Shown here piece by piece: positions 1-64,000 of a stretch of DNA of 64,000 bases. The DNA comes from a virus: the IMG/VR virus record IMGVR_UViG_3300027541_000695, positions 5,639-69,638 of that record. One strand, given 5' to 3'. The notes beneath the pieces are model-generated. The model saw only the letters and a program-made list of their open reading frames with translations. It was not told the origin of the DNA and searched no databases. A program made the translations under genes and the position numbers. Positions within the stretch are counted from its first letter, which is position 1, and each line of letters begins with the position of its first letter.

Positions 1-25
1 AAAAATAAACTTGGAGCAAACTCTA

Positions 26-160
26 ATGCCGATCAATGATTATCCATATAGAGCGCTTATAAAGCTTCTCTGCAAGCTTAATCTACATTCAGCGTATAAG
101 CAAGCATTACCAAACCCACACGATCCCGACATCTTTGGTACTTCCTGGTTCACGGGGTGA
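26..160 (+). CDS. Microprotein, array family member 1 (44 aa; frame is open to the window edge)
   Basis: Hand-translated: MPINDYPYRALIKLLCKLNLHSAYKQALPNPHDPDIFGTSWFTG. GGAG at 13-16. Carries the LxxxLxKLxL array motif. Not in the ORF track. Confidence 0.65.
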   Translation: MPINDYPYRALIKLLCKLNLHSAYKQALPNPHDPDIFGTSWFTG

Positions 161-163
161 CGT

Positions 164-277
164 ATGTACGAACCTAGGTTTACGCAGAAAGGCATCGATC
201 GAGCCTGGGCCCGCCACAACCTACTCGTTTTATTGATGAAGTTCGGCATTAGAATGCCATATTATGATATACGGTAG
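164..277 (+). CDS. Microprotein, array family member 2 (37 aa)
   Basis: Hand-translated: MYEPRFTQKGIDRAWARHNLLVLLMKFGIRMPYYDIR. Starts 3 nt after the previous stop. Motif HNLLVLLMKFGI. Confidence 0.65.
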   Translation: MYEPRFTQKGIDRAWARHNLLVLLMKFGIRMPYYDIR

Positions 278-449
278 TCACCACTCAAGTAGGTCAAACT
301 TGTTAAAATTAAAGGTTGCGTTAATACTGCACAAGATGGGCGTCAAACACCCGAACATACAAGAAGATGTATATAACATAATGGGTATATACGTCAGTAG
401 TTATTATTATTACGATAATAAGCTCGGCGTTTTCTCTTACATACCGTAA
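264..449 (+). CDS. Microprotein, array family member 3 (61 aa)
   Basis: ORF track. Motif LKVALILHKMGV. Overlaps the previous stop. Confidence 0.7.
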   Translation: MIYGSHHSSRSNLLKLKVALILHKMGVKHPNIQEDVYNIMGIYVSSYYYYDNKLGVFSYIP

Positions 450-475
450 GCGCTAGATTACCTACCCACTTAAGA

Positions 476-481
476 TATAAT
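476..481 (+). promoter_or_regulatory. -10 box (TATAAT) 6 nt before ATG 488; leaderless-type promoter
   Basis: TATAAT-CTAGAT-ATG, no Shine-Dalgarno. Confidence 0.6.
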
Positions 482-487
482 CTAGAT

Positions 488-652
488 ATGACTAGGTCAA
501 GCGATAAGGTTAAGTATATGCGCGTCCATTTTCACAAGAGGGAGTATTACTGGCTCTTGGTTAAGATGTTAAGCAAACTTAACGTTATAAGCGAGGATAA
601 GTATTTCGCTTTCTTATTTTATATTCCATCAGATATCGAGTTTGACATATGA
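488..652 (+). CDS. Microprotein, array family member 4 (54 aa)
   Basis: Hand-translated: MTRSSDKVKYMRVHFHKREYYWLLVKMLSKLNVISEDKYFAFLFYIPSDIEFDI. ATGA overlap with the next ORF. Not in the ORF track. Confidence 0.7.
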   Translation: MTRSSDKVKYMRVHFHKREYYWLLVKMLSKLNVISEDKYFAFLFYIPSDIEFDI

Positions 653-843
653 TTCCGTGTTTTCCAAAGTTCATCAAGACGATGTCTCGCGATAGGAACT
701 TCGATATACAGTACGTGTGCGCTGTAACGCTCATGACAATGGGCGTTATCACCGATGAGCAGTTTAAGAAGTTCGTCGTAATGTATATCGCGAATTACGG
801 CGTCGGAACAAGTATGCAAGATGACGCGCACTATGATATATGA
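649..843 (+). CDS. Microprotein, array family member 5 (64 aa)
   Basis: ORF track. Motif YVCAVTLMTMGVITDEQF. Coupled by an ATGA overlap. Confidence 0.7.
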   Translation: MIPCFPKFIKTMSRDRNFDIQYVCAVTLMTMGVITDEQFKKFVVMYIANYGVGTSMQDDAHYDI

Positions 844-1027
844 TGGCTTTCGCAAAAGTTTGCAAGGTAAACATGGGGATAACGCGCTTGGCTCTTGGCA
901 TTGGCTCACTCTTGTTCTTTGGAAACTTGGACTTATGGACAGCGATGAGAGATTAACCATAGCACTTATGTTGATTGGTAGGTTGCATCAAAGGGATACA
1001 AATGAAGACGACGATGAAGCACGGTGA
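833..1027 (+). CDS. Microprotein, array family member 6
   Basis: ORF track starts at 821; ATG 833 (MIYDG) preferred. Motif HWLTLVLWKLGLMD. Confidence 0.7.
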   Translation: MIYDGFRKSLQGKHGDNALGSWHWLTLVLWKLGLMDSDERLTIALMLIGRLHQRDTNEDDDEAR

Positions 1028-1232
1028 AGACTGTAGATGCCCATATTGTCTAAGATACTCTATTCACTTGCTGTACCCTAACGGCGGGATGGATAGTTTA
1101 TCTTATATAGCTAAGTATAACTTGTGTAGCGTTTTGATGAAGTTGCGCGTAGCATCGCATAAGAACGTTGACGCGTATATTCGCGCGGCAATATTCGACG
1201 AGGTCTTACTGATGACCTCACACTTTTATTGA
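1014..1232 (+). CDS. Microprotein, array family member 7, with N-terminal HxxxCxCxxC
   Basis: ORF track starts at 975; ATG 1002 or 1014 is more likely. Motif YNLCSVLMKLRVAS. Confidence 0.7.
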   Translation: MKHGEDCRCPYCLRYSIHLLYPNGGMDSLSYIAKYNLCSVLMKLRVASHKNVDAYIRAAIFDEVLLMTSHFY

Positions 1233-1233
1233 T

Positions 1234-1380
1234 ATGATTCCAAAAGAGTTAGTAGCATGCGATAGGTTAGTGTGGGTACTGTTCCAGATGAGAGCAGTAT
1301 CTAAGAGTAATTACATGTTGTTTAGGTTCATGTGCAAAAAGAGACTGGATATCTGGATGCACCAGACAAATAAGGTATAA
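1234..1380 (+). CDS. Microprotein, array family member 8 (48 aa)
   Basis: Hand-translated: MIPKELVACDRLVWVLFQMRAVSKSNYMLFRFMCKKRLDIWMHQTNKV. Starts 1 nt after the previous stop. Confidence 0.65.
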   Translation: MIPKELVACDRLVWVLFQMRAVSKSNYMLFRFMCKKRLDIWMHQTNKV

Positions 1381-1460
1381 TATATGATGTACGTATATGC
1401 ACTTAACTTAGTAACTATGCTTGACTTAAACGGGCGGGGGCTCATAGCCAAATAAGAACT

Positions 1461-1637
1461 ATGAGAAACGTTAAGGTCTACGTTGACATGAATGACAAGA
1501 GAGATGGATGGATGGCGAGATACATAGTCATGTATGATCTTTTTAGTGTCATGGTAAAGCTTAAGATAATAAAAGACGTCACTATGGTAGACACTAATGA
1601 CCACAGCTGGACGCACAGGATAAGATTTGGGCAATGA
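1461..1637 (+). CDS. Microprotein, array family member 9 (58 aa)
   Basis: Hand-translated: MRNVKVYVDMNDKRDGWMARYIVMYDLFSVMVKLKIIKDVTMVDTNDHSWTHRIRFGQ. ATGA overlap with the next ORF. Confidence 0.7.
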   Translation: MRNVKVYVDMNDKRDGWMARYIVMYDLFSVMVKLKIIKDVTMVDTNDHSWTHRIRFGQ

Positions 1638-1861
1638 ATAGATATATAAGCATATTAAGCTTGCTGATCGTGGGTTTAGCCGGGGGGTGCGCGAGCGTCG
1701 AAATGAACCGATCGCACCATATGTTAAAAGTTTGCTCTATTCAGGGCTGTAATATAGTAAACGTGTTCGATAGCTTGTCTTACTGCATAGAGATGAGAGA
1801 TCAGTTGAGATCTGCTCACAAAGATGTCAGCGCTATATGTGAAGGGTTTAAAGAACCATAA
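1634..1861 (+). CDS. Small exported protein or putative lipoprotein
   Basis: N-terminus MNRYISILSLLIVGLAGGC has a basic residue, a hydrophobic core and a lipobox-like Cys; four further Cys follow. Confidence 0.6.
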   Translation: MNRYISILSLLIVGLAGGCASVEMNRSHHMLKVCSIQGCNIVNVFDSLSYCIEMRDQLRSAHKDVSAICEGFKEP

Positions 1862-2058
1862 TGTCGAGCATATACGATCACGACGAGTCGCACAAGCACA
1901 AGATACTGATAGCAAGAAGATTAGCTAAATTAGAGGCTAAAGCAGGATTGTTCGCGATCTTGAAAGCACTCAAGATAAAAGCTGCGACAAAGACAGCTGA
2001 TCGTTACTGGAACGAGTATATGGCTTTTTTAGGCGATCTGACAAGTAGAGCATACTGA
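1861..2058 (+). CDS. Microprotein, array family member 10 (65 aa)
   Basis: ORF track. Motif AGLFAILKALKIKA. TAATG coupling. Confidence 0.7.
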   Translation: MSSIYDHDESHKHKILIARRLAKLEAKAGLFAILKALKIKAATKTADRYWNEYMAFLGDLTSRAY

Positions 2059-2059
2059 C

Positions 2060-2269
2060 ATGGGATTCTATGAAAACATAGACATGTTTCAGGTCATGTC
2101 TGCGCTTGATCTTATAGTGATCTTGAGAAAGCTTAATGTAGCAGATGATATATTCTTTGGAACGGTATCTGGACGCAACTGGAACACGTATTACACAGAT
2201 TCGGATAAGTTTGCGTTGATCAAGAAGAGAGCAATTAGATCATCTTCAGGTCATCTCTTTAAGGTGTAG
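2060..2269 (+). CDS. Microprotein, array family member 11 (69 aa)
   Basis: ORF track. Motif LDLIVILRKLNVAD. Confidence 0.7.
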   Translation: MGFYENIDMFQVMSALDLIVILRKLNVADDIFFGTVSGRNWNTYYTDSDKFALIKKRAIRSSSGHLFKV

Positions 2270-2487
2270 TTTTTTAGATCTATCTCTTCGTCTATGATGG
2301 CATTATGCATTAATACACCTAGTGCTATCTCTAATCTTTGAGGAGGAGTAGGAGGAGATGGATTAAGGAACTCTGGTAAACACATGGCCCTAAACGGACA
2401 CACTTTACACCTAGCCGCCTTAAGACATTGACCGTTAGTCTCCACTATCTCTTCAAGTATATTTTTATCATCGCTAGACAAAAGCAT
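2251..2487 (-). CDS. Small 4-Cys metal (Fe-S/Zn)-binding protein
   Basis: C-x5-C-x2-C-P-x4-C (CLKAARCKVCPFRAMC). Paralogue of the adjacent ORF. Confidence 0.7.
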   Translation of the reverse strand: MLLSSDDKNILEEIVETNGQCLKAARCKVCPFRAMCLPEFLNPSPPTPPQRLEIALGVLMHNAIIDEEIDLKNYTLKR

Positions 2488-2763
2488 TTAATTATCTATT
2501 ATCTTATCTAATTCTAATTGAGCTAATTTTTCTGACGCGGCCCTTTTATATATCTCATCGGCCTCTTCTTCTGAAAGTCCATCGACCCCTAAAGATTCAA
2601 CGCAGCTTATAAATCTACCGCTTTCATATCTATCTAACTTAGATAACGGACAAGTACGGCATATACTTATAGTGGCCCATGAAGCACAGCTGCCGTTTTC
2701 TTCTATAATTCGTTCGAGAATCTGTTTCTCTGTCATGTTGTCTTTGTCCATATATATATACAT
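2488..2763 (-). CDS. Small 4-Cys metal-binding protein, paralogue of 2251..2487
   Basis: EKQILERIIEENGSC..CRTCPL..C aligns with DKNILEEIVETNGQC..CKVCPF..C. True start is probably 2751 or 2736, since a minus-strand TATAAT lies at 2762-2767. Confidence 0.7.
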   Translation of the reverse strand: MYIYMDKDNMTEKQILERIIEENGSCASWATISICRTCPLSKLDRYESGRFISCVESLGVDGLSEEEADEIYKRAASEKLAQLELDKIIDN

Positions 2764-2796
2764 TATAAGCTATTTTTTAATTAGTTAACATCGCGG

Positions 2797-2802
2797 TATA
2801 AT
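2797..2802 (+). promoter_or_regulatory. -10 box 6 nt before ATG 2809 (leaderless)
   Basis: CGG-TATAAT-TAAAAC-ATG. Confidence 0.65.
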
Positions 2803-2808
2803 TAAAAC

Positions 2809-3627
2809 ATGAGCATGGACAAACCAGGTAATGTATATCCTCCACCAGCGCAAGCGCCGACATCTACGCCGTCGCCGATGCCACTTTACATACCAGATCC
2901 TAGTATCAAGGGAATAAATTTTGATCAGTTGTTGAACCAGAGAGGAATAAGGTTCGTTCACTCTAAGGCTGTTCCATGCCCCAATATATTAGATGTAGAC
3001 AACAATGCTCACTTACCTGACTGTGAGCACTGTGATGACTCAGGCATACTTTACTACGGTGAGCAGGAAATATGGGGTATCTTTACAGGTAACTCTATAG
3101 AGAAAACGTTTGAAGCCCACGGCGTATGGGAAGTGGGAACCGCGGTAGTAACACTACCAACCGAATATCCTAATGGAGAACAGGCGGACTTTAATACTTA
3201 CGATAGACTAGTAATACCAGATTTTACTGTAAGAATGTGGGAGATGAAGGAATACGAGGCGAGACCTAACGGCAGGCAATCTCTTAGATATCCGGTAAAA
3301 AAGGTAGAATTTGCTTGTTCGATATCTAACGGCGTAAAAAAGATATATCAACCAGGTGTAGACTTTAATATAACTCCCGAAGGCGACATACAGTGGATAG
3401 AAGGACAAGAACCTTTTTATGACTCCAACATAGATAGGGGTGAGGCTATAATATGGGCGTTTTACTCTAATCCTGTATATGTAGTAGTTCAATGTTTAAG
3501 AGAACTTAGAATAACACAAGAACTTGTAAATGGGCAAAAAGTTGCAAAAAGACTCCCTCAACAGCTTTTAGTGCGCAGAGATTTTATGGTTGGCGCAGGG
3601 GAAAAGATAGCAAATTCTCAGGGTTAA
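2809..3627 (+). CDS. Neck/head-closure (stopper) protein, Herelleviridae-like, Zn-binding
   Basis: RGIRFVHSKAVPCP..DCEHCDDSG..GTAVVT..YDRLVIPD..LPQQLLVRRD recalls the Twort/K-like neck protein. Lies upstream of the terminator and sheath. Confidence 0.7.
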   Translation: MSMDKPGNVYPPPAQAPTSTPSPMPLYIPDPSIKGINFDQLLNQRGIRFVHSKAVPCPNILDVDNNAHLPDCEHCDDSGILYYGEQEIWGIFTGNSIEKTFEAHGVWEVGTAVVTLPTEYPNGEQADFNTYDRLVIPDFTVRMWEMKEYEARPNGRQSLRYPVKKVEFACSISNGVKKIYQPGVDFNITPEGDIQWIEGQEPFYDSNIDRGEAIIWAFYSNPVYVVVQCLRELRITQELVNGQKVAKRLPQQLLVRRDFMVGAGEKIANSQG

Positions 3628-3686
3628 CTATAAAATCGAGTTATAATGTATACTGTACAACGGATCACAGGAGATAATCTTTAATT

Positions 3687-5279
3687 ATGCCACATGCGGT
3701 TTCACGCAGACAGTATAGAATGATGCAAGCTATTCTTCATGGCAAGAAGGTAGATCAAGGATCTCGTGGTCGTCCTCCTAAAGAAGTAGCGAGAAAATAC
3801 ATAGAAGCAACAGGCAGTGCTAAAGATCTTCCAGAGCAAAGCGGAGAAGATAGAGGCGGAAGCTGGACAGACAAGCATCACGCTAAACATCATAAGAAGG
3901 AATCTAAGAAGCACGGCGGCAAAGAATCTTCTAAGGGCAAAGAACATAGATCTAAATCTGCTCACCATCTTAAAGAGCATAGAAAAAAATTAAAGAAAGC
4001 GTTTGAAGAGTTTTATAAGGGCAGAGGAAGAGCTGTGGCAACCCTTATAATAAATTCTGAAAATAAGGTATTATTAGGCAAACATAACTCGGGCAAACTC
4101 GCTTTTCCTGGTGGTCATTTAGAACCAAACGAAGGTTTTGAAGACGCTGCGCTTAGAGAAATGCACGAAGAGGCCGGAGTGTTAGGCAGAATAACGTCTG
4201 AGATATACAGGGGTTCCATCGAAGGTAATGAAACCGTAGTGTATCTTGCTGAGATTGCTAAGGGTAAACCTAAAGATACTACATCTGACGACGGCAAAGA
4301 AAAGATGTCGAGCTGGAAATGGTATGACATATCTGATATACCATGGGACAAATTACGAAATTGCTGTTTAAAGCCCCTTAAACAATTTATCGATCAAAAG
4401 CTCGGCAAGTCCTTAGAAGGCTTAGTGGCGTTAGAAAAATTAGAGAAGAACATAATACGTCAAAGAGGCGATGCAGTATTCGAAGTATCACACGGCGACG
4501 CACTAAAGATAGTTGGCAACGGTGTCTTTAGAGCTCTTAAGAAAGCCGTAGAAGACATGGAAGATGAAGATTTTAAAGATCTTAAGTTTGACAGCCATGT
4601 TATATCCATAAGAAAACACATGAACGATGTGTATTCTGGTCGCGTATCTGACGGACATAAAGTTGTATATCAATTTACTAACAAATCCCTTCCTGAGCTC
4701 GCTGTAGCTCTTATGAGCATATTCGAATGGTATCTTCCTGAAGATGAAAAAGAACTAGAGCTGCTTGACGATAAATCACTTTCAGATGATGCGATAGAAG
4801 GTGGCTTAAATGAGCTTATCGATAATTACAAAAAACACAACATAGGTAACATCTACGAAGAGATGGAAACAATACGTCAGCAGCTTAGAAATGGCGTAGC
4901 AGTAGATTTACAGCAGGTTGAAACTAAGATATTAAAGCTTTTTGATAAACTAGAAAATGTTGTACACGAAGCCGCAGGAAAACACAATAAGTTGTGTCAA
5001 GCGGTTGGAAAAGATCTTGACGAGCTTGAGAGAAAACTTAGAGCACTTCAAGAAAAAATAGACAACGATAATAAAAAACCAGATAAAATAGAAGCCGTAT
5101 CATCAAACCTATCTAATCAAGATAAGGTTCATAGCGATTTCTATTCTTATTTGACGAAACCAAGAATCGAAATAATGCCCAACGGAAAGATAACTATTTC
5201 CTTTGGCGGAGATTGGCAAGACTTAGAAAAAGAAAATTTTCTTAAGGACATGAAGGCCAAAGTAGTTAACAAAAAATAA
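3687..5279 (+). CDS. Nudix hydrolase domain protein with His/Lys-rich N-terminus and coiled-coil C-terminus
   Basis: Complete Nudix box GHLEPNEGFEDAALREMHEEAGV (GX5EX7REUXEEXGU). Own -10 box at 3642-3647 and an AGGAG SD. Confidence 0.85.
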   Translation: MPHAVSRRQYRMMQAILHGKKVDQGSRGRPPKEVARKYIEATGSAKDLPEQSGEDRGGSWTDKHHAKHHKKESKKHGGKESSKGKEHRSKSAHHLKEHRKKLKKAFEEFYKGRGRAVATLIINSENKVLLGKHNSGKLAFPGGHLEPNEGFEDAALREMHEEAGVLGRITSEIYRGSIEGNETVVYLAEIAKGKPKDTTSDDGKEKMSSWKWYDISDIPWDKLRNCCLKPLKQFIDQKLGKSLEGLVALEKLEKNIIRQRGDAVFEVSHGDALKIVGNGVFRALKKAVEDMEDEDFKDLKFDSHVISIRKHMNDVYSGRVSDGHKVVYQFTNKSLPELAVALMSIFEWYLPEDEKELELLDDKSLSDDAIEGGLNELIDNYKKHNIGNIYEEMETIRQQLRNGVAVDLQQVETKILKLFDKLENVVHEAAGKHNKLCQAVGKDLDELERKLRALQEKIDNDNKKPDKIEAVSSNLSNQDKVHSDFYSYLTKPRIEIMPNGKITISFGGDWQDLEKENFLKDMKAKVVNKK

Positions 5280-5280
5280 A

Positions 5281-5922
5281 ATGGTTAACATTACGCTTGA
5301 ACTTCAATCATTAAGGGCGATATTAGAGTCTAAGGGTTTAGATCCTGATACTGTCGATTCAATAGTCAGTAAAGCTAAAGAAGAGATAAATGGCGCAGTC
5401 GAAGAATTAGGCATGTCTGCGCTTGAATCGGCTATTGAAGCCGGCGTAGAAAAAGGATCTGATGAGTTTATAAATCAAGTTATGCTTGATAGAATAGGCG
5501 CACAGATCACGACTGAAACATTCAACACATCATTCACCGAGCCATCTAAACCCATGTTGCCTTATTTGCTGCAAGGAGCAAAACCGCTAAAAGACGGAAG
5601 TGGCGTTTATAAGGTAATTCCCGTTGGCTCTCCATCGACTTCTCCTAAACCAAGTATCGCTAGCAATATATATGATGCTTGGAAATATGAAAATACAAGA
5701 AGAATAGAAGCAGCTAAACAGAATTTTCAAAATATAGCGCCAAGAGGCTCAAAGGCAGAATTTAGAACAGCCACAAGCAAGCAGGACGCTAATACCCAAT
5801 GGGTTATCCCATCTAAAGAGAAAGATTTTACTGAAGATCTCGGCCAAATAAATGAATCCTTTAGGGATCAATTGAGCGAAAGAATAAGAGACATAATTAA
5901 GGAATACGAGGATTCGTTCTAA
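5281..5922 (+). CDS. Tail completion/neck protein
   Basis: KDGSGVYKVIP and FRTATSK..QWVIP motifs resemble the ~200-aa Herelleviridae neck gene that precedes the terminator; gene order agrees. Confidence 0.6.
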   Translation: MVNITLELQSLRAILESKGLDPDTVDSIVSKAKEEINGAVEELGMSALESAIEAGVEKGSDEFINQVMLDRIGAQITTETFNTSFTEPSKPMLPYLLQGAKPLKDGSGVYKVIPVGSPSTSPKPSIASNIYDAWKYENTRRIEAAKQNFQNIAPRGSKAEFRTATSKQDANTQWVIPSKEKDFTEDLGQINESFRDQLSERIRDIIKEYEDSF

Positions 5923-6623
5923 TGTCTTTTGTAATGCCAGAAATAGTAATAAGAAAGATAATAGATCAAGGTATCAAGAATCTTAGAAAAAATAAAGATG
6001 CTTTTGATGATTTGTTTGCCATGTTAACTGAGCAAGACTTTAGTTCTGACTATGGCGATGACTATAGAAACAAAATATGGAAATGGTTCTCGGAAACAAA
6101 GATACCAGTAATTCAAGCTTGGTCATTTAACGCACAAAAAATACCCTGTATAAGTGTGCATCTAGCTAATGAAACCGAAGATGAGAGTAAGGCCGCTATG
6201 AGCGACATAGCGGCGCTTTTTGATAATGAAGAGGGTGAAACTGGAACAGGTGTATTTACCGTGATGGTTGATATAGGTATACATGCTAATAGAGGTGGCG
6301 ACCATGTTTTGTGGATGTACTATATCGTATCCTACATACTTTTTAAGAACAAGCTCACAGCGGAAAGATTGGGCCTAAAGCTCCACACTTATAGTGCCAC
6401 AGATTACAGCAAAGATACCATGCACATGGCAGAAAACACGTGGACAAGATGGATAAGATTCAGGTGTACTACCCAGAATTATTGGATGGGTGACAAGTAT
6501 ACTGATATAGGCGAGATAAACGTAGAGCATACTGTAGACGGATCTGACTTAAATAGTTCAGAGGCTGGCATAGTTGCAAGTAAAATAAATGACGAAGATG
6601 ATAGCGAAGGGGTTAATATTTAA
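5922..6623 (+). CDS. Tail terminator protein
   Basis: Position before the small ORF and sheath; PCISVHLANETE..TVMVDIGIHA beta-strand pattern. Confidence 0.6.
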   Translation: MSFVMPEIVIRKIIDQGIKNLRKNKDAFDDLFAMLTEQDFSSDYGDDYRNKIWKWFSETKIPVIQAWSFNAQKIPCISVHLANETEDESKAAMSDIAALFDNEEGETGTGVFTVMVDIGIHANRGGDHVLWMYYIVSYILFKNKLTAERLGLKLHTYSATDYSKDTMHMAENTWTRWIRFRCTTQNYWMGDKYTDIGEINVEHTVDGSDLNSSEAGIVASKINDEDDSEGVNI

Positions 6624-6658
6624 CCACTTTTTGAGTGTATAATAAATGTGAGGCTTAC

Positions 6659-6883
6659 ATGAAAAAGAAAAAAGAAAAGAATAGAAATCTTTTGAGCTTA
6701 GAACAAGAAGGCGTAGAAAAGGTAGACTTTGACACCTGGTATGCACTTAGAAAAGAATCTATACCTAAGCATCATCACAAGGAAGTATTAAAAGCTGATT
6801 TTAAAGGCAGAGGATTAAGCGGGGATTGCTCTATGGAAACCTTCGATAGAGCCCTAGCCGCATATGGCATAGTTTTAGGTTAA
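6659..6883 (+). CDS. Small protein preceding the tail sheath
   Basis: ATG 6659 with GAGG SD and TATAAT at 6638-6643. VDFDTW..FDRALAAYG pattern resembles the ~70-aa gene before Herelleviridae sheaths. Confidence 0.6.
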   Translation: MKKKKEKNRNLLSLEQEGVEKVDFDTWYALRKESIPKHHHKEVLKADFKGRGLSGDCSMETFDRALAAYGIVLG

Positions 6884-6900
6884 CATTAGCTTATTAAGCA

Positions 6901-6909
6901 TGTTATAAT
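6901..6909 (+). promoter_or_regulatory. Extended -10 promoter of the sheath gene
   Basis: TGT-TATAAT, followed by an AGGAG SD and ATG 6940. Confidence 0.6.
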
Positions 6910-6939
6910 TTATTTACAGAATCTTAGGAGAAAAAGAAA

Positions 6940-8742
6940 ATGGCAATAAACGTAAGTTTTAACGGAGCTACAATATACAAACCAGGCGCTTATTCGAAGG
7001 TCTCTATTGATCTCAGCGGTGGTTTTCCTCTTAGCCCGACTGGCCTTGTAGCGATACTTGGGGAAGCAGATGCTGGTGCACCTGGGGCTTCTGAAGTAAA
7101 CATCGCAAATAATGTATTTAGTCCAGAACAGCTTCCAGAGATAAAGGCAAAATATGGCAGAGGTCCAATAGTTGACGCGTGCAACCTTTTGTTTGCTCCT
7201 GGCTCTGATGGTGCAATACCAGGCGGAGCTCAAGCTATATACATTTATAAAACTAACGCATCTGTTAGAGCTTCTCTTGCTCTCGCTGGTTCTTATGGTA
7301 CAGTTCAAGCAAGAGAATGGGGTGTAGGCGGAAACAGAATAACTCTTAAGATAACTGGCTCCGGTGCTACTAGAAATTTAACGCTCTCTCAAAAAAGAGA
7401 TTTGCTTGTAGAAACTGCAACCGTTGGTGGTAATGTACTTGTTACTGTAACAAATGCTACTGCTGGTTCTACTGTTTCTATAGACGATAACAACGTTGTT
7501 CTTTTTAACGGAACAAGCTCTGTTTCTCTTCCTAAGGCAAGTTTTGGCAGTGTTGCCGATCTTGCAGAAGCAATTAATTTGATCCCTTCTTGGAGCGCAG
7601 TTTTAACCGCAGGACAAGATTCAAGACAATCGGTCAATGTTCTTGACCACGTATCTTCTCTTGACGCCGTTTCTGGTGCAGCTCTTAAAAAAGATGCAGC
7701 AGAAGTTGCAGCCTTCTTTGAGGCATCTAGCATAGCATCTCTTGAATCTGGCGCTAAGGTAGGTTTGCCTGCTGCTCTTGCGGAAGCCGCATTGTCTGGC
7801 GGCGCAAAGGGCGCAACTAGCACTTCTGAGATAGTTAACGCTCTTAGTAAGTTTGAAAAAGTAAGAGTTAACTCTGTTGTGCCTCTTATGTCTCGCGATG
7901 CGTCAGACGATGCAGCAGACGGACTCACTGAATCTGGGTCTAATTACACTATAGAAGGAATACATCAAGCTGTTAAGACACATCTTAGCTTGATGGCTAC
8001 TACTAAGAAGAAATCCGAAAGACAAGGATATCTTTCGTTGAAGGCCGATTACGCTGATTGTAAACAAAGAGCGCAAGATCTTGCCGCGGCAAGAGTTCAG
8101 CTTGCAATTCAAGATGTTCGTCAGGCTGATAGTGATGGCGTCATAAGATGGTTTCAACCTTGGGCCGCAGCTTGCTTGCTCGCAGGCGCAAGAGGCGGAT
8201 CGCCAATCGGTCTTCCTATGACCAATAAATATTTCAATATGAGCGGCATACGCCAAACAGGGCAATCTATGTCAACCGCAGAAGCGGATATAGTTCTCGA
8301 CTTTGATCCTGATACTCAATATGATGATGCTATATCCAGCGGTATAAGTTTCTGGGAAAGACCGCAGTCTGGCGGATTTCGCCTTGTAGTCGATAACACT
8401 ACTTACGGAAAAGACGGAAACTGGGTATATAACAGAGCTAACGTTCTTTACGCTGCCGATGTTCTTGCATATGATTTCAGAAATCAGCTTGAAAATCTTT
8501 ATGTCGGTGTTAAAAACACCGTTAGTGCTGCAGAAGTTAAATCTACTTGTGAATCTATACTTACAACGTATTTAACTCAAGGTATTACTGTAAGTACTGC
8601 AGATGCTAAAAATGGCTTTAAACAACTCGTAGTGCAGATAAATGGCAACACGATAAACGTTTCTGTTGTTGTTAAGTTAGTAGAAGGAATTGATTTTGTT
8701 CTCGCAGATATAACCCTGCAGAGAGCACAGCAATCCGCTTAA
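6940..8742 (+). CDS. Contractile tail sheath protein
   Basis: N-terminal YKPGAYSKV..VAILGEADAG and C-terminal LYVGVKNT..INVSVVVKLVEGIDFV are typical of sheaths. 600 aa, followed by a terminator. Confidence 0.9.
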   Translation: MAINVSFNGATIYKPGAYSKVSIDLSGGFPLSPTGLVAILGEADAGAPGASEVNIANNVFSPEQLPEIKAKYGRGPIVDACNLLFAPGSDGAIPGGAQAIYIYKTNASVRASLALAGSYGTVQAREWGVGGNRITLKITGSGATRNLTLSQKRDLLVETATVGGNVLVTVTNATAGSTVSIDDNNVVLFNGTSSVSLPKASFGSVADLAEAINLIPSWSAVLTAGQDSRQSVNVLDHVSSLDAVSGAALKKDAAEVAAFFEASSIASLESGAKVGLPAALAEAALSGGAKGATSTSEIVNALSKFEKVRVNSVVPLMSRDASDDAADGLTESGSNYTIEGIHQAVKTHLSLMATTKKKSERQGYLSLKADYADCKQRAQDLAAARVQLAIQDVRQADSDGVIRWFQPWAAACLLAGARGGSPIGLPMTNKYFNMSGIRQTGQSMSTAEADIVLDFDPDTQYDDAISSGISFWERPQSGGFRLVVDNTTYGKDGNWVYNRANVLYAADVLAYDFRNQLENLYVGVKNTVSAAEVKSTCESILTTYLTQGITVSTADAKNGFKQLVVQINGNTINVSVVVKLVEGIDFVLADITLQRAQQSA

Positions 8743-8748
8743 GATATT

Positions 8749-8777
8749 AAGGCCGGGCGTTATGCCCGGCCTTTTTT
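8749..8777 (+). terminator. Rho-independent terminator
   Basis: AAGGCCGGGC-GTTAT-GCCCGGCCTT followed by a T tract, right after the sheath stop. Confidence 0.9.
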
Positions 8778-8792
8778 CATGAAGGTGTAAAC

Positions 8793-9458
8793 ATGTCAAA
8801 TCGCCCAGACTGGTCTCAGTGGATATTGCAAAAGAACAACGAAGCTAAGCAAGAAGAGCTTAGAAAGAGCGATTCTGTTTGTAAAAAATGCAATAAAGCT
8901 AAATGTAAATGCCTTAAAAAATCTAAAGACATGGCAGGCGATAAAGTAGACTCAAGTATGTTAATGTCTGAACTTGAATCTCTTGAGCATCATATAAAAG
9001 AAATAAGAGAGCACATAGATCAAGCAGAAATTGCTCCTGATTGGGTTAAAGCTAAGGTTTCAAAGGCTGCGTCGGGATTGTCTGATATCGCCCATTATAT
9101 AATGGGACTAAAGGAAATTAAAAAGGGTGAATCTGCTGAATTAGAAAAAGCCTTAGAAGGAGCAAGAAATCCTAAAAGAGGCGATCCGATGTTCGAACCT
9201 ACTCATCTTCGCGAATGCGCTACCTTAAGTCATGAAGATGCTAAGAAGAGAGCTCATCAAGTAGTTAATGGTGCCAACGCTAGACCAATTACCAAAAATA
9301 GAGCTAGACTAATGATAGATAGAAGCAAAAATGTACCTCATCTTCTTCAGGGGATGACTAACTACATGCTCGCACACCCTAGCGAAAACTTAAAGGTCGG
9401 CAGAGGTGTTGGGCCTAGCTTACCAGACGAAAGAGACGGCGGTTCAGAAGCAGCTTAA
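8793..9458 (+). CDS. Hypothetical modular protein, possibly an internal head protein
   Basis: CxxC..CxC patch, APDWVKAKVSKA helix, repeated LRKS/LKKS/IKKG/LEKA. Sits between sheath and tube. Confidence 0.55.
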   Translation: MSNRPDWSQWILQKNNEAKQEELRKSDSVCKKCNKAKCKCLKKSKDMAGDKVDSSMLMSELESLEHHIKEIREHIDQAEIAPDWVKAKVSKAASGLSDIAHYIMGLKEIKKGESAELEKALEGARNPKRGDPMFEPTHLRECATLSHEDAKKRAHQVVNGANARPITKNRARLMIDRSKNVPHLLQGMTNYMLAHPSENLKVGRGVGPSLPDERDGGSEAA

Positions 9459-9496
9459 ATTTATTTTAGGTTAGTTTCGAAGTTTAACTCTTTTTG

Positions 9497-9505
9497 TGTT
9501 ATAAT
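9497..9505 (+). promoter_or_regulatory. Extended -10 promoter of the major tail tube gene
   Basis: TGT-TATAAT, with an AAGGA SD before ATG 9571. Confidence 0.55.
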
Positions 9506-9570
9506 TATAAAGTTACAATTAAGTAACAAAATAGCAAGGTAAAGGGAACCGCAACCCTAAAGGAAACAAA

Positions 9571-10137
9571 ATGGCAGACATAAAACCATCTTTTATAACA
9601 GGCGCGTCAGCAAAGATAACCGTAGGTGGTAAAACTTTCGCATACGCAGCTGACGTATCTTACTCTGTGGCAGTTGACACGATCCCCATAGAAACAATGG
9701 GTCGCTATGAAGCTGTGACCAACGAACCAGTTAACTACTCTGTAGCAGGCGAACTTAGCATAGTTAGATATACTAACGTAGCATCTGGTTCAACTGGAAA
9801 CAATCCCTTTGGAACCGCAGATGGAACTGGAAACGGCGTTAAAGCATCTGGCCTTCAAGGATTCTTTGATCCTGCAAGTATATTAGCTTCAAAGAGCGTA
9901 GATATAGTTATATATCAGAAAAAAGCAACAAATACGACTACTGGCAGCGGAGCAGCTAGTAGTTCTGCAGTTGAGACTGTTAGAATAGGAAGAATCATAG
10001 ACGCAAGAATGAACCGCTTGAGCGGCGGTATCAACAAAAGAGGCATATTGGTTGAGCGCATGAGCTTCGTAGGCATCCTGTTTGACGGCGATGATTTTGA
10101 CGCAGGTAAGTCTGCAGATAAAGATCTTTCAACCTAA
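9571..10137 (+). CDS. Major tail tube protein
   Basis: FITGASAKITVGGK..VSYSV..PIETMGRYE..Y.V.GELSIVRY tube pattern. Has its own promoter and terminator and follows the sheath. Confidence 0.8.
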   Translation: MADIKPSFITGASAKITVGGKTFAYAADVSYSVAVDTIPIETMGRYEAVTNEPVNYSVAGELSIVRYTNVASGSTGNNPFGTADGTGNGVKASGLQGFFDPASILASKSVDIVIYQKKATNTTTGSGAASSSAVETVRIGRIIDARMNRLSGGINKRGILVERMSFVGILFDGDDFDAGKSADKDLST

Positions 10138-10155
10138 TAATTAATGCACAATATT

Positions 10156-10186
10156 AAAGCCCTGCCAGTAATGGTGGGGCTTTTTT
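10156..10186 (+). terminator. Rho-independent terminator
   Basis: AAAGCCCTGCCA-GTAA-TGGTGGGGCTTT followed by a T tract. Confidence 0.85.
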
Positions 10187-10238
10187 ATTTACAGTAATGC
10201 GCGACAGTTTTTATGGTATTATTTAGTGAGAGGTCATC

Positions 10239-10940
10239 GTGGCAGGTGTAAAACCATTTTTTATAACGGGCGCAAATGCAAAGATAAAGATAAACGGTAA
10301 AACGTTAGCTTTTTGCACTGACCTTTCTTACTCAATACAGATAGCGCATCAAACGCCTAAGGTTCTCGGCATGTACGAAGGCTCTTCTGTTGAACCGCTT
10401 GGATATACTGTATCTGGCTCGTTCAGCGTAATTAGATACACTAAAGATGCCGCAATGGCGACTGGCGCTGATTCTACGCCGTATGGTATATCCGAGAACG
10501 ACGCGGGTAACGGAGTAGGCAACATGGGTTCTGCATGGGGTGGCAAGTTCGGCGATTTTCTTAATAGGAACGGCATAGGTAACGACGGCAGGACTAACGA
10601 AGCACTAAATCCAGGTTTGCTGTCTAACGGTACGACGTTTGACATACAAGTGTATCAAAAGGTTCCTGGGCAAGGTGGCGAGGCTGGAGGTTTCTTTGGC
10701 GCTACTCAAAGAACCATAAATGCTGTAAGTGATATATTGACAGGCGGAACCGGCGTAAACGGTTCTGTTCCTGGATTAGTAGGCGTAGCTAACATAAGAA
10801 ACTGCAGAATAACTCAAGCTGACTTTAGTATATCAAAAAGAGGGGCTGCCATGCAACGCTTTAACTTCGTTGCGCTGTACGCAGACGAAGATAGTTTTGT
10901 AGCCGACTTCAGCGGAGTCGGGCAGCAGTTCGAGGGATAA
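10239..10940 (+). CDS. Tail tube paralogue 2
   Basis: KPFFITGANAKIKINGKTLAFCTDLSYSI aligns with the 9571 protein. GTG start, GAGAGG SD, TGG-TATTAT at 10214-10222. Confidence 0.75.
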   Translation: MAGVKPFFITGANAKIKINGKTLAFCTDLSYSIQIAHQTPKVLGMYEGSSVEPLGYTVSGSFSVIRYTKDAAMATGADSTPYGISENDAGNGVGNMGSAWGGKFGDFLNRNGIGNDGRTNEALNPGLLSNGTTFDIQVYQKVPGQGGEAGGFFGATQRTINAVSDILTGGTGVNGSVPGLVGVANIRNCRITQADFSISKRGAAMQRFNFVALYADEDSFVADFSGVGQQFEG

Positions 10941-10943
10941 TAC

Positions 10944-11582
10944 ATGCCAAAGGGTTTTAACAACGTACCGCCTCCAGGTCAAGGTTTACTAGATAACGTA
11001 GTTGGCGGAAATATAGGTGGCATATTCTCTACTAGACCTACTGCCAAATACGCAAGCGGCGCTAGGTGCATACTTAAGATAAACGGCGTCATAGTAGGCT
11101 TTGCATTTGGCATCTCATGGAGAATAACTACAGCCGTGACAGAGATCAACGCCATAGATGATCCTTTCACCAATGAGTTAGTTCCAACAAGATGCAGAGT
11201 AGAGGGATCTATATCCGCTCTTCACATACCTGGAGTTAGTGCCGGTACTAAAGGCTGGCAAGCCAATGCTTTATCCTTCTTGTTTCAAAAATATATACAA
11301 ATAGAAGTTAGAGATTCAAAGACAGACGAAGTTTTATTTTTAGCTTCTAAAGCCATGATAGTCTCAAGGCAGGAAGAGATAAGAGTGGATCAGCTAGCCA
11401 ACGTGACTTTGACTTTTCAAGCCATAGGTTGGCAGGATGAAAAGGTCCCGACTATACCTGAAGGATATACTTCGGACGGTAACTCAAACAATTCTCAAAT
11501 CGGACAACCTAAAAAGACGCCAGCTGCAAATTTCAACGATATCACTCTCATGCCTACTATGGGTGGCACGATGAAAGGTTAA
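10944..11582 (+). CDS. Tail tube paralogue 3 (tube initiator-like)
   Basis: YASGARCILKINGVIVGFAFGISWRI..EINAIDD..VEGSISAL shows the same tube pattern. Confidence 0.7.
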   Translation: MPKGFNNVPPPGQGLLDNVVGGNIGGIFSTRPTAKYASGARCILKINGVIVGFAFGISWRITTAVTEINAIDDPFTNELVPTRCRVEGSISALHIPGVSAGTKGWQANALSFLFQKYIQIEVRDSKTDEVLFLASKAMIVSRQEEIRVDQLANVTLTFQAIGWQDEKVPTIPEGYTSDGNSNNSQIGQPKKTPAANFNDITLMPTMGGTMKG

Positions 11583-11640
11583 TTTTATACACTTTTTGAT
11601 ATCTTTACCATATTAAGGTATAATTAAAAAGAGGTTTATT

Positions 11641-12021
11641 ATGGATTTACCGAACAAGGAACATGTTTTTGATTTTCAGCACACTGGTATAGACACCGGT
11701 AAAAAATACGAAGGCAGATTTACTGTCTTATGCGTACTCAACATGGGACAAAAGCATAAACTAGAGCTTGAAAAAACAAGACTTCTTGGTAATTATCAAA
11801 ATCCAACAGACGGTCTTCTTGGTATGGCTATAATTTTAGCAACTCTTAGAACCAAGATAGTTGATGCACCTGAATGGTGGAAACAAAGCGTAGGCGGTAC
11901 TTTAATAGAAGACGAAGACGCACTAGTAGCACTTTTTGATAAAGTAGCTGCAGCCGAGGAAGAATGGCGCCAGAAGATGAAAGAGAAAAGTCAGAAAGCG
12001 CAAGAGACTTTACAAGCTTAA
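11641..12021 (+). CDS. Tail assembly chaperone
   Basis: YEGRFTV..ATLRTKIVDAPEWW motif. Lies between tube and tape measure; GAGG SD; TATAAT at 11619-11624. Confidence 0.7.
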   Translation: MDLPNKEHVFDFQHTGIDTGKKYEGRFTVLCVLNMGQKHKLELEKTRLLGNYQNPTDGLLGMAIILATLRTKIVDAPEWWKQSVGGTLIEDEDALVALFDKVAAAEEEWRQKMKEKSQKAQETLQA

Positions 12022-12461
12022 TAGATCAGATAAGAACCGTAGCAGCAGCTAACGCACGTTCTGATCTCTCTGACGAAAAACAATTAATACTTTTTCTTCA
12101 AAGTTGGTGGTCTAAAACTTATAATAGGCCACTCAAAGATCCTTTATTGCTTTCTTATACATTAGAAGAACTTCTTTATGAATTTTACGACAAAATAGAG
12201 CGTAAAAAGGCAGAACAAGAACGAGTAAACTCAGAAAATGATAAGATAGAGGCAGACAAGGAAAAAGAGGTTCTTGATTGGGCTGAAGAGGAAGAAAGAA
12301 AAGAACTCGAAGCTTTAAAAAAAGAAGCTGGTAATAAGCAAGAAATAGATCCAACCAAAGATCCTGATAACGTCGCATGGATGGAAAAACAGTTACAGCA
12401 AGGTAAAGCTATTTTTGGTGAATCATTTGGCGAAGATATAGAAGAAAGTTTTAATGAGTAA
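11964..12461 (+). CDS. Second tail assembly chaperone
   Basis: WWSKTYNRPLKDPLLLSYTLEELLYEFY motif and an acidic tail. Overlaps the first chaperone in the -1 frame. Confidence 0.65.
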   Translation: MAPEDEREKSESARDFTSLIDQIRTVAAANARSDLSDEKQLILFLQSWWSKTYNRPLKDPLLLSYTLEELLYEFYDKIERKKAEQERVNSENDKIEADKEKEVLDWAEEEERKELEALKKEAGNKQEIDPTKDPDNVAWMEKQLQQGKAIFGESFGEDIEESFNE

Positions 12462-12466
12462 TTTTT

Positions 12467-15382
12467 ATGGCCGATAATGACGACGTCAATAAATCAAAAA
12501 ACATAAAACCAGTCAACGGTAATCCTGACGATTATGCGACTAGAGGAATTAGCGACGTTGACAGGATACTAGAAAAAAGCCAAAGAAGTACTGGCCAAGA
12601 AGTCATTAAAAGTAAAAAATTAGCCGAGCACGAAAGAAACATTGAAAATATTAATACGGCTATAGAATCCGGTTTCTATCCTTCGTGGGCACTTAAAGAT
12701 TTTCAAAAAGAAAAAGTAAAATCAACAATACAAATAGCTAAAATTAAAGATCAGCTGTCAACACAAGATACTTTAAGGCAAGAAAGAAGCATAAATGAAT
12801 TAGGATCTTCCGTGCGCGAGTATTTTTCTTCTTCTTCGGTGAATGGTTATCGTCAAGAAATCGCAAGAACAACGTTTGCTCAAGACTTTGGACGCCAAAT
12901 GATGAATTTGTCGCCTAATGAATTAGAACAAAAAAAGGCAAGATCTGCTGTAGCTAGAACTCAATTAGAAAAGCAAGCAACGAATCTTGCAGAGAGAGTC
13001 GCATCTGGAGATATTGGGGCTAAACAAGAATTAGAGGCGGTATATAAAAAGCACGAAAGACAGATAAAATTTGAAGCAGCGATAGACGTAGCAGAAAGAA
13101 GACAAAGGGCCGCAGGTTTAGACGTTGAATCGCAAGAAGAAAAATTTTATAAAATTGGTGCTAAAATTAGAGCCGAAAAAAGACAAAGTACGATAAAAGA
13201 AGGTATAGCATCTGGGGAAATAAAAACAGATGATCAAACATTGGCAGACCTTAATAAAAAACAAAAGGAATTAAAGGATAAATATTTAGAAGAACAAGAT
13301 AAGCTTAATAATGCAGTTGGTAAATCAGCGGAAGAAATAAGAACTAATTTAAGTAAATTAAGCACGGCCTTAGAAGAAAATGCTGAAAAAATAAGCGAAA
13401 TTGAAGACGTAAAACAAAGAGAGCCACAGCGATTTTCTAATGCAGCCAATTATTTAAATTTATTAAGCTCAGGCTTTGGGGCGTTTGGCGGAGCAGCTCA
13501 ACAACTTCTAGTAGGTCAAAGATTAACGTCGATGCAAAATAATGCGGGTTTTGCTCAATGGGAAAATTTAAAATATCAAACGTATAAGTCTGCTAATGCT
13601 GGGGATGTTATGTCTCAGTTGTTACTAGCAGGCTTTAAATCGGATGAAGATTTTGGGGCTGAAGTTAGAGCAGGTCAAATAGGCGCGAATGCGGCTAATG
13701 CATTGGGTGGTATTTTTCAAGTAACATCTGGCGCTATTAGAGCCAAACATGCCGCGCTTGAAGAAGTAAACCCACTTGCTCAAAGTTTTGGAACTGCTAT
13801 AAATGCTACCCAGAATTTACAAGCAGGCGCGATGGATGTGGTTGGCGGCACGGCGTCTTTAGCAGTTCAAGCTGGCGATGTAATTAGAGGCAATTCAACT
13901 GGGCAGGCAGATTTGAGCGCAAGACATTTAAGTCTTGAAGCAAGAAAGGCTCTTTACGCTATAGGAGCAGAGCAGCTTCAAGGTTTAAGAGATTTTGGTG
14001 TTGGCATGGGGAGCGCCGCCGCATCAATGGGTGGTGCAGCCGGAAGCGCATTCTTGCAAAGAAATTTATCTAAAACAAATATGGTTCAACTGTCTGGGTT
14101 AGAAAGAATGAGGGACGCTAGAATATCTCCAGAGCAGATGGCTCAGATGAGTGCTTTTGGTGCACAAGAAATAGGAAGCGCATTTAACGAAGAACAGATT
14201 TATGCTGCAAGAGGTTTAGAGAGATCTGGTTTTGGCAATATGCAGACAAACATGCAAAGAATGGCATCATTAGCTGCAGCTGGAGCCAATAATCCTGACA
14301 GCAGCCTGAAGTCTGTTTTAGAGGCCGCATTTTCAAAATCTCTTGAAGGCTCTAAGGTCCTAAATGAGATGGTTGAATATACAGGGGCGATGGCATCTCA
14401 ATCGGTCGGTAGACAAATGGGACTTGATGTTACGGCGGAAGCTGCGCAATTATTAAGCGCTGGAGTCGACCCTAACGCTAAAAATAAAGAGGTTGCTCTT
14501 TCTTTAGCTGCAACCTCCGCAGAAAAAATGCGCCAAATAAGTACAGATACCGGCGTTAATTATTCTGCTATGGCTGCCACAGCAAGAATAAGTAAAATGA
14601 CCAAATTATCTGGCGTAGAAGCGATAATTGCTCAAAAAATGACTGACGAAGATCTTATAAAACTTCAAAATACTAAAGACCCTGAAGAAATAGGAAAAAT
14701 GCTCTTTGAACAAGGCATAGATGTAAAAAAAGGCGAGGAAACGGGATTAGTAAAAAAATTAGTAAAGGCTAGACTTATAACAAATCTTCAGATGGGTTCT
14801 GGTGGAATAGGGTTGGGAGTAGACGCTGAGGCACTGGCAGATAAAATCATGAGTGGTAAAGAAATATCACGCGAAGAGGAGCTGTTATTTAATCAGGCCG
14901 CAAGGATTTCCGGCGTCGGAATTGGGTCACAGGCACGTAGAGCTTCGACTGCCATAATCAATAAAGAGCCAAACGCAATAGGCAAAGAAAGAGCAGACAA
15001 AGCTTTAAGAGGAGAAGCGGGCGACGAGCTAATGAAAACCCTTGACGACATGCGAACTCAAGGCTTTAAGCAATTAAGCGCTGCAGCCTTAGAAGCTACA
15101 GCCGGTTTCAAAAATGCGACTGAGGCACTTAAGGCATTAGGGCTTTTAGCAAAAGAGAGTGAAAAAGCCGTAGATGGAACAGAGCGTAAAGCTAAAGAAG
15201 CTGCAGCAAAATCGGTTGGAGAGTCAGGAAAAGAAACACTATTATTTAATGAATCCGTTAACGATTTCTCAAAAGCAGTAGATAAACTAGTAAAAATGTC
15301 GGGCATGAGTAGAGGCGAAAATGCAGACTATGTAAACTGGTTGATGGCTAGAAAAAGCACCAAAATAGGTACAACAGATTAA
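12467..15382 (+). CDS. Tail tape measure protein
   Basis: 971 aa, Ala/Gly/Gln-rich and helical/coiled coil, directly after the two chaperones. Confidence 0.8.
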   Translation: MADNDDVNKSKNIKPVNGNPDDYATRGISDVDRILEKSQRSTGQEVIKSKKLAEHERNIENINTAIESGFYPSWALKDFQKEKVKSTIQIAKIKDQLSTQDTLRQERSINELGSSVREYFSSSSVNGYRQEIARTTFAQDFGRQMMNLSPNELEQKKARSAVARTQLEKQATNLAERVASGDIGAKQELEAVYKKHERQIKFEAAIDVAERRQRAAGLDVESQEEKFYKIGAKIRAEKRQSTIKEGIASGEIKTDDQTLADLNKKQKELKDKYLEEQDKLNNAVGKSAEEIRTNLSKLSTALEENAEKISEIEDVKQREPQRFSNAANYLNLLSSGFGAFGGAAQQLLVGQRLTSMQNNAGFAQWENLKYQTYKSANAGDVMSQLLLAGFKSDEDFGAEVRAGQIGANAANALGGIFQVTSGAIRAKHAALEEVNPLAQSFGTAINATQNLQAGAMDVVGGTASLAVQAGDVIRGNSTGQADLSARHLSLEARKALYAIGAEQLQGLRDFGVGMGSAAASMGGAAGSAFLQRNLSKTNMVQLSGLERMRDARISPEQMAQMSAFGAQEIGSAFNEEQIYAARGLERSGFGNMQTNMQRMASLAAAGANNPDSSLKSVLEAAFSKSLEGSKVLNEMVEYTGAMASQSVGRQMGLDVTAEAAQLLSAGVDPNAKNKEVALSLAATSAEKMRQISTDTGVNYSAMAATARISKMTKLSGVEAIIAQKMTDEDLIKLQNTKDPEEIGKMLFEQGIDVKKGEETGLVKKLVKARLITNLQMGSGGIGLGVDAEALADKIMSGKEISREEELLFNQAARISGVGIGSQARRASTAIINKEPNAIGKERADKALRGEAGDELMKTLDDMRTQGFKQLSAAALEATAGFKNATEALKALGLLAKESEKAVDGTERKAKEAAAKSVGESGKETLLFNESVNDFSKAVDKLVKMSGMSRGENADYVNWLMARKSTKIGTTD

Positions 15383-15388
15383 AGCAAT

Positions 15389-17059
15389 ATGGCTAACTTT
15401 AAAATTAAAACTCCTCATGCTGCTATAATAGTATGGAACTATGTAGATAGAATATCTGCAGATGGAGTAACTAATTTAAATAAGATAGAACCTAAAATAA
15501 TAAGCACTATTTCATGTATTTCTATTCAAATTGCAAAAAGCAAATCTAATCCAGTTGGGACCTTTGAGATAGTATTAGCTCCATCCAAAAATTGGCTTTC
15601 TACCTTAACTGCAGGTAGCTGGTGCTGCATATTAATGTCAAATAGAAAAATAACAGAAGATGACATAAAAAAGGCTAAACCAGATACGCTTAAAATGATA
15701 GGCAAGATAGAAAGCGTAAGGCTAGAAACTAGGCAGAACAATGACACAAGGCAAACTAGATATGTGGTAACTGGCGTCGATTGGGGTTATATTTTTAATA
15801 ACAATATATATATAGATAATTTAATAGGCGCCGGCCAGGACCAAAATCAACAAAACGCTTTAGCTATAGCAATAACAAACGCAAGCACTGGAAACGGTAA
15901 TTCACCCAAAAGCTTTTCAATAGATAGCAACCTTAAACAAGTAATAAGCATATTTGGGCAATCCTGGAAAGGCACAAAGGCAGTTGGAGATGATATAGGT
16001 AGATTGGATAAATCTGTTTATAATTTTTCCATACCTGCCGACATGGCTAATTTTTTAGGTTTAGTAAACGCTCAAGATGAAAAACCTAAAGACGTTAATA
16101 TAAACAACATACTTAAATTAGTGTCTGGTAAACTTATTGATAAAGATAAGTATGATGGTAAACCTAGAGCTGAAGGTTTTTTAGATCCATTTGGAATGCA
16201 GGGAACAAATACTTTTTGGCAAATACTACAAGACAATAGTAACCCAGTCATTAATGAAATGTTTAATGATATGACTTGGACATCAAAAGGGCTTTCTTTA
16301 ACGTTATTCAATAGAATTAAACCGTTTTCTTACAAAAACAAATATAGCACAAAAATATCTCTTAGGTCTGATTTTAAGAAAATTAAAACACATAAAATAG
16401 ACTCTGTTAACGTAATATCCATATCCGCGGCAACCAATTGGCGAGATAAATACAACTTTATAGAAATACGACCCGCGTTTCCTGATTTCTTTATGTTAAA
16501 CAACATGATAAAACAAAAAACCCAAGAATTTGATTCTAAGGCCTTTAAAAGAGAAGGTTTTAGACCCTTAATAGTGAGCACCAAACAGTTTCCTGTTGGA
16601 AAAAAAAATGACAAAACGCCAGTAAAGCTAGATCTAGAAAAACTTAAAATTTGGGCAATGTTATTAAGAGAGTGGTATTTTGATAATCACAGGCTGTTAA
16701 ATGGATCTATTTCAATGACCGGAACAACAGAATACATTGGCGTCGGAAATAACATAATGGTAGAAGCGCACCTAATTAACCCTAATTTAAATTTTACTAA
16801 GAACGTATATGAAAGCAAAAATAAGGTGTTTCTACTTGCTCATGTAGAAAACATTAGTCATTCATTTAGCGTTGATGAAAACGGCGGCAGAGAATACATA
16901 ACCAATATTCAATTTGTTAGGGGAATTTTTGTAAACGAAAATAACGAACTCATAGGAGATGCTTCCCTGGATAAACTGTCGGATAGTTTAACTAACGAAG
17001 AAGACATTAATTCAAAAAATATTGTAAACGTGCTTAAAGAGGAAGATTTAGAGAATTAG
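15389..17059 (+). CDS. Baseplate hub protein (T4 gp27/Mu gp44-like)
   Basis: SIQIAKSKSNPVGTFEIVL at the N-terminus and NGSISMTG..IGVG..HVENISHSF..TNIQFVRG at the C-terminus; follows the tape measure. Confidence 0.7.
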   Translation: MANFKIKTPHAAIIVWNYVDRISADGVTNLNKIEPKIISTISCISIQIAKSKSNPVGTFEIVLAPSKNWLSTLTAGSWCCILMSNRKITEDDIKKAKPDTLKMIGKIESVRLETRQNNDTRQTRYVVTGVDWGYIFNNNIYIDNLIGAGQDQNQQNALAIAITNASTGNGNSPKSFSIDSNLKQVISIFGQSWKGTKAVGDDIGRLDKSVYNFSIPADMANFLGLVNAQDEKPKDVNINNILKLVSGKLIDKDKYDGKPRAEGFLDPFGMQGTNTFWQILQDNSNPVINEMFNDMTWTSKGLSLTLFNRIKPFSYKNKYSTKISLRSDFKKIKTHKIDSVNVISISAATNWRDKYNFIEIRPAFPDFFMLNNMIKQKTQEFDSKAFKREGFRPLIVSTKQFPVGKKNDKTPVKLDLEKLKIWAMLLREWYFDNHRLLNGSISMTGTTEYIGVGNNIMVEAHLINPNLNFTKNVYESKNKVFLLAHVENISHSFSVDENGGREYITNIQFVRGIFVNENNELIGDASLDKLSDSLTNEEDINSKNIVNVLKEEDLEN

Positions 17060-17060
17060 T

Positions 17061-18062
17061 ATGTTTTCTCGCATAATAAAAGACAGTTCAATATGGAGAG
17101 ATGATACCAGTTTTTCTCTACATAATCATTCAGATACCCAAATAAGAATTGGTGTGATTATAAGACCACTAAATGAAGAAGACACGAACGAATTAAGGTA
17201 TTTAGTTGAAGTATATAGATTAAACAGCAAGCTATTAGTAAATTGTAAAATGCTAAGAAGATTTGGCGGAATTTACAACTATGAAGATTTTGTATCAAGA
17301 GGATACAATATAGATGACAATAAACTAGAAGACAGTGCTTTTGAAACCAAGGCTGGAGATGTAGTAGTAGTAGCTTTTTTGAATGGACAGGCTAGAGATG
17401 GAATTATTTTAGGTGGCTTAAATCATGCTGCAAGAAAAACTAGTATACTAGCTAAGGACGGTCCACAATATAAAAGCGAATTTAACGGAATAGAAAAATC
17501 TATAAACAAAGATGGTGAATACAAGGTAACATTTAAAGGACAGCCTACCAATTTAAATAAATTAAATGACCATCCATCTTCTCAAATACAGCCGCCAACG
17601 TACGACGAGGAAAAAGGAACTAGTTATTACAAGTTTTCAAAGGATGGAAGCTTTGAGGTAAGTGATAATGCCAAGAAAGATACACAAAGTTTTAAAATAG
17701 ACAAGACTAACGGAACAATAGAAATACTGGGTGGAAAAATATCGTTAAAATTAACAAAATCCACTGAATCAGTGATTCTTAAAAACAAAGAAACATTAGT
17801 AAACACAGAAAACAAAATAACAGTAAACACAAAAATTACTCAGGTAAATTCTTCGGAAAAAGCATCTATAAAGTCGCCTAAAATTGCTATAGGCAAAGAG
17901 GGTGTAGAGTTATTAGATCAATTAGCTAAATTAATCGATGCCTTAGGCAAGGTAATGCCCATATCTCCTGTTGGACCATGCACTCCACTCATGAGCACCG
18001 GTCAGTGGTCTCAAGTTGAACAAATAAAGGCGAAGATCAAAGAAATAACTGGCACTTTTTAA
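17061..18062 (+). CDS. Baseplate central spike protein (P2 gpV/T4 gp5 OB fold plus beta-helix)
   Basis: GDVVVVAFLNGQARDGIILGGL OB-fold motif followed by beta-strand repeats. Confidence 0.75.
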   Translation: MFSRIIKDSSIWRDDTSFSLHNHSDTQIRIGVIIRPLNEEDTNELRYLVEVYRLNSKLLVNCKMLRRFGGIYNYEDFVSRGYNIDDNKLEDSAFETKAGDVVVVAFLNGQARDGIILGGLNHAARKTSILAKDGPQYKSEFNGIEKSINKDGEYKVTFKGQPTNLNKLNDHPSSQIQPPTYDEEKGTSYYKFSKDGSFEVSDNAKKDTQSFKIDKTNGTIEILGGKISLKLTKSTESVILKNKETLVNTENKITVNTKITQVNSSEKASIKSPKIAIGKEGVELLDQLAKLIDALGKVMPISPVGPCTPLMSTGQWSQVEQIKAKIKEITGTF

Positions 18063-18074
18063 GTTATTTGGCGT

Positions 18075-18080
18075 TATAAT
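18075..18080 (+). promoter_or_regulatory. -10 box 6 nt before ATG 18087 (leaderless)
   Basis: CGT-TATAAT-TAAGTT-ATG. Confidence 0.65.
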
Positions 18081-18086
18081 TAAGTT

Positions 18087-19040
18087 ATGGCTAATTTTTA
18101 TACATTAAGCGATATATTTGGAAAAGGTAAAGAAAAACCTATTTCGCAAAATAACGGCGCAACCAGCGGAATAGGGGTTAAAAAGCAGACGGCTCTTGAT
18201 CTTTATGGCTATGATGTCATAAAAGAGAATTGGTTTACTTCAAAGCCATATGCTTTTAGATTTACGCCCAAGGATGAAAAAGAGGGAGCAATAACAATAT
18301 ATTTACCCATATCTCCTAGTAATTTGACCATAACGACAAATTTTGCCACTAATATAATAACTACACTCTATGGAACCGTCGAAGAACATTCGCCCGTAAG
18401 ATATTACGACATATCTATAGAAGGAACAACGGGTATGGCCCCAAAATATGTAGAGCCAGCATTAAAAAATGGCGTTCCAATTAAAAAAGACGGTAGACAA
18501 AGTGCAACTGTAGATATCGGAATAGGGACAAAATTAGGCGGTTTTTTTCAGAACACATTAAGGATAATAAATAAAATTAAAAATCAAGCTAGTGAGTTAA
18601 CTAAAGATAATACTGAAGAAACCGGCGTGTACCTTAATAATACTGGTTATTTAGCCTTTCATAATCTCTATAGATTTTTTTTAAAATATAAGAAAGAAGT
18701 GTCCAGTGATGTAAATTCAACGCAAGCGTGGCACCATCACCCCTTGACATTTTTAAATTATAAAGATAACAATCAGTATGATGTTGTTGTAAGAAGCTTT
18801 ACGTTAAGAAGAAGTGCAGAAAATCCCATGCTTTATTATTATAATATAACCTTGAGAGCATACAACTTAAAGACCATAGATGAAAAAAATATGGGTCTTG
18901 ATACTCAAGATAGACTTAAAGAATTAGGTTTAAGTGGCGTTGATTCGTCGACTTTTTTAAGCAAGGCCAAAAACACGGCCAATAAAGTCAAGGGAATATT
19001 GGGGCCATTAGGAGCAGGGATTAACACACTTGGAAGATAA
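18087..19040 (+). CDS. Baseplate/tail-tube junction protein
   Basis: LPISPSNLTIT..DISIEGTTG..FTLRRSAENPMLYYYNITL pattern of tube-initiator-like baseplate proteins. Confidence 0.65.
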   Translation: MANFYTLSDIFGKGKEKPISQNNGATSGIGVKKQTALDLYGYDVIKENWFTSKPYAFRFTPKDEKEGAITIYLPISPSNLTITTNFATNIITTLYGTVEEHSPVRYYDISIEGTTGMAPKYVEPALKNGVPIKKDGRQSATVDIGIGTKLGGFFQNTLRIINKIKNQASELTKDNTEETGVYLNNTGYLAFHNLYRFFLKYKKEVSSDVNSTQAWHHHPLTFLNYKDNNQYDVVVRSFTLRRSAENPMLYYYNITLRAYNLKTIDEKNMGLDTQDRLKELGLSGVDSSTFLSKAKNTANKVKGILGPLGAGINTLGR

Positions 19041-20638
19041 TGACACAGAGCACAGAAGCGCTTTTAGCGTCATCAGAATTAAATCTTTGGTACAAGGTAA
19101 GAGGCGGAGACGATCTCAAGCTGTCTGATATACCAGAGATAATTCCGTTAAGATGGACTTATTTTAAACAAAATTGGGAATTTATTAAAAAGTCTATCAT
19201 CGATGACGCCAGCTCTTATGGCGATCCAGATTTTCTTAATGAACAAGTCAAGCAGTTTTCTGATTTTATAGCGAGTCAGAGAAACTCACCGTCTAAGATA
19301 AATCCTTTTTCAGATGGTTCTATACTGCATAGATATTATGCTGTTTTTGACTCTATAAATATTACTAGCATACCGTTAACAATAGAAGAAGAAAACATAA
19401 TTGAGGCAAGAACAAGAGAAGTTCAAGCTTTTTCAAAAAATGATTTTCTAAGAATTAAAAAAAGATTAATAGACTATAGAGACAGTATAGCTGACATATC
19501 GAATCTAAAAGACGATACATATAATTCTGTATACAACAGAAGTTCAATATCTTCTCAATTTAATGCGACAACTGTTGACTTGAACTTAATGTTATCTATG
19601 CAAGAAAATATAGCATCGGTTGATTTTTTGCTCGCTAATCTTTTTAACGTCGACTCTGTTCTTGATCCTTTTGCCCTTGCTAGAGCTAACGCAAACAACC
19701 CAGAAATTAACATAGGGCAATATAACTCTGGTAGATTAGTTAAACTGAATTATGGTGAAGATCTTCAAAGTCTAGCGTATAGATATCTAGGATCGGCAGA
19801 CAGCTGGATAGATATAGCTATAGCAAATGGCTTAAAAGCGCCATACATAGATGAAGTGGGCGAAAAGATACCTCTATTGTCTAATGGCCAGTCAAATCAA
19901 TTAAACATAGCGGCTACAGACATAAATGGAAACTTAAATATAGATAAGTTTTACATAAATCAGGTTGTAATATTGCAGTCTAATCTTGAAAATTTTCCTG
20001 AACAAAGATCTATAGTTAATATAAGACAGATACCTATCTCCAATGAGATAATACTAGAACTTGATGGCGAGCCAGATTTAAATAGATACAAGATATTCGA
20101 TCAGGCACATATAAGGGTCTTTAAACCCAACACAACAAACAGTTCGTTTTATATACTTATCCCTTCTAATGAACCGTTAGAGGACACAAGACAAAATGAA
20201 GTTCCATGGTTTTTAGCTAAAAGTCAAGCTGATGAAAAGAAAGCTGGCATAGATCTTCTTATAGATGGAAACGGCGATATAAACTTTAATAATAGCGGCG
20301 ACTTAGAATTAAGTTACGGTCTAGAAAATGCGGTTCAGGCCATAAAATTAAAATTAGTAACAGAATTAGGGTCGCTCAGATATCATCCCCAATATGGACT
20401 AATTAATGTCTCCGGTAAAGATAACAGCGACATAGATACAGTAAAAGCTCAAATAATAGAGTCATTGACCCAGCAAGTAGAAGCAGATTCAAGATTTAGC
20501 AACATAGAGACCTTAGATGTTAGATACTTAACCCAGCAAAACGATCCTAATATGGCAACCTCATTTGGGATAAGTATGTCTGTAAAGATGGCCGGAAGCG
20601 ATACGGTAATTCCTATAACTTTTAGCATATATAAGTGA
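19040..20638 (+). CDS. Baseplate wedge protein with LysM and gp25-like domains
   Basis: GEDLQSLAYRYLGSADSWIDIAIANGLKAPY (LysM) and GDLELSYGLENAVQAIKLKLVTELGSLRYHPQYG (gp25-like). Confidence 0.8.
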   Translation: MTQSTEALLASSELNLWYKVRGGDDLKLSDIPEIIPLRWTYFKQNWEFIKKSIIDDASSYGDPDFLNEQVKQFSDFIASQRNSPSKINPFSDGSILHRYYAVFDSINITSIPLTIEEENIIEARTREVQAFSKNDFLRIKKRLIDYRDSIADISNLKDDTYNSVYNRSSISSQFNATTVDLNLMLSMQENIASVDFLLANLFNVDSVLDPFALARANANNPEINIGQYNSGRLVKLNYGEDLQSLAYRYLGSADSWIDIAIANGLKAPYIDEVGEKIPLLSNGQSNQLNIAATDINGNLNIDKFYINQVVILQSNLENFPEQRSIVNIRQIPISNEIILELDGEPDLNRYKIFDQAHIRVFKPNTTNSSFYILIPSNEPLEDTRQNEVPWFLAKSQADEKKAGIDLLIDGNGDINFNNSGDLELSYGLENAVQAIKLKLVTELGSLRYHPQYGLINVSGKDNSDIDTVKAQIIESLTQQVEADSRFSNIETLDVRYLTQQNDPNMATSFGISMSVKMAGSDTVIPITFSIYK

Positions 20639-20720
20639 ATGCATTGCTATTAATGTAGTAGAATATAAATAAGACTTGTCTTATTTAGGACTTAACTGCA
20701 ATAGCGTGTAGGAAGTATGT

Positions 20721-23700
20721 ATGGCTGTAGAAATTAAATCGTTTAACCAGATACTTGGTTCGATGGTTAGAAAAATAATGAGCGAAACCCCCGTAAACGA
20801 TATAAACACGGGATCGGTACTTCTTTCGCTTTTAGAGGCATGTGCTTCCAATGACTTTGAAAATAATACAGCTATATTAAACGTATTAGAGCTTCTTAAC
20901 GTAGATGCGATCAAGAATAACGATCTAGATGCAAAAGCCGCTGACTATGGTTTAACTAGAAGAACCGCAGTAAGAGCATTTGGGCAAGTTACTATAACTA
21001 ATTCAAATATAACTAAAAGAAGCACAAGTCTTTATGTAATTAAACCAGCACCCATATCTGGTCAAACATCTCTTTATGTTACCAGTGCTGCTGGATGGGC
21101 ATCAAGTGGAAATCTTTACATAGGAAGAGGAACAGAATCGTTTGAAGGTCCAATAGCGTATACGTCCATAGATATTTATCCTACGTACGCAAAGATAAAT
21201 CTTGCTTCTGCTCTGCAAAAAGATCATTTGATATCTGATATTATTGTAGATTCTCAAGGACAGCCGGATAGACTTATATCAGCTGGAACAGTGATAAAAA
21301 TTCCTGCAAACAGTCAATCTCCAGAGGTTGCCTTTTCTACGTTAAGAGACGCCGTAATTCCTGCCGGAGAGGATTCTGTTGCGGGCGTAGATATAATTGC
21401 AACAAATGCGGGATCTCAGGGCAATGCTCAGATAAACACTATAACTCAATTTCAAGCAGCACCGTTTCCAGGTGCTACAGTTACAAATCCTTCTTCTCTT
21501 TCAAGCGGCAGAGACATAGAGACAGATACAGAGCTTAGAAATAGAATTAAATCATATACTATAACACTTGCGCGCGGAACTGCACCATCTATAATTTCAT
21601 CTGTTGTAGGTGTATCTGATTCTGATGACAATAAGCAAGTCGCATCAGCTGTCATGACAGAGCCAGTCAAGATTGGAGATCCTTCTATACTTTATATAGA
21701 TGACGGTTCGGGTTTTCAACCCTCGTACGAAGGTCAATCTGTTGATATATTATTGAATAACGCAAACGGATCTGAAGAATTCTTGCAACTTGCAAATTTC
21801 CCTGTTACTAGACCTCAGCTCGTAAACAGTGGAGAAAGCCCATACACATTACTTGACTCTATGCAGCTAAAAGTAATAGTTGACGGTGAAGAAGAAATAA
21901 TAACTTTTACTGCTTCTAAATTTGAGAACATATCGTCTGCGACTATATCTGAAGTAATAATAGCCATAAACGATCAATCTGTCAATTTTAAGGCTAGACT
22001 TGCAAATAGTTCTAAAAACATATTATTGTATCCTGTTGCGCACGACGCCGAAACTATACAGGTCAGCGCTCTTAAAGAAGGCGACGTTGAACTTCTTTAC
22101 GCTAACAGCATACTTAAGTTTCCAACAAATGAGATATCTTATATCTCTTTGTATCAAAACAGCACTAGATTGAAGGAAAAAACTAAAACGGCTTCTATAG
22201 AATCTGTGCCATATGGACAGTGGAATATAGATACTGTCGGTAACTTAATAATAAGCGTTGATGGAACTCCTGCACAAGATAGATATTTTACAATAAATGA
22301 TTTTATTGGCGCTTCTTCTTTTTCTTCTTTAACTTTAGAGCAATGGGTTCAAGCCATTAACTTAAAATTTGCTGGCTTAACAGCGAGCTCAACGCCAGCA
22401 CAAACATTAAAAATACTTTCTAATAAATCTGGATCAAAATCAAGCTTAACAATACAGGGCGGATCTTATGTAAATAAATTATTTGCAGGCAAGGATCTAG
22501 ATGTTCAGGGACAAGATTCTCAGTTTGAACTTAATAGACAAACCGGAAACATAAGAATATTGACGGATATAGCTAGCGGTGATGTTATAACTGCTGGTGT
22601 AGAAGATGCTAAGGGTTTTATTGTTTCCACGGCCACTAATTCCGGCACTTACAATGTTGCATCAGATGATCTTGGAAGACCGGCAGATGTAGTTTTTGTA
22701 GTTGATTCTACTTATTGCGATGTTAAGGCATTACCCATCACGGTTGGCACAGAGATCACGATAAATGACATGGGATCTAACGTAATGAGAGTAAAATCAT
22801 CTTCGTTAAATTCCTTTGCTAAACTTTTGCCAGGCGATTTTTTATACATAGTTAAAAGAACTGACTGGATAGACGAAGATAACTGCGGTCTATATAAGAT
22901 AGTTTCTAAGGGCGATCATACAGCCGCTGGAGTAGACTCATATGTTGAGGTTCTTAATTCTAGCATATTAGATAACGATACTGTAACGATATTAGACTCT
23001 AACGACATTAAGGCCTTTAGAACAGATGGATATCCTCAAATATGGAGAGGAGCTCTTGTAACTACACCTGCAGCAGAGCCGCTGTTAGGAATAGTTAATT
23101 CCCTCAACAATAATCTATTGGGCGTTAAAGCTAAAATCTTTAGATCTAATTCAATAAAAATAACATCTTCAGCTGAAGAAGGTGGCAGTATAGCTATACC
23201 TGTAAGTGTTGGCAGCGCAGCGAACTTGTTCTCCGAGACACTCACTAATAGAACTGGAAATCCTTCTCATATAGCCAATAAGGTGTCTAACAAAGAATTA
23301 ACAGGCCCATTTAAAAGAGATACATCGGTTGATACATGGTTAGGTAGGCACGCTTATAGCGAAATTAAGGCAAATATTTCTCTTAATTCGTCGCCTTCAA
23401 CCCCGCCGTATTCATCCACCTATTCAGAAATTTTAAATTCTCCTTCTTTCTCTAATTCAAATATAAGTAGTGCTGACGTAATTAACTTTATAAATGGAAA
23501 CAACGACGGTCAAACAAGATCGATAAAAAGCAAAATAAACGCGTCTTCCATAGGAACTCAGCAAGGCGTAATGAGAACCGAGCTAGATCACATAGTGGGC
23601 GATGAAGTATTGCTTACAGATTCTTTGAAATTTGCAGCAGACGACAGCATAGTTTATATAATAGACAATGATGCGACTAATAAAACTGTGGATATTAAGA

Positions 23701-26700
23701 TTTCAAGAACCGCGCAAGTTAATTCTGGATCAGGTTTAACTTCTTTTATTCCAACTAGTACAGAATTCTCGGCTAACGATGTCGACAATGAGCCAGGTAT
23801 AGACTTCTCAAACTTGAACGTTTGGGGACAAACATTAAACAACACCGACTTTAGTGATTACGCAGTATTAATGCGCGCAAGAAACTGGTATTCAACCGGA
23901 GGAGTAAGCGGTGCTGGCGGAAAGATGGTAATCAGGGCTAATGATTATGGTTCAAACGGAAACAAACTAAGATTCAATATAAAATACCCTAGTTTTGCTG
24001 ATCAAGCCAGCTCTGTGGCATTGAAGAATACTCCTTCCTGGAGTTCACTCTCTTACTATTTTGGATCTGGGCCAAATGTTATTACAGGCCTATCAACAAA
24101 TGATACCTTATCTGTGTCTGGTCCTTATCCAGACGTGTCTACAAATTTTCCAAATGGTGCAACTTCAAGCGGCAATTATTATGACTATACGTTCTCTGCG
24201 GGAAGTTTAGTTGGTGCTCAAGTAGGCAATATATTAAGCTTGTTAGATTCTTCTGGTGTTTCCACATTTAATCGGGGTCAATTTAGGATAGGAGCAATAA
24301 GCGGAAACACGGTGAGGGTTTTTAATTCAAGTGCTTCAACAACTTCCGCTGGATCACCAGAGACTATAACCATTACTACAATTAATGATATAGTTGGAAC
24401 TAAAACAGCTGTCACAATAGACGTTATTGCTAGTTCTGTTGCACAGTTAGATGGCAAGAGCATACAAATATATGATAATAAGGGAATGGTAAATCTGTGG
24501 TTCGATGTAGATAACAACAACATCACTGAGCCTTTGTTTTTGCCGCCGCCAACTAGATCTATAAAAATAGCGACTATTTTAAGCACAGACACAATTGATC
24601 AGGCTTGTGCAAAAATAGCTGATTATCTAAAAAATGATCCAGCGTTTGAAACAGTTTATGCTGCTGGACCAAGTGTTGTATATAGTCTAGCTCAAAATGG
24701 GCCGGCTCCAGCACCAACACACGGCACATTTCCTCCTTTGTTTTCAATAACTAATTACCCTGGTTTGCCAGACATATCGATAGACAAAAAATATTTTTTG
24801 CTGTACGACGATGAAGGCTCTGTTGCGATATGGTATGACGTAGGTAACGATGGTACTTTAGAGCCATTTCACGGCGCAAACAGATCTATAAGAGTAGAAA
24901 CTGTAAGCTATGGAGATACCGCTACTGTAATCGCTGCAGCGACAGCAGCAGCCATAAATGCGGACTCTAAGTTTAATGCAGTAGCTTCAGGGGACGTTTT
25001 AACCATAACAACTGCCTTTAACGCTAATACTCAAAACGCTTCTGCTGGAACATCTGGCTTTGCAGTATCAAGTGTATCTGGTAGTTCTTCTGGCGCAGAG
25101 GTAATAACAAATCCAAGTCAAGTGCAAATATTTGCAATAAATAAAAACTCTGTAAAAGACATAGCTGAAAAGGTAAATGAGGGTTCTATCCTAAAGATAT
25201 CAGCGATTGGTTCTAATACATTAACCATAGACAAATCAACAGAAGAAGAAGACTATAGTTACGTAAATGACTCTACGGCCTTGGGATTTGGGCACAATCC
25301 CGGCGATGAAGATGCAAGAGGCTACATAAGACTGTATGACGGTATTAATTGGATTAAAAGTTTTTCTAATTCTAATCCTAACTTTATAGTAAAAGAAACT
25401 TTTACATTAAACGGTGTTGCCCCATCCGTATATGCAATGAATTCATGCCCCAATGAAGATGGTTCTACTGGCGAACTATTGAAATTAGTTCCAACAACTG
25501 TTAGAAATGTTCAGCATCATTTAACCCAGAAAGCTCTTTCTCAATTACCTATAGTAACAAACGTCGATATATCCAATGATGGTAAAAGAGTACAGATCAA
25601 ATCCAAACAATTAGGTTCTGATGGCGCAATTGAGGTAGTTGGAGGAAGAGCAAATAAGGCAGAATCTTATATAATAGGAGAATCTGGTGTATCGAGCGAT
25701 ACAACTGGAAACTATCTTACTGTTGCGATACCGGCATATCCAAATACTTTTTCTGCCGGCGACATAATAACATTAAGCAATGATAAAGGCGTAAAAAGAA
25801 AATCAAGACTAAAAGAAACAGATAGTTTAGATGTAAATGTTTCTTCCTCTAATGCAAGGTACCTATATAAGGCCAAAAATATAAATTTTAATCCTACGAC
25901 ACAGATAAAGATAGAAGACGTTTCTTCATCTTACTTAAGACCAGCAGGGACTATATGGAGATGGACGCATGATGGCACCGGAGGATCTTTAGCCAGTGTA
26001 TCTCCAGGAGATTTAGTTTGCGCTTATGGAGCGCTTCCAAATTGGAGTCAAGGAAATAAAACGCGATTGGGCGGAGAAGCCATAGTATCTGGCTTGCCTA
26101 TCATAAATGTTAATGATTCTGCTAATTGGATGGACATAGTAAACCCTAATGGAAAAAGCATGACATTTTCTCCAATAGGCTTAGGTTCAATAGCTGTGTT
26201 CCCAACTCCAATAATTAAATGGAATGTTACTCATGCAGCAAGAATTAAAGTCACAAGCATATCAAGATCCTCTAACACTATAACTATAAACACTGGATCT
26301 CCACACAATTTAAATTCTGGAGATAACATATCTATAATTGATAGCACAACGCTTACTGACAATACGTATGGTCCAATAGTAGCTACGGGAGAAGCTAGCT
26401 TTACTTTTAGTAATGCTGGAGTAGATGTGCTTGAATTATCTAGTAAGGCGACTGTGCTTAAATCAACTTTTTCTGTCACGAAGTATAAAATAGAAAAAAT
26501 AAGCAAAAATGGATTAACTAGAATTTCTAGAGCCTCCGGTAATTCACCTAGATTTGTGGACATGGGTGTCGCAGTAGATGACTATGTGATTATAAGCGGA
26601 AATACTTTTGACTCCAACAATAACGGTAGATTTAGAGTTTTAGCTCTTGACAATGATTCTTTTATAATAGAAAACGCTCAATCTAAGGCTCAATTACACA

Positions 26701-27809
26701 CATTAGATAAATTAAACAACAAGGGATTGCAACCCACGTGGACAAGCAACGCCACTTTAATTACGGGAGCGGCTGGAACATTTAAAAATGTTAATGTCGG
26801 TAGCTGGATAAAGAAAAAAGAAGATTCCGATGATTACTATAGACAGATAGTATCTATGAATTCTTCTTCTGACACCGCTACAGAGATAACACTAGGTTCC
26901 GCATATCCCGGTTTATCTGGCGTAGCAGAAGGTATAGCCTATGATCAAGAGAATTCTTATCAAGGCGGGATACCATTAGATTCTATAGATGACATAACAT
27001 TTTACGAAGGTGATTCTGTTGTTATTGGTGATTCTCTAAATATACAGAATATAGTTAAACTTAATTGGTTTAGTTCTCAAAATATTGGGACATTTGAGAT
27101 AACGGAAGTAGGTACAGATGCCGACACAAGTGCGCCGTACATAACAATTAAAAACGAAGATGCAGTAGCTCAATCTGGCATTTTAATGTCCGTTAGTTTG
27201 TCTGGTTTCTATATAGTAGAAAGCTCATCAAGCAAAATAGAAACGCAAAGAAAGATAGAGCATGTGGCTATTGATGAATTAAATCCAGATAAAAAGATAT
27301 TATATCTTTCCCCTGCAAATAGAAGCTATAAATTTTCTGACGCAAATTTAACAAAAATTTCGCACACATCTAAATTAAATTATAGCGTTGGTACTATTTT
27401 AGGGGTGGATGGCTATCTTTACTATACAGGTTTACTTAGAAGGGTTCAGCGCATAGTAGATGGTTTTGAGCCAGATGCAGAAAATTTCCCTGGAAGAAAG
27501 GCGGTAGGTAGTTTTATAGAGACATTACCTCCGCTTTCTAAAAGTGTATCAATGTCTATAGACATAACGACCAATGAAGGCGTTAACTTAGGAGATATAT
27601 CAAACGGTATAAAGTCTACTATAATTAATTATGTTAATCAACTTGGCGTTGGTGAAGATATAATACTGTCCGAAATAATAGCCGCAGTTATGCAGATAAA
27701 GGGCGTTGCCGCGGTTACATTCACTAATCCTACTCCTAGCACTGAAAGAATATTCGTAGCTAACAATGAAAAAGCCACAATACTTAAGGAAAACATAGGA
27801 ATAGCGTGA
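20721..27809 (+). CDS. Giant baseplate J-like wedge protein (2362 aa)
   Basis: N-terminal DINTGSVLLSLLEA..LTRRTAVRAFG..GRDIETDTELRNRI..ARGT and C-terminal YVNQLGVGEDIILSEIIAAVMQIKGV are baseplate-J signatures; about 1900 aa of inserted beta-domains lie between. Confidence 0.85.
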   Translation: MAVEIKSFNQILGSMVRKIMSETPVNDINTGSVLLSLLEACASNDFENNTAILNVLELLNVDAIKNNDLDAKAADYGLTRRTAVRAFGQVTITNSNITKRSTSLYVIKPAPISGQTSLYVTSAAGWASSGNLYIGRGTESFEGPIAYTSIDIYPTYAKINLASALQKDHLISDIIVDSQGQPDRLISAGTVIKIPANSQSPEVAFSTLRDAVIPAGEDSVAGVDIIATNAGSQGNAQINTITQFQAAPFPGATVTNPSSLSSGRDIETDTELRNRIKSYTITLARGTAPSIISSVVGVSDSDDNKQVASAVMTEPVKIGDPSILYIDDGSGFQPSYEGQSVDILLNNANGSEEFLQLANFPVTRPQLVNSGESPYTLLDSMQLKVIVDGEEEIITFTASKFENISSATISEVIIAINDQSVNFKARLANSSKNILLYPVAHDAETIQVSALKEGDVELLYANSILKFPTNEISYISLYQNSTRLKEKTKTASIESVPYGQWNIDTVGNLIISVDGTPAQDRYFTINDFIGASSFSSLTLEQWVQAINLKFAGLTASSTPAQTLKILSNKSGSKSSLTIQGGSYVNKLFAGKDLDVQGQDSQFELNRQTGNIRILTDIASGDVITAGVEDAKGFIVSTATNSGTYNVASDDLGRPADVVFVVDSTYCDVKALPITVGTEITINDMGSNVMRVKSSSLNSFAKLLPGDFLYIVKRTDWIDEDNCGLYKIVSKGDHTAAGVDSYVEVLNSSILDNDTVTILDSNDIKAFRTDGYPQIWRGALVTTPAAEPLLGIVNSLNNNLLGVKAKIFRSNSIKITSSAEEGGSIAIPVSVGSAANLFSETLTNRTGNPSHIANKVSNKELTGPFKRDTSVDTWLGRHAYSEIKANISLNSSPSTPPYSSTYSEILNSPSFSNSNISSADVINFINGNNDGQTRSIKSKINASSIGTQQGVMRTELDHIVGDEVLLTDSLKFAADDSIVYIIDNDATNKTVDIKISRTAQVNSGSGLTSFIPTSTEFSANDVDNEPGIDFSNLNVWGQTLNNTDFSDYAVLMRARNWYSTGGVSGAGGKMVIRANDYGSNGNKLRFNIKYPSFADQASSVALKNTPSWSSLSYYFGSGPNVITGLSTNDTLSVSGPYPDVSTNFPNGATSSGNYYDYTFSAGSLVGAQVGNILSLLDSSGVSTFNRGQFRIGAISGNTVRVFNSSASTTSAGSPETITITTINDIVGTKTAVTIDVIASSVAQLDGKSIQIYDNKGMVNLWFDVDNNNITEPLFLPPPTRSIKIATILSTDTIDQACAKIADYLKNDPAFETVYAAGPSVVYSLAQNGPAPAPTHGTFPPLFSITNYPGLPDISIDKKYFLLYDDEGSVAIWYDVGNDGTLEPFHGANRSIRVETVSYGDTATVIAAATAAAINADSKFNAVASGDVLTITTAFNANTQNASAGTSGFAVSSVSGSSSGAEVITNPSQVQIFAINKNSVKDIAEKVNEGSILKISAIGSNTLTIDKSTEEEDYSYVNDSTALGFGHNPGDEDARGYIRLYDGINWIKSFSNSNPNFIVKETFTLNGVAPSVYAMNSCPNEDGSTGELLKLVPTTVRNVQHHLTQKALSQLPIVTNVDISNDGKRVQIKSKQLGSDGAIEVVGGRANKAESYIIGESGVSSDTTGNYLTVAIPAYPNTFSAGDIITLSNDKGVKRKSRLKETDSLDVNVSSSNARYLYKAKNINFNPTTQIKIEDVSSSYLRPAGTIWRWTHDGTGGSLASVSPGDLVCAYGALPNWSQGNKTRLGGEAIVSGLPIINVNDSANWMDIVNPNGKSMTFSPIGLGSIAVFPTPIIKWNVTHAARIKVTSISRSSNTITINTGSPHNLNSGDNISIIDSTTLTDNTYGPIVATGEASFTFSNAGVDVLELSSKATVLKSTFSVTKYKIEKISKNGLTRISRASGNSPRFVDMGVAVDDYVIISGNTFDSNNNGRFRVLALDNDSFIIENAQSKAQLHTLDKLNNKGLQPTWTSNATLITGAAGTFKNVNVGSWIKKKEDSDDYYRQIVSMNSSSDTATEITLGSAYPGLSGVAEGIAYDQENSYQGGIPLDSIDDITFYEGDSVVIGDSLNIQNIVKLNWFSSQNIGTFEITEVGTDADTSAPYITIKNEDAVAQSGILMSVSLSGFYIVESSSSKIETQRKIEHVAIDELNPDKKILYLSPANRSYKFSDANLTKISHTSKLNYSVGTILGVDGYLYYTGLLRRVQRIVDGFEPDAENFPGRKAVGSFIETLPPLSKSVSMSIDITTNEGVNLGDISNGIKSTIINYVNQLGVGEDIILSEIIAAVMQIKGVAAVTFTNPTPSTERIFVANNEKATILKENIGIA

Positions 27810-27810
27810 T

Positions 27811-30339
27811 ATGGCGAACAATAAAACAAAGACAGATAGACTTCACGACGTTCTTCCTAAGCACCTAAATTCAAAAAACAACACTAATTGGGCAGGTTTA
27901 ATTGCCGCAATAGGCGAAGCGGATCAAAATACTGCTGATCTTATAGCAGAAGTTAGAAAGCAGTTTTTTATAAAAACAGCTAATAGACCATATCTAGATA
28001 GATTAGCGGCCAACAATAAGATAGCGAGACCAAAGCTTGTTGGCATGAGCGACACTTCTTTTAGAGAATATATACCAGTATTGTCGTACAAACCCAAGCA
28101 AGTAAAGCTTATAATAGATGCTTTATTGGATGTATTCTTCTTTAAAGAGTCTACTACCGCCTTTATAATGTCCGATGCATATCAGCCGTTTATTATGGCC
28201 GATGGATGGGAGTTGTTTTATTTAGTTGATGGGCAATATCAAGAGAAGATATTTTTTCGCTCTGATGATTTTACATCTATATCTAATGCAGGTGCAGATG
28301 AAATAGTCGCATCGCTAAATAGACAGACTAAATATAGCTATGCAACAAATTATTATGACAGTATAACAAAAAAAAATTTTATAAGAATATTTACAAAAAC
28401 AGTTGGATCTAAGGGATCTATAGAAATACAAGGCGGAAGAGCCAATATAGCCTTAAGATTTAATGGTTTTTTATTTAATGCCGGTAACGGAGAAGACACG
28501 CAGTGGAGTGTATCTAAGATAGGTGATTTAACTACCTTTCAATACGCAGCGGGTGCTTATCCCGGTATAAATCAACTACAAGAAAAAGACATTTTTATAT
28601 GCGACATTCCAGGCAACGAGGGATCTTTCTATATTAAAAATATAGATATAGCAAATAACTCTATAACCTTTAATAATCTATTTTCTACCGTTGGAAACTT
28701 TACGCAAACATCAGCGCATCAAGTAAAATTTCTAAGACCTGAAAAATATGTTGCATATAAAGTTCCTAGAAGAGCCATAACATGGGAAACCTCCCCTGGA
28801 GAAATAGTTGTTGAAAGTCCTGCTACTCCTCCAGTTGTCCAAAGATCATTAAAGGGATCTTTGCATATAAATGGATCTTTTAGTTTAATGACTGACAGAA
28901 TTAGCGACACGTCATTAAAAGTTGCTGATGCAGCACTTTTTCCTAAAAGCGGTTCATTTTACATAGAACCTGTTCAAAATATTACAACGAAGATAGTGAC
29001 AGCTGATTCTTCTAGCATTTCTAGTAAAAACATAAATGGAAGGTTGCTATCTAAACTGCAAAAATATACATATTCATCTAGAGTAGTTTTAAGTACCACT
29101 GGAAATACTACAGCAAACTCTAACCAAATAGAAGTCGCTTCAACAACTGGATTAGAGAACGGTATGTCTATTTTTATAGACGGCTTAAGGGAAGATGCTA
29201 CCATAACCAACATATCTGGTTTAGTTGTAACTAGTTCAATTAATTTATCTACTACAGCGTCAGGTGTAATTATAGAATTTGGAGGAAATACATTAGAAGG
29301 CGTATCACCTGCTCTTCCTCCAGCAAGTGACCTTAATGAGTTTTCTATAGCTTCATTAGATAGAGTTTCTAATATGGTTACTGTTACAACCACGTCTTCC
29401 CATGATTATAAGGTAGGAGAAATAGCATTTATAGAAAATAGCTCTGGAATAGTTAACTTAACTACAACTGGAAATCTAATAAACAATAGTACGATTATAA
29501 CTAATATCGCTAATATGACGGGAGTTTCTCCTGGACAGTTGATAACAGGTACAGGAATACAGTCAGGAACTAAAGTCTTAAGCATAATCGGGTCGAATGC
29601 CATTAGCATAAATAAATCTGCAACCTTAACTGGTATAGCTGTTTCTATAAATTTTGGAGATGACACTAATGGAAGCTTTGAAATAAAAGAAACAACGCTT
29701 AATACTTTTAAGTTTAATTTGATGGGAATGGACGGTGCCGCTAGTTCTCCAGGTGTATGCAGAGTCGAAAGAATAGGTTTTTCTAATTTTGGTTCTAAGA
29801 TAATAATATGCACTGCACAGCAAGCTAAAAATACTAGAATAAAAGGGCCGTATGCGTGGGACACAAGGGCTCCATACTTATTAAGCTATAAAACTGCAAA
29901 AATAAATACAGCTATAAAATCTGGATCTATAGTTAGACTTTTAGATATATCTAACAACGAAATACCGGCTGAATCTGGCTTCTTAATATTTGACTATGGC
30001 AAAGAAAATCAAGAAGGTCCGGTAAGATATCTATATAAACCAACAGATAACATAATCGCACTTGATCCTAGCTATATTTTTACTAAAAATCATGCTGTTG
30101 ATGGCGCTATAGTGGCTCTAAATAGAAAAGGCGCCCACGTGCTTAAAGGTGACGCTGCTGAGTATAGTCCATACTTAACAGATCCAGCTGAAGCTAGAGA
30201 AATACTTAAAACTTTAATAAAATCTGTAAAAAGTGCCGGTATATTCATAAACTTCCTTATTAGGTATCCAGAGCAACTTTATGGCATGTTTGATGTATAT
30301 AATCAGCAAGAAAAAGGCGCTGGGATGCCTTTTGATTAA
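27811..30339 (+). CDS. Baseplate wedge protein (P2 gpI/T4 gp7-like) with inserted domains
   Basis: FIKTANRPYLDRLA..RP..MSDTSFREYI at the N-terminus and LIKSVKSAGIFI at the C-terminus. Confidence 0.75.
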   Translation: MANNKTKTDRLHDVLPKHLNSKNNTNWAGLIAAIGEADQNTADLIAEVRKQFFIKTANRPYLDRLAANNKIARPKLVGMSDTSFREYIPVLSYKPKQVKLIIDALLDVFFFKESTTAFIMSDAYQPFIMADGWELFYLVDGQYQEKIFFRSDDFTSISNAGADEIVASLNRQTKYSYATNYYDSITKKNFIRIFTKTVGSKGSIEIQGGRANIALRFNGFLFNAGNGEDTQWSVSKIGDLTTFQYAAGAYPGINQLQEKDIFICDIPGNEGSFYIKNIDIANNSITFNNLFSTVGNFTQTSAHQVKFLRPEKYVAYKVPRRAITWETSPGEIVVESPATPPVVQRSLKGSLHINGSFSLMTDRISDTSLKVADAALFPKSGSFYIEPVQNITTKIVTADSSSISSKNINGRLLSKLQKYTYSSRVVLSTTGNTTANSNQIEVASTTGLENGMSIFIDGLREDATITNISGLVVTSSINLSTTASGVIIEFGGNTLEGVSPALPPASDLNEFSIASLDRVSNMVTVTTTSSHDYKVGEIAFIENSSGIVNLTTTGNLINNSTIITNIANMTGVSPGQLITGTGIQSGTKVLSIIGSNAISINKSATLTGIAVSINFGDDTNGSFEIKETTLNTFKFNLMGMDGAASSPGVCRVERIGFSNFGSKIIICTAQQAKNTRIKGPYAWDTRAPYLLSYKTAKINTAIKSGSIVRLLDISNNEIPAESGFLIFDYGKENQEGPVRYLYKPTDNIIALDPSYIFTKNHAVDGAIVALNRKGAHVLKGDAAEYSPYLTDPAEAREILKTLIKSVKSAGIFINFLIRYPEQLYGMFDVYNQQEKGAGMPFD

Positions 30340-30385
30340 AAAAATCAACATTTATCATAGTATAATTTAGCTATAGGAGTTTTTA

Positions 30386-33300
30386 GTGGCAGTATTAGGC
30401 AGATTATTAGTATCGAGCGCTCAACGTGTAGATCTTCCTGACCTACTCAGTATAGATAGTTATGCTGCAGGCGATTGGCGCTATTTTATACAAGGATTAA
30501 TAGGCTCTTCTAAACCTCTTGTGCTTAAGGGTTTTGACGTAATTGATCCGCAAAATTCTATAGGAACAGAAAGCTGCTCTATAAGAGTAGCCGATTCTAT
30601 AGTTCTATATCCTAGTTCTAGCGCAGGTCCTTTCTATCATGGCCTTCCAGAAGGCAACATAAATGCCCAACCAATTGTCCCTGAACTTAGAAAAAACGCC
30701 GTTAACTATGTATATTTAACATTTAGCACGTTTAATACTTCTCTTGACTCCAGGGCTTTTTGGGACCCAGATAAAGACGGTGGTGTAGGCGGCGAGTTTA
30801 CACAAGACGTTAACACTGAATCTGTTCTTAAGGTTGAGATCAACGTATCAACTGGTTCATTTCCAACTAATACTGTACCTATCGCTAAAATTACATTAAC
30901 TGATAAAATTACTGCGATAGAAGATACAAGAGACATGATGTTTAGATTGGGATCAGGCGGAATGGTACCCGATCCTATCAGTTCTTATAACTTTAGGGCA
31001 CTCCCTTCTTCTAACTACGAAAGAAAAGAACCGCCAGTTTCGATAACTAATCAATCAGATCCAAATCCATTTCAAGGTGCAGATAAAAACATTCATTCAT
31101 TGAAAGAGTGGATGGATGCCGTAATGACAAAATTAAAGGAAATAGGCGGATCACCTTTTTGGTATCAAGATCTATCGACCTTTAGTTTATCTAATATTTT
31201 TGCAGATGCACTTGCTGCCACCTTTAAATCTAAAGGTAGCTATGTTCATAGTTCTTCTGTCCCTGGACAATTAAGCTGGTCCGAAGACATAGTGATTAAA
31301 GATGCTGCTTCCCCTAAAGACATAATAATAAGAAGCGGTCAAAAAACTCTGGGCAATGAGCAGGTTGCGTACGTCTCATTGAATAGAGGCGCAATAATAA
31401 ATGATTTTGATGAGCCAATTAGCTGGATAAACGGACAGTCATATGTAAGTACAGTTGGCGGTTCTATAGGCAGATTTGCCAATTTATCTAAAGGTGATTG
31501 GATAAAGAAAGTAACCGACGGCAATCATTTCTTAGTAAGAGTTGAAGAATTTTATTTAAATTCAACTCCGGGTGGATCCACTTGTTTACCTGCAGATGCT
31601 AAAAGCGTTAAATTAAATACTGTATATTTAGGTACAACGTCGGTTGAAAAAGCAAGATATGACCAAGGTGTTTATCAAGCATCTGACGTAGTAGTAAGCG
31701 ATAGAAACAATCCTGCTATAAATATAGCGGGTGGCAATTTTCACTGGCTGGCTCTTAGAAGCGATACTATACAAAATATAGCCAGCGTAAAAGGTTTTAC
31801 TTGCACCGGCAATATAACTAAGGCAGATGGCGAAAGAGTAAAGGTAGTATCTACCGCACATGGTTTAATGGACGGCGATAGGATCTCTGTGTCATTGCCA
31901 TCTGCTCATGCTGGCACTTATGTTATAGAAGTAGAAGATGCGAATACATTTTACTTTGAATCTTCAGACACAACAAAAGGGGCGCTTACTGCACACTACG
32001 CATTATTGCAAACCGCTAGTAGAGAAAATAATTACGGTCTTCAATTAGAGAGTGCGCAGCACGGCTTTGTATCTAATGATTCCGTTATAGTAAGCAGCAC
32101 TTCTAATTTTAATGGATCTCATACTGTAAACAGAAGATCATCAACGGTAGTGCAATTTGCCGCGGATGATGAATTAGCAGAAGAAACATCTGGTTTAGCG
32201 ACATTAGCAAGAATAGATGTAAGAACTGAAAAAGGAATCACTAAGGTAGTTCAAGGCGCAGTTCTTAATATAGGCGAAACTGACTCTAAGAATATACAAA
32301 GTTTTGTTGGAATGCAGTCTTTATCTGAGACTCATCCAGATTACAGCATACCGTCTTCGTACAACACACTACAAGGATTTCACAATTTTAATGGCGATGT
32401 ATCAGATAATTTAACAGATAGAGTAAGTAAACTTACGGCCATGATGGCGGATAAGGCTCAAGATAAAACCGTCAAATATAATTCAACTGCAGTAAGCGCA
32501 ACTAACACGATGAACGGCGCTGCGCAAGAATTAACTTTTGAGTATGCTGGCAGTACGCTCACTATAGTTCAACCAGGCTCTTTCGGTAATGCAACTATAG
32601 CACTACCTGATATAAGTGAAACCCCAATATCGTTATTGGTAAATCAATCTGCATATGTCAGGATAGATAGAAATGAAGCAACGACGCCCACTATACAGGT
32701 AGTAGACACAGTTGATGTGCCAGTTGAAGAAAACGTTTTCGTAATAGCTTCAAGATTAAGCGGAAATCCTGTTTTTCTCTGGAACGGCGTTCAGGTGATT
32801 GGAACGGTATCTTTAATACCGTCTGAGGGTTCGTTAGTAAAAGTAGATCTTCACGATCCAATAAGCTCAACTCTTCCTATTGGAAATCCTGTTACGATTG
32901 ACAATGCGACTGTTGTAGCAGGAAACAAGGTTTTATTTTCTGCATTAAGTTCTGGTGCAAATAGAATATATAAAGCAGTAGGTATTGGACAAGATATAAC
33001 AAGCTGGGTTGCTCAATACTCTTTTAATGGACTTCATGATCCCACTGACGGTGACACAGTAATAGTTAAAACAGGTGCCGGTTTCGAGGATCAGATTGGC
33101 AAGTACACAGGCACTGCTTGGGTTTTTAACGATAAGGTTCGTTACTTTAATGGAGCAGATTATTGGGAACAATCTAACATAATATCTAGAGATATATACA
33201 ATAATACTACTGATGAGGTTTTTAGTGTAAATTTCGCAGGAAGCGAAAACATGATAGTTGATTTCTCTATAGTAAGAAATTCTAAAAGAGAAATAGGAAC

Positions 33301-34894
33301 AATATATTTGGTGACCGACGGTGCTTCTGTTTCGGTTACAACAAGTGGCGCAACATTAGGCACATGTGGTATAAGTTTTAATGGCGAGATAAGCGGATCC
33401 TTAATTAAACTTAACTATACTTCTACCGATGAAGTTTACAACGCTACCATGAAATACATGGTTAGAAGATGGTCAACGTCATCCGGAGGCCCAAGCGGAC
33501 TTCCTAGTTATAGTGGAGCGACGCTTATCGCTGGGCCCGCTGGGCCCGCTGGTCCTGCTGGCTCCGCTGGTCCATCGGGCCCTCAAGGTGATATTGGTCC
33601 AATGGGCCCTGCTGGCCCTGCTGGCCCTGCTGGTGCCGATGGCATAGATGGTAAATCTGCTTATGAAGTAGCAGTTGATAATGGCTTCGTTGGAACTGAA
33701 GCGCAATGGCTTGCTTCGCTGGTTGGCCCTACTGGCCCTGCTGGCTCTGCTGGCCCGGCTGGCCCGGCTGGCCCGGCTGGAATTATTGGTCCTGCTGGTG
33801 CTGATGGCATAGATGGAATTAACGGTGCAGACGGCAAGTCTGCTTACGAAGTAGCAGTTGATAATGGCTTCGTTGGAACTGAAGCGCAATGGCTTGCTTC
33901 GCTGGTTGGCCCTACTGGCCCTGCTGGTGCTGCTGGCGCTGATGGCATAAATGGTGTAGATGCATCCCCGCCAAGCGATGACGCATATGGCGCATCTTGG
34001 GACGGCATAACAGATGTCGCGCCTTCCAAGAACGCAGTTTACGATATAATTCAAAGCATATTATCAACACAGGTTTCTGCCTCTGTGGTTGCTTACGACA
34101 ACACAGCATCTGGATTAACGGCCACAAACGTTCAAGATGCGTTAGATGAAATAATATCTGGAGGTTCAGTAGGCAAGTCTGCTTACGAAGTAGCAGTTGA
34201 TAATGGCTTCGTTGGAACTGAAGCGCAATGGCTTGCTTCGCTGGTTGGCCCTGCTGGTGCAACTGGCCCTGCTGGCCCTGCTGGTGCTGCTGGTGCTGCT
34301 GGTGCAGATGGCAAGTCTGCTTACGAAGTAGCAGTTGATAATGGCTTCGTTGGAACTGAAGCGCAATGGCTTGCTTCGCTGGTTGGCCCTACTGGCCCTG
34401 CTGGTGCTGCTGGCGCTGATGGTGCAACTGGCCCTGCTGGCCCTGCTGGCCCTGCTGGTGCAACTGGCCCTGCTGGTGCTGCTGGTGCTGCTGGTGCAGA
34501 TGGCAAGTCTGCTTACGAAGTAGCAGTTGATAATGGCTTCGTTGGAACTGAAGCGCAATGGCTTGCTTCGCTGGTTGGCCCTGCTGGCTCTGGAGGTGAT
34601 AAATCTATACATGGAGCCATAGAGTCGCCAAAGATAAAAACTTATATATTGATGCAATCTGCCACATCAGCTGGAACAATACAGTCATTAAAGGCTCAAA
34701 CTTCAAGCGGTAGCTGTATAATCGAAATACATAAAAACGGCGCTCTTATAGTTGGTGCATCTACAGTCGTAAATAATTTGTCAGAAAGCTCATTGCTGCT
34801 ATCTGCCCCATTTTTAGAAGACGACAATATAGCGCTAGTTATTACTTCTTCAACATTGGCAGAAGATTTATCTTTTAGCATAAAAATAACGTAA
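30386..34894 (+). CDS. Long tail fibre protein with collagen-like repeats
   Basis: GTG start with an AGGAG SD and TATAAT at 30361-30366. G-X-Y runs and five GKSAYEVAVDNGFVGTEAQWLASL modules. Confidence 0.85.
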   Translation: MAVLGRLLVSSAQRVDLPDLLSIDSYAAGDWRYFIQGLIGSSKPLVLKGFDVIDPQNSIGTESCSIRVADSIVLYPSSSAGPFYHGLPEGNINAQPIVPELRKNAVNYVYLTFSTFNTSLDSRAFWDPDKDGGVGGEFTQDVNTESVLKVEINVSTGSFPTNTVPIAKITLTDKITAIEDTRDMMFRLGSGGMVPDPISSYNFRALPSSNYERKEPPVSITNQSDPNPFQGADKNIHSLKEWMDAVMTKLKEIGGSPFWYQDLSTFSLSNIFADALAATFKSKGSYVHSSSVPGQLSWSEDIVIKDAASPKDIIIRSGQKTLGNEQVAYVSLNRGAIINDFDEPISWINGQSYVSTVGGSIGRFANLSKGDWIKKVTDGNHFLVRVEEFYLNSTPGGSTCLPADAKSVKLNTVYLGTTSVEKARYDQGVYQASDVVVSDRNNPAINIAGGNFHWLALRSDTIQNIASVKGFTCTGNITKADGERVKVVSTAHGLMDGDRISVSLPSAHAGTYVIEVEDANTFYFESSDTTKGALTAHYALLQTASRENNYGLQLESAQHGFVSNDSVIVSSTSNFNGSHTVNRRSSTVVQFAADDELAEETSGLATLARIDVRTEKGITKVVQGAVLNIGETDSKNIQSFVGMQSLSETHPDYSIPSSYNTLQGFHNFNGDVSDNLTDRVSKLTAMMADKAQDKTVKYNSTAVSATNTMNGAAQELTFEYAGSTLTIVQPGSFGNATIALPDISETPISLLVNQSAYVRIDRNEATTPTIQVVDTVDVPVEENVFVIASRLSGNPVFLWNGVQVIGTVSLIPSEGSLVKVDLHDPISSTLPIGNPVTIDNATVVAGNKVLFSALSSGANRIYKAVGIGQDITSWVAQYSFNGLHDPTDGDTVIVKTGAGFEDQIGKYTGTAWVFNDKVRYFNGADYWEQSNIISRDIYNNTTDEVFSVNFAGSENMIVDFSIVRNSKREIGTIYLVTDGASVSVTTSGATLGTCGISFNGEISGSLIKLNYTSTDEVYNATMKYMVRRWSTSSGGPSGLPSYSGATLIAGPAGPAGPAGSAGPSGPQGDIGPMGPAGPAGPAGADGIDGKSAYEVAVDNGFVGTEAQWLASLVGPTGPAGSAGPAGPAGPAGIIGPAGADGIDGINGADGKSAYEVAVDNGFVGTEAQWLASLVGPTGPAGAAGADGINGVDASPPSDDAYGASWDGITDVAPSKNAVYDIIQSILSTQVSASVVAYDNTASGLTATNVQDALDEIISGGSVGKSAYEVAVDNGFVGTEAQWLASLVGPAGATGPAGPAGAAGAAGADGKSAYEVAVDNGFVGTEAQWLASLVGPTGPAGAAGADGATGPAGPAGPAGATGPAGAAGAAGADGKSAYEVAVDNGFVGTEAQWLASLVGPAGSGGDKSIHGAIESPKIKTYILMQSATSAGTIQSLKAQTSSGSCIIEIHKNGALIVGASTVVNNLSESSLLLSAPFLEDDNIALVITSSTLAEDLSFSIKIT
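33530..34590 (+). repeat. Collagen-coding tandem repeats plus five ~81-bp direct repeats
   Basis: GGCCCTGCT/GGTGCTGCT 9-mers. Near-identical 81-bp units start at 33650, 33833, 34172, 34310 and 34502. Confidence 0.95.
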
Positions 34895-34898
34895 TACT

Positions 34899-36968
34899 AT
34901 GATATACATATATACGCCAAAAGTATACGAATCACTAGAAGTATATAATCGTCAAAATAATTCTTTAACGGGAGTTGTGACAAACATGCTGCCATCTAAA
35001 GGAATTAGAATAACGCCAGATATACAAGGAGCTAAAAATTACTTGAGTTTAAGCTTTACTGTATGTCCAAGGGGGGTAACAGAGCTTTTTAGATTATTTG
35101 CAAGTTCAAATACTTCTTCATTTACGCAAGAACAGCATATTATATTAAATGATTCTAGCATAGCAACAAGCGGTGGTTTTAATTTTAGTTCAGTAAGTTC
35201 AAGTTCTAGAAACGTATCGGGTAAATCAGTTGTTTCATTAAGTTCTATATTTGCTAATACTAATGAATGGAGAACAGTTCTTTTAACAATAGATTCTGTT
35301 TCTTCCACTAAAACATGTAATCTTTATATAGATGGAATTTTATTTTGTACATTTAGTACGACTAATACACTGCCTGATCTTAGAAATTATTTACAAACAT
35401 ATTTTTTAGCTGATTTCACTGGAGTAATAAGAAGCTTTCAAATATGGGGCTCTAATTTTAGTGCAGTAGAGGCAGCCACATTAAGCAATGAATGTTTTTC
35501 TGGACAAGAATCCACACTTACAAACACGTTTCCTAGCAAACAGCTGCACTATAATTTTATTTTTAAAAGTGATAAAATTTCAAAGGGTACAAATGAAACT
35601 AATGTGTTGCTAAACGACTGGACATCAATATACGATGCGTCAGTAAGCGGCGTCACTGGAACAACTTCAACCTCAAACACAACGATAACAGGAATTTCTA
35701 GCGCCATAACGCCGTCTATTAAAGTTGGAATGAACGTGACTGGATCTGGTATACCGCTTTATGCAAGAGTTACCAGTGTTTCAAGTACAAGTATAGTTAT
35801 TTCTGCTACACCCACATTAGCAGGGGCAACGACGCTTAATTTTACACCGAGAAACGTTTGGACCTTTGGTACTTATTTTTATAATCCAACTTCAGGCGGA
35901 ACACTGTATATATCCAACGATAATGGAACTACTGCAAACTACTTAGATAGCATGATAAGCTATATGTATAAAGATATTGCTGTGACCTCTTTGGCGTCTA
36001 TTTTATCTATAAATTGTTTTTTGCCAAAAGATGTAGGAACCTTTGACAACTTAAAGCTAATTATTGCTAATACTAGTTTTATTCCTCAAAACAACGTTGC
36101 GTATGTTACAAGTTCAACTAAAACTAGTGGTTCTTATTATGGCAACTCAAACATTTTAAGACAAACTAACTTATTTGCCCACGGGTTAGGCGATCACGGC
36201 AACCTTAAAGATCAAAAAAAAATCAACATTGATTTGACAGAGTATGAAGGGCAAACAGTAAGATTAATAATTTGTTTTACTGCTGATTCTTCTACCAATA
36301 GCACAACTGGAATAACTGGTAGTGTTGCGGTCACATCTATTAAACTATTAGAAAAAAGTACAATTGAAGGTGTAAAAAATAATTACGCACAAGTTATCAG
36401 CAATGGTGATTTTGAATCCGGAATATCGGGCTGGAATACGGCAAACAACAGTAATGGTTGGTTTGTTGGTACAGCAGACAAATTCAATGGAACTAAATCA
36501 TTGTACATTTCTACTGACTCAGGCGTTACTGCGGCATATAACGCAAGCGCGGCATCTGTGTCTCATGCATGGAAAGATATAGTCTTAAGTGAATCACAGC
36601 GAATAATTAGTTTTAAATTTAAGGTCGGTGGAGAGACTAATCTTGATTTTTTAAGAGTTAGAGTATTAGACGCCAACTCTGCTGGCACACCAATTGCAGG
36701 GAGTGCCAGTATTTCTGGATCTGTAGCACACGACGCAAACGTTTCCTTCGCTGACACATGGAAAACATATACTATAGATTTAACTGGCGCAATAGTTGGC
36801 CCATATTTCGCTAGGTTGGTTTTTACTTGGGTTAACGATAACTCAGCAGGGACTCAACCTGGTGCCATAATAGACAATGTATGTGTATCGAGTAATACTC
36901 TAATCTCAAGTATTCCAGTGACCATTCCAATAATTTTTGACAATATAGAATATAGTGATAAATTTTAA
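34899..36968 (+). CDS. Virion adhesin with LamG/ConA-like and carbohydrate-binding-like domains
   Basis: NEWRTVLLT..LYIDG..FTGVIRSFQIW (LamG-like) and ISNGDFESGISGW..GAIIDNV (galactose-binding-like fold). Confidence 0.65.
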   Translation: MIYIYTPKVYESLEVYNRQNNSLTGVVTNMLPSKGIRITPDIQGAKNYLSLSFTVCPRGVTELFRLFASSNTSSFTQEQHIILNDSSIATSGGFNFSSVSSSSRNVSGKSVVSLSSIFANTNEWRTVLLTIDSVSSTKTCNLYIDGILFCTFSTTNTLPDLRNYLQTYFLADFTGVIRSFQIWGSNFSAVEAATLSNECFSGQESTLTNTFPSKQLHYNFIFKSDKISKGTNETNVLLNDWTSIYDASVSGVTGTTSTSNTTITGISSAITPSIKVGMNVTGSGIPLYARVTSVSSTSIVISATPTLAGATTLNFTPRNVWTFGTYFYNPTSGGTLYISNDNGTTANYLDSMISYMYKDIAVTSLASILSINCFLPKDVGTFDNLKLIIANTSFIPQNNVAYVTSSTKTSGSYYGNSNILRQTNLFAHGLGDHGNLKDQKKINIDLTEYEGQTVRLIICFTADSSTNSTTGITGSVAVTSIKLLEKSTIEGVKNNYAQVISNGDFESGISGWNTANNSNGWFVGTADKFNGTKSLYISTDSGVTAAYNASAASVSHAWKDIVLSESQRIISFKFKVGGETNLDFLRVRVLDANSAGTPIAGSASISGSVAHDANVSFADTWKTYTIDLTGAIVGPYFARLVFTWVNDNSAGTQPGAIIDNVCVSSNTLISSIPVTIPIIFDNIEYSDKF

Positions 36969-36976
36969 ATAAAATA

Positions 36977-36985
36977 TGATATAAT
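36977..36985 (+). promoter_or_regulatory. Extended -10 promoter
   Basis: TGA-TATAAT, with a GAGG SD before ATG 37025. Confidence 0.55.
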
Positions 36986-37024
36986 GATCTATGTCCTTAA
37001 AGGGAAAGTGAACTGAGAGGAAAA

Positions 37025-39706
37025 ATGGCAAATAATAGTTTTAAAGTAGATAAGGGTTTAAGTCTTAAACCGCAAAGTTCATCGCCTATAGATCCAATAT
37101 CTGGTGATATTTATTATAATTCTCTAAATGACACGTATTCACTAAGACAAGACGATAAGTGGTTCAATTTATCCTCTAGGGTAAATTTATCATCAAGTGC
37201 AATACTAACAAGCTCTAATTTAACGTCAGATATAGTTAAACACTCTCTTGTAGTACTGGTTGGAAGTATTTCTTCCAATATCCACGGTATGAGTCCATCT
37301 ACTGAAGGAAGAGTAATTCATGTTTTTAATAAGGCCTCACAGCCACTCAACATAAAACATCAATCTTCTACAGAAATAAACTTAGATTGCAGAATAATCA
37401 CGTTAAGTGGCACGGATATTATCGTTGCACCTGGACAGTGCGTTACGCTAGTTTACGACAAAAATGAATCTAGATGGTCGTGTGTTTCTAATCCAGTTAT
37501 AGTAAATTCTATATTGCCGATGATTGGAAACTCGTTAGGAGACACACTTGAATCAACTCTTTCAAAGGTAGATGCAGAATTAGCTAAATTATTTGAAGAT
37601 AGAAATGCCCTGCTCACAGATGGAGGATTAATAACTTGGACTGGATCTCAAATAGAGTTCACAGAAGATTTAAAATTAAGCATCAATTCTAAGATTGCCG
37701 GTGGCTCACCTACAATAATTAATTTAGGTAGCCTGTCGAGAACTCTAGCAAACAATGAATCTTGGTACGTAGTAATAAATAGAAATTCTGGCACTGTAGT
37801 TTCATCTATAGTGTCAACCACCTTGCCGGCAGTTACATCCGCTGACCAAGAAGTTTTTTTAATAGCAAAACGCGTAGATGCAAACGACGGTACAGAACGC
37901 CTTTATTGGCGCAATGGAATGGCATTAAACGCCGGTCAAACAGTGAGATTAGGCGCTAGCGGCTCAGGCGATGGATCCGGTCTTGGTGATGACTTAATAA
38001 CTACTCAATTTAGAGCCAGTTTTACCGATGAATTTGATCAAGGGCCGTCGGCAGCATTATCGGCCGTGAACCCCACACTGACAAAAGGCACCTATAGCGC
38101 AGCAAAAGCGATTTATCAACTAAGCTATGATGCTACAAAGTTGGGCACGGCAGTTGGAATAAATGTAAGCGTCCCTACAGCTTGCTCTTTTACAGTTCAA
38201 GTTGGAGACATGTTCATACGCAACAATGAAGCGAAAAGAATCATTGGCGTAGTAAGTCAGACTACTTTTCAGGTAGAGTCTGCGTTTAGTTCTGATTTTT
38301 CGGGCCAAGCTGTAACTGTATCTCAAGCGGTACATTCAAAAGATATTTACAATCTTGCGCTTGATGGTTCAGCTCTTTCTTCAGGTTTTACTGACCCCTT
38401 TTCAGAAATTTTAGTCGATTACGAAGACACCTCCATAGTTGGTGATAGTATATTTGACATCAATACTGCTCCAGTGATCGCATTTTCTGCGTCTTCTGAT
38501 AACGCTTCTTGGACTAATTTAACCACTCGTCCAACTTCTCCGTTAGATGAAATTCAGACAACTTTTTTACCCAGTGCCGGAACTTCCTTATATTTAAGGC
38601 TTTTTGCGAATAAAACGAGTGGGTCTGGAACAGTCAACGTACTTAAATATAAAGCCTATGCCCAAAAAGTTCCTGTAGAGTCTAGCGGAGGGGCACTAAA
38701 TTCTGCGTATGCTTTTACAGACGGAGTAGGAACTCCAGTAAACTGTTCTGTTTCGGTTGTTAGCGGAAAAACTAGAATAACGCTTACTTGGCAATATCCA
38801 GTAGGAATAAACGTTGGAACGCCATTTGGAAGTATAGATGTTTATCTAAATGGTCAGCTTGTGCCTAGATATATAAATGCGACGCTGACACCAAACGCGT
38901 CGTACACTGAAGTTTCTTCGACTGTTATTGATTTAGACACTAATTACAGTGCTTCAAATATTTCTGTAGAGATACTTCAAAGAGCGGCAATAGTTGATCA
39001 ATCTAGTCAAAACAGTACGTATATTGCGCAAAATACAGCGGCTATATCAGCAATACAAACATCCATATCTTTAGATCCAACTATACAAAAATTTACCTCC
39101 GGATCTGGTACTTATACCCTTCCGGCCAACGTTAAATATATTCGCGTTCGTATGGTTGGTGGCGGAGGAGGAGGCCAAGGATCACAGAATTCGCCTGGCT
39201 GGACAGCGGCGGGTGGCAATGGCTCAAGCTCCACGTTTGGAGCAATTCTTACTGCGCCTGGAGGAAACGGAGGAAATATTAACATCGCAAACGGTGCTTC
39301 CGCTCCGACTATAAGTGCACCGGCAATTGCAGTTGTTTCTTTCGCTGGTATGAACGGTTTTAGCGGGCAAGCAAAAGCCGCTGGCGTAGATTCTTCTTCG
39401 GGCGCAGGAGGATTAACTCCATTTGGAAGTGCTGGGGCTTCAGTAGTTGGTGCGATGGTTGGATTTTCAGCTATTTCAAATTCTGGTTCTGGTGGAAGCG
39501 GAGGAGGAATGTCGGTTGGAAGTGCCGGCAGTATGGGACAAGGTGGAGGCGCTGCAGCCTATATAGAAGCCATAATTCAAAATCCGCTGTCAACATATTC
39601 TTATTCAGTAGGAACAGGCGGTGCTGGCGGAATTGCTGGCGCTGGCGGTAATGCTGGTGGAGCTGGAGCCTCTGGACAAATTATAGTAGAGGAATACTAT
39701 GTCTAA
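37025..39706 (+). CDS. Tail fibre protein with glycine-rich C-terminal domain
   Basis: FTSGSGTYTLPANVKYIRVRMVGGGGGG...GASGQIIVEEY polyglycine domain typical of fibre tips. Confidence 0.75.
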   Translation: MANNSFKVDKGLSLKPQSSSPIDPISGDIYYNSLNDTYSLRQDDKWFNLSSRVNLSSSAILTSSNLTSDIVKHSLVVLVGSISSNIHGMSPSTEGRVIHVFNKASQPLNIKHQSSTEINLDCRIITLSGTDIIVAPGQCVTLVYDKNESRWSCVSNPVIVNSILPMIGNSLGDTLESTLSKVDAELAKLFEDRNALLTDGGLITWTGSQIEFTEDLKLSINSKIAGGSPTIINLGSLSRTLANNESWYVVINRNSGTVVSSIVSTTLPAVTSADQEVFLIAKRVDANDGTERLYWRNGMALNAGQTVRLGASGSGDGSGLGDDLITTQFRASFTDEFDQGPSAALSAVNPTLTKGTYSAAKAIYQLSYDATKLGTAVGINVSVPTACSFTVQVGDMFIRNNEAKRIIGVVSQTTFQVESAFSSDFSGQAVTVSQAVHSKDIYNLALDGSALSSGFTDPFSEILVDYEDTSIVGDSIFDINTAPVIAFSASSDNASWTNLTTRPTSPLDEIQTTFLPSAGTSLYLRLFANKTSGSGTVNVLKYKAYAQKVPVESSGGALNSAYAFTDGVGTPVNCSVSVVSGKTRITLTWQYPVGINVGTPFGSIDVYLNGQLVPRYINATLTPNASYTEVSSTVIDLDTNYSASNISVEILQRAAIVDQSSQNSTYIAQNTAAISAIQTSISLDPTIQKFTSGSGTYTLPANVKYIRVRMVGGGGGGQGSQNSPGWTAAGGNGSSSTFGAILTAPGGNGGNINIANGASAPTISAPAIAVVSFAGMNGFSGQAKAAGVDSSSGAGGLTPFGSAGASVVGAMVGFSAISNSGSGGSGGGMSVGSAGSMGQGGGAAAYIEAIIQNPLSTYSYSVGTGGAGGIAGAGGNAGGAGASGQIIVEEYYV

Positions 39707-39977
39707 AATACTTAATATTTACAATGAAGACGGGTCTCTTTATTGGAAAGAACATTTCAATAAGCAAGAAGATTTAGACAAATGGCTAGATGAAGAAAAA
39801 ACTAGGCCATATTGGAATGCTAATTTTGCAACAGAAATTATTGATGTTCCTCAGTCTGATTTCTCTGCGCAAGAAGAAGATATAAAAAAAATAGAAGAAA
39901 AAAAAGCATCAGCAAAGCAAAAACTTTTAACGCTGGGACTTGACGAAGAAGAAATACAGGCTCTATTAGGAATTTGA
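39699..39977 (+). CDS. Putative tail fibre chaperone
   Basis: Small ORF coupled to the fibre, ending KASAKQKLLTLGLDEEEIQALLG. Confidence 0.55.
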   Translation: MSKILNIYNEDGSLYWKEHFNKQEDLDKWLDEEKTRPYWNANFATEIIDVPQSDFSAQEEDIKKIEEKKASAKQKLLTLGLDEEEIQALLGI

Positions 39978-39978
39978 T

Positions 39979-40446
39979 ATGGCAAAAATAACAGGTATGC
40001 ATACATCAGGATCTCCAGCGGGAACGATACTGCCTTGCGCCGGCGCTTCTGCGTTGCCGGGAACACTTCTATGTCAAGGTCAGGCGGTTAGTAGAGTAAC
40101 GTATGCTGCTTTATTTGCCGTAATTGGAACTACACATGGTGCGGGAGATGGATCGACCACATTTAATTTACCCAATACTCAAGGAAGATTTCTGAGAGGC
40201 AGCGGAAATAATAATCTTGGTCTCGGAACAACAAACGGAGCTTATCAAGACGATGCGTTTCAAGGCCATACACACACATATACTGTAAGGTTTCAATTAT
40301 CTGGAGGTGGTAGCGGATCGGACTGGGCGTTTGATGCGTCTACTCAAACGAGTTTACCAAATACTCACCCATCTTTTGGTAATATAAGATACACAAATGA
40401 AACTCGCCCTTCAAATGTTGGCGTTAATTATTGCATCGCATACTAA
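39979..40446 (+). CDS. Tail collar domain protein 1
   Basis: PAGTILPCAG..LLCQGQAVSRVTYAALFAVIGT..TFNLP..GRFLRG..HTH..ETRPSNV collar motifs. Confidence 0.85.
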   Translation: MAKITGMHTSGSPAGTILPCAGASALPGTLLCQGQAVSRVTYAALFAVIGTTHGAGDGSTTFNLPNTQGRFLRGSGNNNLGLGTTNGAYQDDAFQGHTHTYTVRFQLSGGGSGSDWAFDASTQTSLPNTHPSFGNIRYTNETRPSNVGVNYCIAY

Positions 40447-40455
40447 AAATAAATT

Positions 40456-41100
40456 ATGGCTATACTTCAAAAAATTAATCAAAAAGCAAATATTCGAAAA
40501 TCATCTGCGGGCGATATGCCTTATCAACCTCAATTTCCTGTCATATCAAAATATGAAGCTGATTCTACGGCTTCTCAAACTGTTATTAATATGACATTCA
40601 GCGTTGACCAAAACAACAAAGAGGCGTTTCAACTTTTTGTTGACGGAAACCTTCTTAGAGAAGGCGCAGCAAACGACTACACATTTACGTCAATAGGTTT
40701 TGATAATACTTCCTCTCAGGTTACGTTGACCTTTACAATACCCGCAGGACTAAATATTGTGGCGATCAAACTTGGAACTAAAAAAGAATCCGAGTTTGGA
40801 ATGGATAATCGTTTTACACAAATGCGAGATGTTCAAACTTATAGTGTAAATACTGTTCTTACAAGCTATAATAGTATAGTTTTAGTAAATGCGTCTGGCG
40901 GGCCAAGAACGATGACTCTTCCTGCGCCAAGTTCTGTGAGAGGTGCGGTAATCAATATTAAAAAAATAGACAGCAGTTTGAATGTTGTAACTATCTCTCC
41001 TCCATCAGGAACAATTGATGGGGCGGCTTCAAAGCCTCTTAATTTTCAGTGGGACAGCTTAGCAATAACAAGCGATGGAACAAACTTCTATTTAATATAA
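40456..41100 (+). CDS. Tail fibre-associated structural protein
   Basis: LFVDGNLLREG..DY and VLVNASGGPRTMTLP..NIKKIDSS..VTI..TIDG virion-type domains. Confidence 0.6.
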   Translation: MAILQKINQKANIRKSSAGDMPYQPQFPVISKYEADSTASQTVINMTFSVDQNNKEAFQLFVDGNLLREGAANDYTFTSIGFDNTSSQVTLTFTIPAGLNIVAIKLGTKKESEFGMDNRFTQMRDVQTYSVNTVLTSYNSIVLVNASGGPRTMTLPAPSSVRGAVINIKKIDSSLNVVTISPPSGTIDGAASKPLNFQWDSLAITSDGTNFYLI

Positions 41101-41110
41101 CGGAGCAATT

Positions 41111-41560
41111 ATGGGTTTTCTTAGTGTACAATCAATAGTTCCGCCGGGAGTAGTTCTTCCGTTTGCCGGCTCGGTGGCGCCAGATGGGTGGCTTCTATGT
41201 CAAGGTCAGGCAGTTAGTAGAACAACATATGCTACTTTATTTGCTTCATTAGGCACCGCTTATGGTACTGGAGATGGATCTACCACTTTTAATCTACCGA
41301 ACACACAGGGATATTTTTTAAGGGGCGCTGGAACTACCGGTATATATTCTACCACTAGAGGCGCCGTGCAGGCCGATGATTTTAAAAGCCATAACCACAA
41401 TATAATTGTTTATGATTCCGGAGGAAGTAGCACCAATTTACCTACAGATTATTTTCCAAATGGCACACTTCCGGGGACGAATACGACGGCAATACAGAAC
41501 GCCGGTGGCAGCGAAACTCGCCCAGCAAATGTTGGTGTTAACTATATAATAAAGGTGTAA
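41111..41560 (+). CDS. Tail collar domain protein 2
   Basis: VPPGVVLPFAG..PDGWLLCQGQAVSRTTYATLF..HNH..ETRPANV. Confidence 0.85.
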   Translation: MGFLSVQSIVPPGVVLPFAGSVAPDGWLLCQGQAVSRTTYATLFASLGTAYGTGDGSTTFNLPNTQGYFLRGAGTTGIYSTTRGAVQADDFKSHNHNIIVYDSGGSSTNLPTDYFPNGTLPGTNTTAIQNAGGSETRPANVGVNYIIKV

Positions 41561-41563
41561 ATT

Positions 41564-41833
41564 ATGAAAATAAAAATAAGAAAAAATGAAGCTTTGTTCT
41601 CACAAGAAGGTTTGCATATTCTAGATGAAAAAGGAATTGCGGTTTTAGCTCAAGAAGATATAGAATGCGATATTGCAGAAGAACATTTTGAGCGCGTTAA
41701 GCAGATCGTAATTGCACAAAGACTCCGTTACGGCCTTGATGAAAACGGAGATGTACCTGTAGTAGAAGAGCCTGCAATAGAAGAATCTATTATCGAAAAA
41801 CCAAACGATCAAAATAACGACACATTGAATTAA
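41564..41833 (+). CDS. Hypothetical small acidic protein (possible chaperone)
   Basis: Clean ORF between collar genes. Confidence 0.5.
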   Translation: MKIKIRKNEALFSQEGLHILDEKGIAVLAQEDIECDIAEEHFERVKQIVIAQRLRYGLDENGDVPVVEEPAIEESIIEKPNDQNNDTLN

Positions 41834-41836
41834 AAT

Positions 41837-42550
41837 ATGCCTAGAACAAATTTAAATACGTCTAACGTGAGCGTGCCTGAATCAGGTACAGGTGCATCGA
41901 CCGCTGTAATTCCTACTGGCACTATTAGCATGTATGCCGGTGATAGCGCCCCAGATGGCTGGCTACTATGCAACGGAGAACAATTACCTAATGGAGTAGG
42001 AATAGTGCAGGGCAAACAAGCTGATTTTTCTGCGTTATATGCGATACTAGGTACAGCATACGGTGTTCAAGGTGAACTACCTGACTGCAGAGGTATTTTT
42101 GTAAGAGGTGTAGGTAGTCAAAACATAAGTGGAAAAAATTTTTCTGCTCTTAGAGGTTCTAAGACAAGCGATAGAACACTGCGTCATACTCACGGAGTAA
42201 CAGGAAATATCACATCTACAGCAACATCTACAGCAACATCTACAGCAGCATCAACCGTAAATCAAAATAGCTCATACCCTTTTCCAGCTATAAGACACAC
42301 TAGTTCAGCTGTAACTAAACAGGCCGTTGTAAGTATAACAAGCGGCTCGGTGTCTAAAGATTACTTTTTAAGTGTAGGTTCATCAAGTCCTCCCGAAACT
42401 AGGATTCCAGCGGTAGCTACTTCAGTTACTACTTCAGTAGCTACTTCAGTAAACAATACGCACAATCTTACTGCTGCTTTTCAAGCAAATGGCGACACAA
42501 ATGAAACAGCCCCTGCTTCTATAGGTCTAAATTACATAATTAAAATATAA
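41837..42550 (+). CDS. Tail collar domain protein 3
   Basis: PTGTISMYAG..PDGWLLCNG..LPDCRGIFVRG..HTH..ETAPAS..NYIIK. Confidence 0.85.
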   Translation: MPRTNLNTSNVSVPESGTGASTAVIPTGTISMYAGDSAPDGWLLCNGEQLPNGVGIVQGKQADFSALYAILGTAYGVQGELPDCRGIFVRGVGSQNISGKNFSALRGSKTSDRTLRHTHGVTGNITSTATSTATSTAASTVNQNSSYPFPAIRHTSSAVTKQAVVSITSGSVSKDYFLSVGSSSPPETRIPAVATSVTTSVATSVNNTHNLTAAFQANGDTNETAPASIGLNYIIKI

Positions 42551-42923
42551 CTGCATCTATCGCGCTTATAATACTTTTTTCTTCGCACTTATTAAGTTCT
42601 TGATATTTTTTAGACCATGTTATAGTGACATGATTCACACATAACATAAAAGCATTATCATTATATTCGTCGTTAATCCAATCTATGTCTATAGATGCTA
42701 AAGGATCAATCGTGTTTATTTGCTCTTGAAGTAGATTTTTTGCTCTTTTAACGGAGCTCATTAGAGAAAAAGAATCATTAAACTTAAGGTCATTAAGTTC
42801 TTCTATATTTTTTATGAACTGTAAAACATAACCCTTTGCAGTATTTTTTTGAAGAATCTTGTTTTTAAGCTCTTTTTTCTTGGCTATTCTTTTTTCTATT
42901 TCTTCAAGAGCAGATCTTTTCAT
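42540..42923 (-). CDS. Hypothetical protein
   Basis: ORF track. True start is likely ATG 42923, 6 nt after minus-strand TATAAG at 42930-42935. Confidence 0.6.
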   Translation of the reverse strand: MKRSALEEIEKRIAKKKELKNKILQKNTAKGYVLQFIKNIEELNDLKFNDSFSLMSSVKRAKNLLQEQINTIDPLASIDIDWINDEYNDNAFMLCVNHVTITWSKKYQELNKCEEKSIISAIDAVIF

Positions 42924-43804
42924 ATAGATCTTATACAAGACAATACAAACTTTGCAAAATCCTTGTGTCCCATGGCCTTAAGGCAATCATTCCAATCTTC
43001 TGTAGTGTTAGTTAGTGCAAAATGCGTGCATGATTCTGATTCTTTAAATTTCTTAAGCATCTTTGCACCTGCTTCATCAGAATCTGGGGCAACTACAACT
43101 TTTAAACCTTGATCCTTAAGATCTTTAAATATTTGCCTATGATGTGCGGTAGCACCTGCGCCAGAGCAAGCAACTGCACGCCATGGATTATTGTGTACTC
43201 CACCGTATGCTATATTAAATGCCTGATTAATTGCTATAGCATTTAATGCACCTTCTGTTATTAATACACCCTTTATGTTACCCATGAATTTGGATTGATT
43301 CCAGCCATATATAAGATTGCCTAATCTAGTTCCTGGCATAGTATCCATCTTTTGAATTTCTCCGTCTGGATTAATTCTAGGTTCTATAAATCTGGTTTGT
43401 GCTCCGCAGAAATGATTATCGAAGTAATAAGGAAAAACTATGCCATTTCTTTCTATGTCGTAATACATGTCACCTTGAGGCGATAAGCCTCTAGTTTTAA
43501 GATAATCTACTCCATTTTTAGCTCTTGGATCGGACATGGGGATGAATCTAGCTGGCCAGCTCATGACATTTACTTCATCAGGCTTTGCCTCTTTAAACTC
43601 AAAATCTCCCTTTAAGAATTCTGCTAATTGTATTCCAGCGTGATAACAGTATGAACGAATTGAATAACCTCTTTGACATTTACCTACACAGTACACCCAG
43701 ATATCTTGAGTATCTTGATCTATGTGCCAATGCAAGCATGCGTTTTTTCTTCCGCCCTTACATATCAAGCAGTGTCGTGTCGATAGTGCTTTTACATTAC
43801 TCAT
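42920..43804 (-). CDS. DNA primase (Zn finger plus TOPRIM)
   Basis: CLIC..H..CVGKC zinc finger; ITEGALNA and APDSDEAG..DWND TOPRIM motifs. Confidence 0.85.
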   Translation of the reverse strand: MSNVKALSTRHCLICKGGRKNACLHWHIDQDTQDIWVYCVGKCQRGYSIRSYCYHAGIQLAEFLKGDFEFKEAKPDEVNVMSWPARFIPMSDPRAKNGVDYLKTRGLSPQGDMYYDIERNGIVFPYYFDNHFCGAQTRFIEPRINPDGEIQKMDTMPGTRLGNLIYGWNQSKFMGNIKGVLITEGALNAIAINQAFNIAYGGVHNNPWRAVACSGAGATAHHRQIFKDLKDQGLKVVVAPDSDEAGAKMLKKFKESESCTHFALTNTTEDWNDCLKAMGHKDFAKFVLSCIRSI

Positions 43805-43805
43805 A

Positions 43806-44792
43806 TTATTTTTCTTGCAAATTTGCTTCTAGCTTATCAAGCTGTCTCTCTGCAACTTCTCTCTCGGAGATCTGTTTTAGGTATCTACCTTTCTCGAAAG
43901 GGCATACAATCTTATGCCCCGCAACCCCAAATCGATCTTTATGAATAACAAAGTCCGTAGTGGCATCTTCCCAGTTAGGAATAACTTCGATAATAACGGT
44001 TGCAGGTTCTACGATTGCAGAACATTCTTTTATTCTAGCATCGATATCTTTTGTTCCGCCTTTTTTACCTACAGAATAAAGCTGAACGAACAAACACACT
44101 GGTACTTCAGAGCTCTTGATATATTGACCAAGCCACGTTCTAAGGTCGTTTAGAACCTCGTACGTAGTCTTATCTGGCTGTCGTAAGGAATATTTGATCA
44201 ACTGATAATAATCGATAAGCACACAAGAGTAACCATGCCCTTTAACGGATTCTAGAGCGGCCTTAACACCTTCAACCTTAGTAGTAAGGCCTTCTCTCCA
44301 CACGACATCTAGTACTTTAACATATTTGGCTATCTCTGGAAGCATAGCACAGAGCTCTCTAAGAAGCTCTGGAGGCATTTGCCCTTTTTTATACTCGTTA
44401 AAGTTGTATCCTTTATCTAAACAAGCAACCCTAAGAAGAACGTCTTGCTCAGATTCCTCGTTGGATACAACCAGTACTTTTTTGCCCTGTTTCCACAAAG
44501 GATATGATATGTTTGCAGCAACGGTTGATTTACCTGAACCAGTATATGCGCAAAACAGATATAGATTTTCTCGCGTAAAAGGTATGGCGGCAGTAAGAGA
44601 ATCATTGATCAATGTTATTCTCTCGTTTAGCATCTTGTTGTAAGATGCTATGTTTTTATACATCTTTAGGAGAGATTCCTTGTCGCCAAAAGAATCGATC
44701 TCATCGATAGAGACAGTGATATCTGAAGATGAACTAGATATACCAGCTCTTTTTAGAAGTTGTTCTTGATGCTCTTTACTTAAAACTGCCAT
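43806..44792 (-). CDS. DnaB-like SF4 replicative helicase
   Basis: Walker A AYTGSGKST, VSNEE, Walker B VLIDYYQ, VQL and KDRFG motifs. Adjacent to the primase. Confidence 0.85.
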   Translation of the reverse strand: MAVLSKEHQEQLLKRAGISSSSSDITVSIDEIDSFGDKESLLKMYKNIASYNKMLNERITLINDSLTAAIPFTRENLYLFCAYTGSGKSTVAANISYPLWKQGKKVLVVSNEESEQDVLLRVACLDKGYNFNEYKKGQMPPELLRELCAMLPEIAKYVKVLDVVWREGLTTKVEGVKAALESVKGHGYSCVLIDYYQLIKYSLRQPDKTTYEVLNDLRTWLGQYIKSSEVPVCLFVQLYSVGKKGGTKDIDARIKECSAIVEPATVIIEVIPNWEDATTDFVIHKDRFGVAGHKIVCPFEKGRYLKQISEREVAERQLDKLEANLQEK

Positions 44793-45321
44793 CTTCTGCC
44801 TCGCTTAAAACGCGTTTATAATCTTCCAAGGGATTATACGAAGTATCGCGCAAACGTTTTTCGAGCTCTTCAGTATTCAAGACCGGAAATTGATCTGCGT
44901 ACTGACGCTGCAGACGATACTCTTTAGCTGACATGTTACCAAAAACTTTTGGCTCACCATCGTCGTCGTCTTTTGTTTTTGATATTTTTTGTTTTGTTCT
45001 TGGATATATAGAAAAGAAAGCAGATTTGCATTTTTCTTCTATATCTTTATGCCATTCTTTTATAAAGAGCTTTTCACCTAATGCTTTAATTCTTGGAATA
45101 GACTTTAACCTGTTATAGGTATTGACAGCAACGGCGTGCTTAGGGTAATGAGCATTTGTGGCCTTTTCTAAGAATTCAAACGCTTCGTCAAATGTAACAT
45201 TTGCATTTTTAAGATTTTCAAAAAGACATTGAAAATTCTCTTCAACGCTCTTTACTGTTCTATCTTTCTTAGATAAAGAGGCCTTCCACTCTTCAAATAT
45301 AAGATTTTTTTCTTCAAGCAT
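44776..45321 (-). CDS. Hypothetical protein in the primase-helicase operon
   Basis: ORF overlapping the helicase start; no recognisable motif. Confidence 0.6.
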   Translation of the reverse strand: MLEEKNLIFEEWKASLSKKDRTVKSVEENFQCLFENLKNANVTFDEAFEFLEKATNAHYPKHAVAVNTYNRLKSIPRIKALGEKLFIKEWHKDIEEKCKSAFFSIYPRTKQKISKTKDDDDGEPKVFGNMSAKEYRLQRQYADQFPVLNTEELEKRLRDTSYNPLEDYKRVLSEAEDGSFK

Positions 45322-45511
45322 TGATCGACTCTTCTTTTATAGTTGAATCACCGGTTTTCAAGTTAGTAACTTGAATTTTAACGGAATTATTTTCTTTGTC
45401 TATGAAGAGAAGTTCGATTCTGTATTCGTCGTTGATTACAAACGGCCTGCGCTTACCAAGCCACCAGTAAAGCTGAGTCTTTAATTTGTTAGCGTAAGAA
45501 ATATCGCTCAT
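45314..45511 (-). CDS. Hypothetical protein
   Basis: GGAGG SD; minus-strand TATAAT at 45535-45540. Confidence 0.6.
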   Translation of the reverse strand: MSDISYANKLKTQLYWWLGKRRPFVINDEYRIELLFIDKENNSVKIQVTNLKTGDSTIKEESINA

Positions 45512-45534
45512 AAAACCTCCAAATGGTTATTTTT

Positions 45535-45599
45535 ATTATACAAGGATATCATTTAATTGTCGATAAATATTGAACTTATCTTTCATTACTTGGTATCAT
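45535..45599. promoter_or_regulatory. Divergent promoter pair
   Basis: Minus-strand TATAAT (45535-45540) drives the primase/helicase operon. Plus-strand TGG-TATCAT (45594-45599) lies 6 nt before ATG 45606. Confidence 0.6.
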
Positions 45600-45605
45600 A
45601 TTGAT

Positions 45606-47000
45606 ATGATAAGTAAAGTGTTAATCAACAACGATAAAATCACCGTCGTTGATCCAACTCCTCAGATGATATCTTGGGCAAATCAAAATCTATCATACAC
45701 AGACAAATCAAAACAGTATCAACTTAGAAGAATGGCAAAAAGTCTGTGGCATAGAAATTCTCCAGCGTTTGCCAAGTTACAAAAAGAAGTCAATGGTAGC
45801 CTGTTCTCTATAGATGGAAACGTACTAACCATGTCTACATGTTTTTTGGACATGTTCTTAAATATTTTTTCGGATAAAGCATCTATACAAGATGGCAGAA
45901 AAGAAACCGGTAGCAAGATATCACTTCCTTGGGCGAAGAAGCCATATGATCTAAGGCCGTATCAAAAAGAAGCAGTAGAAGCAATGCTTTCTAATAATAG
46001 AGGCGTAATAAATTTCGCAACAGGTCTCGGAAAGACCTTGCTCGCGACACACATGATACAGCAATACAAGAAGCGTACATTAGTTGTTTGCCCAAGCGAA
46101 TCAGTTGCTAAGCAATTTTATACGCTTTTTGAGTCATGCTTTGGCAAAAATAAGGTGGGTTTCTACGGTAGCGGCAAGAAAAAAATAAACGATATCACGG
46201 TTGGAATAGCCGCATCTATATGTAAGGGCGTAAACGATTTTAAAAATGCAGATCTTGGCTTACTGATAATCGATGAAACCCATCATACGCCGGCAAACAC
46301 TTTCTTCGATATAGCTGAAGGTTTATCTAACACCGGTAAGATATTTGGTCTTACAGCCACAGATTATAGATCTGATGGTAAGGACATAATGATAACCGCT
46401 GGATGTGGCCCTGTCATAATGAGAAGAGATATAAGATGGGGCGTAGAAAATGGTTGGCTTGCGGAGCCCTATTTTATAGTTAGAAAAGTAGATACAGGCG
46501 GAAAAGACTTTAAAGACGATAAACTTAAATCTTATAAAGAGCATGTTTTAAACAACAATATAATGAAAGATAGGATAAGAGAAGACGCTGAGAAGATGAT
46601 GGAATCCGGCAAATCTGTCCTTATCCTTGTAGATGAGGTGGCGCATGGAGAAGAACTTAGCAAACAGCTCAATATTCCTTTTGCAACCGGCGTAGATTCT
46701 AAATCTCAAGATTACGTCGACGCTTTAAATAAAGGAAAAGTTAGAGGTCTAGTTGGAACAGACGGCCGTATAGGTGAAGGAACGGACACGCAGAATGTAG
46801 ATGTGTTAATACTTGCAAATTTCATGGCCTCCAAGGGGCCCGTAATCCAAGCTGTCGGTCGAGGTCTAAGAAAACAAGGTCAAAAAACTAAGTGCATCGT
46901 GTTAGACTATATTCCAACAGGATCATCGATGTTGTCAAGACATGCCAACAGCAGAATCTCTTATTATAGAGAAATAACAGATAAGGTAAAGATCGTATGA
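45606..47000 (+). CDS. SF2 DEAD/H-box helicase (UvsW-like)
   Basis: LRPYQ, ATGLGKT, IIDETHH, GLTAT, IGEGTD and QAVGRGLR motifs. Start reassigned from 45570 to ATG 45606. Confidence 0.9.
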   Translation: MISKVLINNDKITVVDPTPQMISWANQNLSYTDKSKQYQLRRMAKSLWHRNSPAFAKLQKEVNGSLFSIDGNVLTMSTCFLDMFLNIFSDKASIQDGRKETGSKISLPWAKKPYDLRPYQKEAVEAMLSNNRGVINFATGLGKTLLATHMIQQYKKRTLVVCPSESVAKQFYTLFESCFGKNKVGFYGSGKKKINDITVGIAASICKGVNDFKNADLGLLIIDETHHTPANTFFDIAEGLSNTGKIFGLTATDYRSDGKDIMITAGCGPVIMRRDIRWGVENGWLAEPYFIVRKVDTGGKDFKDDKLKSYKEHVLNNNIMKDRIREDAEKMMESGKSVLILVDEVAHGEELSKQLNIPFATGVDSKSQDYVDALNKGKVRGLVGTDGRIGEGTDTQNVDVLILANFMASKGPVIQAVGRGLRKQGQKTKCIVLDYIPTGSSMLSRHANSRISYYREITDKVKIV

Positions 47001-47236
47001 GTTTTGTTAAAAGTAAAGAAGAAGTTATAAAAGACGCATATAGAGTGGCTTGTGAAGTTGTCTCAACTGAACTTAGCCCATTAAAGAACGAATATGGCGC
47101 CTATGTTCCTCCATATCGTCAATTTGAGCTTATAGAAAGCGCTATTACTAGAGGTATAGAAGTAGCACTAAGATCATTAGTTAATAACTACTATTCTAAT
47201 AGTGATTTTGAGCAAGACATTAAACTGTTTCCATAG
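46997..47236 (+). CDS. Hypothetical protein
   Basis: ATGA coupling to the helicase. Confidence 0.6.
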   Translation: MSFVKSKEEVIKDAYRVACEVVSTELSPLKNEYGAYVPPYRQFELIESAITRGIEVALRSLVNNYYSNSDFEQDIKLFP

Positions 47237-47251
47237 TATAATTTATGTATT

Positions 47252-47776
47252 ATGGCTCGCTCTACAAATAAAGCTGGACTTAACTTAATCAAAGACTTTG
47301 AAGGTTTGCGTTTGAAGCCATATCTTTGCAGCGCTGGGGTACCTACCATAGGGTACGGAAGCACTTACTATGAGAATGGGACAAAAGTTTCTTTAAAAGA
47401 CAAAGAGATAACCGAAGAAAGAGCAGAAGAACTGCTTGCGTTTCATCTGAGAGAGCACGAACAACACGTTAATAATCTAGTTAAAAGTTCAATAGCAGAT
47501 AATCAATTTGCAGCCTTAGTATCTTTCTGCTATAACGTTGGACCCGGCTCTTTAAAGAAATCAACTCTTTTAAAGATGGTAAATGAAGGTAAACTTAATG
47601 ATGCTGCGGAGCAATTTTTAAGGTGGAATAAAGCTGGTGGCAAAGAGCTTGCAGGTCTTACAAGAAGAAGACAAGCAGAACGCTCTTTATTCTTAAAAGA
47701 AGACAATACACAAGAAGATCCCTCTGAAGAAGAGATAAATCAAAAGCTTTCCGACATAGAAAAAGATCTCATATAA
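47252..47776 (+). CDS. Endolysin, GH24 (T4/P22-type) lysozyme
   Basis: FEGLRLKPYLCSAGVPTIGYG (E-x8-C-x5-T triad), FAALVSFCYNVG and GLTRRR. TATAAT at 47237-47242. Confidence 0.92.
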   Translation: MARSTNKAGLNLIKDFEGLRLKPYLCSAGVPTIGYGSTYYENGTKVSLKDKEITEERAEELLAFHLREHEQHVNNLVKSSIADNQFAALVSFCYNVGPGSLKKSTLLKMVNEGKLNDAAEQFLRWNKAGGKELAGLTRRRQAERSLFLKEDNTQEDPSEEEINQKLSDIEKDLI

Positions 47777-47782
47777 TTTTAT

Positions 47783-47866
47783 GGGGCTATAGCTCAGCGG
47801 TAGAGTCAATGCTTAGGGATTAACATATTTAAGCAGAATGCGATGGTTCGAATCCATCTAGCCCCG
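47783..47866 (+). tRNA. tRNA-like gene with a non-canonical enlarged anticodon arm (isotype not assignable)
   Basis: Acceptor GGGGCTA/TAGCCCC, D arm GCTC-AGCGGTA-GAGT, T arm GATGG-TTCGAAT-CCATC. Anticodon region is TGCTTAGG-GATTAACATA-TTTAAGCA. No encoded CCA; TATAAT at 47772-47777. Confidence 0.7.
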
Positions 47867-47905
47867 TTAAATTAACCCCTCTTTCATCCTAATTTTACAA
47901 ATTCT

Positions 47906-47992
47906 CTCCACTCTATTCTTCGTTCACGTAGTGAACGAACGTGCGCGAAGCGCACGTAGCTGGTGTAAGCTATAGGGAAGAATAGAATGGAG
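47906..47992. other. Structured four-way-junction element (ncRNA or ssDNA/cruciform signal)
   Basis: Outer stem CTCCA-c-TCTATTCTTC / GAAGAATAGA-a-TGGAG encloses three hairpins: GTTCAC-GTA-GTGAAC, ACGTGCGC-GAA-GCGCACGT and AGCT-GGTGTA-AGCT. Confidence 0.7.
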
Positions 47993-48091
47993 TGGTGGTG
48001 TTTGCTTATCTTTAATGGTACCCGTGAGAATAGCACTTTTAAGTTAAAAAAATATTTTTTAAAAAATAATTCTTTTGAGTATAAAGACATT

Positions 48092-48622
48092 ATGCAAAAT
48101 AATGCTATCGTTAACACGGAATGGAAAAAGCAACTTAGTAAGATGACACAAGACATGTATAGGGTTGAATGTCAGGTTTTAGAGGGCGGTAAATTACCCG
48201 ATAAAAAACATTCATCAGACGCTGGATTTGATCTATATGCAGTAGAAGATATTACGATATATCCAGGCCAAACTCTTAAGGTTCCACTTAATATTAAGCT
48301 AAAATTGCCAAAAGGTACTTGGGCTAATATAACAGGAAAATCTGGTCTTGGTGCTCAAGGGTTGCTAGTTCATGCTGGTGTTATAGACGAGGAGTATAGA
48401 GGCGTTCCGCATGTAGTCATGGCAAACGTTAATCTTATAGAAAGATTGGATGAGCAGGGATATCCAGTCATGAGAGTGCAACCGATAGTTGTTAAAAAAG
48501 GTGAAAAATTAGCTCAACTCATCATGGCACCGTATGCACCTCATTTCTTTGTACAGCAAGTTGAATTAGTAGATTCAAATACTGCTAGATCTGAAGGCGG
48601 CTTTGGAAGCACGGGAAAATAA
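48092..48622 (+). CDS. dut: dUTPase (trimeric)
   Basis: DAGFDL, GKSGLG, GVIDEEYRG, KLAQLI and RSEGGFGSTG motifs. Start reassigned to ATG 48092, 6 nt after TATAAA at 48080-48085. Confidence 0.92.
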   Translation: MQNNAIVNTEWKKQLSKMTQDMYRVECQVLEGGKLPDKKHSSDAGFDLYAVEDITIYPGQTLKVPLNIKLKLPKGTWANITGKSGLGAQGLLVHAGVIDEEYRGVPHVVMANVNLIERLDEQGYPVMRVQPIVVKKGEKLAQLIMAPYAPHFFVQQVELVDSNTARSEGGFGSTGK

Positions 48623-48971
48623 ATCCGACATATACGATGAGCTGAAAAAGCTTTTTTATATGCGATATGGAGAAAAATTAGAAAATCTTAAGATTACTCC
48701 ATGGAGTAGACATGTTCATCCGATATTGTATATCGATGAAGACGAACATGAAATAACTTTATTTTTAACCTCTGATACACAAGAGGATACTACAGTAGGT
48801 TATTATAAACCCGTTAAAACCTATTTTTCACCTAAAAAAGGCAAAGAGAACTATGAAATAACTTATAGAGTCTCTGATCTAGATAACTTTAAAAAACATT
48901 TAGAAAAAATAGTTTGGAACTCTTTTGAAAAAGAGTTTGACATAGATCTTGACAAGAAACTTCAAGATTAA
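48603..48971 (+). CDS. Hypothetical protein
   Basis: ORF track; start uncertain. Confidence 0.5.
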   Translation: MEARENKSDIYDELKKLFYMRYGEKLENLKITPWSRHVHPILYIDEDEHEITLFLTSDTQEDTTVGYYKPVKTYFSPKKGKENYEITYRVSDLDNFKKHLEKIVWNSFEKEFDIDLDKKLQD

Positions 48972-48978
48972 GTATAAT
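48949..48978 (+). promoter_or_regulatory. Consensus sigma70-type promoter
   Basis: TTGACA-N18-TATAAT upstream of the methyltransferase-like/GroEL genes; AGGAG SD. Confidence 0.7.
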
Positions 48979-49001
48979 TCTCTAAGCATAGGAGAAACTG
49001 C

Positions 49002-49742
49002 TTGAACAATTTATCTAGTATCTTTCAAACAAATGTAAGGATTCACAATATGGATCCGATGCATAAAGATGCGGTTTGGCCAAAGAACGTCGAAATCTGC
49101 ATCGCAAGAATCCCTATAAGAAAAAGGGATGGATACGATACAGAAAAATTTAAAGAATTTGCTAAAAAACTTAAAAACTCTGTAATACCTAACGGAGTTG
49201 TTTTCTTGGTTTGTTATGCACCAACAGAAGCAAAATGGCGTCCATTTGAAGTAGCTAAAGCCATGGTAGATGCCGGTTTTAATCATATAGATAATATTCT
49301 TATTAAAAAGACCTGGTACCCTGGAAAAAGATCAGAAACTAATTTAGTCAATTCACACGAATATGTTCTTCATTTTTGTAATGGAGAGGTGTGGAAACTT
49401 GACAGATTACCAGTAAGAGAATATTTAAGCACCAACGAAGATATTTCGTGCCCAGGAAATACGTGGGAAATAGAAACAGGGTCTCTTGACGAAGCATATC
49501 CGGTAGATCTCGCAGAACTTCTTATAAGAATGACAGATTGTCTTCCTGGATCTGTTATATTCGATCCTTATTGCGGTGGAACAGGTTCGCTTAAGGCAGC
49601 ATTAAAGCTTGGTCATAGTTTTTATGGTTATGAAAATGATCCAAAACAGATTAAAAAATATGAAAAAATAGTTCAAGAGTACAATAAGCAGATGGATAAC
49701 GTGGTAAAGAAAATCAAGAAAAATCATAGGAAATTAAAGTAA
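49002..49742 (+). CDS. Beta-class N4/N6 DNA methyltransferase-like protein with a degenerate catalytic motif
   Basis: SHEYVLHF, YPVDLAELLI and VIFDPYCGGTGS..FYGYEND (SAM-binding) are present. The expected (D/S)PPY motif reads RIPI. Confidence 0.75.
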   Translation: MNNLSSIFQTNVRIHNMDPMHKDAVWPKNVEICIARIPIRKRDGYDTEKFKEFAKKLKNSVIPNGVVFLVCYAPTEAKWRPFEVAKAMVDAGFNHIDNILIKKTWYPGKRSETNLVNSHEYVLHFCNGEVWKLDRLPVREYLSTNEDISCPGNTWEIETGSLDEAYPVDLAELLIRMTDCLPGSVIFDPYCGGTGSLKAALKLGHSFYGYENDPKQIKKYEKIVQEYNKQMDNVVKKIKKNHRKLK

Positions 49743-51475
49743 TGGTTTACGAAAAAAGCAAAGCTAAAAGCATAACTGCAGATAGAAATGATATACGAAA
49801 AATCGTTAGTAATACTATTAACGATATGGCTACCGTTGTAGGTGCAACACTTGGACCTGGCGGTAGGGCAGTTCTGATAGAGCGCGACGGTCTATCTCCT
49901 CTAGTAACCAAAGATGGTGTCACTGTCGCTAAATCTCTTGGTGTTGCCAACGCTGAAGCTAATATAATTATAGAATCTGCAAAAGAGATATGTTTAAGAA
50001 CCGCTAAGCAAGCAGGAGATGGCACGACAACTGCTATTGTATTAGCTAACGCTATAACAAAAAATGGTCTTGAATTTCTCGAGAAAAATCCTAAATACAA
50101 CCCACAGAGAATGGTGAATGAGCTTAACGAGCTTTATACCAATGTTGTAGTTCCTTTTCTTAAAAAGAACGCTAAACCAGTTAAAGAAAGACATGAACTT
50201 ATAAATGTTGCCACGATATCTGCAAACGGTGACACTGCTATAGCTACTGCTGCAGTAGATGCAGTAATAGCTGCAGGCGAAGACGGTCAAGTCCTTATAG
50301 AGGAAGCAGATGAATCCGGTATAAGAGTTGAAACTATAGATGGTTGCATAGTTACTACAGGCTTAAAGGATCTTGGATCTATCGGTCTTGCTTTCATAAA
50401 CGATAGAGCTAATCAACAATCTAAGATGGATAACGGTCTCGTGTTTTTATACGACGGCACCATAAATGATCTAAAGGTTCCTGGTGCTATACAACAAGCT
50501 GTAGAACAGACAGATTTTTACGGTAAACCCATAATTGTCATAGCTCATGGATTCTCTGATGTAGTGCTATCTGCTTTTGCAAAGACAACAAAAGGTGGAT
50601 ATACAGTAGTACCTGTTAAAACTCCACTTGGTGGAGTGGCAAACTCAAGAACCATGTTTCTTCATGATATGGCAGCTTATACCGGCGCTACTGTCCATGA
50701 TCCCGGTACTTTAGATGCATGGATAACAGATGAAACTAAAGAAGATGGTGAAGGATTTGGTACTTTTCAAAATGCAAAGGTTACGCTATATGAAACTTTT
50801 ATAACTTCAGAAGTTAATTCTGCCTTAATAGAGGCTCGTATAGCTGAATTAAAGTCTATAATGCAGATCGCGCCAAATGAGAGAGAAAAGATGTTCGCTA
50901 AGGCAGCAATAAGCAAGCTAACTGGAGGCGTTTCTACTATATGGGTAGGAGGAGGCTCTGAATTAGAAGCTAGAGAGAAAAAAGCTCGAGTTGAAGACGC
51001 CGTTGAGGCTGTTCGCTCCGCTATTGCAGAAGGTATAATTCCTGGCGGTTGTGCAGCCCATCTAGTATTATCTGATATGGTTTCAAAAAATAGAAATGCT
51101 CCGCCTTCTTGGGAGATAATGGCAAAGGCGCTTAGAGCTCCGTTTGAGATGTTGCTGTCTAATTGTGGCGAAGATGTTAACGATATATGGAATGCTCTTC
51201 ACGTCCATGTCTCTAATATAGACATGGTTCCTCAGTATATATTTGATGCTAATGCACATAAGATTGTAGAAGCAGAATCCGCAGGAATAATTGAACCTGT
51301 TAAGGTATGTAGAGTAAGTTTAGGTAATGCTCTTTCTGTAGCTTCTTTGTTAATAACATTAGGCGGCATAGTTGTTACTCCTAGAGATTTTACACTAGAA
51401 AATCAACTTGCTCTTAGTAGAGATGCCTTTAAATCCATGATGGACCCTAACACTGGCTTTGTAGGGCAAGAGTAA
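49742..51475 (+). CDS. groEL: GroEL-like chaperonin
   Basis: TLGPGGR, TKDGVTVAK, AGDGTTTA, ATISANGD, EKKARVEDA and GIIPGGC motifs. No GGM tail. Confidence 0.92.
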   Translation: MVYEKSKAKSITADRNDIRKIVSNTINDMATVVGATLGPGGRAVLIERDGLSPLVTKDGVTVAKSLGVANAEANIIIESAKEICLRTAKQAGDGTTTAIVLANAITKNGLEFLEKNPKYNPQRMVNELNELYTNVVVPFLKKNAKPVKERHELINVATISANGDTAIATAAVDAVIAAGEDGQVLIEEADESGIRVETIDGCIVTTGLKDLGSIGLAFINDRANQQSKMDNGLVFLYDGTINDLKVPGAIQQAVEQTDFYGKPIIVIAHGFSDVVLSAFAKTTKGGYTVVPVKTPLGGVANSRTMFLHDMAAYTGATVHDPGTLDAWITDETKEDGEGFGTFQNAKVTLYETFITSEVNSALIEARIAELKSIMQIAPNEREKMFAKAAISKLTGGVSTIWVGGGSELEAREKKARVEDAVEAVRSAIAEGIIPGGCAAHLVLSDMVSKNRNAPPSWEIMAKALRAPFEMLLSNCGEDVNDIWNALHVHVSNIDMVPQYIFDANAHKIVEAESAGIIEPVKVCRVSLGNALSVASLLITLGGIVVTPRDFTLENQLALSRDAFKSMMDPNTGFVGQE

Positions 51476-52179
51476 TGGATACTATAAAACGCTTTATAGC
51501 AGAAAACAAACTAGTTCAATTTTTATTAGTTGGACTTTGCGGTATTGCTATAGGTGTTATATTTTATCCAACTAAAGAAATACAAGAAAAAGAAAAAATT
51601 AAATATGAGCAGCAAATATCAAAGTTATCTGAAGAGCATAAGATAGAGCTTAATAAGCTCAATGAATCTTTAAAAAAAGAGAAACATAGAGTTGTAACTG
51701 TTAATAAAGACTTAAGATCAAAGCTTGATAAAATCACTATTGAAAATAAAGAACTTAAGAACAAGCAAAAAGTTTCTTATTTTAAGCTTATAAAACCAGA
51801 TGGCACAATAGAAATAAAAAAATTCTCTGAATCTGAAGTTAATGAGTCTTCTCAAGTAATAACAAAGATTCAACAAGAATTTGAGTTTAGATTAAAGTCG
51901 GTTGAAGACAAGTGGGAAAAGATACACGAACAGCGCGTTTCCTCGATAAAAAAAGAGTTTGATAAAAAAGAAGAAGAATATAAAAAGCAGACACAAGAAC
52001 TTGAAAAAATCAAGATAACGGAAATAAATAAAAAGAAATTTGGGCTTGAAGTTGGATTGAATTTACAGAAACAATTATATGGCCACATTACTTACGATCT
52101 TTTTGGACCTTTATTTATTGGTTTACATTCTCAAGTAGGCTCCATAAACACTGGAGCGGGCATAGGTATACGTTTTTAG
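51475..52179 (+). CDS. Membrane-anchored coiled-coil protein with C-terminal beta-strands (spanin candidate)
   Basis: N-terminal TM helix, Lys/Glu-rich coiled coil, C-terminal amphipathic strands ending GAGIGIRF. Confidence 0.55.
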   Translation: MDTIKRFIAENKLVQFLLVGLCGIAIGVIFYPTKEIQEKEKIKYEQQISKLSEEHKIELNKLNESLKKEKHRVVTVNKDLRSKLDKITIENKELKNKQKVSYFKLIKPDGTIEIKKFSESEVNESSQVITKIQQEFEFRLKSVEDKWEKIHEQRVSSIKKEFDKKEEEYKKQTQELEKIKITEINKKKFGLEVGLNLQKQLYGHITYDLFGPLFIGLHSQVGSINTGAGIGIRF

Positions 52180-52191
52180 TATAAATAAAAC

Positions 52192-52539
52192 ATGCCAAAG
52201 TATAAATTTGTTTGTGATAATTGCGGCGATATAGCGTTAAAATACGTAAACGCTAGCACAGAGCACATTAAATGCCATGCTTGTCAAAAAGATATGAAAA
52301 GGCAACTTCCAAGTGCTGGAAGCCAAGCTGTAAAAGAAGTAGTTGATTCTTTTACGGGCACTAAACAATTTCAAGATCAAAAAGAAATACTTAAAGATAG
52401 GCAAGACGATTATTATTGGAATGTTGAAGTTCCTCGCCTAATACAAACCTATTCAATAGAGACCTGCTTAGAGCAAAAATGGTTAGTATTTAACGACAAG
52501 GGCGAGCTCGTAATAAATAAACCACCTAAAAAAAGATGA
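52192..52539 (+). CDS. FmdB-like zinc-ribbon protein
   Basis: MPKYKFVCDNCG..CHAC..MKR. TATAAA 6 nt before the ATG. Confidence 0.75.
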   Translation: MPKYKFVCDNCGDIALKYVNASTEHIKCHACQKDMKRQLPSAGSQAVKEVVDSFTGTKQFQDQKEILKDRQDDYYWNVEVPRLIQTYSIETCLEQKWLVFNDKGELVINKPPKKR

Positions 52540-54266
52540 AAATCAAGAACATTAAGATATCTAATATCCTTAGCATAGAGGATGCGTCTCTTTCATTTGA
52601 TGAAGATGGCCTAATGCTTGTTAAAGGTTGGGATTATGACACTAATAGATCAAATGGCGCTGGAAAAACATCAATATTTAACGCGTTATCATTCGCTTTG
52701 TTTGATAAATTGCCTAGAAAGATTACTGCATCAGAAATATTACGAAGGGGATGTAAGCAAGGAACTGTTGAGGTTACAGTCGAAGTTGGTTCTAATAAAT
52801 ACACTGTCGCAAGATCAAGGCCTAAAGGAGTTTCTTTCTCAGAGAATGGAAATCAGTTAACTATAACTCAAGAAGAGTTTGAATCAAAGATAGGCTTAAA
52901 CTACCATCAATTTATGATGATAGTTTATAGTTCTCAGACTAATTCTATAAGGTTTTTAGCAGCTAACGATGCAGAGAAAAAGAAGTTTATGTTGCAGCTT
53001 CTTAATATAGATAGTTTTTCAGCAGCAAAAAAGAAATCTGACGAAGTAATTAAAACGTTAGACAATAATTTAACTTTATTTAAAAGTCAATTAAGTAATA
53101 TAGAATCAAAAATTGAAGCTTATTCAGAGAGCATACACAACGAAGACGATATTAAAAGCCAAATTTCTATTATAGAAGAGAAAAATAAGCCTCTTAAAGA
53201 CAGCTTAATTAAATATTCTAGCGTTTTAAGGCCCGATCTTACTAAATATCAATCATTAGAGGATGATATAAACACAAAAAGATTAGCCTTATCCAAAGTT
53301 AAAGCCAAGAAAGAGATACTTAATCAGGAATATAATAAACTTGCGACAAGCGTTAAGCCTTTCTCTGGCGCTTCTTCTTGCTATGCATGCGGTGGTAAAT
53401 TAGATAATAAAATGGCAGCCGCCAACCATAATAAAGAAATGAGCGAAATTAAGCAGAAAATGCTTAATATAAAACAAGATATAGATCTTTGCGAAGAAAA
53501 ACTTAAAAAGGATCCATCTTACGTTGATTTACTAAAAAAAATAAAGGATAAAAAGAAGAATGAATCAACCGATTATGAGTTGGCACAATCTATGTGCTCT
53601 GATTTAAGAAGCAAGATTCAACTTAATTCTCAAAAAATCGAAGCATTAGACAGTAAACTTAAAAATAATGCCACATTAAAATTAAAAATAGAAAGCTTAG
53701 CTCAAGAAGTACAAAATTTAACTAGCAAAATAACAGAAACGAGTCAAAAAATAGATCTATATAAAACTATATCTAACATATATTCTTCTACTGGTGCTCA
53801 AGCGTACGTATTAGATTCTGTTATAGATCTTTTTAATGAATCTGTAGCCAAGCATATAGAGAAAATGTGGGATTTCGCATCTTACGAGCTTATTCCTTAT
53901 AAAGAAAAGGAAGACGGTGAACTAAGTACTAAGTTCTCTGAAAAATTTACCATAAATGGTAAGGAAGTTTCTGTCGGAAGTCTTTCTGGCGGAGAATATA
54001 GAGCGCTTTCTTTATGTGTAGATATTGCTTTAATAGAGGTTCTTGAACTTAGAAATGGCATATCTATATCTCCTGTCGTACTGGATGAGCCTTTTGATGG
54101 ATTAGATGCAGACGGTAGAGAGCTTGTTGTAGATATGCTTAAAACGATGTCTAATAGTAAGCAGATAATAGTTATAGATCATATGGCTGAACTTAAATCT
54201 ATGTTTTCAAAGACATTAACCGTAGAAAAAAGAAACGGAATATCTGCAATAACTATAGATACATGA
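52536..54266 (+). CDS. sbcC: SbcC/Rad50 (T4 gp46-like) ATPase
   Basis: SNGAGKTS Walker A, CYAC zinc hook in a coiled coil, LSGGE signature, LDEPFDGLD and IDH motifs. Confidence 0.9.
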   Translation: MKIKNIKISNILSIEDASLSFDEDGLMLVKGWDYDTNRSNGAGKTSIFNALSFALFDKLPRKITASEILRRGCKQGTVEVTVEVGSNKYTVARSRPKGVSFSENGNQLTITQEEFESKIGLNYHQFMMIVYSSQTNSIRFLAANDAEKKKFMLQLLNIDSFSAAKKKSDEVIKTLDNNLTLFKSQLSNIESKIEAYSESIHNEDDIKSQISIIEEKNKPLKDSLIKYSSVLRPDLTKYQSLEDDINTKRLALSKVKAKKEILNQEYNKLATSVKPFSGASSCYACGGKLDNKMAAANHNKEMSEIKQKMLNIKQDIDLCEEKLKKDPSYVDLLKKIKDKKKNESTDYELAQSMCSDLRSKIQLNSQKIEALDSKLKNNATLKLKIESLAQEVQNLTSKITETSQKIDLYKTISNIYSSTGAQAYVLDSVIDLFNESVAKHIEKMWDFASYELIPYKEKEDGELSTKFSEKFTINGKEVSVGSLSGGEYRALSLCVDIALIEVLELRNGISISPVVLDEPFDGLDADGRELVVDMLKTMSNSKQIIVIDHMAELKSMFSKTLTVEKRNGISAITIDT

Positions 54267-54278
54267 TATAATGCTTAA

Positions 54279-54962
54279 ATGGAAAAACTTTTAAAGAGCA
54301 TTAAAGAACTTAATACTTTGCTAAAATTTATTAAGCAGATTAAGGATAATCCATTGGTTCCCTCTCCTAAGATGCCCGGAGTGAAAAAATTAGGCTCTAT
54401 AAAGACTCAAAAAATCACAAAAATACCTGGCATAGCGCCAAATACTCTCAAGGACCCTAACAAAGTAGCTCAGCAATTCAAAAATCCCGCACCCAAAAAA
54501 CCAAAGATGGAAATTTTAAAAACAACTTCTAATGGCCAATGGGATCTTATTGAAAAGGCTGTCTGGGAACATACTCCGCATATAAAGCAGCAAGATTGTA
54601 AGTGCAGTGGCGCCAGTAGAGGCGACAACATGCATCACTACAGCTGCGTTGACGCTAATCCGAAACCAGCAGCAGAAACAGCTAGACCAAATATAGACAT
54701 TAAGCATGACATGTCTCCTAAATTAAAAGATGCTATAGATAAATTTAATAAGAATGTTAATGTAGGTCATATTAAGTGGGATCACGATGATGGACACGCT
54801 TATTCTTACATAGACCATGATTATGGCGACTGTGATAGTCACGATCTAGATGAAAAAGACGCCAATACGTATCAAGATGCAATCACTGAGTGGTTACATG
54901 AAAATGAGGGCCGTAACGCTATAGATTGTGCTCAAGGCGCGCCTTGCGGCTGCAATCCGTAG
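54279..54962 (+). CDS. Hypothetical Pro/Lys- and Cys/His-rich protein (possible internal head protein)
   Basis: TGA-TATAAT 6 nt before the ATG. LLKS and NGQWDLIEKA motifs. Confidence 0.55.
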   Translation: MEKLLKSIKELNTLLKFIKQIKDNPLVPSPKMPGVKKLGSIKTQKITKIPGIAPNTLKDPNKVAQQFKNPAPKKPKMEILKTTSNGQWDLIEKAVWEHTPHIKQQDCKCSGASRGDNMHHYSCVDANPKPAAETARPNIDIKHDMSPKLKDAIDKFNKNVNVGHIKWDHDDGHAYSYIDHDYGDCDSHDLDEKDANTYQDAITEWLHENEGRNAIDCAQGAPCGCNP

Positions 54963-54985
54963 ATTAAATCTTGTATAATATATAA

Positions 54986-55513
54986 GTGAAAAAGCCCAAA
55001 TATAATCAGAACTCCGTAATACGAGGAGCGCTTCGTAGGGCTTTTGCAAGATCTCCAATAGTTCAAGAGATCATGTCTCAATCTAGGCGCGAAGTACCAA
55101 GATACAAAAAAGACGGAACTAGACATAAAAAGAATTCAGTACAGCGTCAATGCCAGGTCTGCAATTCTTGGGTAAGTTCTAGCCAGATATCAGTTGATCA
55201 CATATCTCCTGTTATATCCGTAGATGATGGATTTCAGGACTGGAATGAGTTTATAGCAAGACTTTGGTGCAGTAAAGAAAACCTTCAAAGAATATGCGAT
55301 GAGTGTCATAATAAAAAAACATACGAAGAAAGAATAAATAGGTTGCTTAAAAAGTACATCGAAGAATTAAACATACTTGAAAAACAGATACTTGATAAAG
55401 TGATTGACCTTAAAATAGCTAAAAAACAACTTAATAAATATATCGCTAAAAATAAAACTAAAGGATTGGAATCCGTGGTAGAAAGAGCAAGAGAATTAAA
55501 ACAAAAATTATAA
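54986..55513 (+). CDS. HNH endonuclease
   Basis: CQVC..VDHISPV..NLQRICDECHNKKT. TATAAT 6 nt before the GTG. Confidence 0.85.
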   Translation: MKKPKYNQNSVIRGALRRAFARSPIVQEIMSQSRREVPRYKKDGTRHKKNSVQRQCQVCNSWVSSSQISVDHISPVISVDDGFQDWNEFIARLWCSKENLQRICDECHNKKTYEERINRLLKKYIEELNILEKQILDKVIDLKIAKKQLNKYIAKNKTKGLESVVERARELKQKL

Positions 55514-55522
55514 GGAATTCTT

Positions 55523-55834
55523 ATGGCGAAAATTGAATCTTTGAAAAAAGTGCTTAGTAAATCTTTTGTAGACAACCATGAAAATATCAATGAGGATGTG
55601 GCATCTGATCTTATCGTTAGAGCAGAACAAAAAATTAAAGAATTAAAAGAAGAACGCGCTGCCGATGAAAAATTAGCCCAGGCTCGACAGATTGTTAAAG
55701 ATCTTAGTTCTGCTTACAGCAGTGCGGTAAAATACGAACAAGCAAAGATCGACTTTCTTCTTCAAAAGATAGAAGAGATAAAATCCGGTGACGTTAATCC
55801 AACTTCTAGTCTTAATGGAGAACATAGAGTATGA
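55523..55834 (+). CDS. Hypothetical coiled-coil protein
   Basis: AAGGA SD; helical composition. Confidence 0.6.
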   Translation: MAKIESLKKVLSKSFVDNHENINEDVASDLIVRAEQKIKELKEERAADEKLAQARQIVKDLSSAYSSAVKYEQAKIDFLLQKIEEIKSGDVNPTSSLNGEHRV

Positions 55835-56193
55835 GTTTAAAAACAGATTATTTTGATGGTGCAACAGGCCTTCAATCAAAGATGAATGAGGCGTTTGATG
55901 CTGGTGCTGCATATGTTACAGCTAATATGAGTACATTAAGTAATGGCTTAGTTGAAGCTGCGGCAAAAGGTCAATCTAAATTTACTGTTAAAGTAACTGG
56001 CACAGGTACGGTGAATGCTAGCTATCTTAGAGCTAATAGCGGCAACAATATGCTGCTTAAGTCTTTCTTTGCTGGAATAAAAGATGGACTTGCTGCACAG
56101 GACGTTTATGACTATGAATGTTCATTACAGCTTGATGTGTCAGATTCCGTTAACACTAATGTTAATTTTTTGTTTAATTTTCAAATGGTTTAA
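55831..56193 (+). CDS. Hypothetical protein
   Basis: ATGA coupling; followed by a strong terminator. Confidence 0.65.
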   Translation: MSLKTDYFDGATGLQSKMNEAFDAGAAYVTANMSTLSNGLVEAAAKGQSKFTVKVTGTGTVNASYLRANSGNNMLLKSFFAGIKDGLAAQDVYDYECSLQLDVSDSVNTNVNFLFNFQMV

Positions 56194-56218
56194 GGTACAT
56201 TAACTAAATATCTTAATT

Positions 56219-56246
56219 GGGGCACAGCGCGCGCTGTGCCCTTTTT
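56219..56246 (+). terminator. Rho-independent terminator
   Basis: Perfect 22-bp palindrome GGGCACAGCGCGCGCTGTGCCC followed by a T tract. Confidence 0.85.
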
Positions 56247-56265
56247 ATTTTGTATAACAGTAAAG

Positions 56266-59200
56266 ATGCGTAATTTTAAAGAGCCTTGTCAATTGCATAA
56301 TCATAGTAAATACTCTCTCCTGGATGCTGTTCCTTCTCCAGAAGAATGGGTCGGTTGGTGCTTAGAAACTCGTACTCCAGCATTGGCTATAACTGACCAC
56401 GGTACAGCTATATCGATGTTTGATGCATTAAGGACTAAAGAATTTATTAAAAATTACAACAAACAACACGGTACTAATCATCCTCTTGATGCCGTAACTC
56501 TTATTCCTGCCGTAGAATTGTACGTTAAACTAAATTCAGATGACAAAAGCCATTATCATATAACCGCTTGGGCTTGTTCAAATGAAGGTTATCATAACCT
56601 CATGAAGTTGTCTTCCTTGGCTTACAATGATACAGTTACCTACTTTGGATCTATAAAGGCTAGAGTGACTTTTGATCAAATTAAGCAATATAAAAAGGGC
56701 ATTAAATTTGGCACCGGTTGCATAGCCGGCCCCATAGGATCAGCGTTTTGGAATAGCAATGAGAAAAGAGCAGAAGAGCTTTTTTTAATGTATAAAGATA
56801 CGTTTGGTGATGATCTATATGTTGAGTTTCATTGCAACGATGTTACTCATAATTTTAATAAGGGAACTGGTGGTTTTGATAAAATTCCAGGCGATGAATG
56901 TTCATGTGATGGAAATAAGCAAAAGTGGTATAATAAGTTTCTTGCTAAGATGGTGGATAAATACGGTGGTAAATGCGTTCCAGTTACAGATGCGCATTTT
57001 ATAATGCCGGAAGACAAGATAATTCAGGATTGTCTGCTTAAAAATGGTAATTCAAATGGTTGGTATTTCTATGAGTCTTATCATCAGCTTAGAGCTAATC
57101 AAATGTTTGATAAGCTTAAAAATCATTTAGGCGACTGGTTAACTGAAGATAAATTCGAACAATGGATTGAAAATACTTATGAAGTTGCTAATAGCGCTAA
57201 AGATATAGAAATAAAGTTTGAATACCATTTACCTAAAATACAAATACCTCAACATATTCAGGATAAGGTTTCAAACTACGACGAGCAAACATATTATTAT
57301 ATGATGGAGCTCATAAAGAAACACGGAAGATGGAAAAACGACCCTGTTTATAAAAATCGTTTTAAGCAAGAGCTTGAAGTGATAATGAAGAACGAAAAAC
57401 TTAACTTTATTCCATATTTCTTAGTTTACGAAGATATAGGCACATTCGCAAGATCTCAAGGCATCCTACAGAATATCGCGCGCGGTTCTGCAGGCGGATC
57501 TTTGCTTAGTTATTATCTAAAAATAATTCATGTCGATCCAATAAAAGCAAATCTTCCGTTTGAGCGCTTTTTATCTCATGCCAGAATAAGGGCTGGTTCT
57601 TTTCCAGATATAGATGCAGATATCGGCGATAGAGCCAGAGTCTTAATCATGAACTATCTTAGAGAAAAATATAGTTTAGGTTTTGCTCAGATAGCTACAT
57701 TTCAAAAAATTAAAACTAAAAATGCCATTAAAGATGCGATGTATGCGCTCTATGGAAGAAATAGAAATGATCCTGAAATTAAGGCTCTATGCGACACTAT
57801 TCAAGATAGTCCTCAAGGCGTTGATGAGCATGATTTTCTCTATGGATATACTGACAATGAAGGCAACTATAATGCCGGTGAAGTTGAAATAAATCAACAA
57901 CTTGCTAACTTTTTTGCTTCTTATCCAGAAGTTGAAAAAATGGTTAAAAAGTTAATAGGCGCAATTCGTGGCTGGTCAAGACACGCCTCTGCCTTTGTAA
58001 TATCTACCTTGGACCTATCGGCAGATAGAGTTCCAACCATGATAATGAAGGATAAAGAATTAGGTGATATAACATGTACTCAGTATGATGCATCTATGGT
58101 AGAAAAATGCGGTCTAGTCAAGGCCGATATCCTAGGTATCAAAACATTAACCGCTGTTTCTGACTGTGTTGAGCTTATAAAGAAAAACGGCGGTGTAAAT
58201 TACCTTGAGGAGGAAGATGGCCTCCCTTTGATATATAGATTGCCAGAAGATAAAAACGTTTACGGTGATTTCTATTCAAAGGACACAGATTCTTCATTTC
58301 AATTTAATACTGAGCTAATTAAGGGGTATATTCAAGAGTTTGCTCCAATCAGAAGAGCAGATCTCGCTGCCATGACCGCTCTATGTCGTCCAGGTGCGCT
58401 AGATGCTCCTCTGTATGATACTACCGCAGCTCAATATTACATGGATATAAGGAATGCTAAGAAATCCGTTGACTACTTGCACCCTGATCTTGAGCCAATA
58501 CTTAAAGACAGTAATGGTGTATTTGTATACCAAGAAGAAGTCATGAAATTCCTTGTTGAAATTGTAGGCTATACCTGGGAAGAGTCTGACATAATTAGGG
58601 GCGCTATCGCAAAGAAAAAACAAGAAGTGATTATGGCCACTTTCGACAAGATACGTAGCTCTTGTAGAAGTAGAGGTTGGTCTGAAGAAGCAATAGAGAC
58701 AGTTTGTCAGCAGATATTAGCGTTTTCAAGATATTCTTTCAATAAATCTCACTCGCACGCGTATGGCGAGTTAGGTTATATAACCATGTATTTAAAGCAC
58801 CATCATCCACTTGAATGGTGGGCGAGCATATTAAATCTTTCCATAGATGATGAAGATAAGATGAGAAAGTATATATCTAAGCTTGGTTCATTAATAAAAT
58901 CACCTTCGCTTAAACATCCAACCAGTTTATTTGAAGTTAGATCTGATGGCGATCAGAAGTTTATAGTGACTCCGATTTCTGCTATAAAAGGTATAGGACC
59001 CGCAGTTGTTAGAGAATTATGTAGCAAGGCACCATTTTACTCTGTGGAAGATTTCATTAAAAGAATAGATCACGCGAAGGTTAATAGCGGCGGCATATCT
59101 TATTTGGTTAAGGGAAGAGCCGCAGACGACATGATGGATAATTCTATTTCTGATTACGCAGAAAGAAGGAAAAGCTTTATAGAGCAATATTCTTACTTAA

Positions 59201-59715
59201 GAGGAAAGACTATAAAACTTCAGCCAGATATTTTTGACTTTAGTCCACTGCAAATCTTTTTAATGGAAAAGGAACACAACAGGGCATTTAATAAATATCT
59301 TCTCTCTGATAGAGAGATAGTTAAAACTATTAAAAACAAATGGCCGGCTCTTAAAGACACCGGTCGCCAAGCTATTCCTCTTACCATGGGAGAGACGATA
59401 ATCCTTTCTAACATTAAGGTGGCCGAAGGCATGTTTAAAAAGAACTATGAGAAAGAAGTTGGAATGATATTACTATTCGAATCATCTGAGTTTTCTAAGG
59501 GGGTTTCAAAGAAAAATGGAAGACCTTGGAATAAGGTTAGTGTAAATCTTTCAGACGGATATTCTTTTATTGAATGTGTGGATTGGAATGGTAAACACGC
59601 ATTAGGCTGGAATAAAAATACTTTGGTCTATGTTAGAGGCTTTTTAAAGCAAGGTTGGAAGACCCCAGTGTGCTTACAGATAAAAGAGATAGAAAAAATT
59701 GAATCATTGGTATAA
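56266..59715 (+). CDS. dnaE: DNA polymerase III alpha subunit (family C, DnaE-like)
   Basis: PHP domain LHNHSKYSLLD/ITDHG/TDAH; RGSAGGSL, PDIDAD, HASAFVI, KADILG, YQEEVM and YSFNKSH motifs. Start reassigned to ATG 56266. Confidence 0.95.
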   Translation: MRNFKEPCQLHNHSKYSLLDAVPSPEEWVGWCLETRTPALAITDHGTAISMFDALRTKEFIKNYNKQHGTNHPLDAVTLIPAVELYVKLNSDDKSHYHITAWACSNEGYHNLMKLSSLAYNDTVTYFGSIKARVTFDQIKQYKKGIKFGTGCIAGPIGSAFWNSNEKRAEELFLMYKDTFGDDLYVEFHCNDVTHNFNKGTGGFDKIPGDECSCDGNKQKWYNKFLAKMVDKYGGKCVPVTDAHFIMPEDKIIQDCLLKNGNSNGWYFYESYHQLRANQMFDKLKNHLGDWLTEDKFEQWIENTYEVANSAKDIEIKFEYHLPKIQIPQHIQDKVSNYDEQTYYYMMELIKKHGRWKNDPVYKNRFKQELEVIMKNEKLNFIPYFLVYEDIGTFARSQGILQNIARGSAGGSLLSYYLKIIHVDPIKANLPFERFLSHARIRAGSFPDIDADIGDRARVLIMNYLREKYSLGFAQIATFQKIKTKNAIKDAMYALYGRNRNDPEIKALCDTIQDSPQGVDEHDFLYGYTDNEGNYNAGEVEINQQLANFFASYPEVEKMVKKLIGAIRGWSRHASAFVISTLDLSADRVPTMIMKDKELGDITCTQYDASMVEKCGLVKADILGIKTLTAVSDCVELIKKNGGVNYLEEEDGLPLIYRLPEDKNVYGDFYSKDTDSSFQFNTELIKGYIQEFAPIRRADLAAMTALCRPGALDAPLYDTTAAQYYMDIRNAKKSVDYLHPDLEPILKDSNGVFVYQEEVMKFLVEIVGYTWEESDIIRGAIAKKKQEVIMATFDKIRSSCRSRGWSEEAIETVCQQILAFSRYSFNKSHSHAYGELGYITMYLKHHHPLEWWASILNLSIDDEDKMRKYISKLGSLIKSPSLKHPTSLFEVRSDGDQKFIVTPISAIKGIGPAVVRELCSKAPFYSVEDFIKRIDHAKVNSGGISYLVKGRAADDMMDNSISDYAERRKSFIEQYSYLRGKTIKLQPDIFDFSPLQIFLMEKEHNRAFNKYLLSDREIVKTIKNKWPALKDTGRQAIPLTMGETIILSNIKVAEGMFKKNYEKEVGMILLFESSEFSKGVSKKNGRPWNKVSVNLSDGYSFIECVDWNGKHALGWNKNTLVYVRGFLKQGWKTPVCLQIKEIEKIESLV

Positions 59716-59734
59716 ACAAATATAAGGAGAAAAT

Positions 59735-60262
59735 ATGTCGAAATTTGTATTAGTAACAGAGATTCCAAAAAACTTAAATAAGGGAGAAATTGTTATAACA
59801 GAACCTAATTTTATGCCAGAGATAGCACAAAATGCTAGAAAGGCTTCAAAAATTAAACAAACTGGCATAAATCATTTAAGAGAAGTGTTAAATTCAATTG
59901 CAAATAAATATGATAAAGACATGGATGTAATGCGAATAAAGTTAGTTAATTACGAAGGTCTTCCTTATGGCAATGACAAGGATCTTCACGATATCGTGCT
60001 CAGAATTTTAAACAAAGAATACCCTAAAGTTCTTGATAAATACTTAGATCACCATATTAAATCTAGGCCAATGGGCACTAAGGTTATTTATTATACTGGT
60101 TCTTTAAAGTCCACTACTCCGTTTTACGAAAACGGCGTTGACCTGCTTGATGCTAAAGACATAGAACATCATGTATCTAATAAACCTAAAAAGACTGTAG
60201 GTAAACCCGCGATCACCGCAGAAGAAGCAGAAAAAACTAAATTAGAGGCTAATAATACATAA
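59735..60262 (+). CDS. Hypothetical protein
   Basis: AAGGAG SD; clean ORF. Confidence 0.65.
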   Translation: MSKFVLVTEIPKNLNKGEIVITEPNFMPEIAQNARKASKIKQTGINHLREVLNSIANKYDKDMDVMRIKLVNYEGLPYGNDKDLHDIVLRILNKEYPKVLDKYLDHHIKSRPMGTKVIYYTGSLKSTTPFYENGVDLLDAKDIEHHVSNKPKKTVGKPAITAEEAEKTKLEANNT

Positions 60263-60341
60263 TTTTAATTGTTTGTATAAGATATATGATATAATATTTA
60301 TATCGCCACAAAGCGAATGAATATAACCTTTGGAGAAAAAC

Positions 60342-61334
60342 ATGAGTTCAAAAATAAAACTAAATCTTGATTCACTTAAATCCCGCAGAGAATGGAAAAG
60401 ACATAAGGTAAAGGACGGACACAACGTCTTTCGTATTTTGCCTCCCTATGGAGAGTCTTCTAACGGATACCCATATCGTAAATGGCAAGTTATCTGGGGA
60501 CTTCTCGATCCTGAATCTGGAAGAAAACGTCCATTTGCGTCTTCCATGACTAGCGAAAAACGCTGCCCCGTCACTGAGTATGTTTCAAAACTTAAAGTAA
60601 AGGCAGAGACTCTTGAAGCTGAGCTTAAGGCTTCCGGTATGTCTAAAGAAGATGTTTCTGCTAGGCTTAAAGCAGTAAAAGATCTTATAAATGAACTTTC
60701 ACCTAAGACAGTTTATGTCTACAATGCCGTTGACAAATCTGGAGAGGTTGGCCTTCTTGAACTTAAATCTACAGCTCATAAAAAAATGAAGAGCGAGATG
60801 AATCGATATATTCAAGATTACAATCAAGACCCTACTTCTCTTAATAGCGCAGATGATGATTCTGGTGTATGGTTTGATGTAACTCGTCAAGGTATGGGTA
60901 GAGACACTGAATATGACGTGAATAGGTGTCAGATTAAGACAAAGTCTGCCAGTGGTAAATTATCATTCGAGGATGATAGATCTCCTTTGCCCGAAGCTGT
61001 TGTTGAAAATTATGACAATCTTGCTTATGATCTTTCTTCTGTTTATCAGATTAAATCCTATGAAGATCTTGAGCAGATTCTTCATGCCAATATGTCAGCT
61101 CTTGTAGATATGGTTCCAGATGCTAATTTAGATAGTCAAGCTACTAGAACCGTTGCCAGCACTAAACCATCTTCTAAGGTATCCATTAGAATCGATGATC
61201 TTGACGATGAAGAGGAAGATGATGTTGAGATCGCGCCTACGGTGTCTTCTGTCAGAAAAACTGCAACAAAAGCTAGCTCAGTTGCTCTAGATGATGATTT
61301 CATGGCTGAAGCAGACGCAATTCTTAACGGATGA
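60342..61334 (+). CDS. Single-stranded DNA-binding protein, T4 gp32-like
   Basis: NVFRILPP..CPV..YVYNAVD..G.WFDVTRQG.GRDTEY and an acidic C-terminus. Adjacent to UvsY-like and RecA genes; GGAG SD. Confidence 0.75.
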   Translation: MSSKIKLNLDSLKSRREWKRHKVKDGHNVFRILPPYGESSNGYPYRKWQVIWGLLDPESGRKRPFASSMTSEKRCPVTEYVSKLKVKAETLEAELKASGMSKEDVSARLKAVKDLINELSPKTVYVYNAVDKSGEVGLLELKSTAHKKMKSEMNRYIQDYNQDPTSLNSADDDSGVWFDVTRQGMGRDTEYDVNRCQIKTKSASGKLSFEDDRSPLPEAVVENYDNLAYDLSSVYQIKSYEDLEQILHANMSALVDMVPDANLDSQATRTVASTKPSSKVSIRIDDLDDEEEDDVEIAPTVSSVRKTATKASSVALDDDFMAEADAILNG

Positions 61335-61789
61335 ACGATATGAGTGAACTTTCCCAGAAAGGGATTGATGTAGCTCATCTTGCTGAATATGTAAATAAGA
61401 TAGAGGAGCTGTCATCTGTGTCTAAGATGATGGCTCCCGTCTATCTTAGAGATTACATAATGGGCCAAGATATGGCCGCTAGTTTATTAGCTAAAGCCAT
61501 GCAAGCAGATTCAAGGGCTAAGGCTAAGCTAGAGCAAGCAGAAGCTATAGCGTATCTTGAAAAAGCCAGAGAATATTTAGAATCAAAGAATATTAAGGAT
61601 ACTAGCGAAGCTAGAAAGCAATACGTAAATATTGATCAAGATGTTCTTGTAGCTAAAGATAAGAAGGCTCAAACAGAGGCACTTGTCGCTCTCTTAAAAA
61701 GCAAGTTGTCTCAACTTAGACAAGCGCACGATACCCTTAAGAAAATTACCTATGACAAAGGCAATGATACTTCTTGGGAAGGTATGTAA
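61331..61789 (+). CDS. UvsY-like recombination mediator (putative)
   Basis: Helical 152-aa protein with KDTSEARKQYVNIDQD; lies between SSB and RecA. Confidence 0.5.
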   Translation: MNDMSELSQKGIDVAHLAEYVNKIEELSSVSKMMAPVYLRDYIMGQDMAASLLAKAMQADSRAKAKLEQAEAIAYLEKAREYLESKNIKDTSEARKQYVNIDQDVLVAKDKKAQTEALVALLKSKLSQLRQAHDTLKKITYDKGNDTSWEGM

Positions 61790-61804
61790 TTTATAGGAGA
61801 AAAT

Positions 61805-62911
61805 ATGTCAAAATGGTTATCTAAATTAACATCTGATTTTGGAGTTGTAGCGGATTCCCTTGTCAAGCAGCTTCCCCCAGTTGTCCCGACAAGATCCCCT
61901 TCTCTTAATTGGGCTACGGGGATTGGAGGTTTTCAGCCAGGCAAAATATCCGTTTTATATGGCCCTGAAAGTTCAGGTAAATCTTTGTTGGCTATGATGG
62001 CTATTGCAGATCAACAAAAGGCAAATTCAGAATCCCTTTTTGTGTGGTTTGATGCTGAGTTTTCTTTTAATCTAGAGCTTTTTAAAAAGATAGGAGGAGA
62101 TCCAGCTAGATTGGTCGTAAGACGCACCAACGATCCTTTGATGATTTTTGATTATATAGGCAATGAATTAAAAGAACTTCTTCAAGAAGGTGCGCCTATT
62201 AAAGGAATAGTTATTGATTCTATTAAGGCAATTAGATATCCAAAGGAATCAAACATGAAGCAAACGACAGATCAAAAGATGGGCGGCACCGGTGCCAGCT
62301 ATCTTCCATCTGCACTCAAGCTTATTATTCCTGTTATAGCCGAATTTAATTTACTCACTTTTTTTATTCAACAGGTTACCATGGAAATAGATCCAATGAA
62401 GGCTCTTAGAAATCCATATGTAATAACTGAGGGGCGAGCACTTAAACACGCAGCTGATTTAATGCTTGAAATTGTAAAACTTGACACTAAATCTGGCGTT
62501 ATAGAGCAAGGCGAAACAATAACTGGCGCGGCTCAGCAGATCGGACACAAGGTTCGCGTAAAGGTTAAGAAAAATCGTTTAGGTGTACCTGCAAGACAAG
62601 CTCAATTTACATATCATTATGATAGAGGGGTTATCGACACTGCTACAGAGATATTTGAATTAGGCAAGTCTCTCGGAGTAATCTTTCACCCCAAGAATCC
62701 TGAGACTGGTAAGGAAAACGTACAAATGTGGCAATTCGGTTCATATCCTCCTGTTAGAGGAGAAGCCAACATGCTTGCCACAGTTGTTGAGTCTAAAAAG
62801 ATGCAAGAAGAAATTATGACATCTTGTTATCAATTCAAAGACTCATTACCTAAACTTGATATAGATGGAGTGTCCGTCGATGAAGATCTTTTAAATATCG
62901 ACTTGTCTTAA
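61805..62911 (+). CDS. recA: RecA/UvsX recombinase
   Basis: GGFQPGKISVLYGPESSGKS, WFDAE, IVIDSI, GRALKH and VKKNR motifs. Confidence 0.92.
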   Translation: MSKWLSKLTSDFGVVADSLVKQLPPVVPTRSPSLNWATGIGGFQPGKISVLYGPESSGKSLLAMMAIADQQKANSESLFVWFDAEFSFNLELFKKIGGDPARLVVRRTNDPLMIFDYIGNELKELLQEGAPIKGIVIDSIKAIRYPKESNMKQTTDQKMGGTGASYLPSALKLIIPVIAEFNLLTFFIQQVTMEIDPMKALRNPYVITEGRALKHAADLMLEIVKLDTKSGVIEQGETITGAAQQIGHKVRVKVKKNRLGVPARQAQFTYHYDRGVIDTATEIFELGKSLGVIFHPKNPETGKENVQMWQFGSYPPVRGEANMLATVVESKKMQEEIMTSCYQFKDSLPKLDIDGVSVDEDLLNIDLS

Positions 62912-62912
62912 T

Positions 62913-63941
62913 ATGGCTAAAGTACTTTTTATAGGCGATCCACATCTAAAAATTAACAGATTTGATTTAGCCAGGCAATTTTTAGCCTGGCTAAATTCTG
63001 TTATTTTAATCGAAAAGCCAGATATAGTCGTTAACTTAGGCGATACGTTCGATACTCACGCTGTTTTAAGGTCTGAGGTACTTAATGAATTTATGGCTCA
63101 CGTAGATCTAGTTTTAAATAATAACATGGAATATGTTTATTTAGTTGGCAACCATGATATGTATAAGCCAAATGATTCAAAATATCATGCTATGAAATCG
63201 TTTAAAGATAGACATCCAAAGTTACACATAGTAGATGAAACGCAAGAACTTTTTAATATAACTTTTGTTCCCTATAAACACGATCCGTCACTTTTTCCTA
63301 AGAGCACGCTACCCATATGCGTTGCGCATCAAACTTTTTGGGGCGCAGACTATGGTTCCATCCTCTGTAAGGACGGCGTTGAACCGCAAAGTATATCTGG
63401 CTGCGAGATCATTATCTCTGGTCACATACATAAACGGCAGTCGCTTATATCAAATGGACCAAAAAGCATACATGTTTTATATGTAGGCACTCCGTTTTCA
63501 CAAGGGGCCGCTGACGTTGATCAAATTAAGGGCATAACCATATTCGACACAGACACTTATAAGCAAACATTTATACAGTGCCCTCTTCCTTCATATAAGA
63601 AGATGGCGCTGTATTTATCTGAATCTTTTGGTTCAGATGATTGTTACAATGAAATTGAACAAAGGATAAAGGGATCAAAAGATCATTGGATATTAGAAAT
63701 AGATGGACCTAAACCCGAAATTTTAAGTCTATTAAATTCTAAAAAATATAAAGATCTCATAAAAGATGTAGACGTAAAGGTTAAAACAAATTTTATAGAT
63801 AAAGAAAAGAAAAAAGTAACTATAGAAGTTAAAACAATAGATTCTATAGTTACAGATTATGTAAATAAAGTTTATTCAGGCTCTTTAGATAAGGCTATCT
63901 TAATTAAGGTCGCTAAAGAACTACTTTATGAACCTAATTAA
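62913..63941 (+). CDS. sbcD: SbcD/Mre11 (T4 gp47-like) nuclease
   Basis: GDPH, LGDTFD, VGNHD, AHQ and SGHIH metallophosphoesterase motifs. Confidence 0.9.
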   Translation: MAKVLFIGDPHLKINRFDLARQFLAWLNSVILIEKPDIVVNLGDTFDTHAVLRSEVLNEFMAHVDLVLNNNMEYVYLVGNHDMYKPNDSKYHAMKSFKDRHPKLHIVDETQELFNITFVPYKHDPSLFPKSTLPICVAHQTFWGADYGSILCKDGVEPQSISGCEIIISGHIHKRQSLISNGPKSIHVLYVGTPFSQGAADVDQIKGITIFDTDTYKQTFIQCPLPSYKKMALYLSESFGSDDCYNEIEQRIKGSKDHWILEIDGPKPEILSLLNSKKYKDLIKDVDVKVKTNFIDKEKKKVTIEVKTIDSIVTDYVNKVYSGSLDKAILIKVAKELLYEPN

Positions 63942-63955
63942 CTCAGTGCTATTTT

Positions 63956-64000
63956 TGGTATAATATAAACTATGGATTCTCAAGATCTTACAGAATTTTT
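63956..64000 (+). other. Extended -10 promoter and start of a truncated leaderless CDS (ATG 63972)
   Basis: TGG-TATAAT-ATAAACT-ATG GAT TCT CAA..., open to the window end. Confidence 0.5.

Follow-up and report, generated by a model that had tools for sequence, protein, structure and literature searches.

Blocks of tiny ORFan genes are frequent in large phages, where they are mostly left unannotated. One such block occupies the start of the 64,000-nt stretch of DNA analyzed here (the window, positions 5,639 to 69,638 of the IMG/VR record IMGVR_UViG_3300027541_000695), and it raises the question of whether its small open reading frames (ORFs) are genes and, if so, what such dissimilar sequences have in common. 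Positions 11-2269 of the window turned out to be where an uncultured river myovirus with a genome of ~170 kb has its hypervariable region of accessory genes. The array found there codes for about 9-12 microproteins (median length ~60 aa) of one family, which is lineage-specific and strongly diverged.

Organization of the array

Twelve small ORFs tile the plus strand between positions 11 and 2269 (Table 1), in agreement with a preliminary description made from the sequence, which had read this strand as tiled by tiny genes. The same description had proposed eleven carriers of a common motif; all eleven of the 12-residue cores that it quoted are present, and nine of the ORFs are supported by an HMM built from other phages, but the ORFs 649-843 and 1234-1380 are not, the latter having also a negative codon-usage margin. 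Its suggestion that the array continues upstream of the window holds for one further, weak candidate, which is picked by the Gibbs sampler described below and has a TATAAT 7 nt upstream of its ATG; beyond this ORF, however, the genes turn to the minus strand. The array adjoins the virion module.

Table 1. Small ORFs of the array, their motif cores, and the E-values obtained with the HMM built from relatives only; positions are those of the window unless stated otherwise.
Status	Position	Strand	Length (aa)	Core	Core position (nt)	HMM E-value	Remarks
Candidate first member (weak)	genome 5450-5677 (window -188 to 39)	+	75	YALLRSLLDLKV	outside the window	3.2	only the 3' end (1-39) lies in the window
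Member	26-160	+	44 (49 if TTG at 11)	RALIKLLCKLNL	50-85	7.9e-6 (as 11-160)	rank 1
Member	164-277	+	37	HNLLVLLMKFGI	215-250	1.2e-3
Member	264-449	+	61	LKVALILHKMGV	309-344	0.068	rank 7; moderate support
Member	488-652	+	54	WLLVKMLSKLNV	551-586	4.2e-5
Doubtful member	649-843	+	64	YVCAVTLMTMGV	712-747	22	Gibbs-picked
Member	821-1027	+	68	HWLTLVLWKLGL	899-934	0.11	rank 9
Member	1002-1232	+	76 (ATG 1002) or 85 (TTG 975)	YNLCSVLMKLRV	1116-1151	1.9e-5 (as 975-1232)
Doubtful member	1234-1380	+	48	DRLVWVLFQMRA	1261-1296	29
Speculative mini-ORF	1384-1455	+	23	YALNLVTMLDLN (motif-like)		27	fills a gap; unsupported
Member	1461-1637	+	58	YDLFSVMVKLKI	1533-1568	1.3e-4
Non-member	1634-1861	+	75			28	interspersed within the array; without the motif
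Member, A2 subgroup (52-65 aa)	1861-2058	+		AGLFAILKALKI	1942-1977	0.10
Member	2060-2269	+	69	LDLIVILRKLNV	2105-2140	0.027

The ORF 164-277, which leaves eight residues beyond its core, is preceded by an SD-like GGGGTGA, and a convincing SD is missing in several members. The ORF 488-652 has a TATAAT at 476-481, with the ATG 6 nt further on, and the mini-ORF has one at 1376-1381; together with the upstream candidate, these are the array ORFs whose ATG follows a TATAAT at a distance of 5-9 nt. A TATAAT also precedes the ATG at 2809, the start of a virion gene. Promoter-like sites as a whole are not enriched in the array, with 11 found and 11.0 expected.

Some ORFs are distinguished by features of their own. 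The ORF 1002-1232 has an N-terminal C-x-C-x2-C knuckle and weak homologues in three related loci (L039, L038, and L024) that combine the same Cys knuckle with the motif, and its 76-aa form was found in the protein collection (P0001). The ORF 2060-2269 has weak relatives on the minus strand of L002, L022, and L017, which bear the motif as well. The interspersed ORF 1634-1861, whose N-terminus is signal-peptide-like and contains a lipobox-like LAGGC (KD19 maximum 2.02), looks like a lipoprotein. As for the members themselves, their 19-residue hydropathy reaches at most 1.36, indicating that the family does not consist of membrane proteins.

The motif in the record, in related phages, and in databases

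The motif was recovered by a Gibbs sampler of width 12, run on the 13 tiling ORFs and given no motif in advance, which returned the same core as the preliminary description. Its score, 197.8, exceeded that of each of 60 residue-shuffled sets (mean 178.8, sd 3.5, max 188.9) and of each of 40 sets of 13 length-matched ORFs taken elsewhere in the record (mean 170.3, sd 4.8, max 179.5), so that the significance of the motif, for which the preliminary description had proposed a check, was borne out. Its further observation that the flanks are unrelated and the DNA free of repeats also proved right, as BLASTP within the array gave no pair at E ≤ 1 and DNA repeats were limited to 30-nt stretches of 70% identity among three motif-coding segments.

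Stronger evidence came from the relatives. The HMM, for which 123 segments were taken from other phages, was run on the 615 ORFs of the record and gave its ranks 1-9 to array ORFs throughout, with noise from 0.74, and the PSSM of the relatives placed the ORF 1461-1637 at the top of 614 ORFs with 14.9 bits and assigned 13.4 bits each to the ORFs 821-1027 and 2060-2269. The HMM test is partly circular, because its motif sets were chosen by a regular expression taken from the consensus of the preliminary description; the non-circular test is the de novo Gibbs sampling of the relatives, which found the motif in six out of six, each beating 12 of 12 shuffles. When the HMM was iterated over the loci, it did not get beyond ~60 matches, because a 12-residue motif has too few bits.

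The distribution of the motif depends on both strand and position. Across 46 related loci, with a conserved virion gene as the point of reference, a strict regular expression gave 41 plus-strand and 10 minus-strand matches upstream, compared with none on either strand downstream and an average of 0.01 in shuffled upstream ORFs. The seed HMM matched 92 of 1607 upstream plus-strand ORFs; its downstream matches were 0 of 1813 and 1 of 2758 ORFs. The clade consists of uncultured phages of 146-177 kb, each genome of which has 3-23 profile matches at E ≤ 1, and there are none in the genomes of Mx1 and T5. In complete genomes, family members occur also far away from the virion genes. Thus, the expanded and very divergent microprotein family that had been proposed is real, conserved at the protein level, and common to a whole clade of related phages. 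Most array ORFs are without orthologues. Among close variants, L050 is identical and L051 has 11 SNPs, five of them synonymous and six not, and these variants are too few for a usable selection test. Hints about the host obtained from MAG bins (Saprospiraceae, Cytophagales, Saccharibacteria) were discarded as too unreliable.

The array ORFs represent a real protein-coding family, their translation as such being predicted. Each conserved Leu is written with all six Leu codons, and pN/pS is ~0.22 over six orthologous pairs. In their codon usage, the window ORFs are only weakly gene-like: the margin is 0.055 per codon (9 of 13 positive), whereas long genes reach 0.44 and off-frame ORFs have -0.026. 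No Rfam or tRNA match occurs in the array. Metatranscriptome contigs from four of four runs span it at ~100% identity; since contigs of RNA libraries may contain DNA, they cannot prove transcription, nor do they give strand, transcript ends, or timing.

One member, the ORF 1861-2058, belongs to a conserved orthologue group that carries the motif, named A2, with the alignment pattern ...KLE...LhYFLRDLGIKSA...W..YM..LG.L. Its membership follows from a jackhmmer search started from L018:2170-2352 (E = 2.2e-15), and comparison of A2 with A1, the profile of the array family, by hhalign gave a probability of 87% (E = 3.9e-6). The A2 proteins have D instead of K two residues ahead of the Gly, which means that the Lys is not universal in the motif, and they possess a conserved second element, W..YM..LG. 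Longer or fused A2 forms were not found in the homologous-protein search, which is weak evidence.

The array family, which the preliminary description had not recognized, is a real but unnamed gene family that matches none in Pfam, PHROG, or PDB. Searches with ten window ORFs gave a best E of 0.073 in Pfam (13.4 bits, with a cut-off of 22.3) and of 0.0054 in PHROG, the latter to a family of unknown function, and the ORF 2060-2269 had no match in either. When 134 A1 segments and 18 A2 members were scanned, no family was matched by more than two of them (best E = 0.0043), and the best PDB match of the family profile, 4yv6_A, was not significant (E = 1.6). In a phage collection of 50,697 records, the array was without a match at the DNA level and tblastn with an A2 member gave none at E ≤ 1, and the homologous-protein search returned nothing for A1 and, for the ORF 975-1232, only the window's own cluster. 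A profile search of 1.84 billion proteins yielded two matches: P0003, a 117-aa protein of phage-like look with two copies of the motif, and P0002, an acidic repeat protein of 1077 aa, which contains 11 stretches resembling the motif but is regarded as unrelated. The ESM Atlas provided no usable match for the ORF 488-652; for an A2 member it pointed to P450-fragment clusters, rejected because 138 of 256 shared features correspond to chance level. In the literature, a keyword search on phage small-protein paralogues arranged in tandem brought up no relevant paper.

The proposed capped helix and its possible roles

The sole element present in all members is a unit of 14-16 residues, [S/A/H/P]-x-x-x-L-h-x-h-L-x-K-L-[G/K/N]-[L/I/V]-h-[S/T], with hydrophobic residues spaced i, i+1, i+3, i+4, and i+7. 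The sequence pattern supports its prediction as an N-capped, three-turn amphipathic helix whose C-cap is a Gly (Schellman-type) and against which a hydrophobic residue folds back. Pro occurs in 0 of 219 ORFs at the two unconstrained core positions and has its maximum, 9.2%, at position -3, and Gly occupies the cap in 41%. The placement of the motif varies, with a median of 23 residues before it (10th-90th percentile 9.8-48) and 24 after it; six or fewer residues follow it in 21 of the 219 ORFs, and ten or fewer precede it in 24. The flanks share no periodicity or pattern. Members in the window, as well as one subfamily among the relatives, have [S/T]-x-x-x-[Y/F] after the cap, and a second helix seems to begin there.

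Because the motif may lie anywhere in the ORF and the flanks have no shared periodicity, it would seem to be a self-contained unit. The best explanation overall, adopted tentatively and with a little less than even confidence, is that of a family of capped-helix microproteins in which the helix would function as a protein-association module. The helix may bind a shared partner, or else drive the self- or hetero-association of the paralogues, and the unconstrained flanks on either side would give specificity. The outcome would be a quickly turning-over repertoire of small effectors, expressed from a block beside the virion genes.

A bolder form of this proposal, which is unlikely, would make the capped helix a universal address tag that docks the fast-evolving repertoire of 10-23 microprotein payloads of each genome on a single conserved hub, which could be a protein of the host or else the virion, with each variable flank neutralizing a different host factor or defense allele. 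By analogy, the array might then be the counterpart of the T4 CTS/internal-protein arsenal, with proteins of 25-100 aa and a helix that is independent of position.

Docking to one common partner, and a role of the proteins as host-takeover or anti-defense adaptors, as suggested in the preliminary description, are likewise hypothetical, and a reading as simple as docking is that the motif, helix plus cap, is the folding core of a tiny helical hairpin. Taken as purely structural, the motif would be the folding nucleus of a helical hairpin or a three-helix bundle, and the paralogues would have unrelated functions and partners and no common docking target. This is conceivable, if on the doubtful side: the apparent start of a second helix after the cap and the conserved second element of A2 suit it, as do the best, non-significant analogues, which are helix-cap-helix corners with Leu in the core (pb10 a4-a5 and Rgg residues 40-64). 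However, since ORFs end near the motif on both sides, the partner helix would need to lie on either side of it; moreover, 37-aa proteins are unlikely to fold alone, and the flanks have no pattern in common.

That the members are degenerate HTH or other nucleic-acid-binding mini-proteins, serving as a set of small regulators or of proteins that bind the nucleoid, is improbable. The core L-L-x-K-L-G-[IV]-x-S resembles helix 2 and the turn of HTH motifs, the best PDB match is an XRE-type HTH regulator, and among the 13 ORFs that bear the motif or are candidates, the net charge is positive in 11. Nevertheless, that match falls in helices 4-5 and not in the recognition helix, no HTH family of Pfam was matched by any of the 134 + 18 members, and motifs at the extreme C-terminus, as in the ORF 164-277, leave no room for a recognition helix.

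Still more improbable is a tag for targeting to the virion. It would fit the vicinity of the virion module, the T-even internal proteins, which are described as highly diverse and sharing a conserved CTS alone (PMC3012670), and a weak likeness of A2 to the capsid-binding domain of T5 pb10 (hhalign 33% probability, P = 4.6e-4, over pb10 residues 35-64 alone). Yet the position of the motif is variable instead of N-terminal, no protease-site pattern was seen in the members, and some of these lie far from virion genes; the pb10 likeness, besides, is not significant (HMMER E = 0.59 and 1.8) and concerns a4-a5, not the likely capsid-binding helices as presented in PMC5292684. Finally, the idea that the ORFs are not genes but frames left open by chance in intergenic or regulatory DNA, with the motif a by-product of composition or a DNA element, has hardly any credibility, since the weakly coding-like codon usage, the lack of a convincing SD in several members, and the absence of orthologues for most ORFs are outweighed by every shuffle and other-ORF control, the strand and position specificity over 46 loci, the codon diversity at conserved residues, the pN/pS value, the conserved A2 orthologues, and the absence of Rfam or tRNA matches and of real DNA repeats.

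The ORFans of one block thus form a single paralogous family that is recognizable by the capped helix alone, and motif and HMM together offer a handle to annotate hundreds of otherwise invisible microproteins. The family is a natural experiment on the limit to which proteins can diverge while retaining one helix, and the array members are concrete candidates for small-protein function in phage-host conflict. Should the helix really serve as a docking tag, this would amount to a new principle by which phages diversify their effectors.

Comparison with known systems

Like the motif, the HTH of XRE/Cro type, exemplified by the Rgg regulator 4yv6, has a helix with L-x-K-L-[GN]-[IV] at its end, after which come a short turn and another helix, whereas many members of the array family are too short for such a domain or end at the cap. 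In the NTD of T5 pb10 (PDB 5lxl and 8zvi), the helices a4-a5 show the pattern F-L-R-x-L-G-h-x-S-A...W..[FY]h, which was aligned with the A2 consensus over 30 columns. According to the account of pb10 in PMC5292684, a4 (Y34-L41) and a5 (N49-Y60) have a Gly-containing loop between them, L37 and L41 are buried, and the protein also has an Ig-like domain at its C-terminus and, in a1-a2, the motif F-G-(X)2-L-P-(X)4-5-F-F; unlike pb10, the A2 proteins lack both, and T5 itself has no match to the A1 profile. In both of these weak similarities, such a motif forms part of the core of a small helical domain, which suits a purely structural role as much as one in association.

The T-even internal proteins are like the array in that a short constant element is found on otherwise diverse, fast-evolving small phage proteins, as reported in PMC3012670. 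There is no sequence similarity between them and the array family. Their CTS is N-terminal and is cut off by the prohead protease, whereas the motif of the array family can be internal, N-terminal, or C-terminal.

The host-takeover module of the Bacillus phage SPO1, made of small early genes, resembles the array in being a contiguous block of small genes, mostly of unknown function, in a large myovirus; the cluster is given as 26 genes (PMC6873191). The structural module of the river phage bears a distant resemblance to its counterparts in SPO1 and Mx1, and the homology of its virion protein 2809-3627 to SPO1 gp6.4 (29.6% identity, E = 3e-14) indicates a structural lineage distantly common with SPO1. 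We know of no motif common to the proteins of the SPO1 module, whereas the members of the array are paralogues that have one capped helix in common.

Motif and membership of the small ORFs

Twelve ORFs of 37-85 aa tile the + strand from position 11 to position 2269, and the eleven motif cores quoted in the preliminary description, with the consensus L-h-x-h-L-x-K-[LM]-[GNRK]-[VIL], were all found. The same motif was recovered by a Gibbs sampler (width 12) to which it had not been supplied, run on 13 tiling ORFs, one of them just upstream of the window. The score of 197.8 is higher than that of any of 60 residue-shuffled sets (mean 178.8, sd 3.5, max 188.9) or of any of 40 control sets, each of 13 length-matched ORFs from other parts of the record (mean 170.3, sd 4.8, max 179.5). 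The members had been described as divergent and free of DNA repeats, correctly, since no pair of array ORFs is matched by BLASTP at E ≤ 1 and the only repeats are 30-nt matches of 70% identity among three motif-coding stretches. Neither Rfam families nor tRNAs were found in the array region.

The expected continuation of the array upstream did not materialize: it extends little further, because beyond one more + strand ORF with a weak motif (genome 5450-5677) the coding strand changes to −. Immediately ahead of the array are three paralogous − strand genes of about 150 aa (MMNQKEAVY...; L001:553-1005, in the record's own locus, and genome 4024-4470 and 1495-1950); L001:553-1005, the only one scanned, matches nothing in Pfam or PHROG.

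Membership was assessed with an HMM of 123 segments, all from other phages, run on 615 ORFs of the record. Array ORFs occupy ranks 1-9 (E 7.9e-6 to 0.11, noise from 0.74), in a test that is partly circular because the segments were selected by a regular expression from the preliminary consensus; de novo Gibbs sampling on relatives is the non-circular counterpart, and a PSSM made from its sites in six relatives places six array ORFs in the top eight of 614. Thus, the grouping of eleven cores into one family holds for nine of them and for the family context; ORFs 649-843 and 1234-1380, like the upstream ORF and the 23-aa ORF 1384-1455, are unsupported by both the relatives-only HMM and the PSSM.

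Features of the array region and of related loci (window positions unless a locus or genome is named)
Feature	Position	Strand	Remarks
Array ORFs in the HMM top nine	11-160, 975-1232, 488-652, 1461-1637, 164-277, 2060-2269, 264-449, 1861-2058, 821-1027	+	
75-aa ORF, hydrophobic N-terminus and LAGGC	1634-1861	+	Inside array; lipoprotein-like
Two paralogous Cys-rich proteins, 78 and 91 aa	2251-2487, 2488-2763	−	C..C..CP patterns; between array and virion gene
Virion structural protein	2809-3627		Downstream of array; phrog_1004 match
530-aa protein with NUDIX domain	3687-5279	+	Within virion module; phrog_1198, E=1.6e-15
Tail sheath	6940-8742		Downstream of array
TATAAT 5-9 nt 5' of ATG	476-490, 1376-1389, 2797-2811, 18075-18089, 47237-47254, 54267-54281; genome 5450 (L001:1312)		
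PagL-like outer-membrane protein and cytochrome c, related locus	L002:7207-7695, L002:7867-8208	+	PF09411 E=2.1e-9; PF13442 E=1.1e-8

The array family in related phages

A scan of 46 related loci, retrieved with the neighbouring virion protein, showed that the family is common to the relatives. At E ≤ 1, a seed HMM of 12 window segments matches 92 of 1607 + strand and 22 of 1530 − strand ORFs upstream of that gene, and just 0 of 1813 and 1 of 2758 downstream. The strict pattern L-h-x-h-L-x-K-L-G-[IVL] has 41 (+) and 10 (−) upstream occurrences (mean 0.01 after shuffling of these ORFs) and none in the roughly 360,000 residues downstream, while the 261 occurrences of the loose pattern fall to 22.9 ± 4.5 upon upstream shuffling. 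De novo Gibbs runs gave the same core in all six relatives sampled (e.g., LLNLLTKLGLYK, NLLEFLYKLGIK and FLRVLHVLGLV), every score exceeding its own 12 shuffles. The family profile (A1) matches clade genomes 3-23 times each at E ≤ 1 and 11-12 times at E ≤ 0.01, mostly within the array adjoining the virion genes and some elsewhere, and none in Mx1 and T5.

Orthologues of ORF 1861-2058, 52-61 aa long, are encoded on the − strand of at least 13 relatives and show the pattern ...KLE...LhYFLRDLGIKSA...W..YM..LG.L; this conserved subgroup is called A2. A jackhmmer search from one A2 relative recovers the window protein (E=2.2e-15) and later reaches array members of other loci (E 1e-10 to 1e-3), and the A2 and A1 profiles match each other (87% probability, E=3.9e-6); by these profile comparisons the array and A2 are a single family. 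The last two members, 1861-2058 and 2060-2269, lie on the + strand and their relatives (L018:2170-2352, L002:8657-8992) on the − strand beside the Cys-rich genes, an arrangement suggestive of a local inversion.

For most array ORFs the related loci contain no orthologue, while the Cys-rich genes (2251-2763) occupy a fixed position in 29 and 39 loci out of 46; judged by this gene content, the array is a hypervariable island flanked by conserved genes. The Cys-rich proteins match no Pfam or PHROG family. Lipoproteins, a PagL-like outer-membrane protein and cytochrome c are interspersed in the relatives' arrays, the latter two implying a diderm host and auxiliary genes in the island. The lipoprotein-like ORF 1634-1861 of the window array carries five nonsynonymous and two synonymous differences in the near-identical contig L051.

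Shape, possible role and coding of the motif

Outside the 10-residue core, the 219 de-duplicated upstream + strand ORFs show weak conservation (S/A/H/P at −3, N/K/R/S at 0, I/V at +11, S/T/K at +12). Proline never occurs at the two core positions left free by the regular expression, is most frequent at −3 (9.2%) and reappears at +12/+13; glycine fills position 9 in 41%, and hydrophobic residues are spaced i, i+1, i+3, i+4, i+7. From this placement and periodicity the motif may be described as an amphipathic helix of three turns, N-capped and ending in a Gly C-cap, which is followed by a hydrophobic residue. Its position varies, 21 of the 219 ORFs ending within 6 residues after it and 24 starting within 10 before it. 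The flanks of these ORFs have no common periodicity, and no window member contains a membrane-spanning stretch.

Because the capped helix would be self-contained and position-independent, even in proteins of only 37 aa, protein association, with a shared partner or among the members, is tentatively favoured as its role. Nearly as likely is a purely structural role, in which the motif would be the core around which a mini helical hairpin folds. That the proteins are degenerate HTH or other nucleic-acid binders is improbable; the family profile aligns with residues 40-64 of the Rgg XRE-type HTH domain at a non-significant E=1.6. A virion-targeting tag is still less probable. Here the comparison is between A2 and the N-terminal domain of pb10, the decoration protein of T5, also non-significant (E=0.59; hhalign 33%, P=4.6e-4, pb10 residues 35-64). 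In the excerpt of PMC5292684, this region runs from helix a4 (Y34-L41) through a loop to helix a5 (N49-Y60), L37 and L41 are core residues, and capsid binding is credited mainly to a1-a2; the a1-a2 motif and the Ig domain are missing from A2 proteins.

That the ORFs are non-genes is very improbable. Every conserved Leu position uses all six Leu codons (11-53 uses apiece), and the constraint on the motif is thus at the protein level. For six pairs of orthologous family ORFs from different loci, a crude count without multiple-hit correction gives pS 0.42 and pN 0.094 (ratio 0.22). Codon usage of the window array ORFs is only weakly gene-like. The array is covered by contigs from all four metatranscriptome libraries, which is compatible with transcription and is not proof of it. 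SD-like sequences precede about half of the phage's long genes. There are 17 sites of the form TATAATN{5,9}ATG where 8.4 ± 2.8 are expected, and 1 of 100 shuffles reaches that observed number; the TATAAT only 5-9 nt ahead of ATG suggests that transcripts of several such genes may be leaderless or nearly so. The preliminary reading of an expanded family with a constant docking helix stands in part: by the HMM, pattern and Gibbs evidence, the array is very probably a real, protein-coding, lineage-specific microprotein family common to relatives.

The phage and the nearest known arrangements

The window covers bases 5639-69638 of its source, an IMG/VR virus record of 69,638 bases (41% complete by CheckV). 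Half of the tail sheath aligns with that of Myxococcus phage Mx1 at 34% identity, the 272-aa virion protein shares 29.6% identity with SPO1 gp6.4, complete relatives measure 172-177 kb (with terminal repeats in two), and the phage's DNA is present in river metagenomes; on these grounds the phage is taken as an uncultured large myovirus distant from every isolate. A very large NUDIX protein of Mx1 occupies the place corresponding to window 3687-5279.

Pfam and PHROG searches of the family gave no match, and PDB profile searches gave only the non-significant Rgg and pb10 matches, which illustrate a possible structural form, a helix-cap-helix corner, and are no evidence of membership. A profile search of 1.84 billion proteins found P0003, which is 117 aa long and carries the phage motif twice; P0002, a long acidic repeat protein of 1077 aa with 11 motif-like stretches (MMQKLGLRHS / ILRKLGIRCS), is probably unrelated. 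Functionally, the two nearest known arrangements are the host-takeover gene cluster of SPO1 (excerpt of PMC6873191) and the internal proteins of the T-even phages; the array is an expanded family within a phage accessory-gene block.
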